A stretch of DNA of 63,431 nt, taken from assembly GCA_947165365.1 (NCBI GenBank), contig CAMVAF010000005.1:1-63431 (forward strand), in the 5' to 3' direction. Numbering within the stretch: position 1 is the stretch's first letter; every line of letters starts with the position of its first letter. Of this stretch, positions 1-63,431 are shown piece after piece. The notes below the pieces were generated by a model. That model saw nothing but the letters and a program-made list of their open reading frames with translations. It was not told the origin of the DNA and ran no database searches. The DNA is from an uncultured Clostridia bacterium. GTDB taxonomy: Bacteria; Bacillota_I; Bacilli_A; RF39; UBA660. The position numbers and the translations under genes were made by a program.

Positions 1-24
1 GAATAAATATCTTTGGAAATAAAT

Positions 25-726
25 TTAATTATTTTTATTATTATCTTTTAGTGATAATACTCTCACTCTAGGTTGTTCTCTATCACAAAAAAAATATTTT
101 ATAAAAAGTTCATTATCTAAATTACATAATAATTCTTTTAAGTCAATTTCACTCATTCCATTTAATAAAGATATCAATTCATTTTTATCTAAAGAATCAA
201 AATAGGAATGTTTCGCAATGTTAATATATTCTTTTTTTAATAATTTAAAAGATGCAGTATGTTCTAAATAACTATAATACTTTTGAAATATCAAATATAA
301 ATATTGTTTTTTTATATCCATATTTTCGAAATTAAGATTTAACTCAATATCATTGCAATTAATTCCTTTAACGCTTTTATTGGTCCAATTAATTGCAAAT
401 TTTAAATCAATTTCTTGATTATCAAAACTTATATTTTTTATAACTTCATGATCACCTAGAATAAAATTAATTATTTCTTTTATTTCTTCAAAAGTAATTG
501 TATAAGAAGTTGTTGCACGTTCTTTAATACTTTCCTTAAAATTACAATTACCAAACATAAATATTATTTGTGATTCATTATTATCAATATTTATTTTAAT
601 ATCCAACTCAGGTGACTTTGCATTATCTAAAATTTCCAATCTATCCTCCATATATGGACAATATTTTAAAATTACATATTTAATATATGATATTAAATCT
701 TCACGATGTTTTATAATAATACTCAT
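25..726 (-). CDS. hypothetical protein, no recognisable domain
   Basis: Long ORF (track 25..738). GGAGG lies 5 nt upstream of the ATG at 726, favouring the MSIIIKHRED start. No motif recognised. Confidence 0.55.
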   Translation of the reverse strand: MSIIIKHREDLISYIKYVILKYCPYMEDRLEILDNAKSPELDIKINIDNNESQIIFMFGNCNFKESIKERATTSYTITFEEIKEIINFILGDHEVIKNISFDNQEIDLKFAINWTNKSVKGINCNDIELNLNFENMDIKKQYLYLIFQKYYSYLEHTASFKLLKKEYINIAKHSYFDSLDKNELISLLNGMSEIDLKELLCNLDNELFIKYFFCDREQPRVRVLSLKDNNKNN

Positions 727-796
727 GATTACCTCCATAAATATATAATTGTACTTTATTATATCATATTAATCTGTATTTTTAATATTTAATTTC

Positions 797-1090
797 TTAT
801 TTTCTTTTTTCTAATTCTTTTAGACTTCTATCTGGTGTTGGTAAATCTTCCGGCATAGTTCCACCTAATCTTTTAATACTATTTCTTACCTCCTTACCCA
901 CTTCAAAGTGAACAGAATTTGCAGTATATTCATTATCTACATTATCTCTCGTTTGAATAGCAAAATATGTTTGAGCTAGTGCTATTATTTCATTTTTAGG
1001 ATAACCATTCATTACAATTAAGTAACATGCATATCTAGATAGTTTATAATCCACAACATTTCTTGTCGCACCTTTTGCTAGGTTTATCAT
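797..1090 (-). pseudogene. DinD (DNA-damage-inducible protein D)-like remnant, N-terminally truncated and internally deleted
   Basis: The 97-aa ORF carries KLSRYACYL..AQTYFAIQTR and HFEVGKEVRNSIKRLGGTMPEDLPTP. I recall these as widely separated blocks of ~270-aa DinD proteins. The sequence between them and the N-terminal third are missing. Confidence 0.5.
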
Positions 1091-1134
1091 TTTGCGTTGT
1101 GCCGCAAAATGATCATCTATGTTATATCTACTTT

Positions 1135-3147
1135 CTATGGACTACAAGTTTCAATTTTCAATTTATTTTTATTTATTTTAAACAAAATACTACCATCTTG
1201 GTCTGTTCTATATATTTTTGATTTCTTTAAGTTATCCAATACTTCTTTATTTGGATGACCATATCTATTATTCTTACAAACACTAATTATGGAATATTTA
1301 GGATTTATCTCATTTATAAATTCAATACTTGAACTTGTCTTACTTCCATGATGCCCTACTTTTAATACATCTATATTGGGTAGATTATACTTATTTAGTA
1401 TTTCTTTTTCCGTAGTTATGGATGCATCTCCCATAAAAATAAATTTATAACCATTTAATTCTGTATAAATAACATTACTATTATCATTTTCATTATCATA
1501 TTCTTTCGTTTTTAGAAAATATAATTTATTCTTATCAATGTCTAGTTCTTTAATACAGGAATAATATTTTATTTTCTTTTTATTCAATACATTTATTAAT
1601 TCTTTTTCCAAATCATTATAAGGCCCACAATTAAAGATTACTTTATCTACTTTAAAATTATTTATTAAATTAATAGCAGAACCGATGTGGTCATAATCTC
1701 CGTGAGTACTAATAAGAGTATTTATTTTATTAAAACCTATAGAGTGCAAATAATCTATAATATTTTTAGAGTAATCTTTAAATCCACTACCAGTATCAAT
1801 TAAAGAGAGATAATTATTTTCCTTAAGTATTATGGCATCTCCCTGATTTACATCCAAAAATAATACAAAATCATTTAGGAAAATTTTATAAATAATTTTA
1901 AAAAGAATGATCATTATTATTGCTTTATAAAAAATATTTTTTGATGGATTAATAAACAAAAATAAATAATATAATATTACTAAACATAATGATGGTTTTG
2001 GAATTATTATATTTAAAAAAATAATATTACTCAAAAACAAAGATATATTTTCTACAATTGTAAATATTATTTCATAAAAACTTCCTAAAAAAGGAAACAG
2101 AAAAACAATAATAGATAAAGGATAAAGAAGAAAATGAAAAATAAAACTAAATATAAAAGAAATAACTATCCCTAGTAAATTAAATTTATAATTTAGACAA
2201 ATTGTAATAGGAAGAGAAAAAGTTATTGCAAGTAATGTTATTTTAAATAATTTTTTCAAATAATTTCCTTTAATAATTTTTTGATATAAACTAATTCCAT
2301 AACTAATAATAAATGAATATAAGAAACCTGCTTGATATATAAATTTAGGATTAATTATTAAAAATATAATTGCAACAATTATAATAACATTAGAATACCG
2401 ATATTTAATATGAAAAAATTTCAATATTCTTTTTAATATATAACATGACATACTTCGTAGTATGCCAATACTTTCTTTTAATAATAAAAAAAAGAAGGAG
2501 AAAACTAAACTAAGGGCTATTAAATGATATTTTTCTTTTAATCTAAACAAACTTTTTAAATAATCCAATATTTTAGTAATAAAGTATACTTGAATGCTTC
2601 CTATTGATAACAAGTATAAAAGATTATTATCAGTAAAACTTTTATTTAAATCATTATTAATCCATGTTTTATCACCTAAAATAAAAGCATAAAGATATTC
2701 ATTTTTAGGAAGATTATTTATTCTTTTAATAATTAATTTTCTTAATTCATAGAATAAATTATTATTTTTTTGATAAAGAGATATTTCTTCAATATTAATT
2801 AAATAATAAATATCTTTATTTTCTAAATATTTACGATAATTAAATAAATTAGGAATAACATTATTATCTGCTTGATAAAGATTTCCTTTAACTTTTACTA
2901 TATCTCCAATATCATATGGAAAATCTTTTTCATAATAACATAATAGTTTTTCCTTTCCCATAAATTCTATTTTCAGTTTCTTATCTTTATCATAAATATT
3001 ATTAATTTTTAAAAGAAAATTCTCTTCCTTATCATGATACTTACTTTTATTATTTAATGATATTCGAATAAAACTCATGATAATTACTAATAATAAAATA
3101 ATTTTTAAAATATAATCAGATAGTAAGATACTCTTTAATACTTTCAA
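1135..3147 (-). CDS. comEC: DNA internalization competence protein ComEC/Rec2
   Basis: 670 aa with a polytopic membrane core and C-terminal metallo-beta-lactamase motifs (HGDYDH, VGHHGS). Directly follows comEA. TTG start 8 nt after AGGAGA. Confidence 0.9.
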   Translation of the reverse strand: MKVLKSILLSDYILKIILLLVIIMSFIRISLNNKSKYHDKEENFLLKINNIYDKDKKLKIEFMGKEKLLCYYEKDFPYDIGDIVKVKGNLYQADNNVIPNLFNYRKYLENKDIYYLINIEEISLYQKNNNLFYELRKLIIKRINNLPKNEYLYAFILGDKTWINNDLNKSFTDNNLLYLLSIGSIQVYFITKILDYLKSLFRLKEKYHLIALSLVFSFFFLLLKESIGILRSMSCYILKRILKFFHIKYRYSNVIIIVAIIFLIINPKFIYQAGFLYSFIISYGISLYQKIIKGNYLKKLFKITLLAITFSLPITICLNYKFNLLGIVISFIFSFIFHFLLYPLSIIVFLFPFLGSFYEIIFTIVENISLFLSNIIFLNIIIPKPSLCLVILYYLFLFINPSKNIFYKAIIMIILFKIIYKIFLNDFVLFLDVNQGDAIILKENNYLSLIDTGSGFKDYSKNIIDYLHSIGFNKINTLISTHGDYDHIGSAINLINNFKVDKVIFNCGPYNDLEKELINVLNKKKIKYYSCIKELDIDKNKLYFLKTKEYDNENDNSNVIYTELNGYKFIFMGDASITTEKEILNKYNLPNIDVLKVGHHGSKTSSSIEFINEINPKYSIISVCKNNRYGHPNKEVLDNLKKSKIYRTDQDGSILFKINKNKLKIETCSP

Positions 3148-3781
3148 ACAAACTATCTCCTATTCCTTCAACATTTTTAATATCATCGATTGTTTTGAAT
3201 GGTGTATTATTACGATACTTAATAATATTTAAAGCTTTGCTTTCACCTATCCCTGGTATTGTTTCTAAATCTTCCTTAGATGCTTTATTTATATTAATTT
3301 TTTTATGATCATTATTTACTTCTGGTTGATTAATACAAGCATTATTTTTAACCTTTTGTTCACATAATTCTAATTTTTTCAAAAGTTCATTTTGCTCTTT
3401 AACATAATTTTCTACTTCACTTTTGGAGTAAATAACAATTGTCATTTCATCTTCTAATTTTTTAGAAAGATTCAAAAGAGAGGTATCAGCATCTTTTAAT
3501 AATCCACCTGATTTTAATATTAAATCATTTATTCTTGCATTATCACCTATTTTAAACGAATATACACCTGGTTTGGCAACATGTCCTTTAATATCAACAT
3601 ATATATCACCTTCATCATTGGAAATCGTAGTAGCACTAGTCACTTCTTCTTTTTCGATGACAATATTTTCATGATTTTTTTCATAAAAATAATAATATGC
3701 CAATAATAAAAAAACAATAATAATTATACAAAATATCATTAATTTTTTATGATTTAGAACTTTTAATTTATAATAATCCAT
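3116..3781 (-). CDS. comEA: competence protein ComEA, DNA receptor with helix-hairpin-helix
   Basis: N-terminal TM helix, SLBB-like middle part, and C-terminal HhH repeats (IPGIGESKALNI, VEGIGDSL). Sits upstream of comEC. Confidence 0.85.
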   Translation of the reverse strand: MDYYKLKVLNHKKLMIFCIIIIVFLLLAYYYFYEKNHENIVIEKEEVTSATTISNDEGDIYVDIKGHVAKPGVYSFKIGDNARINDLILKSGGLLKDADTSLLNLSKKLEDEMTIVIYSKSEVENYVKEQNELLKKLELCEQKVKNNACINQPEVNNDHKKININKASKEDLETIPGIGESKALNIIKYRNNTPFKTIDDIKNVEGIGDSLFESIKEYLTI

Positions 3782-3949
3782 ATAAATTAATTGCTAAACT
3801 ATTTATTTGGGGTAAAAATAAATAGTCTATTCCCTCCTTCTTATCAGCTGACAAAATAAATCATAAACTATAAAATAAAAAATATCAAATTTTCACTTTT
3901 TTACTAAGTAGAAATTTGAATCTTATTTTTTAATTTTTTAAATAAATAA

Positions 3950-3978
3950 ATAAAAAAAATGACTTTTTTGAGTCATTT
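3950..3978 (-). terminator. rho-independent terminator downstream of the yihY-like gene
   Basis: On the minus strand: AAATGACT-CAAAAA-AGTCATTT followed by a run of T. Confidence 0.6.
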
Positions 3979-4122
3979 ATATTCATAAAATATATTCAAA
4001 TTACCTTTTTAAATGCCAAAAATTTTTTTTGATTTATTTTCATATTAATTCAATATTTTGCTTAAATAAAATAACTAATTTCACCTATATAAAATATTAT
4101 ATTTCTCTTAGAAAAAAATTTT

Positions 4123-4935
4123 TTATTTTGACATAGTTTGACATCTTTCATAATAAGCACTATTGATTGCCATACCAAGAGTAAGAACAAATGATAAAAT
4201 ATACATCCAAAAAAACAAAATAACAACATTTGCAAAACTTCCATAAAATAAATTATAAGTGTTATATAAAGATAAATACCAAGAGTATATTCTTGTAACA
4301 ACAATCCATGAAATTGTCGTAAATAATGTACCATAATTATTATAGAAACTTGGAATTTTTTTATCAGGTGCTATAGTATATAATATTTTAATAATTAAAA
4401 AAATTAAAATAAAAGAAAGCGGTATTTTTAAATAATTATAAATATTATCAATATGATTAATTAATATTCCGGAAGTATTATTTTTAATTAAATTAATAAT
4501 AATGTCACCAAAGGCTGGAATAACAACCACAAAAATAATCAAAAATATTAAAAGAATTGTCATAACCATTGCTTTAATTTTTCTTTTTAAAAAATGATTA
4601 TTAGGAATTTTATAAATAACATTACTTGTAATAATTAAAGCATTAGCACCATCAGATGAAAAATATAGGGCAACAGCCACAAAAATAATAATACTACCAT
4701 ATGATTTTACATCAAGTAAAGCAACTAGTATTTGATAAACACCATCTGGCAAACTATTTTCTAAACCTTTAATTAAATCAATGCTAATAAAACTTGAGGT
4801 AATTAATCCAATTAAGGGAATAATCGAAAAAAAAGATAATATAATAAAAAAAGCAAGTTGTCCTGGTAGTATTTGCATATTATCATCACTAATTAACTTT
4901 ACTACTTTGGAAAATATTCCTCTTGCTTTTTTCAT
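4123..4935 (-). CDS. YihY/BrkB (ribonuclease BN-like) family membrane protein
   Basis: Polytopic membrane protein. The N-terminus ..DNMQILPGQLAFFIILSFFSIIPLI is typical of the YihY family. ATG at 4935 is preceded by AAGGTGAG. Confidence 0.8.
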   Translation of the reverse strand: MKKARGIFSKVVKLISDDNMQILPGQLAFFIILSFFSIIPLIGLITSSFISIDLIKGLENSLPDGVYQILVALLDVKSYGSIIIFVAVALYFSSDGANALIITSNVIYKIPNNHFLKRKIKAMVMTILLIFLIIFVVVIPAFGDIIINLIKNNTSGILINHIDNIYNYLKIPLSFILIFLIIKILYTIAPDKKIPSFYNNYGTLFTTISWIVVTRIYSWYLSLYNTYNLFYGSFANVVILFFWMYILSFVLTLGMAINSAYYERCQTMSK

Positions 4936-4948
4936 CGTCTCACCTTTT

Positions 4949-6973
4949 CTATTTATAACTTTCTTTGTCACTTTGCATTGCAATTGTAGCCTCATTCATT
5001 GCATCATCAATACTCTTAATATTATCTTGAATCATGCTATATCCAATAGCAGCTCCAAAACCATATGGCAATTCTTGAAGTGATTTTGATAACTTCTTAG
5101 TATATATATCAACCTGGTTTTCATTATAACCAACCATATATATTAAAAATTCATTTCCATCACTTCTTATTATTTCGGTATTTTCAAGTTGTGTATTAAC
5201 TAAAATACCAGCGGCTTTGACAATTAACATATCCCCTTTTTCACGACCATAATTATCATTAATATATTTTGTGTTATTTAAATCTATTACAACAATAGCT
5301 TGGGGATATACTTTATTTTGGTTCCATTTTTCAATATTGGCATTTAAGAAATTACGATTTTTAAGTGAGGTAAGTAAATCGGTATATCTTTTTCGATCAT
5401 CTCTTTTAAGAATCTTAATTTTTCTTTTATTTTTCAACAAAACATAAACTAATAAGAATATTATTAATGGAATCAAAATAATTGCCAAAACAATTAAATA
5501 TAATTCTTCAAATGTTACTCTTTCAAATAAACTCTTATTAAAACTTAGATAAGCTGCATTACGATAATTATAATATGAATTCGTATTTATAAAATAGTCA
5601 AATAAGTTGTAAAAATGTTCATTATCACTTTTTACCATGAAATTATAATCATTTTTCATTACATCGGTAAATAATACTTCATAATCTTTAAATTTACTAT
5701 TTTTATAATAAGAATATATTTCTTTATCAATAATAATCAAATGTTCTTTTGTTAAATCATTAACACTATTTTTTTCGGAAATATTGGCTTTGGTACTTGC
5801 TTTTAAATATTCTCCTAAAGAATTATTAGCAAGAATTGCAACATTCTTTCCTTTTAAACTTTCTAGATTATCAATAATCATCTCATCATCATTTCCAAGA
5901 ACTACATAATTCTCAATAAATGGAGATTTTGTTTTTAAATATTTACTATCTTCATAATTGAAATAGTTAAAATAGATATCAACCTCTCCTTTATTAATAG
6001 CTTCACGTAACTCATTAACAGTATTATATTTTTGATAATTAATATCTATATCTGTAAGTCTAATAATTCTTTTTAAGTATTCAATAGCTACACCTTCCAT
6101 TTTACCAGCTATACTAAATTCATATGGATAATTTTCAACATATCCATATACGTATGTTTTACTAAGAAGATCCGCTCTAGTTTTATCATTGATATTTCGC
6201 ATTGACATATAATAATCAAGATACGTATTATTATAATCTGTAACAAAATCATTTTCATACCAATAATTATAAGTTTTCGTGATAATACTATTTAATGCCT
6301 GGTTATTACTATCAAGTGTAAGAACAATATTAAGAGCAATATTATTAAAGAAATAATTTACATAATTGTCCCCTTTAATAGTTCTATCAAGATTCATCAT
6401 ATGAGGAATAATAACCATATTAATTTCCCCATCATCCATCCCTTTAAAGAGACTATCTATATCACTATATGCTTTATACTTAACATTTTCAACATTTTCA
6501 AAATAATAATTTATATTGCTACTATCTTTTTCTAAAATACCTATTGTTTGCCCTTTTAAATCCTTAATAGAATTAATTTTAATTTCATTTTTAGAAATAC
6601 TTACATAATAATCTTTAAAGAGCAATAACTGATTAGTTGATAATTTATTACTTGCATCAACTATTTCAACTTTATAATTAGCATTAAAGGCATTACTGTT
6701 ATTTATATATGGTATTTTATTAAATTCTAATTTGGTCTCATTAGTTAAAAAATTTAAAAAATCAAAAATAACTCCACTTCCATTATTAGCATAAACTGGA
6801 ATATCATTAACAACAGCTATATCAATTACTTTACCACCATTATCGCTAATCCATTTTTTATCTTCAGAATTTAAAATATTCTTATCATTATAATTTATTA
6901 TTAAATATAAACCCACAAATACAATTAGGGCAATTCCTATTATTAATAGGAAAAATTTCTTTTTATTCTTCAT
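4949..6973 (-). CDS. membrane sensor with two periplasmic solute-binding-like repeats and a degenerate GGDEF domain
   Basis: N-terminal TM, ~480-aa extracytoplasmic part with two SBP-type-3-like halves, a second TM, and a C-terminal GGDEF fold (DLNNTKYINDNYGREKGD ... RSDGNEF ... AIGYS ... EATIAMQSDKE). Confidence 0.75.
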   Translation of the reverse strand: MKNKKKFFLLIIGIALIVFVGLYLIINYNDKNILNSEDKKWISDNGGKVIDIAVVNDIPVYANNGSGVIFDFLNFLTNETKLEFNKIPYINNSNAFNANYKVEIVDASNKLSTNQLLLFKDYYVSISKNEIKINSIKDLKGQTIGILEKDSSNINYYFENVENVKYKAYSDIDSLFKGMDDGEINMVIIPHMMNLDRTIKGDNYVNYFFNNIALNIVLTLDSNNQALNSIITKTYNYWYENDFVTDYNNTYLDYYMSMRNINDKTRADLLSKTYVYGYVENYPYEFSIAGKMEGVAIEYLKRIIRLTDIDINYQKYNTVNELREAINKGEVDIYFNYFNYEDSKYLKTKSPFIENYVVLGNDDEMIIDNLESLKGKNVAILANNSLGEYLKASTKANISEKNSVNDLTKEHLIIIDKEIYSYYKNSKFKDYEVLFTDVMKNDYNFMVKSDNEHFYNLFDYFINTNSYYNYRNAAYLSFNKSLFERVTFEELYLIVLAIILIPLIIFLLVYVLLKNKRKIKILKRDDRKRYTDLLTSLKNRNFLNANIEKWNQNKVYPQAIVVIDLNNTKYINDNYGREKGDMLIVKAAGILVNTQLENTEIIRSDGNEFLIYMVGYNENQVDIYTKKLSKSLQELPYGFGAAIGYSMIQDNIKSIDDAMNEATIAMQSDKESYK

Positions 6974-7451
6974 TTTTATCACTCTTTGCTATTTCACGAT
7001 CCTTTGTCCAACTAACTGTTTTTGCAAGAGGATCTTTAAATCCCATAATAGGAAAATTATTTAAACTCTCATCATCTTTACTAATATAAATTTGAATCGA
7101 ATAAAAACTTAGTAAATCTTCGTCAAATAAAGTAATCAATTTATTCCCAATTTCCTTAGCAGCTTTTACCTCTGTCTTATTATCAACTGTAATAAAATAA
7201 TTCAATACTTTACCTTGAAGTCGATGAGATGATTTTATAACGTTTTTATCATTATCTAAACTTTCATCTATTTTATCATAAACCTCTTTTGATATTGGAT
7301 GCTTCTCAATTCCTTTTAATCTATCACCATATGTTGCTTTACCTTCATCTGGTACTAAAATATCCTTAACCTTGATGGTTAAAAATCCTAATAATATAAA
7401 TATTAGTAATAAAACTAATGTATAACGATGTTTTTTTATAAATCTTTTCAT
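6963..7451 (-). CDS. membrane-anchored hypothetical protein
   Basis: ATG at 7451 follows GGAGGAAAA. Single N-terminal TM (LVLLLIFILLGFLTI). Overlaps the downstream GGDEF gene start. Confidence 0.65.
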   Translation of the reverse strand: MKRFIKKHRYTLVLLLIFILLGFLTIKVKDILVPDEGKATYGDRLKGIEKHPISKEVYDKIDESLDNDKNVIKSSHRLQGKVLNYFITVDNKTEVKAAKEIGNKLITLFDEDLLSFYSIQIYISKDDESLNNFPIMGFKDPLAKTVSWTKDREIAKSDKNEE

Positions 7452-7536
7452 TTTTCCTCCATGAACTATATTACCATTATACATTATATGTTCAAATTAA
7501 TCAATTTCATTTATAAAAAAAATAATTTTTTTCTAA

Positions 7537-7941
7537 TTACTTGTCATAATATATTTCACCAAATTCTATATAATTATCTAAATTTTCAATATTTTCTATA
7601 TCTAAATAAAAATTATTATTATGATATTTAACATTTTCTATATTTAAAAAATAATATTCATTCATTACTAAATAAAATTTCGTATTGTGATGTAATATAA
7701 CTTTTAAATCAATATAATCAGAATTATCACTATATATTTTATTAATTTCTAAAATACATCCATATTTCTTATTTTCGTAAATGTCTACTTTAAAATAACC
7801 AAATAAATCCAACTTATAATTTTTTATTAAATTAATAAATATCTCTTTTATTTCATGATGTAATTTATCTTTATTATCATATTCTAAAAAATGCTTATAT
7901 AAATATATTATTATTAAATCACTTTGATATTTTATTTTCAT
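7537..7941 (-). CDS. hypothetical protein
   Basis: ORF in the track; second gene of a two-gene cassette; no confident motif. Confidence 0.55.
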   Translation of the reverse strand: MKIKYQSDLIIIYLYKHFLEYDNKDKLHHEIKEIFINLIKNYKLDLFGYFKVDIYENKKYGCILEINKIYSDNSDYIDLKVILHHNTKFYLVMNEYYFLNIENVKYHNNNFYLDIENIENLDNYIEFGEIYYDK

Positions 7942-7990
7942 ACTACTCAAAATATTTTATGAAATAAAGCAAAAAAGTAAACAATTAAGT

Positions 7991-8407
7991 TTACTTTTGT
8001 AACATATTTAATAAATTAATTTTGAACATATCTTTTTCAGGATTATCTTTACTTATCATAACACCCTTATAAGCTTTAAGTTCTGTACGATGTCCTTCTT
8101 CTAAAATATTATCATCACAAGTAATATTAGTTAATAAAATAACTTTTTTATCTTGATATACAGAATAATGAAGAACTACTTCACCATGAACTTTAACAAA
8201 CATATCATCAGTAGGAAGTACTAAATCATATGATTTAACACCATCTTTATCACTTACAAGTTTACCTAGAAATTCTCCATTTTTAATACTAGGATAATAA
8301 TCAAAAGTAAGTTTTTTGTAGGCAAGCATATTATACTTTCTAACTGACCTTTCTATTTTTCTAAATTCATTTTCATTTTGATATTCAAAAATATAACTTT
8401 CTCTCAT
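7991..8407 (-). CDS. hypothetical protein
   Basis: ATG at 8407 is preceded by GAGGGGTGG. A consensus promoter lies upstream. No confident motif. Confidence 0.6.
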   Translation of the reverse strand: MRESYIFEYQNENEFRKIERSVRKYNMLAYKKLTFDYYPSIKNGEFLGKLVSDKDGVKSYDLVLPTDDMFVKVHGEVVLHYSVYQDKKVILLTNITCDDNILEEGHRTELKAYKGVMISKDNPEKDMFKINLLNMLQK

Positions 8408-8453
8408 CAAAACCACCCCTCTTGGATACCCTTTCTATCCATTTCTTGTACAT

Positions 8454-8482
8454 ATTATAACACACTTTACATAATTTGTCAA
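8454..8482 (-). promoter_or_regulatory. sigma-A type promoter, perfect consensus
   Basis: On the minus strand: TTGACA, a 17-nt spacer, then TATAAT, ~45 nt upstream of the ATG at 8407. Confidence 0.7.
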
Positions 8483-8536
8483 ATATTTTTTTATTTTTTT
8501 GATATATAGTAACAAAAGTTATATTTTATTATTTAC

Positions 8537-9907
8537 TTATTTTGACATTTTTTCTTTTTCAAGTATCTTTAAAGCTGCTTTTTTACCAGCTTCCATAGCC
8601 AAAATAACAGTTGCAGATCCCGTTACAGCATCACCACCTGCATAAACATTATTTATATTTGTAGCATAATCTTCGGTAATAATCAATCCTCTATCATCTA
8701 TTATAATACCACTATTATTTAAAACAGATTTATTAGGATTTGTGCCTAGTGCCATAACAACCATATCGCATTTAATAGTATTTTTACTTTCTTCTTCGGG
8801 AACAATTTTCTTTTTTCCATCTGTTTCTTCCTCTAAAACCTTCATATTTACTGTTTCCATACCAATAACATGATTATTTTCATCTTTTAAAATTTTGGTA
8901 GGGTTTTCAAGAAAATGAAAAATTATTCCTTCTTCCTTAGCGTGAATTACTTCCATTTTTCTAGTAGGGAGACTTTTCTCATCTCTTCGATACATTAAAT
9001 GAGCTTCCATCCCTAGTCTTTTAACGGTACGAACAGCATCCATAGCAACATTACCACCACCAATAATATAACAAATATTTCCACATTTTATTGGAGTTGT
9101 GGCATCATTTTTATAACCTTCCATTAAATTAACTCTAGTTAGTATTTCATTAGCAGAAAAAACTTCATTAGCATCTTCTCCATCTATTCCCATAAATTTA
9201 GGAAGACCTGCTCCTGTTCCAATAAAAATATAATCATATTCTTTTTTTAATTCATTAATGGAGATAGTGTTACCAACCAAAGTATCAGTTATAATATTAA
9301 CACCAATTTTCTTTAATTTTTCTACTTCTTTTTGAACTATCCTTTTAGGAAGACGAAACTCTGGAATACCATAAGTTAAAACTCCTCCTAATTTATGTAA
9401 TATTTCATATATTGTTACAGAAAAACCATTACTTCTTAATGTATAAGCACAGGAAAGTCCTCCAGGACCTGATCCAATAATAGCAACTTTCTTTCCATTT
9501 TCTTTAATGTCATTATTTAATATTATATTATTTTCATTGGCATAATCTGCCACATATCTTTCAAGGGAACCAATGGCAATAGCATCACCTTTAAGGCCTT
9601 TAATACACATCTTTTCACATTGTTTTTCTTGAGGGCAAACTCTTCCACAAACAGCTGGTAAATTACTGGATTCTGATATTATTTCATAAGCTTTATGTAA
9701 ATCATTATTTCTTATTGCCTCAATAAATTTTGGTATCATAATACCAACTGGGCAACCTTTGACACAACGTGGATTATTACAATTTAAGCATCTTTCTGCT
9801 TCTTTTTTAGCTTCAAGATCACTATATCCAAGTTCTACTTCTTCAAATGTTTTATTTCTAATATCAGAGGGTATTGTCCTCATAATCGTTTTTTTATCTT
9901 CCATCAT
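8537..9907 (-). CDS. NADPH-dependent glutamate synthase small-chain-like oxidoreductase (NfnB/SudA type)
   Basis: N-terminal double Cys clusters (CLNCNNPRCVKGCP, CGRVCPQEKQCEKMC) and two Rossmann motifs (IIGSGPGGLSCA, IIGGGNVAMD). Paired with the PyrK-like subunit. Confidence 0.85.
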   Translation of the reverse strand: MMEDKKTIMRTIPSDIRNKTFEEVELGYSDLEAKKEAERCLNCNNPRCVKGCPVGIMIPKFIEAIRNNDLHKAYEIISESSNLPAVCGRVCPQEKQCEKMCIKGLKGDAIAIGSLERYVADYANENNIILNNDIKENGKKVAIIGSGPGGLSCAYTLRSNGFSVTIYEILHKLGGVLTYGIPEFRLPKRIVQKEVEKLKKIGVNIITDTLVGNTISINELKKEYDYIFIGTGAGLPKFMGIDGEDANEVFSANEILTRVNLMEGYKNDATTPIKCGNICYIIGGGNVAMDAVRTVKRLGMEAHLMYRRDEKSLPTRKMEVIHAKEEGIIFHFLENPTKILKDENNHVIGMETVNMKVLEEETDGKKKIVPEEESKNTIKCDMVVMALGTNPNKSVLNNSGIIIDDRGLIITEDYATNINNVYAGGDAVTGSATVILAMEAGKKAALKILEKEKMSK

Positions 9908-10736
9908 TGTTCTCCAATTTCTTCTTCATTAAATTCATTTTTTCTTTTTCTTCCTCTTTGTAAATATTAAGACGCTTTATGGCACTATCAAAATCTACAA
10001 GGTGTCCATCAAATTCAGGACCATCGATACATGCAAATTTCATTTTACCATCTACCATACAACGACAAGCTCCACACATACCACTACCATCTACCATTAT
10101 AGGATTCATACTTACAATTGTTTTTAGAGAATGTTTTTTTGTTAAATCACAAACAAATTTCATCATGATAACTGGCCCTATTGTTACACAATAATCATAT
10201 TGATTAATAACTTGAGATAAAGCATCACAAACATTACCCTTTATCCCGAAACTTCCATCATCAGTTGCGTAGGTAACATTGCTAATAGCTTCTATTTTAT
10301 CTTTAATCAATAGTAAATCTTTATTTCTAGCTCCATAGATAATATCACATGAAATTCCTTTATCTTTTAAATATTTAACTTGTGGGTATACTGGTGCAAT
10401 ACCAACACCACCAGCAACATAAATAATCTTTTTATCTAAATAATCTTTATAATTTAAACATATTTCACTAGGTCTACCTAAAGGTCCAGAAAGCGAATAT
10501 ATATAGTCTTTTACCATACTTAATTCCAAAGTAGAAGCTCCAATTACTTGATAGATTAAATAAACTATACCATTATCATCATAATCATAGATAGTTAATG
10601 GAATTCTTTCACTATTATCTCTTGCCATAATAATACAAAATTGACCAGGTATAAAATTTTTAATTATATCTTTATCTTCAATTCCTATTAAATAAGAATT
10701 ATCACTAATTTTTTCATTAATAACTACTTTTCTCAT
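9894..10736 (-). CDS. PyrK-like FAD/NAD-binding 2Fe-2S subunit (NfnA/SudB type)
   Basis: Ferredoxin-reductase-like fold (GQFCII, AGGVGIAP) and a C-terminal CGACRC..C cluster. Overlaps the partner gene start. Confidence 0.85.
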   Translation of the reverse strand: MRKVVINEKISDNSYLIGIEDKDIIKNFIPGQFCIIMARDNSERIPLTIYDYDDNGIVYLIYQVIGASTLELSMVKDYIYSLSGPLGRPSEICLNYKDYLDKKIIYVAGGVGIAPVYPQVKYLKDKGISCDIIYGARNKDLLLIKDKIEAISNVTYATDDGSFGIKGNVCDALSQVINQYDYCVTIGPVIMMKFVCDLTKKHSLKTIVSMNPIMVDGSGMCGACRCMVDGKMKFACIDGPEFDGHLVDFDSAIKRLNIYKEEEKEKMNLMKKKLENNDGR

Positions 10737-10771
10737 ATTTTCTCCTTTAATATAATTTTATCATAAATAAA

Positions 10772-10800
10772 GAAAAAATCTAGTATAAAACTAGATTTTA
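10772..10800 (-). terminator. rho-independent terminator
   Basis: AAAATCTAG-loop-CTAGATTTT with a T-run on the minus strand, just downstream of the remnant ORF. Confidence 0.55.
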
Positions 10801-10804
10801 ATCA

Positions 10805-11024
10805 TTATGCTTGTTTTAAAGTAAGATAGCCAGGAGTTGTTGATGTATCAATAACTGCCATAGTTTTATCTTTTTTAGTACTATCAAACACTGTTCCATT
10901 ACCTCCTACAAGTGATGTACAACCTGAAAATATAGAATCAGTAGTATCAATAACATTACTCATATGTTAATACTGCTACAAACATTACTGTTAAAATTAC
11001 TTTTTTATTATTTTGATTATTCAT
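10805..11024 (-). pseudogene. frameshifted remnant of a BspA-like/leucine-rich-repeat surface protein
   Basis: An SD (GGAG) plus ATG at 11024 gives the signal-anchor-like MNNQNNKKVILTVMFVAVLTYE, then a stop. An overlapping frame from ATG 10963 gives MSNVIDTTDSIFSGCTSLVGGNGTVFDSTKKDKTMAVIDTSTTPGYLTLKQA. Its F.GC.SL.GGNGT..D...PGY pattern is the typical end of BspA-type repeat proteins. Confidence 0.45.
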
Positions 11025-11119
11025 ATATAACTCCTTCTATCTGTCTAGGGATATATTTTATATATTTATTTGTCAACATATTTATCACTACTTTCTTATA
11101 TTTTTTTACTATCTAATAA

Positions 11120-11152
11120 TAACAAAAAAGTACTCTTTTTTCAAGTACTTTT
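11120..11152 (-). terminator. rho-independent terminator of the lepB operon
   Basis: On the minus strand: AAAAGTACT-loop-AGTACTTTTTT. Confidence 0.6.
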
Positions 11153-11158
11153 CGATTA

Positions 11159-11644
11159 TTACTTTATCTTGTGATTAACATCATATACATCTTTAATATT
11201 TTCCTGATAATACATAATTGCTTTTAAAATATTTGTATTATTATTAAATAATTCTTTAAATAATTTTATTTCTTCATCATTTAATTTATATAATGATATA
11301 AATCTCTGTAATCTATATTCAGGAAGTTTTTTAGCATATTCTATTATATCTTCTCTAGTTAATATTTTAGTTATTTTAATAAATTCTACAGAATACATAT
11401 CATAAAAGCCATTATATTCATCATCATATCGACTTATATTTCCATAACCAATTACTTCGGCTACTTCTACATCATTTTGGAATGTATCAAAGTATCGAAA
11501 TGTATCTTCTAAATTGGTACATAAGTGGAAACCACCTTCCATATATTTGACATTATTTTTGGAATAATACACTGTATTAGGTTCTAATTTATCATGATAA
11601 TTAGTAATTAATCCCTTATTAAAACACTTAAAACCTTTAATCAT
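11159..11644 (-). CDS. protein with an N-terminal KGFK.F...GFH.C domain (phage/mobile-associated DUF type)
   Basis: MIKGFKCFNKGL...GGFHLCTNLEDTFRYF matches a widespread uncharacterised domain seen in phage and bacterial proteins (from memory). The start ATG overlaps the lepB stop (ATGA). Confidence 0.6.
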   Translation of the reverse strand: MIKGFKCFNKGLITNYHDKLEPNTVYYSKNNVKYMEGGFHLCTNLEDTFRYFDTFQNDVEVAEVIGYGNISRYDDEYNGFYDMYSVEFIKITKILTREDIIEYAKKLPEYRLQRFISLYKLNDEEIKLFKELFNNNTNILKAIMYYQENIKDVYDVNHKIK

Positions 11645-12144
11645 TTTATCTTACCAAATTTGCTAAATGGGTATAAAACAAATCGTGCCTTTCCTTTTAT
11701 TTCACTTTTACTAATTAATCCTATTTTTCGTGAATCTAAAGAATTTGTTCGATTATCACCTACTACAAAATAATATCCTTCTGGAATTATATTAACACCA
11801 ATTTCTTCTAAATTAAAATTATGAGTTGTTTCATGAGTAAATTCTTCCTTAATAAGGTTTCCATTAACATATAATTCATTATCTTTATATTCAACTTTCT
11901 CTCCTGGTAAACCTATAACTCTTTTAATTAGTCTTTCTCCATTTTTCTTAACTACTACAACATCAAATCTTTCTACACCATTTAAATAATATCCTATTTC
12001 ATTTAAAATCATTAAATCCCCATCATTTAGAGTTGGATACATACTGGTACCATTAACTTTAATTGGAGAGAAAATAAACTCTTTAATTAGGATAGCAATC
12101 ACTATTACTATTACATAAGATAAAATATTTTTTAATTTTTTCAT
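11641..12144 (-). CDS. lepB: signal peptidase I
   Basis: N-terminal TM plus the catalytic boxes GTSMYPTL, KRVIGLPGE and GDNRTNSLDSR. Confidence 0.92.
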   Translation of the reverse strand: MKKLKNILSYVIVIVIAILIKEFIFSPIKVNGTSMYPTLNDGDLMILNEIGYYLNGVERFDVVVVKKNGERLIKRVIGLPGEKVEYKDNELYVNGNLIKEEFTHETTHNFNLEEIGVNIIPEGYYFVVGDNRTNSLDSRKIGLISKSEIKGKARFVLYPFSKFGKIK

Positions 12145-12180
12145 AATCAACACCAAAAAAAGATAAGACTGGCTTATCTT

Positions 12181-12519
12181 TTATGCTCTTTCTTCAATCT
12201 TTACTTGTCCAACTACTTTACGAAGATAATTAAGTTTTGCTCTTCTTACTTTACCAGTTCTAACAACAGTAATTTTACTAATTTTTGGTGAGTGAACAGG
12301 GAAAATTCTTTCAACACCTACACCATAAGATATCTTACGAACGGTAAATGTTTCACTAATACCTGAACCCTTACGAGCCATTACTATTCCTTCAAAAGCT
12401 TGAATTCTTTCTCTTTTACCTTCTATAATCTTAACATCTACTCTTACAGTATCTCCAACACGAAATTCTGGAATGTTAGGATTAAGTTGCTCATTTGTAA
12501 TTTTATCAATTACGTTCAT
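12181..12519 (-). CDS. rplS: 50S ribosomal protein L19
   Basis: [12 protein letters not shown]...[11 protein letters not shown]...RIQAFEGIV...[14 protein letters not shown] is a classical L19 sequence. AAAGGAG SD precedes the ATG at 12519. Confidence 0.95.
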
Positions 12520-12629
12520 CGAAATCACTCCTTTTCTATATAATGTAATCATAAAAAAGACTATCAGCGGATTACACTTTTAAAATTATACCATAAATTT
12601 TAAAAATTACAAGTATTTAATACAAATTT

Positions 12630-13469
12630 TTATTTTTCTCCAAGTTTATATGAAACAATTCCACCTAAAACAAATAAAATAATGGCAATAATCACCTCAA
12701 GAATACTTGGATGAACATTAAGTATTGGAATAACTATGGAAATAATAGATGCTATAACAAATCCTAAAACTCCATAATTTGTTTTAACAGGATATCTTTT
12801 AAGTAAAAATTCTAATAATTTTGCTACTAAAACAATTCCTATTACTATTCCTATACCTAAAGGTGCTAGAACAAGAATATTACTACCTAAATTACTAAAA
12901 TTAGTTAAATCTTTAATTGTATTAACAATTGGTTCATAATATCCTAAAAGCATCAAAACAAAAGAACCACTAATACCCGGAATAACCATAGTAGCAGCGG
13001 CTATAATACCTATTACTAATAATTTAAAGTATCCTAATACATTTAAATTAGCAAATGAAACGGTATAATCACCACTTTTCATAAAAGTAAATAATAATAC
13101 AGTACCAAAAGTTATTATAAACACTAACCAATTACTAATATTTTTTTTACTTGCACTACTTTTTTTCCATAAAAGAGGAAGACCTCCAATAATTAAACCG
13201 ATAAAGAAAATTGTTGTGGCAAAAGGATATTTATCTAATGAAAAACTAATTACTTTACTTAATAATAAAATAGATAAAATCATTCCTATTCCTAGTGGTA
13301 AAATAAATAATAAATTCTTTTTAAAATTATTAAAGAAATGACTTATAGTATCAATTACTTCTTCATAAATACCTAAGATAATCATTAAGGTGCCACCACT
13401 AACACCTGGAATAATATTAGCAACTCCTATAATCATTCCTTTTAAAACATTAATAATATTTTTTTTCAT
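12630..13469 (-). CDS. DUF368 family membrane protein (candidate undecaprenyl-phosphate translocase type)
   Basis: Polytopic protein with duplicated IPGVSGGT / IPGISGS motifs, characteristic of DUF368. Confidence 0.8.
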   Translation of the reverse strand: MKKNIINVLKGMIIGVANIIPGVSGGTLMIILGIYEEVIDTISHFFNNFKKNLLFILPLGIGMILSILLLSKVISFSLDKYPFATTIFFIGLIIGGLPLLWKKSSASKKNISNWLVFIITFGTVLLFTFMKSGDYTVSFANLNVLGYFKLLVIGIIAAATMVIPGISGSFVLMLLGYYEPIVNTIKDLTNFSNLGSNILVLAPLGIGIVIGIVLVAKLLEFLLKRYPVKTNYGVLGFVIASIISIVIPILNVHPSILEVIIAIILFVLGGIVSYKLGEK

Positions 13470-14596
13470 AATTCCTCACTTTCAATATATTTATAATTTT
13501 TGCTATACTTATTCATTAAATCGATATAGGCTTTTTTTGTTTTATCATCAACGACAATTGGTTGATAATTATTTCTTGATTTAACTGATGATATATTACA
13601 TGGAATTACTTTTATTTGAACACCTTGATATTCATCATCAATATATTTAAAATACATTTTAACTATAATACATTCTCTTCCAATACTTTTAGGATTAGAG
13701 TTTCCTCCAAAAATAAAATTACCTAATGAATATACAATATATTTATCTTTATATAATTCCATTCCTTGTAAGCAATGGGGATGAGATCCAATAACAATAT
13801 CAGCCCCACTATCAATAGCTAAATGAGCTCTTTTTCTCTGAACATCAGTCATGGTATGGGAATACTCTATGCCCCAATGAAAATTAGCAATAACTATATC
13901 AACATGATCTTCTTCTTTTAATTTTTTAATAGTTTTAGCCATCTCTTTATCATTATCAATCCATAATCCTACACCAGTATAGCCAACAAATGCAATTCTT
14001 TTACCTTTAATTTCTTTAATCAAAATACTATCATGTCCAAAATAATCAATTCCAGCTTCAGTTAAATATTTTTTAGTATCACGATATCCTTGATCGCCAT
14101 AATCATTGCTATGGTTATTGGCAATATTCACTCCTTCAATACTACCTTCGGTTAAAATATTAGTATATTTGGGATTTCCCTTAAAATTATATTTCTTTTT
14201 TGTCTTTTTATTATATGTAGTTAGGGTACCTTCTAAGTTAACATAAGAATAATCATCGTTATCAAACAAATATTTTACTTTAGCAAAATAATAGGAATAG
14301 TCCTCTTTAACTTTTTCTTTAAAATACCAATCAAATTCGTTTTTATATCCAAAATTGGAATCTGTTCCCAATGTACAATCACCTGCAGTTGTTATCTCAA
14401 TCAAATCAACTTTAGGTTCAATAATTACTTCTTTTTCTTTTGTTTCTTCCTTAGTTTTTTTTTCACTTTGCTCTTTATTGTCAATCTCTAAGTGTTTTTC
14501 CTCATCTTTTGTAATATTATACATCAATACTGCTAACAAAGAGAAATTAATCGCTAAAACAACAGTAATTATAACATCAATACTTCTATTCTTCAT
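13466..14596 (-). CDS. CapA family (poly-gamma-glutamate capsule synthesis-like) metallophosphatase, membrane-anchored
   Basis: N-terminal TM and a K/E-rich linker, with motifs AGDCTLGTD, ANNHSNDYG and GSHPH. Stop overlaps the DUF368 start. Confidence 0.8.
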   Translation of the reverse strand: MKNRSIDVIITVVLAINFSLLAVLMYNITKDEEKHLEIDNKEQSEKKTKEETKEKEVIIEPKVDLIEITTAGDCTLGTDSNFGYKNEFDWYFKEKVKEDYSYYFAKVKYLFDNDDYSYVNLEGTLTTYNKKTKKKYNFKGNPKYTNILTEGSIEGVNIANNHSNDYGDQGYRDTKKYLTEAGIDYFGHDSILIKEIKGKRIAFVGYTGVGLWIDNDKEMAKTIKKLKEEDHVDIVIANFHWGIEYSHTMTDVQRKRAHLAIDSGADIVIGSHPHCLQGMELYKDKYIVYSLGNFIFGGNSNPKSIGRECIIVKMYFKYIDDEYQGVQIKVIPCNISSVKSRNNYQPIVVDDKTKKAYIDLMNKYSKNYKYIESEEL

Positions 14597-14668
14597 AACT
14601 TCTATTTCCTAACTCTCAAGAAAAGTATAATATATTTCTTCTTTAAAATCAAGTTTTAGTTTATATAA

Positions 14669-14698
14669 TCAAAAAATAGTTCAATTGAACTATTTTTG
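14669..14698. terminator. palindromic terminator downstream of cotE
   Basis: AAAATAGTTC-AATT-GAACTATTTT flanked by A/T runs. Confidence 0.6.
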
Positions 14699-15226
14699 TT
14701 ATTTATCTTCAAGGTAATTTTCATTTACTTCATCTATTTTTTTATCTACATCAGATGTATTTTCATCAATTAAATCATAATCATCTAAATTATCTAAAAC
14801 CTCTACTTTAACTTTAACATCACCAACTAGTTCTAATCCTAAGGTAAAATCAACTTGATAATTAAGATTATTACCATCAATTTTAACATCACTACATTTT
14901 GGATCTGATAAACTTCTAACTAGAACACTGGTATTATCATATTCAGTATCAATATCTTTCATCTTAATAATTTCCGTATACTTTTCTGTTTTTTTGACAA
15001 CATCTGTTTTAGTATCATTATCATATGAATACCAAATGTTTATATCATAACTTCCAGTTATTGATACTTGATTATCTTGTTTGATACCACTAAATTGATG
15101 ATTTATAACCCAACATCCTAAAACTGTTTTAGGTTTGTTAGATACTTCTATAACCCCATCTTTTTTAAATGTTTTTTTACCTTTACTGATTACTGATCTC
15201 GAAATAATTTCACGATAATTAGCCAT
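14699..15226 (-). CDS. cotE: outer spore coat morphogenetic protein CotE
   Basis: MANYREIISRSVISKGKK...LGCWVINHQF...GSYDINIWYSYDNDTKTDVV plus an acidic tail parallels B. subtilis CotE as I remember it. GAGGAG SD. Confidence 0.85.
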   Translation of the reverse strand: MANYREIISRSVISKGKKTFKKDGVIEVSNKPKTVLGCWVINHQFSGIKQDNQVSITGSYDINIWYSYDNDTKTDVVKKTEKYTEIIKMKDIDTEYDNTSVLVRSLSDPKCSDVKIDGNNLNYQVDFTLGLELVGDVKVKVEVLDNLDDYDLIDENTSDVDKKIDEVNENYLEDK

Positions 15227-15285
15227 TAATACACTCCTCATATTAATGTATGCAAATAACTAATTTTTGAGACTATTTTTACTAA

Positions 15286-16872
15286 TTATTTTTTGATACT
15301 TATTATTTCACGTATATCTTTATTAGAATAGGTTATATGAACATTATCTCCTACTTTAATAAATGGTAATAAATTACTATTAATTTTAATACTTACTCGA
15401 TATTTATTATTATCAGTATCAGTTAAATAATAATAAGTATTTCCATCAATAATAACTGTTGAAATAGAAGAAATAGTTATATTAATAGCATTACCTTTAG
15501 TTACAATTCCATTATTATTGATATAATTATATGCTGCTGCTTCAATACCATCTTTAGAATCTGTAACTACTACTTTTTGATAATCTGCTACATCAACAAA
15601 AGCATACATTTTAACAAGACCTGCAGCATCTTTTAAACTAACAACATAAGTTGGTCTTCCAGATAGATTAATAAGTATTGGAAAGGATGCTGTGTAATTC
15701 ATTTGTTGCATAGCACCTCTAGCGCTATCCATAGCACTATATTCTTCTGCCCCCGGACAATCAAAGAATTTTGTTTCTTTAGTTCTTAAATTGGTTAGGA
15801 TAAAACCTAAATTACTTTCATCAGATACAATACTAGTAATACCGGTATACATATAAATATCATCATTTTGGGCAATATAGTTATATCCATCAGTTGTCAT
15901 TTTCATGCCCTTTTGACCAAATAATGTATTCCAAAAACCATTAACATAACGTCCCCAATCATCAACTTGTTCAATAATTAAATCTGGTGAATACACATGA
16001 TCTACCCATATAGGTATTTCGTCTACATCATATTTTTTGCTTTCTCCTGTAATGGCATTTAAAATTATAGCACCACTAATATCTTCTCTTTTTCCAACAG
16101 CACTATAAGATATAGTCGGCATAATGTAATAAGGATTTCCTTCATTATCAATTTCAAAACTTAATTCGCCAAAAATTTCTAAAGGATAGGAAAACCTTAA
16201 TTTACGATAGATATTATCAAAAAATAAAGCATTACTAGAATATTTCATTCCATTAGATAATTTCACAAGTTTCGCTTCTCCAGTTACAGAATTAACGGTA
16301 ATATAACCTGGTATCCCATTCTTTTTATTCGTAAAATATTTAATCCAATCAGAGTAATCTAGTGGTGTTACTCTAATGATATCATCACGATAATTAATTT
16401 GAGTATATAAATTACTTACTTCAAATTGACTAACAAGTTCATTAATTCCACCCATAACACGGTCTCCTAGTTTAAGACTAGAACTACGATCAACTATAGC
16501 TAATGTATTAAAATTAACTTCTTGAATTTCTTCAGTAAAAACTCCTGGATTAATATTAATTCGATTAGCATATTTTTTAGCCATAAAAAATGGTCCATTA
16601 ATAAAATTAATAATTGTTATTAATAAAATAATGATTACTGGTAAAATAAATGGATAATAATTACTTTTATTTCTTAAATCAAATTCTTTATTACGAATAC
16701 TTAAAATACCAGTACCAAAATTAATAATACCAAACACTATTAACAAAAAGATAAAATATGCCCAAAATGCACTTGAATGAATATTTATTGGTGGTAAAAA
16801 CAAATAAAACAATATAAATCCTAATAATAATGTCACTAAAATACTTATAAATAATCTTTTTCCTTTTTTCAT
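15286..16872 (-). CDS. membrane protein with a large extracytoplasmic domain, function unknown
   Basis: 528 aa with three N-terminal TM helices. No motif recognised. Confidence 0.65.
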   Translation of the reverse strand: MKKGKRLFISILVTLLLGFILFYLFLPPINIHSSAFWAYFIFLLIVFGIINFGTGILSIRNKEFDLRNKSNYYPFILPVIIILLITIINFINGPFFMAKKYANRININPGVFTEEIQEVNFNTLAIVDRSSSLKLGDRVMGGINELVSQFEVSNLYTQINYRDDIIRVTPLDYSDWIKYFTNKKNGIPGYITVNSVTGEAKLVKLSNGMKYSSNALFFDNIYRKLRFSYPLEIFGELSFEIDNEGNPYYIMPTISYSAVGKREDISGAIILNAITGESKKYDVDEIPIWVDHVYSPDLIIEQVDDWGRYVNGFWNTLFGQKGMKMTTDGYNYIAQNDDIYMYTGITSIVSDESNLGFILTNLRTKETKFFDCPGAEEYSAMDSARGAMQQMNYTASFPILINLSGRPTYVVSLKDAAGLVKMYAFVDVADYQKVVVTDSKDGIEAAAYNYINNNGIVTKGNAINITISSISTVIIDGNTYYYLTDTDNNKYRVSIKINSNLLPFIKVGDNVHITYSNKDIREIISIKK

Positions 16873-16971
16873 AAATTCTCTCCTTCTACATTATTATATC
16901 ATTTATCATAAATCTATTCTATACAAAATTCATATTTTTTATTTTATTACATATATTTAATAGAGGCTAAA

Positions 16972-17517
16972 ATGACAATATTAGAAATAATACTTACGGG
17001 ATTATCACTGGCAATGGATGCATTTACTGTTAGTATCTGTAAGGGTTTAACAAATAATAAGTGTTACCATAATTCATTAATAATATCTTTATACTTTGGA
17101 ATATTTCAATTTATAATGCCTATTCTAGGATATCATCTTGGTAATATTTTTAGTGAAAAAATAATCTATTATAATCCCTATATTTCAATGATTTTATTGG
17201 TAGTTATTGGAATACTTATGTATAAAGAAGAAAATATTGATAAACTAAATGATAAAATAAATTTTAAAGAAATGTTTTTTTTAGCTATTGCTACAAGTAT
17301 TGATGCTTTTGTTATCGGAATATCTTTTTCATTTTTAAAAGTTAAAATAATTAAAACTTCTCTAATTATTGGTATAATTACATTTATTATGTGTTACATT
17401 GGATATTATTTAGGTAATAAATTAAATGATAAATTTCATAAATATTCTAATAAAATAGCTGGTATTACTTTAATTATTATTGGTATTAAAATCTTTTTAC
17501 AAAATATATTAAAATAA
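16972..17517 (+). CDS. mntP: manganese efflux pump MntP
   Basis: 181-aa six-TM protein with duplicated LAMDAF / SIDAF motifs. Confidence 0.85.
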   Translation: MTILEIILTGLSLAMDAFTVSICKGLTNNKCYHNSLIISLYFGIFQFIMPILGYHLGNIFSEKIIYYNPYISMILLVVIGILMYKEENIDKLNDKINFKEMFFLAIATSIDAFVIGISFSFLKVKIIKTSLIIGIITFIMCYIGYYLGNKLNDKFHKYSNKIAGITLIIIGIKIFLQNILK

Positions 17518-17531
17518 AAAAAGATGTTTTA

Positions 17532-18275
17532 TTATTCATCTTTTTTCTTTTTTGTTTCTTTTTTAGGTTCTTTAGTATTAACTTCATTTAATTTTTCTAA
17601 TATTTCATTTCTGGTTTTTGTTTGGAAATAAATTAGGCATCCTACACCAGCTGCAACAAAAATGAAATTCCAAAATACAATAGCAAAAGTATCACTGCCA
17701 CCACTTGATGATGTATTACTATAATTATTAGCATTACCATTTCCATTGTTGCTTTCATCAGTTTCTGGAGCTGTCCATGTACCATCATCTAGTCCTTGTA
17801 ATTTTTCAAATACATCCATATCTTTATTATTGTATTCATTCATAATGGCTTCTTTAATTTGTTCATTATAACTTTCTGTATAACCATCAAATACTTTACT
17901 ACCAATAATAACGTATGGTACACCTTCAGTTGGAACATTAGTTACACTAGACATTTTATTAAACAAAGCACTATTTTGTTGATTATTCCATACTTCAAAA
18001 GATATTAATTTAAAATATTTACCATATTCTGTAGAAATTGAATTAATAAATTCTAGAAATTTACGACAGAAACCACAACCTTGTCCACGAAACATATAAA
18101 CTATAGCTTGATCATTAGTTTCTTTGTAATTTTTATTTTTTATTTCCATCCCTTCTGCTTTTAAAGTTTCAACTAGATTCATGGTACTATAACCATCATA
18201 ATAAGTTTTAGCATTTGTCATAAAAGGAATCATTGTAATAACAACTGCCATTAATAATAATAATTTTTTCTTCAT
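17532..18275 (-). CDS. secreted and C-terminally anchored thioredoxin-like protein (CGFC)
   Basis: Signal peptide, a thioredoxin-like block with the CGFC motif, an N/S/G-rich linker, and a C-terminal TM with a lysine tail. GGAGGA SD before the ATG at 18275. Confidence 0.6.
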   Translation of the reverse strand: MKKKLLLLMAVVITMIPFMTNAKTYYDGYSTMNLVETLKAEGMEIKNKNYKETNDQAIVYMFRGQGCGFCRKFLEFINSISTEYGKYFKLISFEVWNNQQNSALFNKMSSVTNVPTEGVPYVIIGSKVFDGYTESYNEQIKEAIMNEYNNKDMDVFEKLQGLDDGTWTAPETDESNNGNGNANNYSNTSSSGGSDTFAIVFWNFIFVAAGVGCLIYFQTKTRNEILEKLNEVNTKEPKKETKKKKDE

Positions 18276-18348
18276 GTCATCCTCCATATTTAACACATAT
18301 TTAATTTTAAACTATAATAAAAAAAAATACAAGATATTTTACAATATT

Positions 18349-19710
18349 TCATATTTTTTTCATTTTTTCTAAAGCATCAATATCACTATATGGTATTTTA
18401 TCATCTCTAATAATCATGTAATTATCTCTTCCCTTACCCAATATTAGAATAAGATCACTATCATTTGCTTCATTAATCGCTTTTTTAATAGCTTCTTCTC
18501 TATTAACAATAATCTCGTAATTTTTCTTTTTAGTTTGGGATATCATATCGTTTACAATATTTATCGGGTCTTCCCATCTCGGATCATCCATAGTAAAATA
18601 GGCTTTTTTAGAATATTTTAAAACAATTTTTCCAATTAGTGGTCTTTTATCAACATATCTTCCCCCAGCACAACCTAAAACAGTAATAATTTTTTTATGA
18701 TGAAATAAATCCATAAACTTTAACACTTCTTTAGTTGCCTTAATAGTATGTGCATAATCAATAACAATGTGTTTATTATTAATATAAAAGTGTTCCATTC
18801 TTCCTGGGATAACCTTAATATTCTTAATTCTTTTTATAATATCATTAATGGAATAATTAAGGGATAATAATGTCAAGATACTTGCTGCTAAATTATAAAC
18901 ATTATATTCTCCAATTAAGGGACTTACTATCTCATATTCTTTTTTTTGATATAGAAAAGTTATAAGAGTTTTATCTTCTAATAATTGGTATTTCTTTATT
19001 TGTAAATCACTTTTCTTTTTTCCAAAAGTTAAATAATTATCAATGTCTTTAACAATATCCTTAAAGTATTCGCTATCTCGGTTAATTATTTTAATACTAC
19101 TATTTTTTAATAATTCTTTTTTACATGATAAATAATTTTCAAAGGTATGATGTTTATCTAAATGTTCATAACTAATATTTAAAAATACTCCTACTGTAAA
19201 TTTTATTGTGGGAATTCTATTGGTTAAATAACTTTCGCTACTTACTTCCATAACAACATCTTGAACTTTTCTTTTTTTAAATAAATTAAAATATTCAAAT
19301 AAATAATCGATACTTGGAGTAGTATTATTCGTATTAATTAATATATCTTGATATCTAACACCATTTGTTCCAATATATGAACCATCTATCATATCTTTAA
19401 TAATTGAAGCAGTTGTTGTCTTACCATCTGTTCCAGTAACACCTATTAAATTAACATTATCTAAAGGATAATCATACTTAATATCTAATATATATCTTAA
19501 GAATTTTAAAATATCATCCACTTTTAGATGTTTTATCTTAGGATTAATATCCTTATCAGTAATAACAAAACTACATCCTTTTTTTATCGCATCCGGAATA
19601 AACTCATTTTTATCCATGATACCAGTTGCACAAACAAAAATATCACCTTTTTTAATATCTTTTGAATTTACTCTAATATTTTTCTTTTTAACTAAATTTT
19701 CAATCTTCAT
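18349..19710 (-). CDS. murE: UDP-N-acetylmuramoyl-L-alanyl-D-glutamate ligase (MurE type)
   Basis: Mur ligase P-loop GVTGTDGKTTT and a C-terminal DDPRWEDP motif. 453 aa. Confidence 0.85.
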   Translation of the reverse strand: MKIENLVKKKNIRVNSKDIKKGDIFVCATGIMDKNEFIPDAIKKGCSFVITDKDINPKIKHLKVDDILKFLRYILDIKYDYPLDNVNLIGVTGTDGKTTTASIIKDMIDGSYIGTNGVRYQDILINTNNTTPSIDYLFEYFNLFKKRKVQDVVMEVSSESYLTNRIPTIKFTVGVFLNISYEHLDKHHTFENYLSCKKELLKNSSIKIINRDSEYFKDIVKDIDNYLTFGKKKSDLQIKKYQLLEDKTLITFLYQKKEYEIVSPLIGEYNVYNLAASILTLLSLNYSINDIIKRIKNIKVIPGRMEHFYINNKHIVIDYAHTIKATKEVLKFMDLFHHKKIITVLGCAGGRYVDKRPLIGKIVLKYSKKAYFTMDDPRWEDPINIVNDMISQTKKKNYEIIVNREEAIKKAINEANDSDLILILGKGRDNYMIIRDDKIPYSDIDALEKMKKI

Positions 19711-19737
19711 ACTATATTATATTCCTATAACTATTTT

Positions 19738-20286
19738 TTATTTCTTTTGATAAATATAAAGATATTTATCACCATATTTTTTTTCTTTTTTTAATATAAG
19801 ATTATCATTATTATAATCAATTTGATAATTTACTTCACATATAATTAAACCTTTATCTTTTAATAAATTATATTTAATAAGATAATCCATTATATTTTCA
19901 TTAATCATATCTTTATATGGTGGATCTAAAAAAACGATATCAAAAGAAATATTTTCTTTTTGATAAAAAGCTAGAGCTTTTTGATAATCCAAAGAAGTAA
20001 TAATACTTTTATCTAATATACCAAAATTTTTTATATTATCTTTTATTATATTAAAACATTTTTTATTATAGTCATTAAAATAAACCATTGATGCTCCATT
20101 ACTTATCGCTTCAATTCCTAAATTACCACTACCAGAGAATAAATCTAGGACTATACTATTATTTAAGTTATTATATATCATTGCAAATAAGCTTTCTTTT
20201 ACTCGATCCATCGTGGGTCTTGTACCATCAATATCAAAACCATTTATTTTTCTTCCTTTTAAAAAACCGCTAATTACCTTTGGCAT
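19738..20286 (-). CDS. rsmD: 16S rRNA (guanine966-N2)-methyltransferase RsmD
   Basis: 182 aa with RPTMDRVKESLF, DLFSGSGNLGIEA and the DPPY motif. Confidence 0.88.
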   Translation of the reverse strand: MPKVISGFLKGRKINGFDIDGTRPTMDRVKESLFAMIYNNLNNSIVLDLFSGSGNLGIEAISNGASMVYFNDYNKKCFNIIKDNIKNFGILDKSIITSLDYQKALAFYQKENISFDIVFLDPPYKDMINENIMDYLIKYNLLKDKGLIICEVNYQIDYNNDNLILKKEKKYGDKYLYIYQKK

Positions 20287-20534
20287 AATTTACTCCTTCC
20301 AAATTTTTTATTAATTTCCATTATTAAATAATTAAGATTATTTTCACTTATTAAATATTTTTTTATTATCTCATTTTCATATAATCTTTTTTTATTTAAA
20401 ATAGATTGATCATTACGATAGTTCATAATTAATTCTTTTTCTTGATTAGTTATTTTATTTTTTATTATATTAATATTTTGCATATCTTGATTATTATCAA
20501 ATAATTTAAATAATTCTTCTAATTTTTCTTCCAT
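20274..20534 (-). CDS. small hypothetical protein, possibly YlbF/YmcA-like
   Basis: 86-aa helical ORF upstream of and overlapping rsmD. Family assignment is weak. Confidence 0.45.
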   Translation of the reverse strand: MEEKLEELFKLFDNNQDMQNINIIKNKITNQEKELIMNYRNDQSILNKKRLYENEIIKKYLISENNLNYLIMEINKKFGRSKLCQR

Positions 20535-20563
20535 AAATATCACATTAATAGTTTATCATGTTA

Positions 20564-20593
20564 AAGAAAAAAATGCTAGATTAACTAGCATTT
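20564..20593 (-). terminator. rho-independent terminator of tig
   Basis: On the minus strand: AAATGCTAG-TTAAT-CTAGCATTTTTTT, immediately after the tig stop. Confidence 0.7.
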
Positions 20594-21846
20594 TATTTAT
20601 TATATTCTTCTAATTTATCAACTAATTTTTTAAGTTGTAAATTTGCTCTTAGATTTTCTTTACTATCATATTCACGAAGTATTTCTTCTTCTTTTACTTT
20701 ATATTCTTTAGCAAGACGTTTAACTTCTTCATTTACTTCTTCATCAGTTACTTCTACTTTTTCAAGTTTAAATAATTCTTCAATAATTAAACGATATAGT
20801 ACATTTTTTCTTGCTTGTTCCTCATATTGTTTATGTAAATCTTCATGAGTAGTTTTTGTAATTTGATGATACAATTCAAGTGATAATCCTTGAGAATTTA
20901 GAGTATGTTCAAATTCATGAATCATATAATGAACTTCATCATCAACAAGTTCTTCTGGAAGATCACATTCAGTATTTTCTGCAATCTTAGATAACATTTC
21001 ATCCATAAATTTATTTTCTACTTCCATCTTTTTGTTATCCTCAAGATGTTTTTGAATATTTTTCTCTAAATCTTCTTTATTTTTTACATCTTCTATTGCT
21101 AAATCTTCAAAGAATTCTTCATCTAGTTCTCTTTTAACTTTTTCTTTAATCTCATGCAATTTAACTTTAAATACAACATCTTGTCCTTTTAAATCTTCAC
21201 TTGGATAATCTTTAGGGAATGTCAAGTTAATATCTTTTTCTTCACCTGGCATCATTCCAATTAAACTATCCTCAAATCCTGGAATAAAAGTATTACTTCC
21301 AACTTCTAATGAGTAATTTTCAGCCTTACCACCATCAAATGCTACACCATTTTTAAATCCTTCATAATCAATGATAGCAGTATCGCCCTTAGCTAAAGGT
21401 CCTTCTTTTACAGATAATTCAGTATATCTTTCTAATAAATTCTCAATTTCCTTATCAATTTCTTCTTTTGTTACTTTAACTTTATCTTTTTTTACTTTTA
21501 AATCTTTATATTTCTTTATTTCTACTTCTGGTTTTGTAATTACTGTAAAGATATATTCAATACCTTTATCATCAACATTTTTAATATCAACTGATCCCCC
21601 AGTAATTGGAATTAATTTTTCTTTTTTTAGCATATCTTGATATGCATCTTGTACTATTGATTCAGCTGCTTCTTCATATAAAGATAATACTCCATAATGT
21701 TTAATATAAATATCTTTAGGAGCTTTACCAGGTCTAAACCCAGCAATTTTAGCTTTACTATTTAATTTTTTAAATGCTTTATCAAGAGCTTTTTCCCATT
21801 TTTCTCCTTCTACTTTATAACTAATCTCTTTTTTTGATTTTTCCAT
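20593..21846 (-). CDS. tig: trigger factor
   Basis: 417 aa. The N-terminal ribosome-binding signature GFRPGKAP, a central FKBP-like part and an acidic C-terminal arm are all present. Confidence 0.93.
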   Translation of the reverse strand: MEKSKKEISYKVEGEKWEKALDKAFKKLNSKAKIAGFRPGKAPKDIYIKHYGVLSLYEEAAESIVQDAYQDMLKKEKLIPITGGSVDIKNVDDKGIEYIFTVITKPEVEIKKYKDLKVKKDKVKVTKEEIDKEIENLLERYTELSVKEGPLAKGDTAIIDYEGFKNGVAFDGGKAENYSLEVGSNTFIPGFEDSLIGMMPGEEKDINLTFPKDYPSEDLKGQDVVFKVKLHEIKEKVKRELDEEFFEDLAIEDVKNKEDLEKNIQKHLEDNKKMEVENKFMDEMLSKIAENTECDLPEELVDDEVHYMIHEFEHTLNSQGLSLELYHQITKTTHEDLHKQYEEQARKNVLYRLIIEELFKLEKVEVTDEEVNEEVKRLAKEYKVKEEEILREYDSKENLRANLQLKKLVDKLEEYNK

Positions 21847-21918
21847 ATTTCCTCCATTTCTTCCATATTATAACTAATTATTCCAAAATATTCAACTATT
21901 TTTAAAAAAAATTACCTA

Positions 21919-22905
21919 TTATTCATAGGTAATATTTAAAAAATCACTAATATCAATACCACTTGCAATAGGTGTTTTTATTGATAAAATTGTTTTTTCA
22001 TCAAGATAAATATAATATAATTCAAATTCAGCATTACCTTCATAATAATGGTCACTTACTACTTGAAAACCATTTATCTCTTGACTATTTTTTTCTAATT
22101 GAGAATCATCCAATATATCTTCGTCTTTCTCATTATTTTCTTCTGAATATATATCATATAATAGTGAAATACGAATTAAATTGTTTTGAGTATCATGTAA
22201 CATTAACATATAATCATCAAAAAATACATCGTTAACAACATGATATTTTGATTGATCATATTTCATTGTAAATCGTTTACTATTTGGTAAATCTAATGAT
22301 AAATTCCATGTACCATTATCTAATAAATCAGTTTTTGTAATATCAAGTTTATCTATTAATAAATTATTTAAAAGATTTTTGCTAAATTTTTGATTATCTA
22401 AATGGTAATTAACTTGATAATATCCACTATCATTTTTTATATATAAATATAATATCTCACGATAATTATTTTCGTTTCCCGTTTTTATGAGATAAGCCTG
22501 ATTACCATTTTTCATTTGATAACTAAATATTCTTAAATAATTATTTAATTCGAACCTATCAATAAATGATTTAATAAAATCTATATTTCCTTCTTTAATT
22601 AAACCAATATTTCTACTAACATATAAATTATCATTTTTATAAGTAATACTAAAATCAGATATATTACACAAGTATGTATTGTTTGGAACAACAAAATTAT
22701 ACTGATTTATGGCATTAATCCTATTTTTATTTATCAAAATATTTTTATAATTATCACTATTATATTCATTAATATGACTATTATCAAAGGTTCCTTTTTC
22801 ATATTCAGTTTTCCAGACAATATCATTATTATTTGCTACTGAAATAACAAATAATCCAATCATACCAATCCCTAAACATAGCAAAAATAAACTTATTTTT
22901 TTCAT
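21919..22905 (-). CDS. membrane-anchored hypothetical protein, last gene of the pilin-like operon
   Basis: The start MKKISLFLLCLGIGMIGLFVI at 22905 overlaps the upstream stop (TAATG). No domain recognised. Confidence 0.6.
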   Translation of the reverse strand: MKKISLFLLCLGIGMIGLFVISVANNNDIVWKTEYEKGTFDNSHINEYNSDNYKNILINKNRINAINQYNFVVPNNTYLCNISDFSITYKNDNLYVSRNIGLIKEGNIDFIKSFIDRFELNNYLRIFSYQMKNGNQAYLIKTGNENNYREILYLYIKNDSGYYQVNYHLDNQKFSKNLLNNLLIDKLDITKTDLLDNGTWNLSLDLPNSKRFTMKYDQSKYHVVNDVFFDDYMLMLHDTQNNLIRISLLYDIYSEENNEKDEDILDDSQLEKNSQEINGFQVVSDHYYEGNAEFELYYIYLDEKTILSIKTPIASGIDISDFLNITYE

Positions 22906-25748
22906 TAACAACCACCGCTTGTATATGGTGAAGGACACCAGCATGTACTAACAGATCCATGACCAATAGTATATGAATTAGGAGTTTTTGAACCATCGTA
23001 ATAATAGCCATAATCCCTCCAATTAGCTGGATGTACCTGCTGAACTGCTGCTGTACATCTATTATCATCATTACCATTTGGAGCAGTTAAACTCCATGAA
23101 CTACCAAGACTAACCCATCGAAATACTCTTGCTGTAAAGTTTTTATTTCTACTGCTGTATGTAACTGTATCATTTGGCACAAAATGAACAGTTATTTTTA
23201 CCTCATTCGATGTTCCTACACCATTTAATATAACTAATTTTTTTTCATTAGCATTTGCTGTCATAGTTTGAGAACTAGGATCGACGGTAACAACATTGGT
23301 GTTTTCACTGGTAACAGTAAATGTTCCTGCGACATCAGCTTTAACATAAAATTGGCGTGTTTTTCCATATGCTATAAAACCTATATTTGGTTCAGTATAA
23401 TTATATTTAGAAACATCATTTGTTTTATCTGAAATATAATTGTCAGTCTTTTCATTCAAATCACGACAATGTTTAGAATCAACATCATAGTAGAATGTTT
23501 GATAATAATAGTAATGACAATATAAATATTTTCTTACAAATGATATTGTAGGTTGTATTCTTATCCTCCAATTAACATTTGCTGGAGCGGAATGACTACT
23601 ATCTGGGGTACAACTTGCTGTATATAATCCAACATCTTTTTTCACACAATTATTACATGTTCCACCAGTACATGTACAACCAGTTATATTTTCACCTGTA
23701 TAAATTTGATTATCACATGTAAGTACCGCTGATGGTTTGTTATTATTTATTTTCCATGATTTATTTGATGGATTTGTGTGATTTGCATCGCCTGTACAAC
23801 TTGCCGTATACGTTCCAGCATTCGTTGCTTTATATGTTCCTCCTACTGTTCCGCCACTACAAGAGCATCCTATTTGTTCCTTACCATTATATTCTTTATC
23901 ACTACATGTTAGTATTGCCTCTACTTTATTTATTTTTAATACTCCCTTATTATATATTACACTATAATTTTCAATTCCTTTAGTTGTATTTGCAGCTGAT
24001 GGGGTTATCGTGCCATTGGTTGTATAGTTTGTGGTACTTTGTGTTAAGGTTACTGCTGTTAAACTATCGCCACTAACTAGACCGCTTGCCGTTACTTGTC
24101 CAACACCTTGTGTTATTGATTTACCATAATTAATTGTTTGGTCTTTCGCAGTTATTGTTAAGACCTTTTTTTTCATTGACCATGTTTCATTTTCTGGATT
24201 TACGTGATTTGCATCGCCTGTACAACTTGCTGTATACGTTCCAGCATTTGTTGCTTTATATGTTCCTCCTACTGTTCCGCCACTACAAGAGCATCCTATT
24301 TGTTCACTACCTGTATAATCTTTATCACTGCATGTTAGTGTTGCTTCGGCTTTTTTTATTTCACAACTAAACTCTTTATCCGTTGTTGTTCCATCAATCC
24401 ATACTAATCCCTCTTGAATTTTTGCTTTTATGGTATAAGTATTAACTTCCGTTCCCGTGTTATTATAAAAAGTTACTCCAGCTGGCTCGGTTTTTGTTAA
24501 TTTTTGATTTTTTCCATTATATTTTACATCTTTACAATAAGAACTTGTTGGAATATCAATTTTTGTTGCTGGTATTTGTGATAATATATGTGTACTAGTT
24601 TTTTCTACTTCAGTATCATTATGAACGATATCACTAGTTCCTTTATGAACCCATGCTATTATTTTGTTATTATAACTACTTGGTAACAAATCAAGATATC
24701 CATATTCTTTTCCTTTAATTACTTCAAAATTATTTGTCTTACCATCTTCATATTCTAAAGTAACATAATATGATACATCAAAACTACTTGATTTTGTAGT
24801 AACATTTCCGGCAACATCTTCTACTTTTACTTCTATATGATAACTTCCACTTACTAAATTTTCACTAATCAAATATGTATTATCAGTTAAATTTTTAAAG
24901 TCAGCATCATTACATGTGTCATTTGATAGTTTTATACAGTATGATATTTTCTTTATTCCCATATCATCTTTAACATTATCTAATTTAATGGTAATATCTT
25001 TTTTATTCGTTCCATCTGTTATTACATATCTTTTATCATTTATGATATCAAAAGTTGGTGCTTCTTTATCTATTTTAACATTTATTATACGATCATCTGC
25101 TATCTTTACACCATCAGCACTATAAGCTGATACTAAATAACTTCCACTATTTTCTATTTTTACATTGCATTTTTGATTAGTTGCTATACAATGATTATTC
25201 ACTTTATCTATCGAATAATATGATAAATTACTATCATCTAAATATAATTCTAAAATAACATTATCTTTTGTGACTTCTACATTTTTATATGATAACAAAG
25301 GATTATATTTATGATTATTATCTTTTTCTAAATATGCATTAACATTGATACTTCCTGGTACATATCCTTTACAAAAAGCTCCTTCACTTTCATAATCTAA
25401 ACATTTTAAGCACACTTCATAATCATATTGTCTTGTGTTAGGGTTTCTTGTAACATATACTTCTCCACTTTCACAAGTACCACCTTTTTTATCTTTTACA
25501 GGCGATATATAATTATCATCTTCTAAATTATCTAATGTTACAACATTATATCCTTTAATTGGTAATTCGTCTCTATTTTTTTCAAAATATTCACTACCAG
25601 ATAATAACAAACTTTGTTCTACTGTTTGGTAATAATTTTTACTTGATGCATCAAAAATATTATTATATGCTACTACTCCTATTCCACCTATTATGGCTAT
25701 AATGACAATTGTTACTATTGATTCAATTATCGTAAATCCTTTTTTCAT
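22905..25748 (-). CDS. giant prepilin-type N-terminal cleavage/methylation domain protein with Ig/MBG-like modules and Cys-rich repeats
   Basis: MKKG|FTIIESIVTIVIIAIIGG is a class III (type IV pilin) leader with Glu+5. 947 aa. An MBG-like block is present (VLTITAKDQTINYGKS...GLVSGDSL...NYSVIYNKGVLKINK). The Cys-rich unit LTCSDK.Y.G.EQIGCSCSGGTVGGTYKATNAGTYTASCTGDANH occurs twice, with a third diverged copy. Confidence 0.8.
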   Translation of the reverse strand: MKKGFTIIESIVTIVIIAIIGGIGVVAYNNIFDASSKNYYQTVEQSLLLSGSEYFEKNRDELPIKGYNVVTLDNLEDDNYISPVKDKKGGTCESGEVYVTRNPNTRQYDYEVCLKCLDYESEGAFCKGYVPGSINVNAYLEKDNNHKYNPLLSYKNVEVTKDNVILELYLDDSNLSYYSIDKVNNHCIATNQKCNVKIENSGSYLVSAYSADGVKIADDRIINVKIDKEAPTFDIINDKRYVITDGTNKKDITIKLDNVKDDMGIKKISYCIKLSNDTCNDADFKNLTDNTYLISENLVSGSYHIEVKVEDVAGNVTTKSSSFDVSYYVTLEYEDGKTNNFEVIKGKEYGYLDLLPSSYNNKIIAWVHKGTSDIVHNDTEVEKTSTHILSQIPATKIDIPTSSYCKDVKYNGKNQKLTKTEPAGVTFYNNTGTEVNTYTIKAKIQEGLVWIDGTTTDKEFSCEIKKAEATLTCSDKDYTGSEQIGCSCSGGTVGGTYKATNAGTYTASCTGDANHVNPENETWSMKKKVLTITAKDQTINYGKSITQGVGQVTASGLVSGDSLTAVTLTQSTTNYTTNGTITPSAANTTKGIENYSVIYNKGVLKINKVEAILTCSDKEYNGKEQIGCSCSGGTVGGTYKATNAGTYTASCTGDANHTNPSNKSWKINNNKPSAVLTCDNQIYTGENITGCTCTGGTCNNCVKKDVGLYTASCTPDSSHSAPANVNWRIRIQPTISFVRKYLYCHYYYYQTFYYDVDSKHCRDLNEKTDNYISDKTNDVSKYNYTEPNIGFIAYGKTRQFYVKADVAGTFTVTSENTNVVTVDPSSQTMTANANEKKLVILNGVGTSNEVKITVHFVPNDTVTYSSRNKNFTARVFRWVSLGSSWSLTAPNGNDDNRCTAAVQQVHPANWRDYGYYYDGSKTPNSYTIGHGSVSTCWCPSPYTSGGC
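23778..23920. repeat. intragenic direct repeat, copy A
   Basis: The first ~102 bp differ at only 2 positions from 24204-24305. The offset of 426 bp equals 142 codons. Confidence 0.85.
24204..24346. repeat. intragenic direct repeat, copy B
   Basis: Near-identical to 23778-23920. Encodes the Cys-rich module of the pilin-like protein. Confidence 0.85.
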
Positions 25749-25756
25749 ATTCTCTC

Positions 25757-26284
25757 CTAAATAAAATATATTAAACTAATAACAAGGACTATTAGAAAAA
25801 ACAGGCTTATCAAAAGTATTGATTTAAAAGATGCAAAACCAGTATATGCTGGAGTAAACTTATTATTTAAATTATAATTAAATTCTTCATCAAATTTGGC
25901 GTCAATTTCGTTGGTATTTAAAGTTTTATTATAAATACTATTTCTAATATCACTTATATATTTTATAGAAAAACCATTAAAAGTTATTTTCCTACCATTT
26001 TGAAATTCAACATTATAATTACAACAATCTTTTTCTTTATCATAATTATATTTTTCATCAATTAGCACCGAATTATCTTTAAAAAAGCCTAAAATATTAT
26101 TCATATTTTCTTCAAACAAATCTTCTGGAAAAAAGAAACATGTTTGATTAGGATCATTGGAATTCATATTAAAATTAAATTCTAAATTATCATTCTTTTT
26201 AACAATTTTCATGCATGCTTTATCAATATTATTTTCTTTTTTAAAATATAAATTCATTATACTATATAAATAATCAATATTCAT
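25757..26284 (-). CDS. hypothetical protein with a C-terminal TM anchor
   Basis: ATG at 26284 follows AGGTGA. Starts 10 nt after the ftsK stop. C-terminal SILLISLFFLIVLVISLIYFI. Confidence 0.55.
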   Translation of the reverse strand: MNIDYLYSIMNLYFKKENNIDKACMKIVKKNDNLEFNFNMNSNDPNQTCFFFPEDLFEENMNNILGFFKDNSVLIDEKYNYDKEKDCCNYNVEFQNGRKITFNGFSIKYISDIRNSIYNKTLNTNEIDAKFDEEFNYNLNNKFTPAYTGFASFKSILLISLFFLIVLVISLIYFI

Positions 26285-26293
26285 AAAAATCAC

Positions 26294-28585
26294 CTATATT
26301 ATTTCTTCCTCATCACTATTATTAAGTTTTACCAAAACTTCCCTAGGTTTACTACCATTCATTGGACCAATAATACCACGTTCCTCTAATAAATCAATAA
26401 CTCTTGCAGCTCTATTATAGCCAAGTTTAAATCTTCTTTGAAGAAGCGATGCCGAAGCTTTTCCTGTTTTAACAACAAATTCTACAATCTCATCATACAA
26501 TGGATCATCATATTCTTCGTCTTTTTCTTTAGCTTCACCAACTCCTGTAGTTTCACCTTGAATATGATCAAGATTTTGAAATCTAGCGTCATATTGAGCC
26601 ACTTGTTCTTTACAAACAAAGTCAACTATTTTTGATATTTCTGGTTCTGATATCCAAGCTCCCTGAATTCTTGTTGGAGCATTTTCTCCTTGTGGAAGGA
26701 ACAACATATCTCCTCTTCCTAAAAGTTTTTCAGCTCCTTGCATATCAAGAATGGTTCTTGAATCAATTCCTGATGATACTGCAAAAGCAATACGTGTTGG
26801 AATATTAGCTTTAATAACACCAGTGATAACATCAGTAGAAGGTCTTTGTGTAGCAATAATCAAATGAATTCCCGCAGCTCTTGCCATTTGAGTAATTCTC
26901 ATGATACTATCTTCTACTTCTTTACTTGCAACCATCATTAAATCAGCAAGTTCATCTACAACAACAATAATATAAGGCATTTTAGCTATTTTATCATCAT
27001 CTGATCTATTTTTATTTTCTTCTTCAATTTTTTGATTATATGTTTCAATATTTTTAACTTTGCTTTCTTCAAATACATCATACCTATGTTCCATTTCACT
27101 AACAATCATTTGAAGAGCAGCAGAAGCTTTTTTAGGATCTGTTACAACAGGTCTTAACAAATGTGGTACACCATTATACATTGATAATTCAACTTTCTTT
27201 GGATCAACTAATAAAAGTTTTACTTCATCTGGTTTACAACGCATTAGAATACTTGCTAAAATACAGTTAATACAAACAGATTTACCACTTCCTGTTGCAC
27301 CAGCAACTAACATATGAGGTGTTTTATTAATTGGATACATTCTAATTTCACCCTTGATATCTTTTCCTAAAGCCATCAATATTTTATTAGGGTTAACTGG
27401 TTCTTTAACCAGTTTTTCCATAATTTCACGTATATATACAACTGTTGCTGTATCATTTGCTATTTCAATGCCACATGTACTCTTACCAGGGATAGGAGCT
27501 TGAATTCTAACATCTTTTTTAGCAAGTGCCAAGGATATCTCTTTATTAATACTAGTTAATCTTGACAATTTTGTACCTGCTTTAATAGCAAGTTCATATT
27601 GCGTACAAGCAGGACCTACTGTTACGGCAACAACTTTACCTACAACACCAAATTCATTTAACACTTCCTCAAGTATTTTAATATTTTTTTCAATATTATC
27701 TTGATTATTATTTTTGGTTTTTTGAGGGACATCTAAAAGAGATGTTGGCGGTAAATGATAATTATAATTATCAACAATTTTAACTGGTTCCTTAACTGGT
27801 TCATCATCAATCTCTACTTTATCATTTGCTTTATTTTTATTTTTAATTTCATCTAAACTATTAATAATAACTTTATTACTTGTACCACTTTCTTTTTCTT
27901 CTTTAGGATTATTAGTATTATCATTGATTTTTACATCAACTATCTCATCATCACTAACCCCAATTAGATGATTTTCATGTTCCTTCTTTTCATGTTTAGG
28001 TACTAATTCCTTACTCTTATCATATCCTTTTTTAATAAGTTCCACAATTGATATTCCTGTAAACAATGTTATTCCACCAGCTATGAATATCCAGTAGATA
28101 ATTTTAGTTCCTTCAACAGCAAACAAGGAATATAATAAACTTAAGATTAATCCTCCAAGCATTCCTCCACCAATATTGGCAAAAGTAGCATCACGACTTG
28201 CCCCACTTACTGTTTTAAAGACATTCACTACTTCATTAAAAGTATTATTAATTATTGATTTCCAAGTACTACCTTCTTCAATATAAGTCATGTGAACTAA
28301 TACTAATACACCAATAATTACTAAAATAAGTCCCATTAATTTGGAACTAAAGAAATCAGGATATTCCTTATTAAACAATACATATATTCCAATTAACACA
28401 ATTAAAACTAAAGGAACAAGATATAAACTTCCAAACAAGAAGGCAAAAAATGCACATATAAGTTTGCCACAAGGGCCATATCCACATATTCCTAAAACAC
28501 CAATTAAAACTAATATTATTCCATATACTTCAATACTTAAGGACATTTTCTTTTTCGTATCTTTTTTTCTTTTTCTCTTTGCCAT
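26294..28585 (-). CDS. ftsK: DNA translocase FtsK/SpoIIIE
   Basis: N-terminal 4-5 TM helices and a linker, then a motor domain with Walker A GATGSGKS and Walker B VVVDELADL, and a C-terminal gamma winged helix (LLQRRFKLGYNRAARVID). Confidence 0.93.
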   Translation of the reverse strand: MAKRKRKKDTKKKMSLSIEVYGIILVLIGVLGICGYGPCGKLICAFFAFLFGSLYLVPLVLIVLIGIYVLFNKEYPDFFSSKLMGLILVIIGVLVLVHMTYIEEGSTWKSIINNTFNEVVNVFKTVSGASRDATFANIGGGMLGGLILSLLYSLFAVEGTKIIYWIFIAGGITLFTGISIVELIKKGYDKSKELVPKHEKKEHENHLIGVSDDEIVDVKINDNTNNPKEEKESGTSNKVIINSLDEIKNKNKANDKVEIDDEPVKEPVKIVDNYNYHLPPTSLLDVPQKTKNNNQDNIEKNIKILEEVLNEFGVVGKVVAVTVGPACTQYELAIKAGTKLSRLTSINKEISLALAKKDVRIQAPIPGKSTCGIEIANDTATVVYIREIMEKLVKEPVNPNKILMALGKDIKGEIRMYPINKTPHMLVAGATGSGKSVCINCILASILMRCKPDEVKLLLVDPKKVELSMYNGVPHLLRPVVTDPKKASAALQMIVSEMEHRYDVFEESKVKNIETYNQKIEEENKNRSDDDKIAKMPYIIVVVDELADLMMVASKEVEDSIMRITQMARAAGIHLIIATQRPSTDVITGVIKANIPTRIAFAVSSGIDSRTILDMQGAEKLLGRGDMLFLPQGENAPTRIQGAWISEPEISKIVDFVCKEQVAQYDARFQNLDHIQGETTGVGEAKEKDEEYDDPLYDEIVEFVVKTGKASASLLQRRFKLGYNRAARVIDLLEERGIIGPMNGSKPREVLVKLNNSDEEEII

Positions 28586-28671
28586 AATTATCTCTACTTT
28601 CTTACAATTACATTATATATAATTTATAATTTTTTTTCAATAGATTACTATTAAAAATATCTTTTTTTAAC

Positions 28672-28703
28672 AAAAAAATACTTATGAAAATCATTCATAA
28701 GTA
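28672..28703 (-). terminator. rho-independent terminator
   Basis: On the minus strand: TACTTATGAA-loop-TTCATAAGTA followed by TTTTTTT. Confidence 0.6.
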
Positions 28704-28704
28704 A

Positions 28705-29277
28705 TTACTTTTTTCTTACTTTAGATAGTACTTTTTGTTCAGTAGGATAAACCAATTGATAAAAATCATCTTGGCTAATATCAGATATGGATAATGGTTT
28801 TCTTTCATCATATTGATAAAATTTTGTACTATTTTTTAACAAAATACTTACTATATCATGATAGTTCATTGCCGTAAAGCAATGATTACCTTCAATATCT
28901 TCATTATCCTGATCTTTATTTTTCATATCAACATAAACTAACATATTTTTGCAATGATAGATCATCGCATCAACTTTAATACCTGGTTCATGTAATTCAA
29001 TAATTTTACTTTTTTTATCATATTTAATCATGGGTAAAATAGGTGCATCATATTTATATAATATTTTATAAAAATTCTTAATATCTTCTTTTCGAGTTAA
29101 ATTGTAATTTTTTAAAATCTCTTGTGGTATATAATCAATATATAAATATTCATATTTATTATCCCTATCAGCATTTTCCAAACATTTAAAAAAGCTTTTA
29201 TCATCTTCCACATTCATTTGTTTAATATCTATTATATCATCAAAATATATTTTATTTACTTGTTTTTGTTCTTTCAT
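28705..29277 (-). CDS. hypothetical protein
   Basis: 190-aa ORF with an AGAGGAAATT SD region. No motif recognised. Confidence 0.6.
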   Translation of the reverse strand: MKEQKQVNKIYFDDIIDIKQMNVEDDKSFFKCLENADRDNKYEYLYIDYIPQEILKNYNLTRKEDIKNFYKILYKYDAPILPMIKYDKKSKIIELHEPGIKVDAMIYHCKNMLVYVDMKNKDQDNEDIEGNHCFTAMNYHDIVSILLKNSTKFYQYDERKPLSISDISQDDFYQLVYPTEQKVLSKVRKK

Positions 29278-29418
29278 AATTTCCTCTTTCTTATTAATGA
29301 TTTTTACCCCTAATTATTCTTCATTTTTAAGTTTATTTAAGAAATTTGTGATCTAACTCCCACCACTTAACATAGTTAGAAGTGGGGGCTTCCCTCTTAA
29401 GTAATATTTATTACAGCA

Positions 29419-30417
29419 TTAAAATAATCTATCCTGATATTCTATTTCAAGATGTTCGTATGCCTTTTTAGTAACTACTCTTCCTCTTGCAGTTCTTTTA
29501 ATATATCCATTTTGCAACAAATATGGTTCATAAACATCTTCTATCGTACTAATTTCCTCTCCAATACTAGAAGCAATTGTTTCAATTCCAACAGGTCCTC
29601 CATTAAATTTTTCAATAATAGCGCGTAAAAATTGGTGATCTGTTTCATCTAATCCTACTTTGTCCACTTTAAGTCTAGATAGGGCCTTATCCGTTATTTC
29701 ATTATTAATCTCTTCTAATCCTTCAACAAGGGCAAAATCTCTTACTCTTTTAAATAATCGATTAGCAATTCTAGGCGTTCCCCTACTTCTTTTAGCAAGA
29801 GATACCGCAGCATCATGTGATATTGGCATATTAAGAACACGACTAGTTCTTTCAATAATCATTCTAAGCTCATCTTCATCATAATATTTAAGTTTACAAG
29901 TGATTCCAAATCTATCCCTCAAAGGACTTGTTAAATCTCCTGCTCTTGTAGTTGCTCCAACTAAGGTAAATGGTGGTAAATCAATTTTAATACTTCTTGT
30001 ATTGTTATCACTTCCTACAACAATATCTAAAGTGAAATCTTCCATCGCCGGATAAAGTATTTCTTCAATAAATCTAGGCATTCGGTGTATTTCATCAATA
30101 AATAAGACATCTCCTGGTTCAAGAGTTGATAGTATCGCTGCCAAATCCCCTGACTTTTCAATAGCAGGACCAGACGCTGTTTTAAGTTCACTTCCAAGTT
30201 CATTGGCAATAATATTAGCAAGAGTTGTTTTACCAAGTCCTGGTGGACCATATAAAAGCACATGATCAAGTGGTTCATTTCTCAATTTAGCAGCTTCAAT
30301 AAAAACTTTAATATTTTCTTTTACTTCACTTTGACCAATATATTCATCAAGACTTTCTGGTCTTATGCTACTATCCTTATCTTCATTTAATTCTTTAGTA
30401 TCAAGTACATCTTCCAT
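29419..30417 (-). CDS. ruvB: Holliday junction branch migration helicase RuvB
   Basis: [11 protein letters not shown], Walker [10 protein letters not shown], Walker B FIDEIHR and sensor TTRAG..PLRDRFG are all present. Confidence 0.96.
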
Positions 30418-30512
30418 TAAAACACCATCCTTCTATTTCTTTCTAATTGTATCATAATAATAATTATTATTTATTTTATTTGACAATATTTTTACAAATT
30501 TATTTTTTTATT

Positions 30513-30620
30513 TCATTCAAAATTTGTTTTTGTATTGAATCTATATCTATAAAAAACAAGTTTATGTCTCCTTTTTTTTATTTCATTAATATGATACAAA
30601 TAACCCGTTTTAATTTTCAT
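30513..30620 (-). CDS. putative 35-aa basic peptide (MKIKTGYLYHINEIKKRRHKLVFYRYRFNTKTNFE)
   Basis: GGGGA lies 7 nt upstream of the ATG. Located between the tandem repeats and ruvB. Contains an A8 run. No homology recognised. Confidence 0.25.
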   Translation of the reverse strand: MKIKTGYLYHINEIKKRRHKLVFYRYRFNTKTNFE

Positions 30621-30694
30621 AAAATCATCCCCAATAACAAATATATCACATTATAAAAGAAAACTCCATTATAATGATGAAGCTTCTTACATTT

Positions 30695-30795
30695 TCAACC
30701 GGGATTATTTATCACTCGCAAACCACCCGGAAGCGAGAAACATTGTCGACCGGGATTATTTATTACTCGCAAACCACCCGAAAGCGAGAAACATT
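30695..30795 (-). repeat. two tandem 51-bp GC-rich repeats, candidate structured RNA units
   Basis: 30698-30744 and 30749-30795 are identical at 45 of 47 positions. Each unit carries interleaved complementary pairs CUCGC/GCGAG and (C/U)CGGG/CCCGG. Strand assignment rests on the loop geometry. Confidence 0.8.
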
Positions 30796-30888
30796 TACAC
30801 ATGAATTTCTTCATTGCATAATTAATATACTATAAATTTACGAAAATGTTAAATAGTATATCACCATTATTATATGTATTTTTATTAA

Positions 30889-31446
30889 TTATTTACCAAC
30901 TAATAATCTTAAAGCTTCCTTAATTTGTTCTTCAATAGATTTTTCTTTATCTACTTTTAAGATAACCGTCTTAATTTCTTTTTCTTTATAACCAAGTCCT
31001 TTTAAAGCTTCTAATAGTTCATTATCAGTATTTTCTTCTTCTATAACACCAGAGATAACAAGTTTCCCTTTTAAATCTAGAATCATTTGTCTTGCTAATT
31101 TATCACCAATTTTAGGAAATTTCTTTAAATATAAGATATTTTCCCTATTAATAGCATCTGCTATCCCATTAATACTTCCCATAGCAATAATAGGAAGAGC
31201 CATCTTAGGGCCTAATCCTTTAACATCAATTAATTTTAAAAATAATTCTTTCTCTTCATATTTTTTAAATCCATATAAACTATGTTCATCTTCTCTTATA
31301 TAATCATAGATATAAACAGTATATTCTTTGTTTTCTCCAAATGAATAAGGATTAGGTGTATATATTAAATAACCAATTCCATTATTATCTAAGGTAATAC
31401 TATTACTATTTATCTCCATAACCATACCTTTAATATAACTATACAT
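30889..31446 (-). CDS. ruvA: Holliday junction DNA helicase subunit RuvA
   Basis: MYSYIKG...GIGY...ELFLKLIDVKGLGPKMAL (HhH) with a C-terminal domain III. 185 aa. Confidence 0.93.
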   Translation of the reverse strand: MYSYIKGMVMEINSNSITLDNNGIGYLIYTPNPYSFGENKEYTVYIYDYIREDEHSLYGFKKYEEKELFLKLIDVKGLGPKMALPIIAMGSINGIADAINRENILYLKKFPKIGDKLARQMILDLKGKLVISGVIEEENTDNELLEALKGLGYKEKEIKTVILKVDKEKSIEEQIKEALRLLVGK

Positions 31447-31518
31447 AAATTCTCCTTCTATTCATAAATTATGATATCATAATTATTGATATTAATGAAG
31501 ATAGTTGACAAATATTTT

Positions 31519-32799
31519 CTAATCAAAATCTTTTAATATTTCTACTAATTCATCAATATTTTCTTTATTCTCTTCGATATCTTTATCTAACCACTCTGGT
31601 AATTCTTGTTTATCTTTAATATTTTTATTTTCTTTCTTTAATGGTATTTGTTTAGTAATCTTTTTATGTTCCTTACGACAGATATCTATTGCTTCTTTAA
31701 CTGTTTCAATATTAAGTCTTTTCCATTGACCTGCAATAGCTTCTATAAAATCTTTATTTAATTTCATATTATTTACTTTTAATGCATAATCTATTAAAAC
31801 ATTAACTACACCTGCTGGTAATTTTTGATTAATCATTAAACTATCAATTATTTTTTTATCTCTTATAGTTGGCTCGGCATTATTATAAAGTTTTTTTAAT
31901 AATTCAATGGGACTAATATTTTCAAAAGTATAAATAATTTGGGATAACTTGGTATTAGATCCTGTTGGTTCTTTTAGATAATCTGGTTGTTTATTATAAA
32001 TTAATGTTGGAAGTTTTCCATTGTTTTCAAATTGATAAAAGTTTCTTGCAGAACTTATTAATTCTTCTTTATCAATCATTCCTTTTTCATTTATAGCATT
32101 TCTTACTAATCCTTGCATATTAATATTATCTATTTTATAAAGGTAAGCGAGATTAATTATTAAATTTACAGTATCTTTATTAAAACATTTGGGACTTGTC
32201 ATACGATTTGGTATACCACTAATTATTAAATTAATATCAATATTTCCTTTTATTTCTAATTTTCTTGTTTTTTCATCGACAATATCTAAGTTTTCATAAT
32301 TATAACCATTAACTGGCGTAAACACGTGATCAAATGATACTGTAATATCTTCATAATCCTTGGTAACTACTCTTTTAGTTCGATATTTATTAACAATTTT
32401 TTCATATTCCATTTTGCCTAGATTATTATATAAAACAACATTTAATATTGGATGATTTAAAAAATCACTGGCTGATAGTGGTGCATAAAGTACATATATA
32501 TAATTATTAATGTTATCACCTTTATAAAAAGTTTTTAATAAACCAATAGCTTCTAATTTTTCTCTTGCTTTAACTATTGTATCTAAATTAGTTAACATAA
32601 TATTCATTAAATGTTGATGATTTAATTTCTCACTTTCTATGTTATCATTTGATAAATCATTAGTTAATGTTAAATATAAATTTATAGCATTCATACCTAT
32701 TATTGGTTGATAAAGTGATACTAGAATATCCTTTTCTTTATTTTCGATAAAAGCTTTATTAAATACGATATATGTATCTGCTGGAAGTATATTTCTCAT
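31519..32799 (-). CDS. replication initiation/membrane attachment protein, DnaB/DnaD-domain helicase-loader type
   Basis: 426 aa. The N-terminus ...FIENKEKDILVSLYQPIIG and the C-terminal DnaD-like repeat (FIEAIAGQWKRLNIETVKEA) resemble Firmicute DnaB. Confidence 0.7.
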   Translation of the reverse strand: MRNILPADTYIVFNKAFIENKEKDILVSLYQPIIGMNAINLYLTLTNDLSNDNIESEKLNHQHLMNIMLTNLDTIVKAREKLEAIGLLKTFYKGDNINNYIYVLYAPLSASDFLNHPILNVVLYNNLGKMEYEKIVNKYRTKRVVTKDYEDITVSFDHVFTPVNGYNYENLDIVDEKTRKLEIKGNIDINLIISGIPNRMTSPKCFNKDTVNLIINLAYLYKIDNINMQGLVRNAINEKGMIDKEELISSARNFYQFENNGKLPTLIYNKQPDYLKEPTGSNTKLSQIIYTFENISPIELLKKLYNNAEPTIRDKKIIDSLMINQKLPAGVVNVLIDYALKVNNMKLNKDFIEAIAGQWKRLNIETVKEAIDICRKEHKKITKQIPLKKENKNIKDKQELPEWLDKDIEENKENIDELVEILKDFD

Positions 32800-33546
32800 T
32801 TAATCACCTTTTCTTTTAATTATTTTATCATAATACCACTTAGAATAATTTTCTTTTAAAATCTTTTCATCTTCTTGGTCTTTTAAAGGATTTTTATTAA
32901 GATTATCTATGCGATATCCTACTAATTTTTCTTTTATAAAAATAAATTTGTATGGTAATTCTACTAATTTTAATAATCCTTTCCAATCATTATTATATAT
33001 ATAATCAGTTGGAAATAAATCAAGAGGTATATTTTTTTTAACGAACGTTATACTACTAGTACAAATAAATTTTTCTTTTTTTAAACATCTTTTTTTAAAA
33101 TATTTACTATTTTGAAATCTTTTAATACTTAAAGGATATAAATAAAATCTTTTTCTAAATAATCTTTTATTTTTGAAAATCATTTTATCTTTTTCTATTT
33201 CATAGTTATCTGTAAATATAATAGATGTATCTTTATTATTTTTATAAGCTTTAATTATTTCTTTAGTATAATTACGATTATATAAATCATCTTGATGAGC
33301 GATAGTAACTAATTTTGTGTTAGCAGAAGAAATGGCATAATTATAATCACTTCCTTTATTACTTTTACTATTATTAACCATTAAACCAATACCATAACGA
33401 CTTGCAATATCTAATATATAATCACTAGGAGTACTTGTTGCTATTACAACAATTGATTTTTTACTTTGTTTTAGAATAGATTTAATACACTCCTCTAAAT
33501 CATCACTTTCATTATAAGCTAAAATAACAAATGTATGTAAAGACAT
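32800..33546 (-). CDS. family 2 glycosyltransferase
   Basis: The N-terminus FVILAYNESDDLEECIKSIL and an internal DD motif are typical of GT-A/GT2. The stop abuts the dnaB-like start. Confidence 0.75.
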   Translation of the reverse strand: MSLHTFVILAYNESDDLEECIKSILKQSKKSIVVIATSTPSDYILDIASRYGIGLMVNNSKSNKGSDYNYAISSANTKLVTIAHQDDLYNRNYTKEIIKAYKNNKDTSIIFTDNYEIEKDKMIFKNKRLFRKRFYLYPLSIKRFQNSKYFKKRCLKKEKFICTSSITFVKKNIPLDLFPTDYIYNNDWKGLLKLVELPYKFIFIKEKLVGYRIDNLNKNPLKDQEDEKILKENYSKWYYDKIIKRKGD

Positions 33547-33692
33547 GATATCACCTACTCTCTAAAATATTTTATCAAAAGATTATTTTTTTTACAATTG
33601 ATATACAGATAATTTGTCAAATATCTTTAATTTTTGCAAAAGAAACTTCAACTTTTAATATTTTTTTGATAAACTATTATTATCGAGGTAGT

Positions 33693-35615
33693 ATGGAAAA
33701 GAAAATAGAAAAGAAATTTAAATTTTATATAATATTTATTATTTTAGCTTTTATAGCATTAATAACCTATTGTTATTTTACAATTAAAAACATAACCACT
33801 ATTAAAGATAATATTCCTAAGATTTTAGAATTAATCTTCATTTTATTATTAATTATATGTATTTATGTAATGGGAAGAAAAAATGAAAATAAAAAGAATA
33901 TTCCAATAATTATTGGCAGCATTATCATCATTATATATTGCATTATTAATTCGTTAATAAGTTTAGGAATAATAAATTTACAACACGATGAATTCGTACC
34001 TAACTTTTACAATTTAGATAAAGAAAAAGTTTATAATTGGAATAATAATTACAAAGTTAAAATAACAGAGAATTATGAATATAGTGATATTATTAAAGAA
34101 GGAATGATTATTAGTCAAAATTATACATATCCTACTTTATCAAAAGATGTTGATGAACTTATTATAACTATATCCCTTGGACCTGACTATAGTAAGGAAA
34201 TTAATATTAAAAGTTTAGTAGGTTTAAAATATGATGATGCTCTTCAATATATTAAGGATAATCATTTAAGCAATGTTACTTTTAAATATGTAAAAATGGA
34301 TAATAACATTGATACTATTATTTCTCAAAGTGCTAGTGGAACAATGAAAAGAGATGATGAAATAATTTTAGAACTTGCTATTAATCAAGAATTTATACCT
34401 TTTACAATAGAAGATTTAACAAATAAAGATAAGATTTATGCTGAGAGTTATTTAAGAAAAAATGGAATGAATGTTAAACTAGAATATGATTATAGTGATA
34501 CTGTTCTAAAAGATTGTGTAATTACTCAGGATCTTAAAGGTAAAGTGGAAGAAGAAGGAATTGTGACACTAACAATATCTAAGGGAAAAAAATTAATTGC
34601 CCCTAATATTTCTGAAATGAAAAAAGATGATATAGAAAATTGGATAAGTGATAATGATTTAAAAATTAAATATATAGAAGAATACTCTGATACAATAAAT
34701 CTTGGAGATATTATATCAACCAGTACTAACGAAGGAGATATCTTAAGTAATAGTGATGAAATAGTTATTACTATATCAAAAGGACCACTTAAAATGATTG
34801 AAGTTGATGATTTATCAAATTTTATTAATTGGGCCAAAAATAATGATGTAGATTACCAAATTGATTATGAATATCATAATACTTTAGCTAAAGATAAAAT
34901 TATAAGTGTATCCAAAAAAACTGGTGAAGCAATAAGTAAAAATGATGTTGTCATCATTAAAGTTTCTAAAGGTAAAAGTATTACTATCCCTAATTTTGTA
35001 GGTATGACAAAATCTGAAATCAGCAAAAAATGTTCTAGTATTAAACTTAACTGTTCTTTTAAAAATGGTGGTTTAACAAGTAATACTAAAAAAGATATTT
35101 GTTTAAGTCAAAGTAAAAAAAGTGGTACTACTGTATCTGAAGGCACAAACCTTGTCTTAACATTATCAGGAGGAATACAAGAAAAAGTATCTTTACCAAA
35201 TTTTATTGGTATGACCAAAACAGATATTTCAAATAAATGTAAAAGTATTGGAATAACATGTAGTTTCACCTATGAAAGTAATTTTTCAAGTACTAAGAAA
35301 GATATATGTACTAAACAAAGTAAAATTGGAACTATTAATAAAGGAAGTAAAATAACAATTACTTTAAGTAAAGGACCTGCTGGAACTTGCAAAATAATTG
35401 TTGATGCAAATCAATTAAGTAGTGGTAATCCTGAAGGAACAAAGAAAACATTACAAACTAAATTAAAAAATAATTGTCCAAATGTTAACTTTGAATTTCA
35501 ATTTAAAACAGCAAATTCTGGAATAGGTTATCTTGCCCCAAATAGTGATATTAAGGTTGGATCAAATTCTTTAATCGAAGGTAAGACTTATAAAGTTATC
35601 ATAAATAGTAATTAA
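33693..35615 (+). CDS. membrane protein with multiple PASTA-like repeats and no kinase or transpeptidase domain
   Basis: ATG at 33693 follows GAGGT. Three N-terminal TM helices. At least 6 repeats of the form ...I.ISKG......PN..GM....... Confidence 0.6.
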   Translation: MEKKIEKKFKFYIIFIILAFIALITYCYFTIKNITTIKDNIPKILELIFILLLIICIYVMGRKNENKKNIPIIIGSIIIIIYCIINSLISLGIINLQHDEFVPNFYNLDKEKVYNWNNNYKVKITENYEYSDIIKEGMIISQNYTYPTLSKDVDELIITISLGPDYSKEINIKSLVGLKYDDALQYIKDNHLSNVTFKYVKMDNNIDTIISQSASGTMKRDDEIILELAINQEFIPFTIEDLTNKDKIYAESYLRKNGMNVKLEYDYSDTVLKDCVITQDLKGKVEEEGIVTLTISKGKKLIAPNISEMKKDDIENWISDNDLKIKYIEEYSDTINLGDIISTSTNEGDILSNSDEIVITISKGPLKMIEVDDLSNFINWAKNNDVDYQIDYEYHNTLAKDKIISVSKKTGEAISKNDVVIIKVSKGKSITIPNFVGMTKSEISKKCSSIKLNCSFKNGGLTSNTKKDICLSQSKKSGTTVSEGTNLVLTLSGGIQEKVSLPNFIGMTKTDISNKCKSIGITCSFTYESNFSSTKKDICTKQSKIGTINKGSKITITLSKGPAGTCKIIVDANQLSSGNPEGTKKTLQTKLKNNCPNVNFEFQFKTANSGIGYLAPNSDIKVGSNSLIEGKTYKVIINSN

Positions 35616-35713
35616 AAAAGAACTGTTTCATAAACAGTTCTTTTGCTATGTAATAATATGCCTAAGCATAAATAAAGGAGTAAAATGAAGTTTTTACATA
35701 GCATGAAAGGCAT
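35612..35713 (-). CDS. putative 33-aa hydrophobic peptide (MPFMLCKNFILLLYLCLGILLHSKRTVYETVLF), type I toxin-like
   Basis: AAAGGAG SD lies 3 nt before ATG 35713 and 12 nt before the in-frame ATG 35704. TGcTATTAT extended -10 lies upstream. The ORF ends in the U-tract of the bidirectional terminator. Confidence 0.3.
   Translation of the reverse strand: MPFMLCKNFILLLYLCLGILLHSKRTVYETVLF
35614..35644. terminator. bidirectional rho-independent terminator
   Basis: AAAAAA-GAACTGTTT-CAT-AAACAGTTC-TTTT, directly after the PASTA-protein stop. Confidence 0.75.
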
Positions 35714-35783
35714 TATCTCCTTTCGAGATCTATATAATAGCACAATGCTTTGTCGAAATATGTCATTTTTTGTCGAAAAGTAA
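35685..35783 (+). CDS. putative 32-aa peptide (MKFLHSMKGIISFRDLYNSTMLCRNMSFFVEK), or the 5' part of an antisense RNA
   Basis: AAAGGAG SD lies 4 nt before the ATG. Overlaps the 5' end of the minus-strand mini-ORF by 29 bp. Confidence 0.2.
   Translation: MKFLHSMKGIISFRDLYNSTMLCRNMSFFVEK
35749..35778. promoter_or_regulatory. direct repeat TTTGTCGAAA x2, 20-bp period; possible regulator site
   Basis: Exact 10-mers at 35749-35758 and 35769-35778, upstream of the minus-strand mini-ORF promoter. Confidence 0.3.
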
Positions 35784-35785
35784 AT

Positions 35786-36397
35786 TTATTTAAATTTTAT
35801 TCCTAAATTCGATACTATATAAGGTGATTGAGAAATATCAATGATAATTCCTTTAAGTGATTTATGATCAAATTTAATACTTTCAATGTCACAAGAAGAT
35901 AAATCCATCATATTCATATTAGTATCAATAATTTCCATTTTCTTTAAATTATTATTTTCTAAAGAAAAGTTTTTTTGTTTCACATTCATAAAACGTGCTT
36001 CTTCCATATTGGAGTTTTTTATAAGAACATTATATAGATCTGTATCACAAAAATTAGCATATTTTAGCATACAATTTTCCAATAAGATATTATCCAATTT
36101 TGTATTAATAAAACTTACTCCTGTCATTTTGCAATTATGAAACTCGACTCTTGTTAAATATTCATCATCAAATGAAATATTTGATAAATCACAATTATTA
36201 AAAATCACATCAATTAAAGAATTATTATTAAAAGTGATATTACTAAAATCAATATTATCAAATCTAAATGTATCAATTGTTTGATTTTCAATAAGCACAT
36301 TATCGGCATTACTTTTAATATAGCCATTTTGATATTCAGTACATTCTTCAAATGTTGTATCACATAAATAATTTATTTTTGGACAAATTATTTTCAT
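35786..36397 (-). CDS. pentapeptide repeat protein
   Basis: 203 aa dominated by A(D/N)LxX-type pentapeptides (ANFCDTDLYNVLIKNSNMEEARFMNV...). Confidence 0.8.
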   Translation of the reverse strand: MKIICPKINYLCDTTFEECTEYQNGYIKSNADNVLIENQTIDTFRFDNIDFSNITFNNNSLIDVIFNNCDLSNISFDDEYLTRVEFHNCKMTGVSFINTKLDNILLENCMLKYANFCDTDLYNVLIKNSNMEEARFMNVKQKNFSLENNNLKKMEIIDTNMNMMDLSSCDIESIKFDHKSLKGIIIDISQSPYIVSNLGIKFK

Positions 36398-36448
36398 TTT
36401 ATACCTCCATTTTATTTTGAAAAAGAAAAGAGTTTTTCAACTCTTATT

Positions 36449-38329
36449 TTATACAAAGTAATCTACACGATATCCTTGACCAGCTCTTGAAAACATCGTT
36501 CTTTTACTTGTATCGGCTTCACTTAGCGAGCAAAAATTACCTGTCCATGAATCAATTGTAAGTAAATCTTCTTCGCGTAGTTCTGAGGCTGAATACTTAT
36601 CTCTTTTATAACCAACAACTAAAACGAAATGTCTAGAATTTCTTGCTTTTGTACCAGTTACTTGTAATACACATACATTTCCTTTATTAATTTCTTTATA
36701 AACTTTCTCTAAAGCCTCCGCTTTTGTTTTATAGAAACTATGAGTCATGGCTTTTATGGAACTCCAACGACATGCTTTAATGGGATCCATCTTACTTAAA
36801 TCACCAACTTGAATATATCCTGCATGATAAATAGAAAAACTTAAACATGCACTAGTACAGTTATATGGATCATCACCATTAGCAAAAGCAGATTGAGAAA
36901 TCTTTCCTTTTGTCATATTAACAAATGTTGTTAAATCATTTTTAGTATTGGCAATAACATATTCTCCACCAGCATAACTATAGTATTTAATATTACTATT
37001 ACCAATTGTGGGATCTTTTTTTACTGGATTACATTCCAAAGTTGTATGATTTCCAGCTTCATCAATTACCTCCACTTTGGCAGTTTTATATTCATTCGTT
37101 ATTTTAACATATGACGTTTGTTCTAGGAAATCCGATTCAAAATCATTGACAATATACTTATATTTACTAATTGGTTTACTAATTGATGTAACGATAATAT
37201 CTACTCGGTTTCCGTAAATATTAGCATCACAAGTAAATGTTGGCGTTTTTCGGTCAATATTACTTATAGTAACTTTTTTTTCTATATTTCTTCCATATTT
37301 ATCATATGCCCAAAAATGATAAATTCCATTTTCATTAGCAGCATAACTAAATTCACTTTCTAAAACCTTTTCTCCTGTTGGTAAATAAGAATATGCATAA
37401 TTCTCTCCCAAAACTTTCATTTTGATAGTAACAGTTTCATTAGTTTTTTCTACTGGGGTAATCTCCTCCACCATTTCTAGTTCTGTAACATTATTTAAAA
37501 CAGTAACAGTTCTAGTTGTTGAAATAGTAAATCCACTTTTATTGGTAACAGAATATAGAACTTTATACTCACCTATTTCATTTGTATTAATTTGTCCTGA
37601 TCTATTAATCTTATAAGAAATATCACCTTCAGTAGGATCTTTAGCCGTAGCACCTGGATCATTATATATACTACCTTTTAAAATATAAATATTATCTTCT
37701 CCATTAATCTCAATTGTTGGGTATAAATTTTTAATTTTCTCATCATCTGTTACAATAACTTTACGATTTATGGTTTCATTAGAATTTTTCCCAATATAAA
37801 AAATATTATATACCCCTTCTTCTTCACCAACTATACCAGATACAATAACAGGTTCACTGCTCACATATCCTGGATCTTGAAATTTTGTTCCTTTGGCTAA
37901 CATATAAATGTTTTTGCCAACTAATTTAATAGGGCTATCCTCCTTAACTTCAATAACGTTACTTTCATAATCACTGCACAATAAATAAGCCTTATTTAAA
38001 TTACCAGAAGAAATTACTCCTGACATAAAAGAACAATTATTTGGTATTTGGACACCTAAAGAAGCTGCTGAAATATATTTTTCTGATGTCGATAAAACAT
38101 TCTTAGCAAAATATGTTTCCGCAGCTTTTTCAAGTTGTTTTTCAACATCCCCATACTTCTCATTCTTTACCAAATCTTTAGAAACTTCTTCTTTAGGAGA
38201 TGCAATCCATAATATAATAACAAAAATGATAATAATTCCTAAAACAATCATTATTATATTCAATATTTTATTTAAATTATAATTATTCTTTTTATCATCC
38301 TGTTTTACTTCATAATAGTCATCGTACAT
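36449..38329 (-). CDS. membrane-anchored protein with DUF5011-type Ig-like domains and a C-terminal papain/C39-like cysteine peptidase-like domain
   Basis: N-terminal TM. Ig-like blocks (YNDPGATAKDPTEGDISYKI...GEYKVLYSVTNKSGFTISTTRTVTV). The C-terminus has Q...C (SQSAF..NCTSACLSF) and HFVLVVGY...LLTIDS, resembling Cys/His/Asp peptidase order. Confidence 0.6.
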   Translation of the reverse strand: MYDDYYEVKQDDKKNNYNLNKILNIIMIVLGIIIIFVIILWIASPKEEVSKDLVKNEKYGDVEKQLEKAAETYFAKNVLSTSEKYISAASLGVQIPNNCSFMSGVISSGNLNKAYLLCSDYESNVIEVKEDSPIKLVGKNIYMLAKGTKFQDPGYVSSEPVIVSGIVGEEEGVYNIFYIGKNSNETINRKVIVTDDEKIKNLYPTIEINGEDNIYILKGSIYNDPGATAKDPTEGDISYKINRSGQINTNEIGEYKVLYSVTNKSGFTISTTRTVTVLNNVTELEMVEEITPVEKTNETVTIKMKVLGENYAYSYLPTGEKVLESEFSYAANENGIYHFWAYDKYGRNIEKKVTISNIDRKTPTFTCDANIYGNRVDIIVTSISKPISKYKYIVNDFESDFLEQTSYVKITNEYKTAKVEVIDEAGNHTTLECNPVKKDPTIGNSNIKYYSYAGGEYVIANTKNDLTTFVNMTKGKISQSAFANGDDPYNCTSACLSFSIYHAGYIQVGDLSKMDPIKACRWSSIKAMTHSFYKTKAEALEKVYKEINKGNVCVLQVTGTKARNSRHFVLVVGYKRDKYSASELREEDLLTIDSWTGNFCSLSEADTSKRTMFSRAGQGYRVDYFV

Positions 38330-38346
38330 TTAAATCATCCTCCATC

Positions 38347-38580
38347 TTAATTATTTATAATTTTTATCTCTTTAATTTTACTTTCAATCATATTAGGAAC
38401 AATATTTTTTACATAATCATAACCCCTATATACACTATAGATAATCAAAAGAAAAAGACATATTTTAAAAATCGCATGAATGTTCTTGGAAATTTTTCTT
38501 TTACTTTCATTATTTTCTAAAATTTCTATACGTTTCTTTAAGACTTTTATCTCATTTTTTAAATCATTTACCTCTTCCAT
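38347..38580 (-). CDS. small coiled-coil plus TM protein
   Basis: 77 aa. N-terminal heptad-like segment, then the TM IFKICLFLLIIYSVY. First gene of a three-gene minus-strand operon. Confidence 0.55.
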   Translation of the reverse strand: MEEVNDLKNEIKVLKKRIEILENNESKRKISKNIHAIFKICLFLLIIYSVYRGYDYVKNIVPNMIESKIKEIKIINN

Positions 38581-38669
38581 GCTACCCTCATATTATTATT
38601 ATATCAAAAAAAGAAAAAAAAACAAACAAAAAATGTAAAATAATGTTATAATATGTTTGAGTGATGTAA

Positions 38670-39341
38670 ATGAAAAAAATAAAATCCTTTTTAAAGGAAA
38701 ATAAAATGTTTATAATAACAATAATAATTTTACTTGGAGGTCAGTCCATAATGTATTATGGATTAAAGTTTTTTCAAACTAATCCTAATTACATTAATTA
38801 TTATTTAGATGATGAAATTCCATTTATTGGATATTTTATCTACGTTTATAATATGTTTTACCCCTTTACACTAATTGCTTTGTATTATCTATATAGAAAA
38901 GATAAAGATTCATATTATAAAGGAATTATCTCTGGTACCATAGGATATCTTATATGTGATGTTATTTTTATACTATATCCTACAATAATGTATCGTCCGA
39001 TTACTCCTAAATTATCTCCAATAACGGATTTTGTTATAAATCTTACTTTTTTATATGATAATCCACCTCTTAATTGTTTTCCATCAATTCACTGCTTATT
39101 CTCTTTTCAAGTTATATATAGTTTCCTATCATCAAATTTAACCAAAAGAGATAAATTTATCATAACAATTGTTTTTTTACTAATAATTATTTCTACATTA
39201 TTAGTTAAACAACATTATATTTTTGACGTTATATCTGCCTTTTTAATATGTATTATTACAAATTTAATGGAAGATTTGTTAGGTATATACAAAAAAATTA
39301 AAAAAAATTTAACAGATAAAAAAAATATTTTACATATTTAA
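38670..39341 (+). CDS. PAP2 superfamily (PAP2_3, sphingomyelin/IPC synthase-like) membrane protein
   Basis: Six TM helices with the motifs PSIHC and HYIFDV. Confidence 0.65.
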   Translation: MKKIKSFLKENKMFIITIIILLGGQSIMYYGLKFFQTNPNYINYYLDDEIPFIGYFIYVYNMFYPFTLIALYYLYRKDKDSYYKGIISGTIGYLICDVIFILYPTIMYRPITPKLSPITDFVINLTFLYDNPPLNCFPSIHCLFSFQVIYSFLSSNLTKRDKFIITIVFLLIIISTLLVKQHYIFDVISAFLICIITNLMEDLLGIYKKIKKNLTDKKNILHI

Positions 39342-39377
39342 AAAAAAATGCTATACTTGTTTCTTGTAGAGGTAATA

Positions 39378-40427
39378 ATGAAAGAAGAAAATAAAAATCA
39401 AAATAAAACCAAAAAAATAATTAAAAACCTTTCTTTTTTAATTATTTTAATTATTTTAACATATTACTTTATATTTAGAAAAATTGATCGAAAAGGTTTG
39501 CAAGAGGCACTTTCTCATACTAACATATTATTTATAATAATTGCACTGATAGTTGCTTTTGGTAATATCTTTTTTGAAGGAGTTAATCATTATCGTAATT
39601 TAAACTTATTAAAAGAAAATGTTTCATTTAAAAATTCTTTAAAATATGCGATTGTTGGTTTTTTCTTTAGCGCTATAACTCCTGCAGCTACTGGTGGACA
39701 ACCAGTACAAATTTACTACATGCACAAAGATAAAATCAGTTATACAAATGCTACGGTTGTTATATTAGTTCAATCATTTTCATATTTATTATGTATGCTT
39801 TTACTTGGAATATTTGGTTATATTTACAATTTTAAATATATAACAAGTTTAGGATTTTTTGAATATTTTTTCTTTATAGGAGTTATTGTTAATTTTGCAA
39901 TTATAACTATTAGTTTATTAGCAATGTTCAGTAAAAAATTAGCCAACAAATTACTAAATTTTGTATATAAAATAGTTGATAAATTCAATCATGATAAAGC
40001 TGTATCTATTAAAGAAAAAATGAGTAATAATTTAAAAGAATATCATGATAGTACTGACTTTATAAAAAATAATAAATCTGTTTTAACAAAAAGTATTTTA
40101 ACTAGTATGATGCAATTAATTACATATCATAGTGTTGCATATTTTGTTTATTTAGCTCTTGGTGTAGAACATCTTAACTATATTCAAATAACTAGTCTTC
40201 AATCACTACTTTATTTATCAGTATCAATACTTCCCCTTCCAGGAACGGTAGGAGTTAACGAAACAGGTTTTGGTATTATTTATAAACCTTTGATACTTGT
40301 GTCAGCCATTGTTGATTCATCAATGCTCTTAACAAGAGGTGTTGGTTTCTATTTCTATGTTGTTCTAACTGGCATTATTCTATTAATAGAAAGTTTAAAA
40401 AAGAAGCAAGTCAAAGAAGATGCGTAA
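39378..40427 (+). CDS. UPF0104/lysyl-phosphatidylglycerol-synthase-TM-like (flippase-like) membrane protein
   Basis: Polytopic protein of ~350 aa with a basic N-terminus and ...TPAATGGQPVQIYYM, typical of this family. Confidence 0.6.
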   Translation: MKEENKNQNKTKKIIKNLSFLIILIILTYYFIFRKIDRKGLQEALSHTNILFIIIALIVAFGNIFFEGVNHYRNLNLLKENVSFKNSLKYAIVGFFFSAITPAATGGQPVQIYYMHKDKISYTNATVVILVQSFSYLLCMLLLGIFGYIYNFKYITSLGFFEYFFFIGVIVNFAIITISLLAMFSKKLANKLLNFVYKIVDKFNHDKAVSIKEKMSNNLKEYHDSTDFIKNNKSVLTKSILTSMMQLITYHSVAYFVYLALGVEHLNYIQITSLQSLLYLSVSILPLPGTVGVNETGFGIIYKPLILVSAIVDSSMLLTRGVGFYFYVVLTGIILLIESLKKKQVKEDA

Positions 40428-40493
40428 AAACATTCTTCTTTTTTGTTGTAAAAAAAAATAATAATTGATATAATTAACATGAAAGGATTGATT

Positions 40494-42191
40494 ATGAGAA
40501 AAATATTATATGTGATTTTTTTATTTATTATTATAACAACGATTAATGTCTCAGCTAACACTATTTATTCAATAGATATGAATATTTATCTAGATGAGAT
40601 GGGAAATGCTAATATTACAGAAAGATGGGACGTTTTGGGAAGTGATGGTACGGAATGGTATAAACCACTACGTGATTTGGGACAATCTGAAATATCAGGT
40701 TTTACTGTTTCAATGGATGGAAAACAATTAGAAAGAAAAAATTGGAATATAAATGAAAGTTTAAGTCAAAAAGCTGGATATTATGGTATTAATTATAATA
40801 ATGGCGATACAGAATTATGCTTTGGAAAAAGTGATTTTAATCGTCATACTTTTGTTTTACAATATAATATTTCAAACTATATTTTTAATACGAGTGATGC
40901 TCAAGTTTTATATTGGACACTATTTCCTAAATTTCAAAATGTTGATTTTATGCTAGTTAACATAACGATTAAAAGTTTTTATGACTTTTCAGATACGCTA
41001 GATGTTTGGGGATATGGTTATCAAGGATATGCCTATGTAGAAGATGGCATTATAAAAATTACCAATGAAGATTATCCATCAATGAATAATAAGTATGTTG
41101 TTGCTTTAGTTAAATTCCCTATTAATACTTTTAATACATCATACAAAACAAATAGATTTAAGACATTTGACGATGTTTACAAAGCATCAAATGAAGGAAC
41201 ATTTTCTTATGACTATGAAACCACTACTTCATCAAAAACATCCAAAATATCCAATTTTATTAATAAAATATTAAGCCTTCTATTTTATTTAATCTTCTTT
41301 ATTCCCATAATTATTTCTATAATTGTTGCCAAAAATAGCGGATATGGTTACATTAACAACAAAAAAATAGATAAAAAAAATACCCCTTATTTTAGAGATA
41401 TACCATGTGACAAAGATATCTATTATGCAAATGCTTTAATATATTTAAATAATTTTGGTTATAAAGAAAGTAATATTTTAGGTGCAATTATTCTTAAATG
41501 GATAAGAGAAGATAAAATCAAATTTAAAAAAGAAGAAGGCGGTTTTTTAAAAAAAGAAAAAGGTATAATTGATTTAACATTAAAACCTACTTTTAATGAT
41601 GTAAAAGAAGAAAAATTATTTAATCAAATGTATACAGCAAGTAAAGATGGTATTTTAGAACCAAAGGAATTTGAAAGATGGGCTCGAAATAATTATTCAT
41701 CATTTTTTAGTACTTTATCTAATTTCAAAGATAGTGAAATAAGAAGATTAAAAGAAAATAATATGATTTATAAAAGAAATAACAAAAATGAATGTAAGAA
41801 AAAGAATGTAATGAATAATGAAATCTATACCCAAAGTACAAGACTTTATGGTCTTAAAAAATTCTTAGAAGATTTTTCTTCTATTGATACTAAAGAAACC
41901 CTAGAAGTAAAGTTATGGGACGAATACTTAATGTTTGCATATCTATTTGGTATTGCTGATAAAGTTGCTAAACAAATCAAAAATCTTTATCCTGATTTAA
42001 TGGAACAAAATAATTTTGATTACGATTCTATACTTATAATTAATTCTATATCTAGAAGTACTGTAAGTGCGGCATCAAGCGCTAGAAGAGCTGCAGAAAA
42101 CTATTCATCAGGAGGAGGTGGATTCTCTATCGGTGGCGGTGGAGGTGGTTCCTTCGGTGGTGGAGGTTTCTCTGGCGGTGGATCACGATAA
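40494..42191 (+). CDS. DUF2207 domain membrane protein with a Gly-rich tail
   Basis: Signal peptide, an extracytoplasmic domain starting YSIDMNIYLDEMGNANITERWDV, a TM, a cytoplasmic part, and a C-terminal GGGGFSIGGGGGGSFGGGGFSGGGSR. Confidence 0.8.
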   Translation: MRKILYVIFLFIIITTINVSANTIYSIDMNIYLDEMGNANITERWDVLGSDGTEWYKPLRDLGQSEISGFTVSMDGKQLERKNWNINESLSQKAGYYGINYNNGDTELCFGKSDFNRHTFVLQYNISNYIFNTSDAQVLYWTLFPKFQNVDFMLVNITIKSFYDFSDTLDVWGYGYQGYAYVEDGIIKITNEDYPSMNNKYVVALVKFPINTFNTSYKTNRFKTFDDVYKASNEGTFSYDYETTTSSKTSKISNFINKILSLLFYLIFFIPIIISIIVAKNSGYGYINNKKIDKKNTPYFRDIPCDKDIYYANALIYLNNFGYKESNILGAIILKWIREDKIKFKKEEGGFLKKEKGIIDLTLKPTFNDVKEEKLFNQMYTASKDGILEPKEFERWARNNYSSFFSTLSNFKDSEIRRLKENNMIYKRNNKNECKKKNVMNNEIYTQSTRLYGLKKFLEDFSSIDTKETLEVKLWDEYLMFAYLFGIADKVAKQIKNLYPDLMEQNNFDYDSILIINSISRSTVSAASSARRAAENYSSGGGGFSIGGGGGGSFGGGGFSGGGSR

Positions 42192-42222
42192 AAAAAATAC
42201 TGATTAATCTCAGTATTTTTTT
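42191..42222. terminator. bidirectional terminator between the DUF2207 gene and lemA
   Basis: AAAAAA-ATACTGA-TTAATC-TCAGTAT-TTTTTT. Confidence 0.75.
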
Positions 42223-42769
42223 AAAATTTAACTTGAACGTTTTCTCTTTCAGTTTCAGTTGCTTCAAAGAATGGTTCTGGTTTAAAACCAAACATTCCAG
42301 CAACAATATTACTTGGAAATACTTCTAATTTATTTTTGTATTTTAATACTGCATCGTTATAAAATTGTCTTGCATAAGAAATTTTATCTTCAGTATCCTT
42401 TAAATTATTTTGTAAATCCATGAAGTTAGTATTTGCTTTTAAATCAGGATAACTTTCAGCAAGAGCAAATAATTTATTTAATGCTCCTGTAAGTTCACCA
42501 TTAGCTTTCATTTCATCTTCAATACCATTTGCTGAAACTGCTTTGTTTCTTGCTGTTATAACAGCATCTAAGGTTTCTTTTTCATGTTTTGCATAACCTT
42601 TTACAGTTTCAACAAGATTAGGGATTAAATCTGAACGACGTTTTAGTAAAACATCAATTTGTGACCATTGATCCTTTACCATGTTTCTTAGTTTTACTAA
42701 TCCATTGTATGTTGATACAAAATAAATTAATAGTAATAAAACTACTCCACCAATAATTGCAAAAATCAT
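42221..42769 (-). CDS. lemA: LemA family protein
   Basis: N-terminal TM plus YNGLVKLRNMVKDQWSQIDVLLKRRSDLIPNLVETVKGYAKHE, the canonical LemA pattern. Confidence 0.92.
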   Translation of the reverse strand: MIFAIIGGVVLLLLIYFVSTYNGLVKLRNMVKDQWSQIDVLLKRRSDLIPNLVETVKGYAKHEKETLDAVITARNKAVSANGIEDEMKANGELTGALNKLFALAESYPDLKANTNFMDLQNNLKDTEDKISYARQFYNDAVLKYKNKLEVFPSNIVAGMFGFKPEPFFEATETERENVQVKF

Positions 42770-42845
42770 TACATCCTCCTTTTAATAAGATTATACCATT
42801 TTTTATAATATATGTCTATTTTTTTTTATTTTTTTTAAATAATAC

Positions 42846-42874
42846 TTGAATTCTTTTTAAAATTATTGTATAAT
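42846..42874 (+). promoter_or_regulatory. sigma-A type promoter of tRNA-Arg
   Basis: TTGAAT, a 17-nt spacer, then TATAAT, ending 14 nt before the tRNA 5' end. Confidence 0.7.
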
Positions 42875-42888
42875 TAACAATGTCAGTT

Positions 42889-42965
<77 letters not shown>

Positions 42966-42975
42966 TCTAGATATT

Positions 42976-43003
42976 AACTCTTGATTTTCAAGAGTTTTTT
43001 TTT
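42976..43003 (+). terminator. rho-independent terminator of tRNA-Arg
   Basis: AACTCTTGA-TTT-TCAAGAGTT followed by TTTTTTT. Confidence 0.8.
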
Positions 43004-43004
43004 G

Positions 43005-43036
43005 TAAAAAAAAAGAGATTCACAAAGTAATCTCTT
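43005..43036 (-). terminator. rho-independent terminator of the small membrane protein gene
   Basis: On the minus strand: AAGAGATT-loop-AATCTCTT followed by a long T-run. Confidence 0.6.
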
Positions 43037-43055
43037 AACAATTTACCAAAAATTT

Positions 43056-43412
43056 TTAAAAACCATTTAAACATGCATTCATATTTCTAGTATTAATGAA
43101 TGATAAAATAAGTTCAATAATATTAGGAGCAAAGAAAATAACTAATGTGGCAACAGCTCTTTTTAAAAATCTTGACATTGCTTTATTAATACCATCTTTA
43201 TTATCTGAAAACACTGCTTTGGCAAAATCTAATGACGTAAAGACAAGTAATAATATTGGGGCAACTATTTTAATTGGTTTAAAAACATTGTTTCTTAGCA
43301 TATCCATAAATTTAGGACTAAACGTATCAGTGCAACTTGCAGCATAGACATTAATTGTACTAAATAACATTAAAATTAACATGATAAATAAAAATACATT
43401 TTTTTTCTTCAT
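43056..43412 (-). CDS. small secreted/two-TM membrane protein, function unknown
   Basis: Signal peptide (..STINVYA|AS) followed by two hydrophobic helices. AGGTGA SD before the ATG at 43412. Confidence 0.6.
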   Translation of the reverse strand: MKKKNVFLFIMLILMLFSTINVYAASCTDTFSPKFMDMLRNNVFKPIKIVAPILLLVFTSLDFAKAVFSDNKDGINKAMSRFLKRAVATLVIFFAPNIIELILSFINTRNMNACLNGF

Positions 43413-43460
43413 TAAAATCACCTACAACAATATCATAACATATTTAGAAGAAATTGGATA

Positions 43461-45725
43461 TTATTTTTTTATATTTTTAAATAAATCATTGTAAATTTCC
43501 TGATAATTGTCAACAAAAACAAGTTCTAATTTATCTTTATAGATATCAATGAAATCTAAAACATCTCCCTTATTATCTAATGGTAAATAGATCTTTTTAA
43601 TTCCTCTTGCTATAGCTAAAATAATTTTTTCTTTTAAACCTCCTACTTTTAAAATCTTTCCACTTAATGTTATTTCACCAGTCATCGCTATATCATTAGA
43701 AATCTTTTTGTTTTTTAAAAGTGATAAAAGTGATGTGGTAATACTTATTCCAGCACTTGGACCTTCTTTTTTTATTCCGGCATTCGTAAAATGGACAAAA
43801 AAATCATTTTCTTGAAATAATGCACTATTTATTTTTAATTCCTTTGCATGAGATTTCAAATACACTAAAGATACATTAATAGATTCTTTAATAACATCTC
43901 CTAAAGAACCTGTTGATGAAATATTACCATTTCCAACGGACATAACCGATTCAACTTTAATTAACTCTCCACCTAATGGGTGGTAGGATAAAACATTCAT
44001 CATCCCTACTTCATTATCATAGTTCTCACTATAATTATACTTTTCATTACCTAATAAATCTTTTAGATGTTTATTAATATCAAGATTTTCATTATTTGAT
44101 ATTTTATGACAAATAAATTTACGACATATTTTTCTTAATAATCTTTCTAAATCTCTTATACCACTCTCTCTTGTATAGTGTTCTATAATATACATAATAG
44201 TTTTATCAGACATACTGATTTCTTGTTTTGTCAAGTGATATTCTAGTCTTAATCTTTTTAGTAAAGAATTTTTAACAATTGCTAATTTCTCTAAATTTGT
44301 ATAACTTGATAATTCGATAATTTCTAAACGATCTCTTAATTCTCTAGGTATATTATCTAAATAATTAGCAGTTAAAATAAACAATACTTTTGATAAATCA
44401 AATTCTTCTTCGACAAAGTGATCAACAAAATTAGAATTTTGTTCATAATCTAATACTTCTAGTAAAGCACTGGCAGGGTCACCTTTAATATCTTTGGTCA
44501 TTTTATCAATTTCATCAATAATAAAGACAGGATTATTAACTCCCGCTTTTATGATTCCTGTAATTATTTTACCGGGTAAAGCACCAACATAAGCTCGACG
44601 ATGACCAGTAATTTCGGCTTCATCATTAATACCACCTACTGATATTTTGACACATTTTCTCTTTAATGCAACACTTATTGCCTTCGAAATTGAAGTTTTA
44701 CCAATTCCAGGTGGACCAACAAGACAAATAATGGGATTATGCTTGCTTTTAGTATATTTTTTTGTGGCCATAAATTCGACAATTCGATCCTTAACATTGT
44801 TTAAACCAAAATGGGTTTCATCAAGACTTTTTCTAATGGTATCTATATCATAATTTTCCCTAGATGAATTATTCCAAGGAATGGAAAGTAATGTTTCAAT
44901 ATAATTTTTTATAATTCCTATTTCTGGGGAATTACTATTACAAACTTTATATCTTTCTAATTCCTCATACAATTTATCTTTAATTTTTTTAGGGCATTCT
45001 AAATTATCAATTTCATCTTGTAATTTTAAAGCATCACTATTTTCTTGAACACCAAGTTCCTTTTCAATTAATTTCAATTTTTCTTTTAAAATATATTTTT
45101 TTTGACCTTCTTCAAGATTTTTTTCAATTTCATTATCAAGATTATTTTCATATTTTAATAAGGATAATTCAAAAATAATTGAATCTTTTAATATTTCATA
45201 TCTTTTTAAAGGATTAATTTCTTCTATTAATTTTTTTTTCTTATCAAAATCTAATGGAATAAAATCACTTATAATATCAGTTAAAGCATTAATATCATTA
45301 ATATTATTTATTTTTTCAATAATACTGTTTCCCAAACTTTTTTTGTTATCTAAATATTCTAAAAATAGTTCTTTTAAATTTTTAGATTTGGCAATATGTT
45401 CAGTAGGATTTATCTTTGGTAAATCAATATTTTCAATCAAAGCATTATCAATATTTTTATCGGTGTTAGTACTAATTATCTTGCATCTAACAATTCCTTT
45501 TAAATTAACTTTACTATAACCATTAGGCATATCAAGGTTTAATAGTATTTTAGCAACAACACCAATATTACTATTATCAAATGATACAAAAACATAGTTG
45601 TTAAAGTAACTTTCAGAAATATCTAAGATATCTTTTATTTTTATGTCATTAAATTCTTTTTTTACTTCACAACCAGGGAATAACATGAAATCATTAATAA
45701 GCAACAGTGGTAAATTTGTTTTCAT
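43461..45725 (-). CDS. lon: ATP-dependent Lon protease
   Basis: LON N-domain (LPLLLINDFMLFPG), AAA+ Walker A GPPGIGKTS, Walker B FIIDEIDK, and a protease domain with KEGPSAGIS and K(V)GGLKEK. AGGAGG SD before the ATG at 45725. Confidence 0.93.
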   Translation of the reverse strand: MKTNLPLLLINDFMLFPGCEVKKEFNDIKIKDILDISESYFNNYVFVSFDNSNIGVVAKILLNLDMPNGYSKVNLKGIVRCKIISTNTDKNIDNALIENIDLPKINPTEHIAKSKNLKELFLEYLDNKKSLGNSIIEKINNINDINALTDIISDFIPLDFDKKKKLIEEINPLKRYEILKDSIIFELSLLKYENNLDNEIEKNLEEGQKKYILKEKLKLIEKELGVQENSDALKLQDEIDNLECPKKIKDKLYEELERYKVCNSNSPEIGIIKNYIETLLSIPWNNSSRENYDIDTIRKSLDETHFGLNNVKDRIVEFMATKKYTKSKHNPIICLVGPPGIGKTSISKAISVALKRKCVKISVGGINDEAEITGHRRAYVGALPGKIITGIIKAGVNNPVFIIDEIDKMTKDIKGDPASALLEVLDYEQNSNFVDHFVEEEFDLSKVLFILTANYLDNIPRELRDRLEIIELSSYTNLEKLAIVKNSLLKRLRLEYHLTKQEISMSDKTIMYIIEHYTRESGIRDLERLLRKICRKFICHKISNNENLDINKHLKDLLGNEKYNYSENYDNEVGMMNVLSYHPLGGELIKVESVMSVGNGNISSTGSLGDVIKESINVSLVYLKSHAKELKINSALFQENDFFVHFTNAGIKKEGPSAGISITTSLLSLLKNKKISNDIAMTGEITLSGKILKVGGLKEKIILAIARGIKKIYLPLDNKGDVLDFIDIYKDKLELVFVDNYQEIYNDLFKNIKK

Positions 45726-45904
45726 ATTATTCCTCCTTTTTTTACTTTTTATTATAGTAATCTTTAACATAAAAAACAACTCATTTACACCTTTTTTACA
45801 AAAGAATTTTAGGTATCTTTTTGAACTATTTTTTTATAAAAAATTTAGTGTAAAATTCATGTATTTTTTCTTGTTTTTTTTTAAAATATAATTTAGAATA
45901 AACT

Positions 45905-46100
45905 AGTTAAGAAACGAGAACAAAATAAATTACTGCGAATTCATTCGATTTTTCTCACGAAAAATCATTTCTACTTATACTTAAGTACTTATAGACACTA
46001 CGGATGGTCGCCACCCTGTTAATTTTTTTAATTATTTAATAATTATTTTGTTATTTTATACAATAATTAAACCTTTATTTATAGCTATTTTTATACCTTC
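45905..46100 (-). ncRNA. putative omega (right-end) guide RNA scaffold of TnpB
   Basis: The region overlapping and downstream of the tnpB 3' end contains locally GC-richer hairpins (e.g. GGGTGG-CGA-CCATCC and the palindrome TACTTAAGTA). The position matches where omega RNAs are encoded. Exact ends are unknown. Confidence 0.35.
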
Positions 46101-47213
46101 ATCTAATATATTAATACTTGCATTGATATCACGATCATTTAGTGATTTACATTTAACGCACTCAAAACTTCTAATAGATAAGTCATTTATTTCATTTCTT
46201 GTCCCACAATGAGAGCATAATTTACTACTAGGATAATAGGTATTTACTTTTAACAATACTTTATTATGCCATTTTGTTTTATATTCTAACTGTCTTATTA
46301 TTTCTCTAAATGATGCATTTACTATTCCTTTAGTTAAACTTTTTACATGACTTTCTTCTATCATTTCTTTGGTTTTAAGTGTTTCACAAACTATTAATTC
46401 ATTATCTCTTAGTAAATCATTGGTTATTTCATGAATATAATACTTTCTCATATTTTTTATCTTTTGGTATAATCTTGCTATTTTATTTTTTAATTTAATA
46501 TAATTTTTACTATTTTTTAGACATCTTGATAATCTCTCTTGATATACTTTTATATGTTCTTCAATTCTTTTAATTATTAGTTTTGGATATTTTATTCCAT
46601 CACTTGTGGTAACAAGTGATGATACTCCAAGATCTATTCCTACAGCGTGAATTATTCTAGATTTTGGTATATCAATTTCTTCTTCGCAACATAGTGATAC
46701 ATAATACTTTAATCCTATTTTTTCAACTGTGGCATTTTTGATATTTAAATTTTTCACTATGTTTCTATATCCTCTTATCGGAATAATACCTAATTTTGGT
46801 AATTTTATCGTTTTACTTTTTAGATCAATTATGATATTTGCATAATTATTATTTTTATATTCACCTTTGATACAAGTTGTCCGAAAGCTATCATGACATC
46901 CTCTTTTTTTAAAAATAGGATGAGATGTTCTTTTTGCAAAATAATTAGTATAACCTCTATCTAAATTATCTAAGGTATTTGTTAGTGCCATACTATCAAC
47001 TTCTTGTAACCATGGTAATTCCTTCTTTAATTCTACTAATTCATGTTTCATATCTTTTAAAAATAGATTATTTTTACATTCTTTATAATATTCATCTTTT
47101 CTATTTAAGAAATAATTATATACATATCTTGATGAGCCTATATTTTTGTTAATTAATATTTCTTGTTCTTTTGTAGGATATAATCTAAACTTATATGCTT
47201 TAAATATTTTCAT
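46056..47213 (-). CDS. tnpB: RNA-guided endonuclease TnpB (IS200/IS605 OrfB)
   Basis: MKIFKAYKFRLYPTKEQE N-terminus. RuvC-like residues lie in GIDLGVSS, LIVCETLK and DRDINASINI. Zinc finger CSHCG...CVKCK. 385 aa. Confidence 0.92.
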   Translation of the reverse strand: MKIFKAYKFRLYPTKEQEILINKNIGSSRYVYNYFLNRKDEYYKECKNNLFLKDMKHELVELKKELPWLQEVDSMALTNTLDNLDRGYTNYFAKRTSHPIFKKRGCHDSFRTTCIKGEYKNNNYANIIIDLKSKTIKLPKLGIIPIRGYRNIVKNLNIKNATVEKIGLKYYVSLCCEEEIDIPKSRIIHAVGIDLGVSSLVTTSDGIKYPKLIIKRIEEHIKVYQERLSRCLKNSKNYIKLKNKIARLYQKIKNMRKYYIHEITNDLLRDNELIVCETLKTKEMIEESHVKSLTKGIVNASFREIIRQLEYKTKWHNKVLLKVNTYYPSSKLCSHCGTRNEINDLSIRSFECVKCKSLNDRDINASINILDEGIKIAINKGLIIV

Positions 47214-47312
47214 TTCATCACCTATCTTTGTATCATCATATCATAAGTAAAACGTTGTATTAAGAATATTACACAATTTTACATATATTTTTTGGAAGAG
47301 ATATCTCCCAGT

Positions 47313-47351
47313 ATATAAAAAAGATTATCTATTTCTATTTAGATAATCTTT
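47313..47351 (-). terminator. rho-independent terminator overlapping the rnhB 3' end
   Basis: On the minus strand: AAAGATTATCTA-loop-TAGATAATCTTT followed by TTTT. The stem includes the rnhB stop codon. Confidence 0.55.
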
Positions 47352-47939
47352 AACGGGACCAAAAGATTTACGATGTTCTTTAATGATACCATATTTATCA
47401 ATTGCAGCTATATGTTCCTTTGTAGGATAGCCTTTATTGCTTTTAAAATTATACATGGGATATTCTTTATCAAGAGTATACATCATTCGATCTCTTGTTA
47501 CTTTAGCAATAACACTTGCTGCAGCAATAGACAAACTTTTGGCATCACCTTTAATAATAGATGTTCTTGGAATATCTATATCAAGTGGCATAGCATCAAT
47601 TAAAATATGTTCTGGAGTAACAGATAATTTATTAATGGCATCTTTCATCGCTAATTTCGTTGCTTCATAAATATTTACTTCATCTATTACTTTTTCATCA
47701 ATAATACCTACACCAATACTTATAGCATCTTTTTTTAAGATATCATAAAAGATATCTCTTTTCTTTTCACTTAACTTTTTAGAATCGGTTAATCCCTTTA
47801 ACTCATAATTAACAGGAAGAATGACAGCCGCAGCAACAACTGGTCCAACCAAAGGACCTCGCCCTACTTCATCAACACCAGCTATTAAAGTAATATTTTG
47901 TTTTATTAGGTCTCTTTCATATGAATATAAATCATCCAT
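47325..47939 (-). CDS. rnhB: ribonuclease HII
   Basis: [25 protein letters not shown] and [10 protein letters not shown] are the canonical RNase HII motifs. Confidence 0.94.
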
Positions 47940-48382
47940 TATAAATTACTAAGTCTTTCTTTAATTAGAGAACTAACCTCTTTCATATCTGCTTTTCCTT
48001 TTACTAAAGGTGTTATTTCTCTCATGATAAGTCCCATGTCTTTTTCACTTGTAGGATTTACTTTTGTAAATACATTGTCTATTATTTTCTTTATTTCTTC
48101 CTTATCAAGTTGTTTTGGTAAATATTCTTGTAATAAAGTTATTTCACTATTTGTTTTTTCTATTAAATCATTTCTATTTCCTTTTTTAAATTCCTCGATA
48201 GATTCACGTCTTGTTTTAATACCTCTTGTAAGAATAGTTATTACAAGATCATCATTAATCTCTACTTTCTTATTAATATGTTCAAGATCTACTTCTCCTT
48301 TTATTCCTCTTAATGTTTGAACTTTTAAAGTATCTTTTGCTTTCATGAAAGATACAATATCTTCTTTAATTTTATCGTACAT
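47939..48382 (-). CDS. GatB/YqeY domain protein
   Basis: [17 protein letters not shown]...LRGIKGE...EYLP.QL..EE pattern. GGAGG SD before the ATG at 48382. Confidence 0.85.
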
Positions 48383-48432
48383 ATTTATCGCCTCCATAAT
48401 AATTATAAAATATTTTTTTTAATTTGAAAAGA

Positions 48433-49251
48433 CTATGATACTAATTTTTTATAAGTACTTTTACCTACTATTCCATCTACTTTTAATCCATTGTTTTTTT
48501 GATAAAGTTTAACTGCTTTTAAAGTATCTGGTCCAAAACTTCCATCTATTCCATAACTTCCTACAGAATAGCCTAATGTTTTTAATCTTTCCTGTAACCA
48601 TTTAACCATTATTTTAGCCTTGATACCTTTTTTTAGATTATGAGCTGAACATGCCTTAGTAGTTAATGGTCCAAAACTTCCATCAACTGCTAGTCCACAG
48701 TTCCATTGTTCATTAAATTTTCTTTGAAGGGTCTTAACTAATTCTTTATTACCATAATTATTTGGATATTTAATATACTTTAATTTTCCATGATAAGTCC
48801 ATGTTAAATTTCTTTTTCCATTATAATAACGATATCCTTTATTATTGATAGTACTTATAATACATTTTCTTGTATTCCAACCAGTGGTACATTCAAATAC
48901 TTTACCTCCACCAAGATATATTCCTGAGTGATTATACTTGGTTCCTTTCATACACAAGTATTCACCCGGAATAAGATTATTAAATTTTTTTGATACATTA
49001 GTACAATAATTTAAGGCTCCATTACATGTAAAATCAGCTACACCATTTGATTTATAAATAGTACCTCCTCTTGTTAATTTTTTATCAGCTTTAAATCCCC
49101 AAAGAATTGATTTAATAGATGTTATACAATCAAATTGCCATTGACCATTACTATTTATTTTACTCCAGTTTTTACCACTATAATAAACATTAGGAACTTT
49201 ATTTACTAACCAATAAAGTTTATCAATAAATTCTTTACTTGTAAAAACCAT
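48433..49251 (-). CDS. cell-wall hydrolase-like protein: N-terminal Cys/His (NlpC/P60- or CHAP-like) domain plus two PG_binding_1 repeats, no signal peptide
   Basis: Candidate catalytic residues lie in FDCITSIK and NHSGIYLGG. Two repeats are present (VDGSFGPLTTKA; IDGSFGPDTLKAVKLYQKNNGLKVDGIVGKSTYKKL). Confidence 0.65.
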   Translation of the reverse strand: MVFTSKEFIDKLYWLVNKVPNVYYSGKNWSKINSNGQWQFDCITSIKSILWGFKADKKLTRGGTIYKSNGVADFTCNGALNYCTNVSKKFNNLIPGEYLCMKGTKYNHSGIYLGGGKVFECTTGWNTRKCIISTINNKGYRYYNGKRNLTWTYHGKLKYIKYPNNYGNKELVKTLQRKFNEQWNCGLAVDGSFGPLTTKACSAHNLKKGIKAKIMVKWLQERLKTLGYSVGSYGIDGSFGPDTLKAVKLYQKNNGLKVDGIVGKSTYKKLVS

Positions 49252-49348
49252 TTTTCACCTCCATTATATTTTATTGAAAAATTAATTTTCTAAATAATTA
49301 CTTTAACTATTTAAAAATAATAGCATATATTAAAAAGAAGGAGGATTA

Positions 49349-50329
49349 ATGAAAAAAATATATTATCAAATAATTTTTATTTTTATAATCTTTTTAGTAG
49401 CTTGTATACTTTTATTTAGTAAAAAAGATGAATCTACTCTTCAAAAAGTAAGAGTCAGTGAAGTAGCACATAGTATTTTTTATGCTCCACAATATGTGGC
49501 TATTCATAATAACTATTTTAAAGAAGAAGGTATTGACATTGAGCTTATTTTAGGTAATGGTGCTGATAAAGTAGTAGCTAGTGTTTTATCTGGTGATGTT
49601 GATATTGGATTCTCTGGCAGTGAAGCTACTATATATGTATATAATGGTGGAGAAAAAGATTATTTAAAAACTTTTGCCCAATTAACTCAAAAGGATGGAA
49701 GTTTTATTGTATCAAGAGAGAAAAAAGATAATTTTACTTTAAATGATTTAAAAGGAAAATATTATATAGCAGGTAGAATTGGTGGAATGCCTTTTATGAC
49801 TTTGAAGTATATCTTAAATCAAAGTGGTATTAAAGATGATGAATTAACACTTGATACTAGTATTGCTTTCTCATCAATGGCATCATCATTTATTGGAGGT
49901 ATAGGTGACTATGTATCACTTTTTGAACCTACCGCAACAAATATGGTTAACCAAGGATATGGTTATATTGTAGCAAGTCTTGGAGAGTTAGGTGGAACTG
50001 TACCTTATACTTCATATAGTGCTCGTACATCTTTTATTGAAAAAAATCCCGAATTAATTAAAAAATTTACTAAGGCTATACAAAAAGGAATCGATTTTGT
50101 TAATAGTCACGATGCTAAAGAAATAGCAGAAATAATAAAAGTAGAATTTCCTGATACAGATATAAAAGACATTATAAGTGCTATTAATCAATATAAATCA
50201 GTAAATACTTGGCCTAAAAATACCGATTTTTCTAAGGAATCCTTTAATCACATGCAAGATATTATGATTAATGCCAAAGAAATAACGGATAAAGTTAGTT
50301 ATGAAGATTTAATATATAAAATAAAATAA
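49349..50329 (+). CDS. lipoprotein, NMT1/THI5-like ABC-type substrate-binding protein (orphan)
   Basis: Strong SD AAGGAGG, lipobox LVAC, and NMT1-like features (VAHSIFYAPQYVA...G.DIGFSG). Confidence 0.7.
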   Translation: MKKIYYQIIFIFIIFLVACILLFSKKDESTLQKVRVSEVAHSIFYAPQYVAIHNNYFKEEGIDIELILGNGADKVVASVLSGDVDIGFSGSEATIYVYNGGEKDYLKTFAQLTQKDGSFIVSREKKDNFTLNDLKGKYYIAGRIGGMPFMTLKYILNQSGIKDDELTLDTSIAFSSMASSFIGGIGDYVSLFEPTATNMVNQGYGYIVASLGELGGTVPYTSYSARTSFIEKNPELIKKFTKAIQKGIDFVNSHDAKEIAEIIKVEFPDTDIKDIISAINQYKSVNTWPKNTDFSKESFNHMQDIMINAKEITDKVSYEDLIYKIK

Positions 50330-50351
50330 ATCGTATTAAATACGATTTATT

Positions 50352-51905
50352 TTATTTAGCCTCTTCTTGAGCTCTTGTTTCTCTAATTACAGTTACTTTA
50401 ATTGTTCCAGGATATTGCATTTCACTTTCTATTTTATCTTTAATATCTCTTGCAATCTTGAAACTTTCCAAATCATCTACTTCTTCTGGTTTAACAATAA
50501 CTCGAAGTTCACGTCCTGCTTGTACAGCAAATGATTTATCAACACCTGAAATATTATTAGCAATACCTTCTAATTGTTCAAGTCTTTTTATATAATTTTC
50601 TAGTGAATCATTTCTTGCCCCTGGACGTGATGCTGATAATGCATCAGCAATAGCCACAATGACACTTATGGTACTTGTTGCAGCAGTATCACCATGATGA
50701 GAAGCTATAGCATTAATTACTACATCATTTTCATGATATTTTTTAGCAAGATCAACACCAAGTTCAACATGACTTCCTAGTGCTTCGTGGTCGATGGCCT
50801 TACCAATATCATGTAAAAGTCCAGCACGACGAGCTAGCATCACATTTTCACCAAGTTCTCCAGCAATTACACCAGATAAGTGGCCTACTTCAATGGAATG
50901 TGTTAAAGCATTTTGTCCATAACTTGTACGAAAATTTAATTTACCAATTGTTTCAATTAAATTATGATCCATTTTGGTAATTCCAAGTTCAAATAATGCA
51001 TTATTACCAAGTTCCATTATTTTTGAATTCATTTCTTTGGCAGTTTTATCATATAATTCTTCTATTCTTGTTGGATGAATTCTTCCATCTTTAATCAAAG
51101 TTTCAAGAGTAACTCTTGCAATTTCTCTTCTTAAAGGGTCAAAACTTGATAGCACAACTGCTTCTGGAGTATCATCAATAATAAAATCAACTCCTGTTAT
51201 AGCCTCAAGGGTTCTAATATTTCTCCCTTCTCGACCAATAATTCGACCTTTCATTTCTTCAGATGGCAAATTTACTACAGTTACTGTATCTTGACTTGCT
51301 ACATCTGCGGCATATCTTTGCATAGAACTTACAAGTATTTCTCTTGCTTTCTTATCACATTCTAGTTTTGCTTCTTGCTCACGATCTTTAATATAAGCCG
51401 TAATTTCCTTTGTCATGGATTCTTTTACCTTTTCCATAACTTTCTTTTGAGCTTCTTCCTTACTAATCCCTGAAATTTTGTTTAATACCGCGATTTGTTC
51501 TTGTTTTATTTCTTCCACTTTTGTTCTTTCAGCATCAATACTTGCTTGCTTACTAATTATTTTTGCTTCTCTTTCATCTAATGCCTCTTCGCGTTTTTGA
51601 AATAATAAATCTCTTTTATCAATATTTTCTTCTCTTTGATTTAAACGAGTTTCCATCTCCTTTAATTCTTGCTTTCTTTCTCTAATCTCCTTATCAGCAT
51701 CCAACTTCATACGATGATTTTCTTCTTTTGCTTCAAGAATACTATCTCTTTTTAACTTTTCAGCTTCTTTTTTGGCGTTATCTAAGATTTTTTCTCTTTC
51801 TTTTTTGGATGCCTTTCCTCTAACATTACTTATTATGAAAGCTATCGCTCCACCAATAATTATTCCAATAACGGCGAACAAAATGGAAAGTACTGTTTTA
51901 TCCAT
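50352..51905 (-). CDS. rny: ribonuclease Y
   Basis: N-terminal TM, a coiled coil, a KH domain ([12 protein letters not shown]) and an HD domain (HSIEV...LLHDIGKA). AAGGAGAG SD before the ATG at 51905. Confidence 0.95.
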
Positions 51906-52010
51906 TTTCTCTCCTTCTAGTATTTTTCTAATATATAGCAAACCCCATAATACCATGGTTAGACTATTACACTCATAAAAACATCATGTACAAATATAAC
52001 ATCTACTTTT

Positions 52011-52039
52011 ATTTTAAAGTTTTCTTTATACATTGTCAA
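52011..52039 (-). promoter_or_regulatory. sigma-A type promoter for rny
   Basis: On the minus strand: TTGACA, a 17-nt spacer, then TAAAAT. Confidence 0.55.
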
Positions 52040-52063
52040 TTATTTTTCAATCATAATTGACAA
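52033..52063. promoter_or_regulatory. 11-bp-arm perfect inverted repeat (TTGTCAATTAT-N9-ATAATTGACAA) in the rny/recU divergent control region
   Basis: A perfect palindrome whose arms each contain a TTGACA hexamer facing outward. Confidence 0.45.
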
Positions 52064-52141
52064 TAATGTACATAATATTATTTAAAAAAGGTAGAAAAAA
52101 AAATAAAAGTATAATATAATGGTATGTAGTAGGTGAAATTT

Positions 52142-52711
52142 ATGAATTATCCTAGTGGTATCAAAAAAGATAAAACAACAATTACAAGAAGGAAAATAGA
52201 TTATAAAAATCGTGGAATGAATTTAGAAAATGATATTAATGAAACCAACAACTACTATATTGAGAAAAATATCGCTTTTATATATAAGAAACCTACTCCC
52301 ATTAAGTTAGTTAAAGTTGACTATAAAAAAGGAAGAATTGATGAAGCTTATTTTGAAATGCCATCTACAACTGATTATAATGGTATATATAATGGTAAAT
52401 ATATTGACTTTGAAGCTAAAGAAACTACAAATCAAAAAGGTTTTCCTATTACAAATATTCATAAACATCAAATACAACATATAAGAAATATTTATAATAG
52501 TAAGGGAATATGTTTTTTAATAGTTAGATTTACAAAATATAATGAAACATATTTATTATTAGCTAAAGATTTTCTTGAATATATTGATAATGTAGGAAAA
52601 AGCATTATTCCAAGGGAATATTTTATAAATAAAGGTTTTAGAATTAAAGATAAATATATAAAGAAAGTTGATTATTTAGAAATACTTAATAAAATGGAGG
52701 ATGAAAAATGA
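52142..52711 (+). CDS. recU: Holliday junction resolvase RecU
   Basis: MNYPSG......RGMNLENDIN.TN.YY......I.KKPTPI..V.V...........F....STTDYNG.Y.G.YIDFEAKET matches RecU. Followed by the PBP1A gene, as in Bacillus. Confidence 0.92.
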   Translation: MNYPSGIKKDKTTITRRKIDYKNRGMNLENDINETNNYYIEKNIAFIYKKPTPIKLVKVDYKKGRIDEAYFEMPSTTDYNGIYNGKYIDFEAKETTNQKGFPITNIHKHQIQHIRNIYNSKGICFLIVRFTKYNETYLLLAKDFLEYIDNVGKSIIPREYFINKGFRIKDKYIKKVDYLEILNKMEDEK

Positions 52712-55596
52712 AAAAAGAAGAATCTAAAAAGAAAAATGTAAAAAATGAGGAAAATATTTCTAAGAAAAAATTAAAACCGAAATCTAGTATCATCAGTTTG
52801 TTAATCATAGTCATAGTTTTTGGTATACTATTTATTCTTGGAAAGAAATTTCTAGGATTAGCAATGACTGCTATATTAATTGCTGGTTTAGCAATAATTT
52901 TATTTCTAGGTTATCTTTTAGATAAACCAAGAACTAAAGGTAAAAGAAAAAAAACTATAAAAATTATTATTATGATTTTATTGGCATTAACAATCTTAGG
53001 ACTAATAGGTGTATCTGCTTTTCTTGTATATGTAGTTAAACAAGCACCAGACTTTAAAGAAGAAATGTTAAAATCAAAAGAAGCAACGATTTTCTATGAT
53101 AGTGAGGGCAAGGAATACGCAAAAGTTGGTCTTGAACTTAGAGAAAATATCGAATATGATCAATTATCAGAAGTATTTATTGATGCTTTAGTTGCAACAG
53201 AGGATTCAAGATTTTTCCAACATAATGGTTTTGATTTAATGCGTTTCGTTAAAGCGGCAGTTGGTCAAGCTGCTGGCCAAGGTGATGCCGGTGGTGGTTC
53301 AACTCTTACAATGCAATTATCAAAAAATGTTTTTACAACTAAAGAAGCAAAAGGTTTTGCGGGAATAGTTAGAAAATTTACTGATATTTATATTTCCATC
53401 TTCCAAATTGAAAGAAATTATACTAAACAACAAATTATTGAATTTTACACAAATATTCACTCTTTTGGAAAAAACATCTTTGGTGTACAAGAAGCTTCCC
53501 AATATTTCTTTGGAAAAGATGCAAAAGATTTAAATTTATCTGAGGCTGCTGTTCTTGCAGGAATGTATCAAGCACCAAGCACTTATAATCCATTTGATCA
53601 TCCACAAGCTGCAGAAAAACGTCGTAATACCGTTTTATATTTAATGGAAAGACATGGATATATCACAAAAGAAGAACGTGATATGGCAAGTAAAATTCCA
53701 ATAGAAAGTTTACTAACAACAACAGCAACAAGTAAAAATCCATATCAACCATATATTGATTTAGTATGTCAAGAAGTAAAAGATAAATATGGTGTTGATC
53801 CATATTCTACTCCAATGTTAATTTATACAAATATGATAAGATCAAATCAAGATGGAATTAATAAAATAATGGATGGCAAATCATCATTTAAGTGGAAAGA
53901 TGATGATATGCAAGCTGGTATTGCTGTTATAGATTCTACCAGTGGAAAAATTAACGCTATTGGTTCAGGAAGAAATAAAAGTGGTGCAAAAAGTTATAGT
54001 TTTGCAACTTTTGATGCAAAATCACAAAGACAAATAGGATCAACCGCCAAACCATTATTTGATTATGGTCCTGGAATGGAATACAATAACTGGTCTACTT
54101 ATACCCCATTTGTTGATGAACCTTACACTTATTCAAATGGTAAAAAAATAAATAACTTTGATGGTGCTTATAAAGGACAAATTACTCTAAGACAAGCTTT
54201 ATCTGGTTCAAGAAATGTTCCAGCATTAAAGGCATTCCAACAAGTTGATAATAAAAAAATTGTTGATTTTGTAACAAGTGTTGGTATAACTCCTGAAATA
54301 AGCGATGGAATGATTCATGAAGCGCATGCTATTGGAGCATTTACAGGTTCTAATCCTCTTGCTATGGCAGGTGCATATCAAATATTTAGTAATGGTGGAT
54401 ATTATTACGAACCATATTCAGTAAGTAAAATAATATTTAGAGATAGTGATAGTGAACCAGTTGAATATTCTGCACCAAAAATTAAAATTATAAGCGAATC
54501 AACAGCCTATATGATTACTGATATTTTAAAAGCTGTTCCTAATGGAACAACAAAAGCCGGACTTTCAAAAGATCATTTTGCTGCTAAAACTGGAACAACT
54601 AATGTTGATTCAGCAACAAAGAAAAAAAGAGGTCTACCAAGTAGTATTGTAAGAGATTACTGGATTATGGGTTATACACATAATGTTGTAATTGGAATAT
54701 GGATTGGTTATGAAGAATTAAATAAAACACATTACTTAAATTACAATTATGATGGTGGAAAAAGACATCAATTATTAAATCAAGTTGCCAAAGTTTGTTT
54801 TAAACATGATGGTAAAGATTTCACAAGGCCAAGTTCAGTTGTAACTAGTAAAGTTGAAAAAGGATCAAATCCACCAAAACTTCCAAGTGCCAATACCCCA
54901 TCAGATCAAATTTTAACAGAATTATTTAAACGTGGTACGGAACCAAGTGAAGTATCAACAAAATATCTCTCCGTAGGCGCTCCTACAGGATTAAAAGTCA
55001 CATTTAATGGTAGTTATGCTTCTCTTTCATGGAATGGTATTCCAAATCCTGATTATATTGATAATGCAACCTTTGGTTACCACATATATTTTAATGATAG
55101 AAAAATTGATTTTACAACTAATACTTCTTATACAATCTCCAATTTAGATAATTATTATGGTACATATTCCGTAAGAGCTGGATATAAGGATACAGATGCT
55201 AACTTAAGTGGTGCTGCAACATATGAATTAAAAGAGAATTCTTGTTCAACATCATTTAATGGAAACAAAGATGTAACCTATAATACAGGTGAAGCTATCG
55301 ATAGTTCATTATATAATGCATCTCATGTAAAAGTAACTTGTAATGGCAGTGATGTTACATCAAATGCAACTATTACCACAATAATAAAAAATTCAGTAGG
55401 AAGCACTGTTAATAGTATATCAAATGCTAACGCAAATACTTATACAATTACGTATCATGTTAAATACAATGACTATACAGGTTCTACAAGCAATGTCATA
55501 AGAATTAAAGAAAAACCTGTATCAACACCTACACCAACTGATACGCCAACACCTATTCCAACTCCAGAACAGCAAGAAAATACTGAAAATAATTAA
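52708..55596 (+). CDS. ponA: bifunctional class A penicillin-binding protein (PBP1A type) with a long C-terminal extension
   Basis: Glycosyltransferase motifs EDSRFFQHNGFD and GGSTLTMQL. Transpeptidase motifs STAKP, SGSRN and KTGTT. C-terminal Ig/FN3-like modules and a PTPTDTPTPIPTP tail. Confidence 0.92.
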   Translation: MKKEESKKKNVKNEENISKKKLKPKSSIISLLIIVIVFGILFILGKKFLGLAMTAILIAGLAIILFLGYLLDKPRTKGKRKKTIKIIIMILLALTILGLIGVSAFLVYVVKQAPDFKEEMLKSKEATIFYDSEGKEYAKVGLELRENIEYDQLSEVFIDALVATEDSRFFQHNGFDLMRFVKAAVGQAAGQGDAGGGSTLTMQLSKNVFTTKEAKGFAGIVRKFTDIYISIFQIERNYTKQQIIEFYTNIHSFGKNIFGVQEASQYFFGKDAKDLNLSEAAVLAGMYQAPSTYNPFDHPQAAEKRRNTVLYLMERHGYITKEERDMASKIPIESLLTTTATSKNPYQPYIDLVCQEVKDKYGVDPYSTPMLIYTNMIRSNQDGINKIMDGKSSFKWKDDDMQAGIAVIDSTSGKINAIGSGRNKSGAKSYSFATFDAKSQRQIGSTAKPLFDYGPGMEYNNWSTYTPFVDEPYTYSNGKKINNFDGAYKGQITLRQALSGSRNVPALKAFQQVDNKKIVDFVTSVGITPEISDGMIHEAHAIGAFTGSNPLAMAGAYQIFSNGGYYYEPYSVSKIIFRDSDSEPVEYSAPKIKIISESTAYMITDILKAVPNGTTKAGLSKDHFAAKTGTTNVDSATKKKRGLPSSIVRDYWIMGYTHNVVIGIWIGYEELNKTHYLNYNYDGGKRHQLLNQVAKVCFKHDGKDFTRPSSVVTSKVEKGSNPPKLPSANTPSDQILTELFKRGTEPSEVSTKYLSVGAPTGLKVTFNGSYASLSWNGIPNPDYIDNATFGYHIYFNDRKIDFTTNTSYTISNLDNYYGTYSVRAGYKDTDANLSGAATYELKENSCSTSFNGNKDVTYNTGEAIDSSLYNASHVKVTCNGSDVTSNATITTIIKNSVGSTVNSISNANANTYTITYHVKYNDYTGSTSNVIRIKEKPVSTPTPTDTPTPIPTPEQQENTENN

Positions 55597-55634
55597 AAAA
55601 AAATTCTTAGTCAACTGACTAGGAATTTTTATTT
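55595..55634. terminator. bidirectional terminator between ponA and the PH-domain gene
   Basis: AATTCTTAGTC-AACT-GACTAGGAATT (11 bp including one G-U) flanked by A-run and T-run. Confidence 0.7.
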
Positions 55635-56059
55635 TCTTCACTAATTCTTTTTTTATCATCATTTATTATTCGATGAATCATTGTTTCTATTTCATCAAGA
55701 GATTTCTTATCTAAATTTGAAATATGAATATTTTCTTTAACAGTATCAATTTCAACATGACCAAAAAATAGACCTGCTCGAATTTTTAAATCATTAAATA
55801 ATTCAGCGCGAACATTAATAATATAATAACCAAGAATTCTTTTCTCACCAACAATGATTCTTTTGTTAGTTAATGCTACAACACAACTATCAAATAAAAA
55901 TCTATTATCATCATTTCTTTGGCCACAAAAAGCATATAATACTTTTTCATCTTTATCTAAAATACTATCAACAACAGCAGCATGTTTTCTTAATCGAAAA
56001 ACTATTGTCATTGGATATTTTCTTTTAAATCTTAAAACCCTAGGGTAAACGCTCATCAT
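55619..56059 (-). CDS. bacterial PH-domain (YokE-like) protein
   Basis: ..EKVLYAFCGQ......CVVALTNKRIIVGEK..... is typical of bPH/YokE-like domains. Confidence 0.5.
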   Translation of the reverse strand: MMSVYPRVLRFKRKYPMTIVFRLRKHAAVVDSILDKDEKVLYAFCGQRNDDNRFLFDSCVVALTNKRIIVGEKRILGYYIINVRAELFNDLKIRAGLFFGHVEIDTVKENIHISNLDKKSLDEIETMIHRIINDDKKRISEENKNS

Positions 56060-56562
56060 TTTACTACCCCACTTTTAACCAATATATTTTGGAATCCTTT
56101 ACTTCCAACATCACCTAAAACTGAATCAAGTTCATATCCTTTACGATAAACAACAGTTGCTGGTGTAGGAATACCTGGATTACCTTCAGGATCATACTGG
56201 TCTTTTAAAACATTTACATTATCATGCAAGAATAAATATTCATCTTTTTCTAAGGTATCAGTATTAAGATACCACACATCTAAATTATAATCGTTTGCTA
56301 CTTGATTAACCAAAGGTTTATAATCGGCACAATGTGAACAATTATCCCTACCAATTAAAATAATTGTAAACTTATCTTCCATAATCTTTTCTTTGTACTC
56401 ATTAAAACTAATATTATGAATTTTCATAGTTTTAGAAATATTTCTTTCATTGGATACCATTATAGCTACTAAAAATACAATTATTAGTATGGCAATTATT
56501 GGTACAATATCTATTAACTTATCTTTTAAATTACTTTTTTCTTTATTTCTTAATTTCTTCAT
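56056..56562 (-). CDS. membrane-anchored thioredoxin-like protein (CSHC)
   Basis: N-terminal TM and a thioredoxin fold with the GRDNCSHCADYKP motif. Confidence 0.65.
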   Translation of the reverse strand: MKKLRNKEKSNLKDKLIDIVPIIAILIIVFLVAIMVSNERNISKTMKIHNISFNEYKEKIMEDKFTIILIGRDNCSHCADYKPLVNQVANDYNLDVWYLNTDTLEKDEYLFLHDNVNVLKDQYDPEGNPGIPTPATVVYRKGYELDSVLGDVGSKGFQNILVKSGVVK

Positions 56563-56588
56563 TGATAACCTCCACTCTCATTATATAA

Positions 56589-57347
56589 TTAATTAAATAA
56601 TAAATCAAATACTTTTTTAAGATAATCCCAAATCGCTTTTAAATAAATCAATAATTGTGATAATTGATCTTCATCATTACTTTTTTCCTCAATATCAGGA
56701 TTTAGTTTTTCTTCATTAATACTAGTATTCCACATACCAACTTTATTTTTTTTAGCATCATCTTCTGCTTTTCTTAGTTCATCAATATATTGATAATCAC
56801 CATAAACATAATAAACTTTTGCAAGCCCATTTTTAATTAATTCTTTTTGTAATAACAAATCATCGGTAAAAACAAAAGCTAAAACTCTTCCATATTTATC
56901 AGTTTTATTACTATTTGCATCATACTCTAACATAATCTTTTTAGATGATTTCAATTTATTACAAGTAAAATCACTTGCTTCTTTGCCAAAGGGATCTCCT
57001 GATACTTCACCATGTTGTATTTCCGGGGTATCAATTGCTAAAAATCTTACTGTTTCTTCTTGACCATGAATTATTAGTTTGGCAGTATCTCCATCAACAC
57101 ATTTAGAAAATAAAGCCTCTTCCCTTTCATTGACAGGTTTAATGTAGCAACTTGGAACATCAACTTCTCCACCTTTAATAACCCATTTATCATCTTTTTG
57201 AATAACTTCATGAAAATGAAGAGGATTTCCATGACTACCATAATATTTACCATTACATTCAAAAATACTCTTTTCATTAATACTTCCACTTGTTGCAGAT
57301 ACATTTATAAATAAGCATACTATTAATATTCCAACTATTTTTTTCAT
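56589..57347 (-). CDS. secreted thermonuclease (SNase) family nuclease
   Basis: Signal peptide, and VDGDTAKL....ETVRFLAIDTPE....DPFGKEA......GR.LAFV.. as in staphylococcal nuclease homologues. Confidence 0.85.
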   Translation of the reverse strand: MKKIVGILIVCLFINVSATSGSINEKSIFECNGKYYGSHGNPLHFHEVIQKDDKWVIKGGEVDVPSCYIKPVNEREEALFSKCVDGDTAKLIIHGQEETVRFLAIDTPEIQHGEVSGDPFGKEASDFTCNKLKSSKKIMLEYDANSNKTDKYGRVLAFVFTDDLLLQKELIKNGLAKVYYVYGDYQYIDELRKAEDDAKKNKVGMWNTSINEEKLNPDIEEKSNDEDQLSQLLIYLKAIWDYLKKVFDLLFN

Positions 57348-57393
57348 ATTCACCTACCCTTTATATTATAATACATTTGATAAATAAAATAAA

Positions 57394-57936
57394 CTATTCT
57401 TCCATGCCTTTTGATAGTAAAATCAATTCCATTTCATTAATTCTTTTAAATAAATTAGTAAAAAAACATATAACAAAAAGATGACCTTTTGTTAATACAT
57501 TTTTTAGATTTAAAGGGAAATTTTTGGTATATAAACTTTTCCTAATATCACTTACTTCTTTAATCATAATTGGAATAAAACATAAACTTATAGAAATAAT
57601 AAGTGCTAAATTTTTACTATGAAATATTTTACCAATAATTAAGCCAACATTATTAATACCTATTATTTTGATAATTGTGTTTACTAAGATAAACATGGTA
57701 ATTAATCTTATACTAACTATTACAGCATCATATAAATTAGAAAAAATAATATTAAGTAAAAAATTAATTATAATCATTATAACAAAAGGTAAATATATTG
57801 GTAATTTTACATGAAAGATTAAACTTAAAATAATTGACAAAAGAAAAATTCCTAATAAAAAATATAAATTTTCAATCAAAAAAATGAAAATTGAAGAAAT
57901 AATCAAAATAATTAATAAAATACTATTAATTAACAT
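57394..57936 (-). CDS. short ECF-transporter T-component-like membrane protein
   Basis: 180-aa polytopic protein overlapping the ATPase gene stop. Position and topology suggest EcfT, but it is about 80 aa shorter than usual. Confidence 0.45.
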   Translation of the reverse strand: MLINSILLIILIISSIFIFLIENLYFLLGIFLLSIILSLIFHVKLPIYLPFVIMIIINFLLNIIFSNLYDAVIVSIRLITMFILVNTIIKIIGINNVGLIIGKIFHSKNLALIISISLCFIPIMIKEVSDIRKSLYTKNFPLNLKNVLTKGHLFVICFFTNLFKRINEMELILLSKGMEE

Positions 57937-58705
57937 GTTTTATAATCTCCTTATCTGATAAATCTTTTAAATTATTATAACCTATTTTATTAATCAATTT
58001 GAATTTCAAAGGAATTTCAAAATCTTTAAGTATTTCTAAATTAGTAAATATTTCTTCTTTAGTATATATACCAGATACTAGATGATCACTATTTAAAAGA
58101 ATAATTTTATCTGCTAATGCTAGCTCATCAATTTGATTTGTACTCATAATAATACCCTTATTTTTTCTTTTTAAATCAAGGATAATGTTATATATGGCCT
58201 GTTTTCCATTATTATCAATCATACTAGTTACTTCATCTAAAAGTAGAAAATCTTTATCAGTTGTTAATACCCCTGCTAAATTTATTCGCTGTTTTTGGCC
58301 CATTGATAGATTATATGGATTGGCATCTTGAAATTCATTCATAGATACTAACTTTAAAGCATTATTTATTTTATTATCGATATCTTCTTCTCCTAAATTA
58401 TTTAGAGTAAATTTTAAATCATCATATACTCTATTAAAAACTATTTGATTATTAGGATTTTGAAAAACTATTCCTATTTTCTTTCTTAATTCAATATTTT
58501 TTATTTTCTTGATATCGATATTATCTAATGTAATTAATCCATGATATTTATTTAAACCTGCTATACATGATAAAAGAGTTGATTTTCCACTACCATTACT
58601 TCCAATAATAACACTAATTTCACCTTTATGAAATTCTAGATTAATATTTTTTAACCCAGTATTCCCTTCTTTATATTTATAATTAACATCAACTAATTTA
58701 ATCAT
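57926..58705 (-). CDS. ABC/ECF transporter ATP-binding protein
   Basis: Walker A GSNGSGKST, signature LSMGQKQR and Walker B FLLLDEVTS. Confidence 0.88.
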   Translation of the reverse strand: MIKLVDVNYKYKEGNTGLKNINLEFHKGEISVIIGSNGSGKSTLLSCIAGLNKYHGLITLDNIDIKKIKNIELRKKIGIVFQNPNNQIVFNRVYDDLKFTLNNLGEEDIDNKINNALKLVSMNEFQDANPYNLSMGQKQRINLAGVLTTDKDFLLLDEVTSMIDNNGKQAIYNIILDLKRKNKGIIMSTNQIDELALADKIILLNSDHLVSGIYTKEEIFTNLEILKDFEIPLKFKLINKIGYNNLKDLSDKEIIKHVN

Positions 58706-59219
58706 TTAAACCTCTAATTTGCTTTTCTAATAATTTAGTAAGAGATGACATGGTAATAAACATCACGGGTATCATAATAAGTTGTTTTACAACTCTTGTA
58801 GGAATAATGGCATATGATGCCTTTTTAACAGTCATAATAATCCAAATAGTATTTAATACACCATTAATTAGAATACAAACTATTAATATCGCAATTAAAA
58901 GTTTAATTAAAAATTTTTTATTAAAAACAAATTCTTCTTTGTTATATAAGAATAGTCCATATACTAGTCCCGTTAATATAGATGAAATAGTATAACCTAT
59001 AAAGTATGATCCAAAGGGAAATAGTAAAGCTCCGATTAAATCAGATAATCCTGCTATTACTAAAGAATATTTTGGTCCTAGAATAATACCTGAAAACATC
59101 AATGGAACAAAAGTAAATCCAATTGATAAAATACTAGTATTAACTGATAAGAAACGATTTATAACAATGCTGGCTGCTAATAATAGTGCGGAAATTATTA
59201 TTTTTTTTATTTTGCTCAT
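58698..59219 (-). CDS. ECF transporter S component (FolT-like family)
   Basis: 173 aa with six TM helices. The N-terminus ..IIISALLLAASIVINRFLS... is typical of folate-family S components. Confidence 0.6.
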   Translation of the reverse strand: MSKIKKIIISALLLAASIVINRFLSVNTSILSIGFTFVPLMFSGIILGPKYSLVIAGLSDLIGALLFPFGSYFIGYTISSILTGLVYGLFLYNKEEFVFNKKFLIKLLIAILIVCILINGVLNTIWIIMTVKKASYAIIPTRVVKQLIMIPVMFITMSSLTKLLEKQIRGLND

Positions 59220-59231
59220 AAACTACTCCAT

Positions 59232-60962
59232 TTAACTATTTTCTTTTTCTAATAATTTGTAATCTACTTTTCCATATAAAGTTTTAGGAAGACTATCGCG
59301 AAATTCATAATCTTTAGGTTGTGAATAAACCGATAATTCTTTTTTACAAAGTGCTTTAATTTCATTAAGTATTTGATTATTTTCTTTAACTCCCTTTTTG
59401 AGAACTATTATGGCTTTTGGAACATGCATTTTATATGGATGAGGTATTCCTATTACACATACTTTTTCTACTTTAGAATGTTTGGATATAACCTCTTCTA
59501 TTTGTGATGGGTAAACATTAAATCCTGATACAACAATCATTCTTTTGCTTCTTCCTGTATAATAGACAACTCCATTTGGGGCAATATAACCTATATCGCC
59601 TGTATGTAACCAACGTTTTCCATTGTCCACTTTAATAATCTTATCTGTTTCTTCTTGATTATTTAAATATCCCATCATCAATGTTGGTCCTGATACACAT
59701 ATTTCTCCTTCTTCACCATTTTTTAAGGTTTTGCCTTTTTCATCACATATTTTATAAATATTTCCTACCATCGGAATACCAATACTGCCAGGTTCATTTG
59801 TTCCCGGGAAAGTATAACATGTAGCTGCTACTGATTCTGTCATTCCATATCCTTTAGAAATATTTACTTTTGCTCCATGTTTATGTAGAAAATTATTAAT
59901 TCTTGTTTCATTATTTATTGTTAGATAATCCCCACCACTAATGATATATTTCAAGTTTTCTAGTGATACTTTATCGAATTTCTTATTGGACATCATCCCT
60001 TCCCAAAGTGTTGGAACACCTAGAATAACATGAGGTTTATCATTTTTCCATATTTTATAGAAACGATTTTCATTATATTCTGGCATAAGTATAACCTCTA
60101 CTCCAAGACAAAGTGGTGTATGAACACATATTCCTAGACCAAATCCATGAAAAATAGGAAGAAGTGTTACTATTTTATCTTTAGGTCTTACATCTATTAC
60201 ATTAACCGCAGATTGTTGTGCTAAAGCATTAAAACTATAATTGGATATCATAATTCCTTTAGGAGTTCCAGTAGTCCCTCCACTATGAAGTATTAGTGCT
60301 AAATCATCTTTATCTACTTTAGCAATAAAATCTTTTCTATTATTAACACCATAAAATAAAAATTCATTCCATTTCATATATTCATGTTCATATCTTTTTG
60401 GTGATTTTACTTTTAAACCTTTTGTTAGTGAATATCCTATAAAAAGTGATAATGGCATACTATTTTTAGGGGATATAAGAATTGTTTTGTAAACTAAGGT
60501 ATCTTTTATAATATCTTTAAAATTTTCATAATTAAAATCTACAAGAAATAAAAATCTTGATTTGGATTCCTTTAGATAATATTTTACTTGATTAGGGTTT
60601 GATAGTGGATGAATAATATCAGCCACTGCTCCTATTTTATTACATGCATAAAAAATATATATAGCTTCTGGAATATTCGGAAGACAAATTGTTACAACAT
60701 CACCCGGTTTTACTCCAAATTCTAATAGTCCTTTAGCGACAATATCAATATTATTATATAAATCAGTATATAATATTTTATTATTAAAATAATTAATTGC
60801 AACATTATTTTTATATTCTTGTGATGAATCCATCATATATTCATAAATGGATTTCTTTGTAAATTTAATACTTCTATCTTCTCTTGAGTAATAAGAAAGC
60901 CAAGGAGCATCTATTTTGTTCTCTTTATTAAAAAATTTTTTTATATATTCAATTATTTTCAT
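59232..60962 (-). CDS. AMP-dependent acyl-CoA synthetase/ligase (long-chain fatty acid-CoA ligase-like)
   Basis: AMP-binding motifs LHSGGTTGTPKG, GYGMTE and TGDIGY. 576 aa. Confidence 0.85.
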   Translation of the reverse strand: MKIIEYIKKFFNKENKIDAPWLSYYSREDRSIKFTKKSIYEYMMDSSQEYKNNVAINYFNNKILYTDLYNNIDIVAKGLLEFGVKPGDVVTICLPNIPEAIYIFYACNKIGAVADIIHPLSNPNQVKYYLKESKSRFLFLVDFNYENFKDIIKDTLVYKTILISPKNSMPLSLFIGYSLTKGLKVKSPKRYEHEYMKWNEFLFYGVNNRKDFIAKVDKDDLALILHSGGTTGTPKGIMISNYSFNALAQQSAVNVIDVRPKDKIVTLLPIFHGFGLGICVHTPLCLGVEVILMPEYNENRFYKIWKNDKPHVILGVPTLWEGMMSNKKFDKVSLENLKYIISGGDYLTINNETRINNFLHKHGAKVNISKGYGMTESVAATCYTFPGTNEPGSIGIPMVGNIYKICDEKGKTLKNGEEGEICVSGPTLMMGYLNNQEETDKIIKVDNGKRWLHTGDIGYIAPNGVVYYTGRSKRMIVVSGFNVYPSQIEEVISKHSKVEKVCVIGIPHPYKMHVPKAIIVLKKGVKENNQILNEIKALCKKELSVYSQPKDYEFRDSLPKTLYGKVDYKLLEKENS

Positions 60963-61134
60963 ATCATCATACCCTTCTTTAATTTATGCTTATATTATTA
61001 ATTATACCACATATTAATGGTAGAGAAGTATTTTTACAATAAATTTACGTAAATAAAGTAAACAAAAAAAAAGAATCATTTGCATATTTTCATTATTTAT
61101 AATACAATATTATCAATTTTATTGAGGGAGATAT

Positions 61135-62178
61135 ATGAAAAAAATACTATTAGAAGATGTAATTAATATTTTCTTTAAATACACTATTTATGATCTTAAG
61201 GAAGAGATTGAAATTCCTAATATTAATTTTCGTTTTAAAGAAAAACTAGATGATTTATTTGATCAAAAAGATCTTGATTATTTAATTGATAATAATAGTG
61301 AATGCTTATATGTTGTGATAAATGATAAATTAACTTTTTTTAAATATTTAACAGATATCATAAACGAAACAGTTAACTTATTTAATGAGTATGAACAAAA
61401 TGTTGATGTTGAAGAAACAGCGAGATATTTATTACGCCGAATATGGTTACGAATGGGAATAAATGATTTTATAGATATTAACAAATTTTTAGATAATCAA
61501 TTAAAATTTATAAAAAATAGAATGTTAGATTCACCTGAAGAAAAAAGATTATATACTACTAAAGAATTCGAAATATTCCAAAAAACAAAAGTAAATGATT
61601 TATGGGATGAAACCACAAGAAGGATGATTTTTACTATTAAAAATAATGATGAATTATATGAATTACCACATATATTGTATGATATAGATGATAATAACAC
61701 TTTTTATATATATGGTGTTCAAAGTAGTCAAAATGAAAAGAATAAACATATTGAAAGAAAATTATATAAATTAAATAAAGGGATTGATAATCCCAATGTT
61801 CATCCAAGTAAAGTATGCGCTCTATTAATATTTATTAATTTATTAAAAAATAATAGTATTTCTAATATTATCATACCTAGTTTACAAGTACTTTCATACC
61901 ATTATCATGAATTACTATCTATTGAATCAAAGAAATACTATGAAGAAATAATAAGACAATATAAAGATAATCCAAGTGATATTTATTTAAAAAATAGATT
62001 AGAATATTTAAAAAATTGGTATCTTCATGTATATGAGAAACAAGATAAAATTAGTTATTTAAAAACTGAAGAACTTATCTATTTAATGTATCGATTGTTA
62101 GAACATGATTCTGATATTGCAATAGTTAATGAAATAAATCTTCAAGGAGATTATTTAAATCTTAAAATTAGGAAGTAA
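61135..62178 (+). CDS. hypothetical protein
   Basis: 347-aa ORF with a GAGGGAG SD. No motif recognised. Confidence 0.6.
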   Translation: MKKILLEDVINIFFKYTIYDLKEEIEIPNINFRFKEKLDDLFDQKDLDYLIDNNSECLYVVINDKLTFFKYLTDIINETVNLFNEYEQNVDVEETARYLLRRIWLRMGINDFIDINKFLDNQLKFIKNRMLDSPEEKRLYTTKEFEIFQKTKVNDLWDETTRRMIFTIKNNDELYELPHILYDIDDNNTFYIYGVQSSQNEKNKHIERKLYKLNKGIDNPNVHPSKVCALLIFINLLKNNSISNIIIPSLQVLSYHYHELLSIESKKYYEEIIRQYKDNPSDIYLKNRLEYLKNWYLHVYEKQDKISYLKTEELIYLMYRLLEHDSDIAIVNEINLQGDYLNLKIRK

Positions 62179-62320
62179 TTTAAAAATATCTTTGTTCATA
62201 TAAATATAATACAAAATAATATTTTTTATAAACATTTTCCTTGTTAATGATTAAAAAATGCTATTGCATTATTCTCTTATTTTATCACATTTATTTTTTG
62301 ACAAATTAATGTCAACTTTA

Positions 62321-62349
62321 TTGAATCAACTATTATTCAATGATATAAT
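62321..62349 (+). promoter_or_regulatory. sigma-A type promoter with an embedded inverted repeat
   Basis: TTGAAT, a 17-nt spacer, then TATAAT. The spacer forms TTGAAT..ATTCAA. This leaves a ~110-nt leader before the ATG at 62464. Confidence 0.55.
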
Positions 62350-62463
62350 TTTTGGGATATGACTTAATAATCAGTTTTATTAAATCATATATGGGGTACA
62401 AAAACTAACAATTAATTTAAAATGAGGGGCGCATTTTAGATTAAAACTTTTTTTGGAGGGAAA

Positions 62464-63231
62464 ATGAATAATTATGGATTCAAAAATGAATTGGATTTTG
62501 TGGCTCTATTTAATAATAAGTATTTAGAAGAACTAGATGAAAATTCACAATTTTTTTTAAAGGATATTTTTGGGGATTACATTAATAAAAATGAAAAAAT
62601 AAAAAGTTGGAAAAATAGTTTAAATCAGAAAACAGATATTTTTATCAAATTTAAAAATCAAGTAAAAAAAGTAAGTTTAAAATATAGGAATAAAAATACC
62701 ATTCACTGTGAATCAATTGATAGTTTTAAAAGTTATTTAAAATCACTAGATATTCCATACAATATTATAAGTATTTATGCTAATTTTCATTATGGTTATA
62801 TGAGAGATGAAAATGGGTGTGTTATTTTATCTCAAAAATTAAGTACCACTGAATATAAGGAGTTATACCAAGATGAAATTGATTGTTTTAGTAATACATT
62901 AAATAAAACTAAAATTATTGTTGATATGGTTGATAGGTTCATTATTAGAGGAACAAATTCTAATGAAGATATCGATGCTTTAGTATGTGGTTCTGTTGAT
63001 GATTACGTCTGGCTTTTAAAATATGATATTTATGATTTAGCTTTATATAAAAGATATATATATTTTACTAGTCCACATGCATCTTGCATAACTATGGGAC
63101 CAAAATATAGAGTCATAAAGGATAATGATTTTAGAAATATTAAAGATAAATATTACGTAAATATTAGATGGGATAACTTAAAAACAGATATTGAAGAATT
63201 TAAGAAAACTATAAAAAATAATACACGATGA
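62464..63231 (+). CDS. possible MspI/HinP1I-like PD-(D/E)xK-type nuclease; otherwise hypothetical
   Basis: N-terminal GFKNE.D motif and QKTDIFIKF-x9-VSLK (D...S-x-K) resemble my recollection of HinP1I (GFKNEKD; KSDINV...QVK) and MspI (PKTDATIRF...NIK). GGAGGG SD. Confidence 0.35.
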   Translation: MNNYGFKNELDFVALFNNKYLEELDENSQFFLKDIFGDYINKNEKIKSWKNSLNQKTDIFIKFKNQVKKVSLKYRNKNTIHCESIDSFKSYLKSLDIPYNIISIYANFHYGYMRDENGCVILSQKLSTTEYKELYQDEIDCFSNTLNKTKIIVDMVDRFIIRGTNSNEDIDALVCGSVDDYVWLLKYDIYDLALYKRYIYFTSPHASCITMGPKYRVIKDNDFRNIKDKYYVNIRWDNLKTDIEEFKKTIKNNTR

Positions 63232-63431
63232 CATCTTTAATATTAATATATCTTAAAAAATATCAATATGGTATGAACAAAATAAAAACTTACAAATTAT
63301 TAATAGTTTGCAAGTTGTTTTTTATATGGAGCAGTAGTTGTAATTATCCATAACTTTTGTTTCATGTATGTAACATAAATATCAATCGTTAATATGAATA
63401 TACCAGAGAAATTGTTTGCATGCAACTATTA

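Follow-up and report, generated by a model that had tools for sequence, protein, structure and literature searches.

Why are ruvA and ruvB separated by 471 bp on the minus strand of the window (the whole 63,431-nt stretch of DNA that was analysed), and what is the tandem repeat that lies between them? The ruvA ORF occupies 30889-31446(-) and the ruvB ORF 29419-30417(-), and in relatives whose RuvA is ~80% identical the two genes are only 2-10 bp apart, so that the gap is indeed as unusual as the earlier note had considered it. This note had described two GC-rich direct repeats in the spacer, each drawn as an H-type pseudoknot, and had proposed an orphan or novel cis-regulator of ruvB, a new repeat RNA or a relic type III antitoxin, likening the geometry to that of small pseudoknot aptamers among others and adding that the element fitted none of the classes that it knew. 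We find that the locus is a known system in decayed form, a member of the CptIN type III toxin-antitoxin (TA) family, and not a new RNA class. More precisely, we are highly confident that the repeats are the cptI array of a CptIN cassette that had been inserted immediately behind the stop codon of ruvA and whose cptN toxin gene then suffered a deletion of ~350 nt, leaving the array as an orphan relic. The long distance between ruvA and ruvB is thereby explained by a decayed mobile TA cassette.

The tandem repeats and their pseudoknot

Tandem Repeats Finder (TRF) detected the array at 30689-30796 (2.1 copies of a period of 51, with 91% matches and a score of 188) as the sole long-period repeat of the whole window (Table 1). 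The segments 30698-30744 and 30749-30795 are identical at 45/47 positions, and a 23-nt core (CTCGCTTYCGGGTGGTTTGCGAG) is found exactly twice in 63 kb when up to 3 mismatches are permitted, when shuffled sequences would be expected to give 0 occurrences. The GC content reaches 0.45 at 30700-30799, compared to 0.11-0.25 in the flanking spacer. Both copies contain the CUCGC/GCGAG and YCGGG/CCCGG complementarities that form both stems (S1 and S2); the copies differ by only two substitutions, a C to U change in the first pair of S2, which gives a U-G wobble, and an A to G change in the A-rich loop. The array ends with a partial copy, as does every homologous array (0.1-0.2 copy), and this partial third repeat would supply the sequence located 3' of a putative processing site after unit 2. 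The unit boundaries given in Table 1 are proposed by analogy with the E. rectale CptI product, which ends in ...GUUGA.

Table 1. Positions of the cassette elements and of neighbouring features in the window.
Feature	Position	Strand	Description	Basis
Cassette promoter (predicted)	30824..30852	(-)	-35 TTAACA 30852-30847, 17-nt spacer, -10 TATATT 30829-30824	consensus scan
Leader hairpin	30801..30814	(-)	AUGAA-GAAA-UUCAU, after the predicted transcription start and before repeat 1	sequence
CptI repeat unit 1	30746..30796	(-)	51 nt, AAAUGUUU...GGUCGA
Unit 1 S1	30788-30784 with 30770-30766	(-)
Unit 1 S2	30781-30777 with 30754-30750	(-)	UCGGG with CCCGG
Unit 1 A-rich loop	30765-30755	(-)
CptI repeat unit 2	30695..30745	(-)	51 nt, CAAUGUUU...GGUUGA
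Unit 2 S1	30737-30733 with 30719-30715	(-)
Unit 2 S2	30730-30726 with 30703-30699	(-)
Unit 2 A-rich loop	30714-30704	(-)	UGAUAAAUAAU, unusual G at loop position 2
Partial third repeat	30689..30694	(-)	AAAUGU	TRF, 2.1 copies
Intrinsic terminator (predicted)	30655..30684	(-)	stem 30684-30677 with 30669-30662, then UUUUCUUUU
5' cptN remnant	30583..30632	(-)	RBS GGGGA 30632-30628; ATG 30620-30618; MKIKTGYLYHI..
3' cptN remnant	30500..30589	(-)	last ~25 codons (..KKGDINLFFIDIDSIQKQILNEIKK), stop 30502-30500; frame differs from that of the 5' remnant
Promoter-like motif upstream of ruvB	30457..30486	(-)	TTGTCA-18-TATTAT, outside the cassette	consensus scan only

Homologous arrays were divided into individual units, the two units of a locus being non-identical, and 63 distinct units were aligned; the ten pairs of the pseudoknot, exactly as drawn in the earlier note, were then counted on this alignment (630 cells). 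Standard pairs were found in 97.6% of the cells, compared to a mean of 89.5% for shuffles, none of which reached the observed value (0/500). Double-sided, compensatory changes were seen in 7/10 pairs and all five S2 pairs covary, with S2 appearing for example as CCGGG/CCCGG, CUGGG/CCCAG, CCAGG/CCUGG, CCUGG/CCAGG, CCGAG/CUCGG or CUGGA/UCCAG and S1 as CUCGC/GCGAG, UUCGC/GCGAA or UCCGC/GCGGA. When the 3' partners were slid by 1-3 columns, pairing fell to 23-48% and double changes nearly disappeared. The A-rich loop, UAAUAARURAU, is near-invariant across units. Judging from this comparison of sequences, the H-type pseudoknot, with its 5-bp S1, short U-rich L1, 5-bp S2 and long A-rich loop, is real. 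Both window copies are still fully pairable, their sole stem change being the one from C-G to U-G. The descriptive part of the earlier note, including the repeat count and identity, the local GC richness, the fold and its tolerance of the two substitutions, was thus borne out, and the covariation test that it had suggested for both stems came out in its favour.

An Rfam search, also suggested there, returned no relevant family: cmscan on the spacer (30350-30950, both strands, E<=10) gave just three chance matches to snoRNA/lncRNA families, and the whole window at gathering thresholds gave tRNA alone, with nothing in the repeat region. Nested minimum free energy folding gave unremarkable z-scores on either strand (-1.25 and -1.6), as expected since the proposed fold is a pseudoknot, and these scores speak neither in its favour nor against it. 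The 49/51-nt CptI units described here are absent from Rfam, and an RNA family model could be built from their strong natural covariation.

The ruvA-ruvB site in relatives and the fate of cptN

The closest relatives were found by a RuvA search, and their contigs were fetched so that the ruvA-ruvB spacers could be compared. One relative with 90% RuvA identity has a 125-bp spacer without repeats, while the closest ones (RuvA 95-99% identical) have a spacer in which repeats are followed by a CptN-family gene. In L002 and L003 (RuvA 99% identical), the spacer is 822 bp long and contains the same two repeats and then a 100-aa gene which, in L002, gives a 157-aa protein when read across a one-base frameshift. 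In L091/L092, the repeats are accompanied by an intact 156-aa gene (P0121, a 97% identical version), again between ruvA and ruvB. P0121 matched the NCBIfam model NF047359 (‘type III toxin-antitoxin system CptIN family toxin’) with 160.9 bits for a cutoff of 90, and the frameshift-corrected L002 reading did so with 154 bits. The L002 toxin also matched the Eubacterium rectale CptN of known structure (PDB 4RMO) over nearly its full length (residues 4-149, E=1.1e-18), while Pfam and PADLOC searches with the toxin gave no match. L002 and L003 differ from L091 by one additional A, in a run of A6 instead of A5 (L002:4100-4115; same site in L003). This identical +1 frameshift, present in two independent assemblies, represents a second and independent way in which the toxin was inactivated at this site.

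The window was aligned to L002/L091 by affine-gap pairwise alignment. It is ~99% identical to them from the ruvA stop codon through the repeats, the terminator, the RBS, the ATG and the first ~12 codons of cptN; ~350 nt of the gene are then missing, the deletion starting at 30583, and homology returns for the last ~25 codons and the stop codon (30589-30500), in another frame. The 5' remnant, which tblastn matched to toxin residues 1-13 with 85% identity, continues out of frame as a 35-aa ORF (30513-30620), the longest one left; the 3' remnant matched residues 129-157 in tblastn and aligns with the C-termini of intact CptN proteins. Residues ~1-12 and ~132-156 are thus all that is left of cptN in the window, whereas an intact CptN-family toxin has about 150-160 aa, and no second cptN was found within the 63 kb. 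Since the toxin gene is not intact, we filed the locus as a relic and not as a working TA system. These remnants (RBS, start codon and ~12 codons at 30620-30583, last ~25 codons at 30589-30503) had been overlooked by the earlier note; together with the CptN alleles at the same site, they single out the relic type III antitoxin as the correct one among the options that it had listed and give the array a class, CptI of the CptIN family. With L091 intact, L002 frameshifted and the window deleted, a single chromosomal site displays three toxin states, each with a full array, and in this clean allelic series decay starts with the toxin, the antitoxin array being retained.

The 3' remnant (..INLFFIDIDSIQKQILNEIKK) encodes a protein sequence that is only ~50% identical to the L002/L091 allele, although both of its flanks are ~99-100% identical, and it is similar to ‘..INLFFTDIDKIK..’ alleles from other species. 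Such a divergence indicates that the history of the locus exceeds one simple deletion, and an allele swap or replacement, or recombination, probably preceded the deletion.

Beyond this site, 2582 toxin homologues were found at E<=1e-5, and 424 toxin loci in species-representative genomes, nearly all from uncultured gut Bacilli (rabbit, human (Hadza, Nepal), goat, chicken and other hosts), which documents a large CptIN subfamily in these bacteria. In all 80 loci fetched from other species, cptN lies directly downstream of the cassette, and ruvA or ruvB was found within 2.5 kb in none of them (0/80), showing that the cassette moves and that its ruvA-ruvB position is specific to the window species. 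TRF detected a repeat with a period of 49-52 and 2.0-2.2 copies in 70/78 regions upstream of the toxin, and exactly two full units are present in 75/78 upstream regions of cptN homologues from other species. Some genomes (L026, L041, L065 and L079, and also L138, L149 and L152) carry two cptIN cassettes or arrays in tandem, ~0.8-0.9 kb apart, and the S2 sequences and unit lengths of such pairs often differ (49 versus 51 nt). In IMG/VR, a single viral contig contained the repeat motif, and it also contains cptN. The predicted viral, 63-kb L093/L094 (IMGVR_UViG_3300011008_002676) carries a 74% identical cptN homologue with a matching CptI unit, and more distant cptN genes (43-46% identical) occur in four further viral contigs.

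Cassette elements, proposed mechanism and alternative readings

At least 70 species of gut Bacilli keep the full cassette (promoter, leader hairpin, 2.1 repeats, terminator, and RBS with toxin start). TTGACA-17-TATATT is found at a fixed distance upstream of the repeats in nearly all of 75 loci homologous to it; the window -35, TTAACA, carries a G to A change compared to L002/L091 and to the family consensus. Conservation across loci extends to the ~30 nt upstream of the -35 (30853-30886 (-)), where a TATACTA motif is repeated (..AATATACTATTAATGTATACTATTTGACA..), which could be an UP element or an operator; this conservation implies that only a few bases separate the start of the cassette from the ruvA stop codon. 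The pairing of the leader hairpin is kept while its sequence varies, as seen by eye in other loci (CACUU-GAAA-AAGUG, GUAC-UGAAAA-GUAC, CCAUU-UAC-AAUGG). A simple terminator scan detected none, overlooking the terminator because its stem is AT-rich; it was seen only in the comparative fold, where the RNAalifold consensus of 40 distinct homologues has 9 pairs, 6 of them compensatory, and then a U tract. Its loop-closing pair is broken in the window (C.A), where L002/L091 have a G. Considering the altered -35, the A to G change in the loop of unit 2 and this broken pair, the array itself may be decaying.

After the terminator come a Shine-Dalgarno sequence and then the toxin start. Between the terminator and the cptN RBS, ~28 nt before the start codon, lies an extended -10-like motif, TGnTAnnnT, which reads TGATATATT in the window (30640-30648 (-)) and TGGTATACT in most loci; it is present in 58/70 distinct loci, compared to 24% of shuffles, and may be a separate toxin promoter, a feature absent from the ToxIN paradigm. 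Further downstream, the promoter-like motif that precedes ruvB (TTGTAAAA..ATTGTCAA) also occurs in the cassette-free spacer of L004 and appears to belong to the native spacer, so that it could serve ruvB despite the cassette terminator.

Based on what is known of the E. rectale CptIN system, an intact cassette would be transcribed from its sigma-70-type promoter into a short RNA made of the leader hairpin and 2.1 repeats, most transcripts ending at the intrinsic terminator, and the CptN endoribonuclease would be expressed by read-through or possibly from the internal extended -10 promoter. CptN would then cut the repeat transcript after the A of GUYGA, the likely processing site, releasing 51-nt units. 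Each unit would adopt an H-type pseudoknot fold, its A-rich loop lying in the minor groove, and would bind CptN and keep it inactive, the complex being a 2:2 ring in E. rectale, and a drop in antitoxin supply would free the RNase to arrest the cell. Processing, cleavage site, 2:2 complex and antitoxic activity are carried over from E. rectale here, and the conserved GUYGA/AAAUGUUU junctions are consistent with a cleavage into single units ending with a 2',3'-cyclic phosphate and with toxin neutralisation. In the window, no toxin can be made, and the orphan array, with no cognate partner within 63 kb, would probably still be transcribed from its weakened promoter and terminated, and be left unprocessed. 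The cassette terminator would then uncouple ruvB from ruvA transcription.

Could the repeats instead act in cis on ruvB, as tandem aptamers of a riboswitch or attenuator with a preQ1-I/SAM-II-like geometry? The resemblance to small H-type pseudoknot aptamers, the intrinsic terminator between the repeats and ruvB, and queA, which follows ruvB in some relatives such as L009, would all suit such a regulator. Yet the terminator is a part of the cassette that precedes the start of cptN rather than that of ruvB, which has a separate promoter-like site downstream of the cassette, and the element is absent from close relatives in which ruvA and ruvB are adjacent. In at least 70 other species, the cassette precedes cptN with neither ruvA nor ruvB nearby (0/80 loci, always with cptN directly downstream), and no Rfam family was matched even at E<=10. 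We consider this reading very improbable and reject it on the distribution of the cassette and the lack of an Rfam match, so that the ‘novel riboregulator of ruvB’ is removed from the candidates; the small-molecule aptamer and the new repeat RNA are likewise not supported. The gene that follows ruvB in the window is not queA; a 190-aa ORF located 3' of ruvB (28705-29277 (-)) has no NCBIfam match.

A 39-aa ORF (MKKFMCKCFSLSGGLRVINNPGRQCFSLPGGLRVINNPG, 30695-30814, minus strand) spans both repeats, and this is precisely the interval that the earlier note had delimited, leaving the ORF itself unmentioned. A repeat peptide, for example a RiPP precursor or a signalling peptide, might be encoded there, since the 51-nt period corresponds to 17 codons and holds the frame, and the ORF is also open in L002/L003. 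Its ATG, however, has no upstream Shine-Dalgarno sequence and is buried in the leader hairpin, an ORF spanning both units exists in just 6/75 homologous arrays, and in 27 arrays the frame is broken by a 49-nt period. Within the ORF, the window and L002 show three differences, all of them non-synonymous (3/3), substitutions track RNA base-pairing, and the ORF has no family match. The missing Shine-Dalgarno sequence, the rarity of spanning ORFs, the frame-breaking periods and the non-synonymous changes leave a coding role hardly any probability. A dispersed REP/MITE-like repeat devoid of RNA function, which GC-rich, palindrome-containing, intergenic sequence could bring to mind, has next to no credibility either: only two copies exist in 63 kb and they are in tandem, they come with a constant promoter and terminator and usually beside cptN, and compensatory changes hold the pseudoknot on one strand. 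Copy number, fixed context and strand-specific covariation thus rule against it.

The last alternative accepts the CptI identity of the array and proposes that it is selected as a free antitoxin against a closely related CptN, made from another place in the genome or brought in by a mobile element or phage (‘anti-addiction’ or immunity). A repeat-first scan of metagenome contigs, with the S2' strand left out of the search pattern, bears on this question. It yielded at least 120 stretches with at least 124 arrays, 101 of which had enough downstream sequence. Among the matches listed, 62/101 of these arrays are followed by a full-length toxin match, 22/101 by partial or fragmented ones, a few of which may be intact but divergent, and 17/101 by unrelated neighbour genes with no toxin match; several arrays with partial matches are followed, like that of the window, by an ‘N-terminus plus C-terminus’ combination. 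Arrays with a broken or missing toxin are thus common among the matches listed (about 39/101, ~40%). S2 pairing is kept in 12/14 and 12/13 orphan units, compared to 26/28 units near intact toxins, still among the matches listed. Three of the loci (L116, L175 and L218) have orphan arrays of 3-4 units with a terminator, directly upstream of an ftsK-like gene (MVKNMAKKKKRKNSDEGKV...), and no toxin remnant was found at these arrays.

The frequency of toxinless and partial loci, the orphan S2 pairing, the two window pseudoknots that remain fully pairable with a single C-G to U-G change, and the two cptIN cassettes found in some genomes (L026, L041, L065, L079) can be cited in favour of free antitoxins. 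Pairing kept in orphans nevertheless fits recent toxin loss equally well, as do the flanks that are ~99% identical to those of intact alleles; in addition, the 63-kb window has no second cptN, a CptI RNA shows high selectivity for its cognate toxin (PMC4627078), and in the window copy the -35 is weakened and one loop base is unusual. We therefore find this reading unlikely. If it was true, such arrays would protect against CptN from other loci or from incoming plasmids or prophages, or against its phage-triggered release, and toxin loss with antitoxin retention would be a recurrent and selected outcome in gut Bacilli. The orphan relic of a CptIN cassette remains our preferred reading, and such a relic locus leaves the known workings of type III systems unchanged.

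Comparison with known systems

Type III loci are defined by their promoter-repeats-terminator-toxin architecture, and the CptIN family was defined by Blower et al. in 2012 (PMC3401426). CptI arrays consist of ~2-3.4 direct repeats immediately upstream of cptN: the window has 2.1 repeats, followed by the start codon and first 12 codons of cptN, and in L091/L092 it is an intact cptN that follows. The predicted pseudoknot with a long A-rich loop, the predicted terminator before the toxin and the predicted promoter at the start of the array are also as in CptI loci. The 51-nt unit (49-52 nt in the subfamily) lies marginally beyond the 40-48 nt of the 33 cptIN loci of the 2012 survey (PMC3401426), a range that is descriptive rather than mechanistic.

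Like the preQ1-I and SAM-II aptamers, the window unit is predicted to fold compactly as an H-type pseudoknot whose minor groove holds an A-rich strand, and the likeness to ToxI/CptI and to SAM-II-style loops that the earlier note had pointed out was apt, since CptI has a SAM-II-like A-minor twist (Rao et al. 2015, PMC4627078). Unlike these aptamers, it has neither an Rfam match nor the conserved ligand-binding nucleotides, it is found in a toxin-gene context and not with metabolic genes, and its tandem units would be processed. With ToxIN (ToxI, 36-nt x 5.5 repeats, and ToxN of Pectobacterium atrosepticum) and AbiQ/antiQ, the CptIN cassette shares the principle of a repeat RNA that the toxin processes into inhibitory pseudoknots and of a terminator that sets the antitoxin:toxin ratio, but these systems have a toxin of another family, shorter and more numerous repeats, triplex-type loops instead of an A-minor twist, and a 3:3 triangular complex.

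Loci of the cptIN family with full repeats but toxins shortened to 45-101 aa were already known (PMC3401426). As in one such case, Bryantella formatexigens DSM 14469 (45- and 66-aa toxins), the window has kept a full array and a terminator beside a toxin gene that is cut down to little. What sets it apart from this type of locus is the series of intact, frameshifted and deleted toxins seen at one site in near-identical strains, and its residual 35-aa ORF, which shares just ~12 residues with CptN.

The closest characterised counterpart is the CptIN system of E. rectale, whose 45-nt CptI_Er is listed as AAGUUUACCACUGACCGAUAUGUGGUAUAUAAAUGGUCGGGUUGA by Rao et al. 2015 (PMC4627078) in their primer table, with a numbering that agrees with residues G13, A29, U30, G35, G44 and A45 of the text. 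Both are chromosomal loci of gut Firmicutes in which promoter, ~2 tandem repeats, terminator and toxin follow one another in this order, and in both the unit is an H-type pseudoknot, predicted in our case, with an A-rich loop containing interspersed U. The toxin of the allelic loci is a CptN homologue, yet only distantly similar to CptN_Er, and the deletion of the toxin gene leaves the window without a working TA pair. Element by element, with CptI_Er given before the window unit, the 5' tail is AAGUUU versus (C/A)AAUGUUU, S1 is ACCAC/GUGGU versus CUCGC/GCGAG, L1 is 1-2 nt versus UU, S2 is CCGAU/GUCGG versus YCGGG/CCCGG, the S2-to-S1' junction is 2 nt versus 6 nt (4 in the 49-nt class), the A-rich loop is AUAUAAAUG (9 nt) versus UAAUAAAUAAU (11 nt), with AUAAAU in the loop, and the 3' tail is GUUGA, cut after A45, versus GUYGA. 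The units are thus 51 nt long (49 in the sister class) instead of 45, the surplus residing in the S2-to-S1' junction and in the A-rich loop, and, as far as its sequence tells, the window unit is a CptI of greater length whose elements come in the same order.
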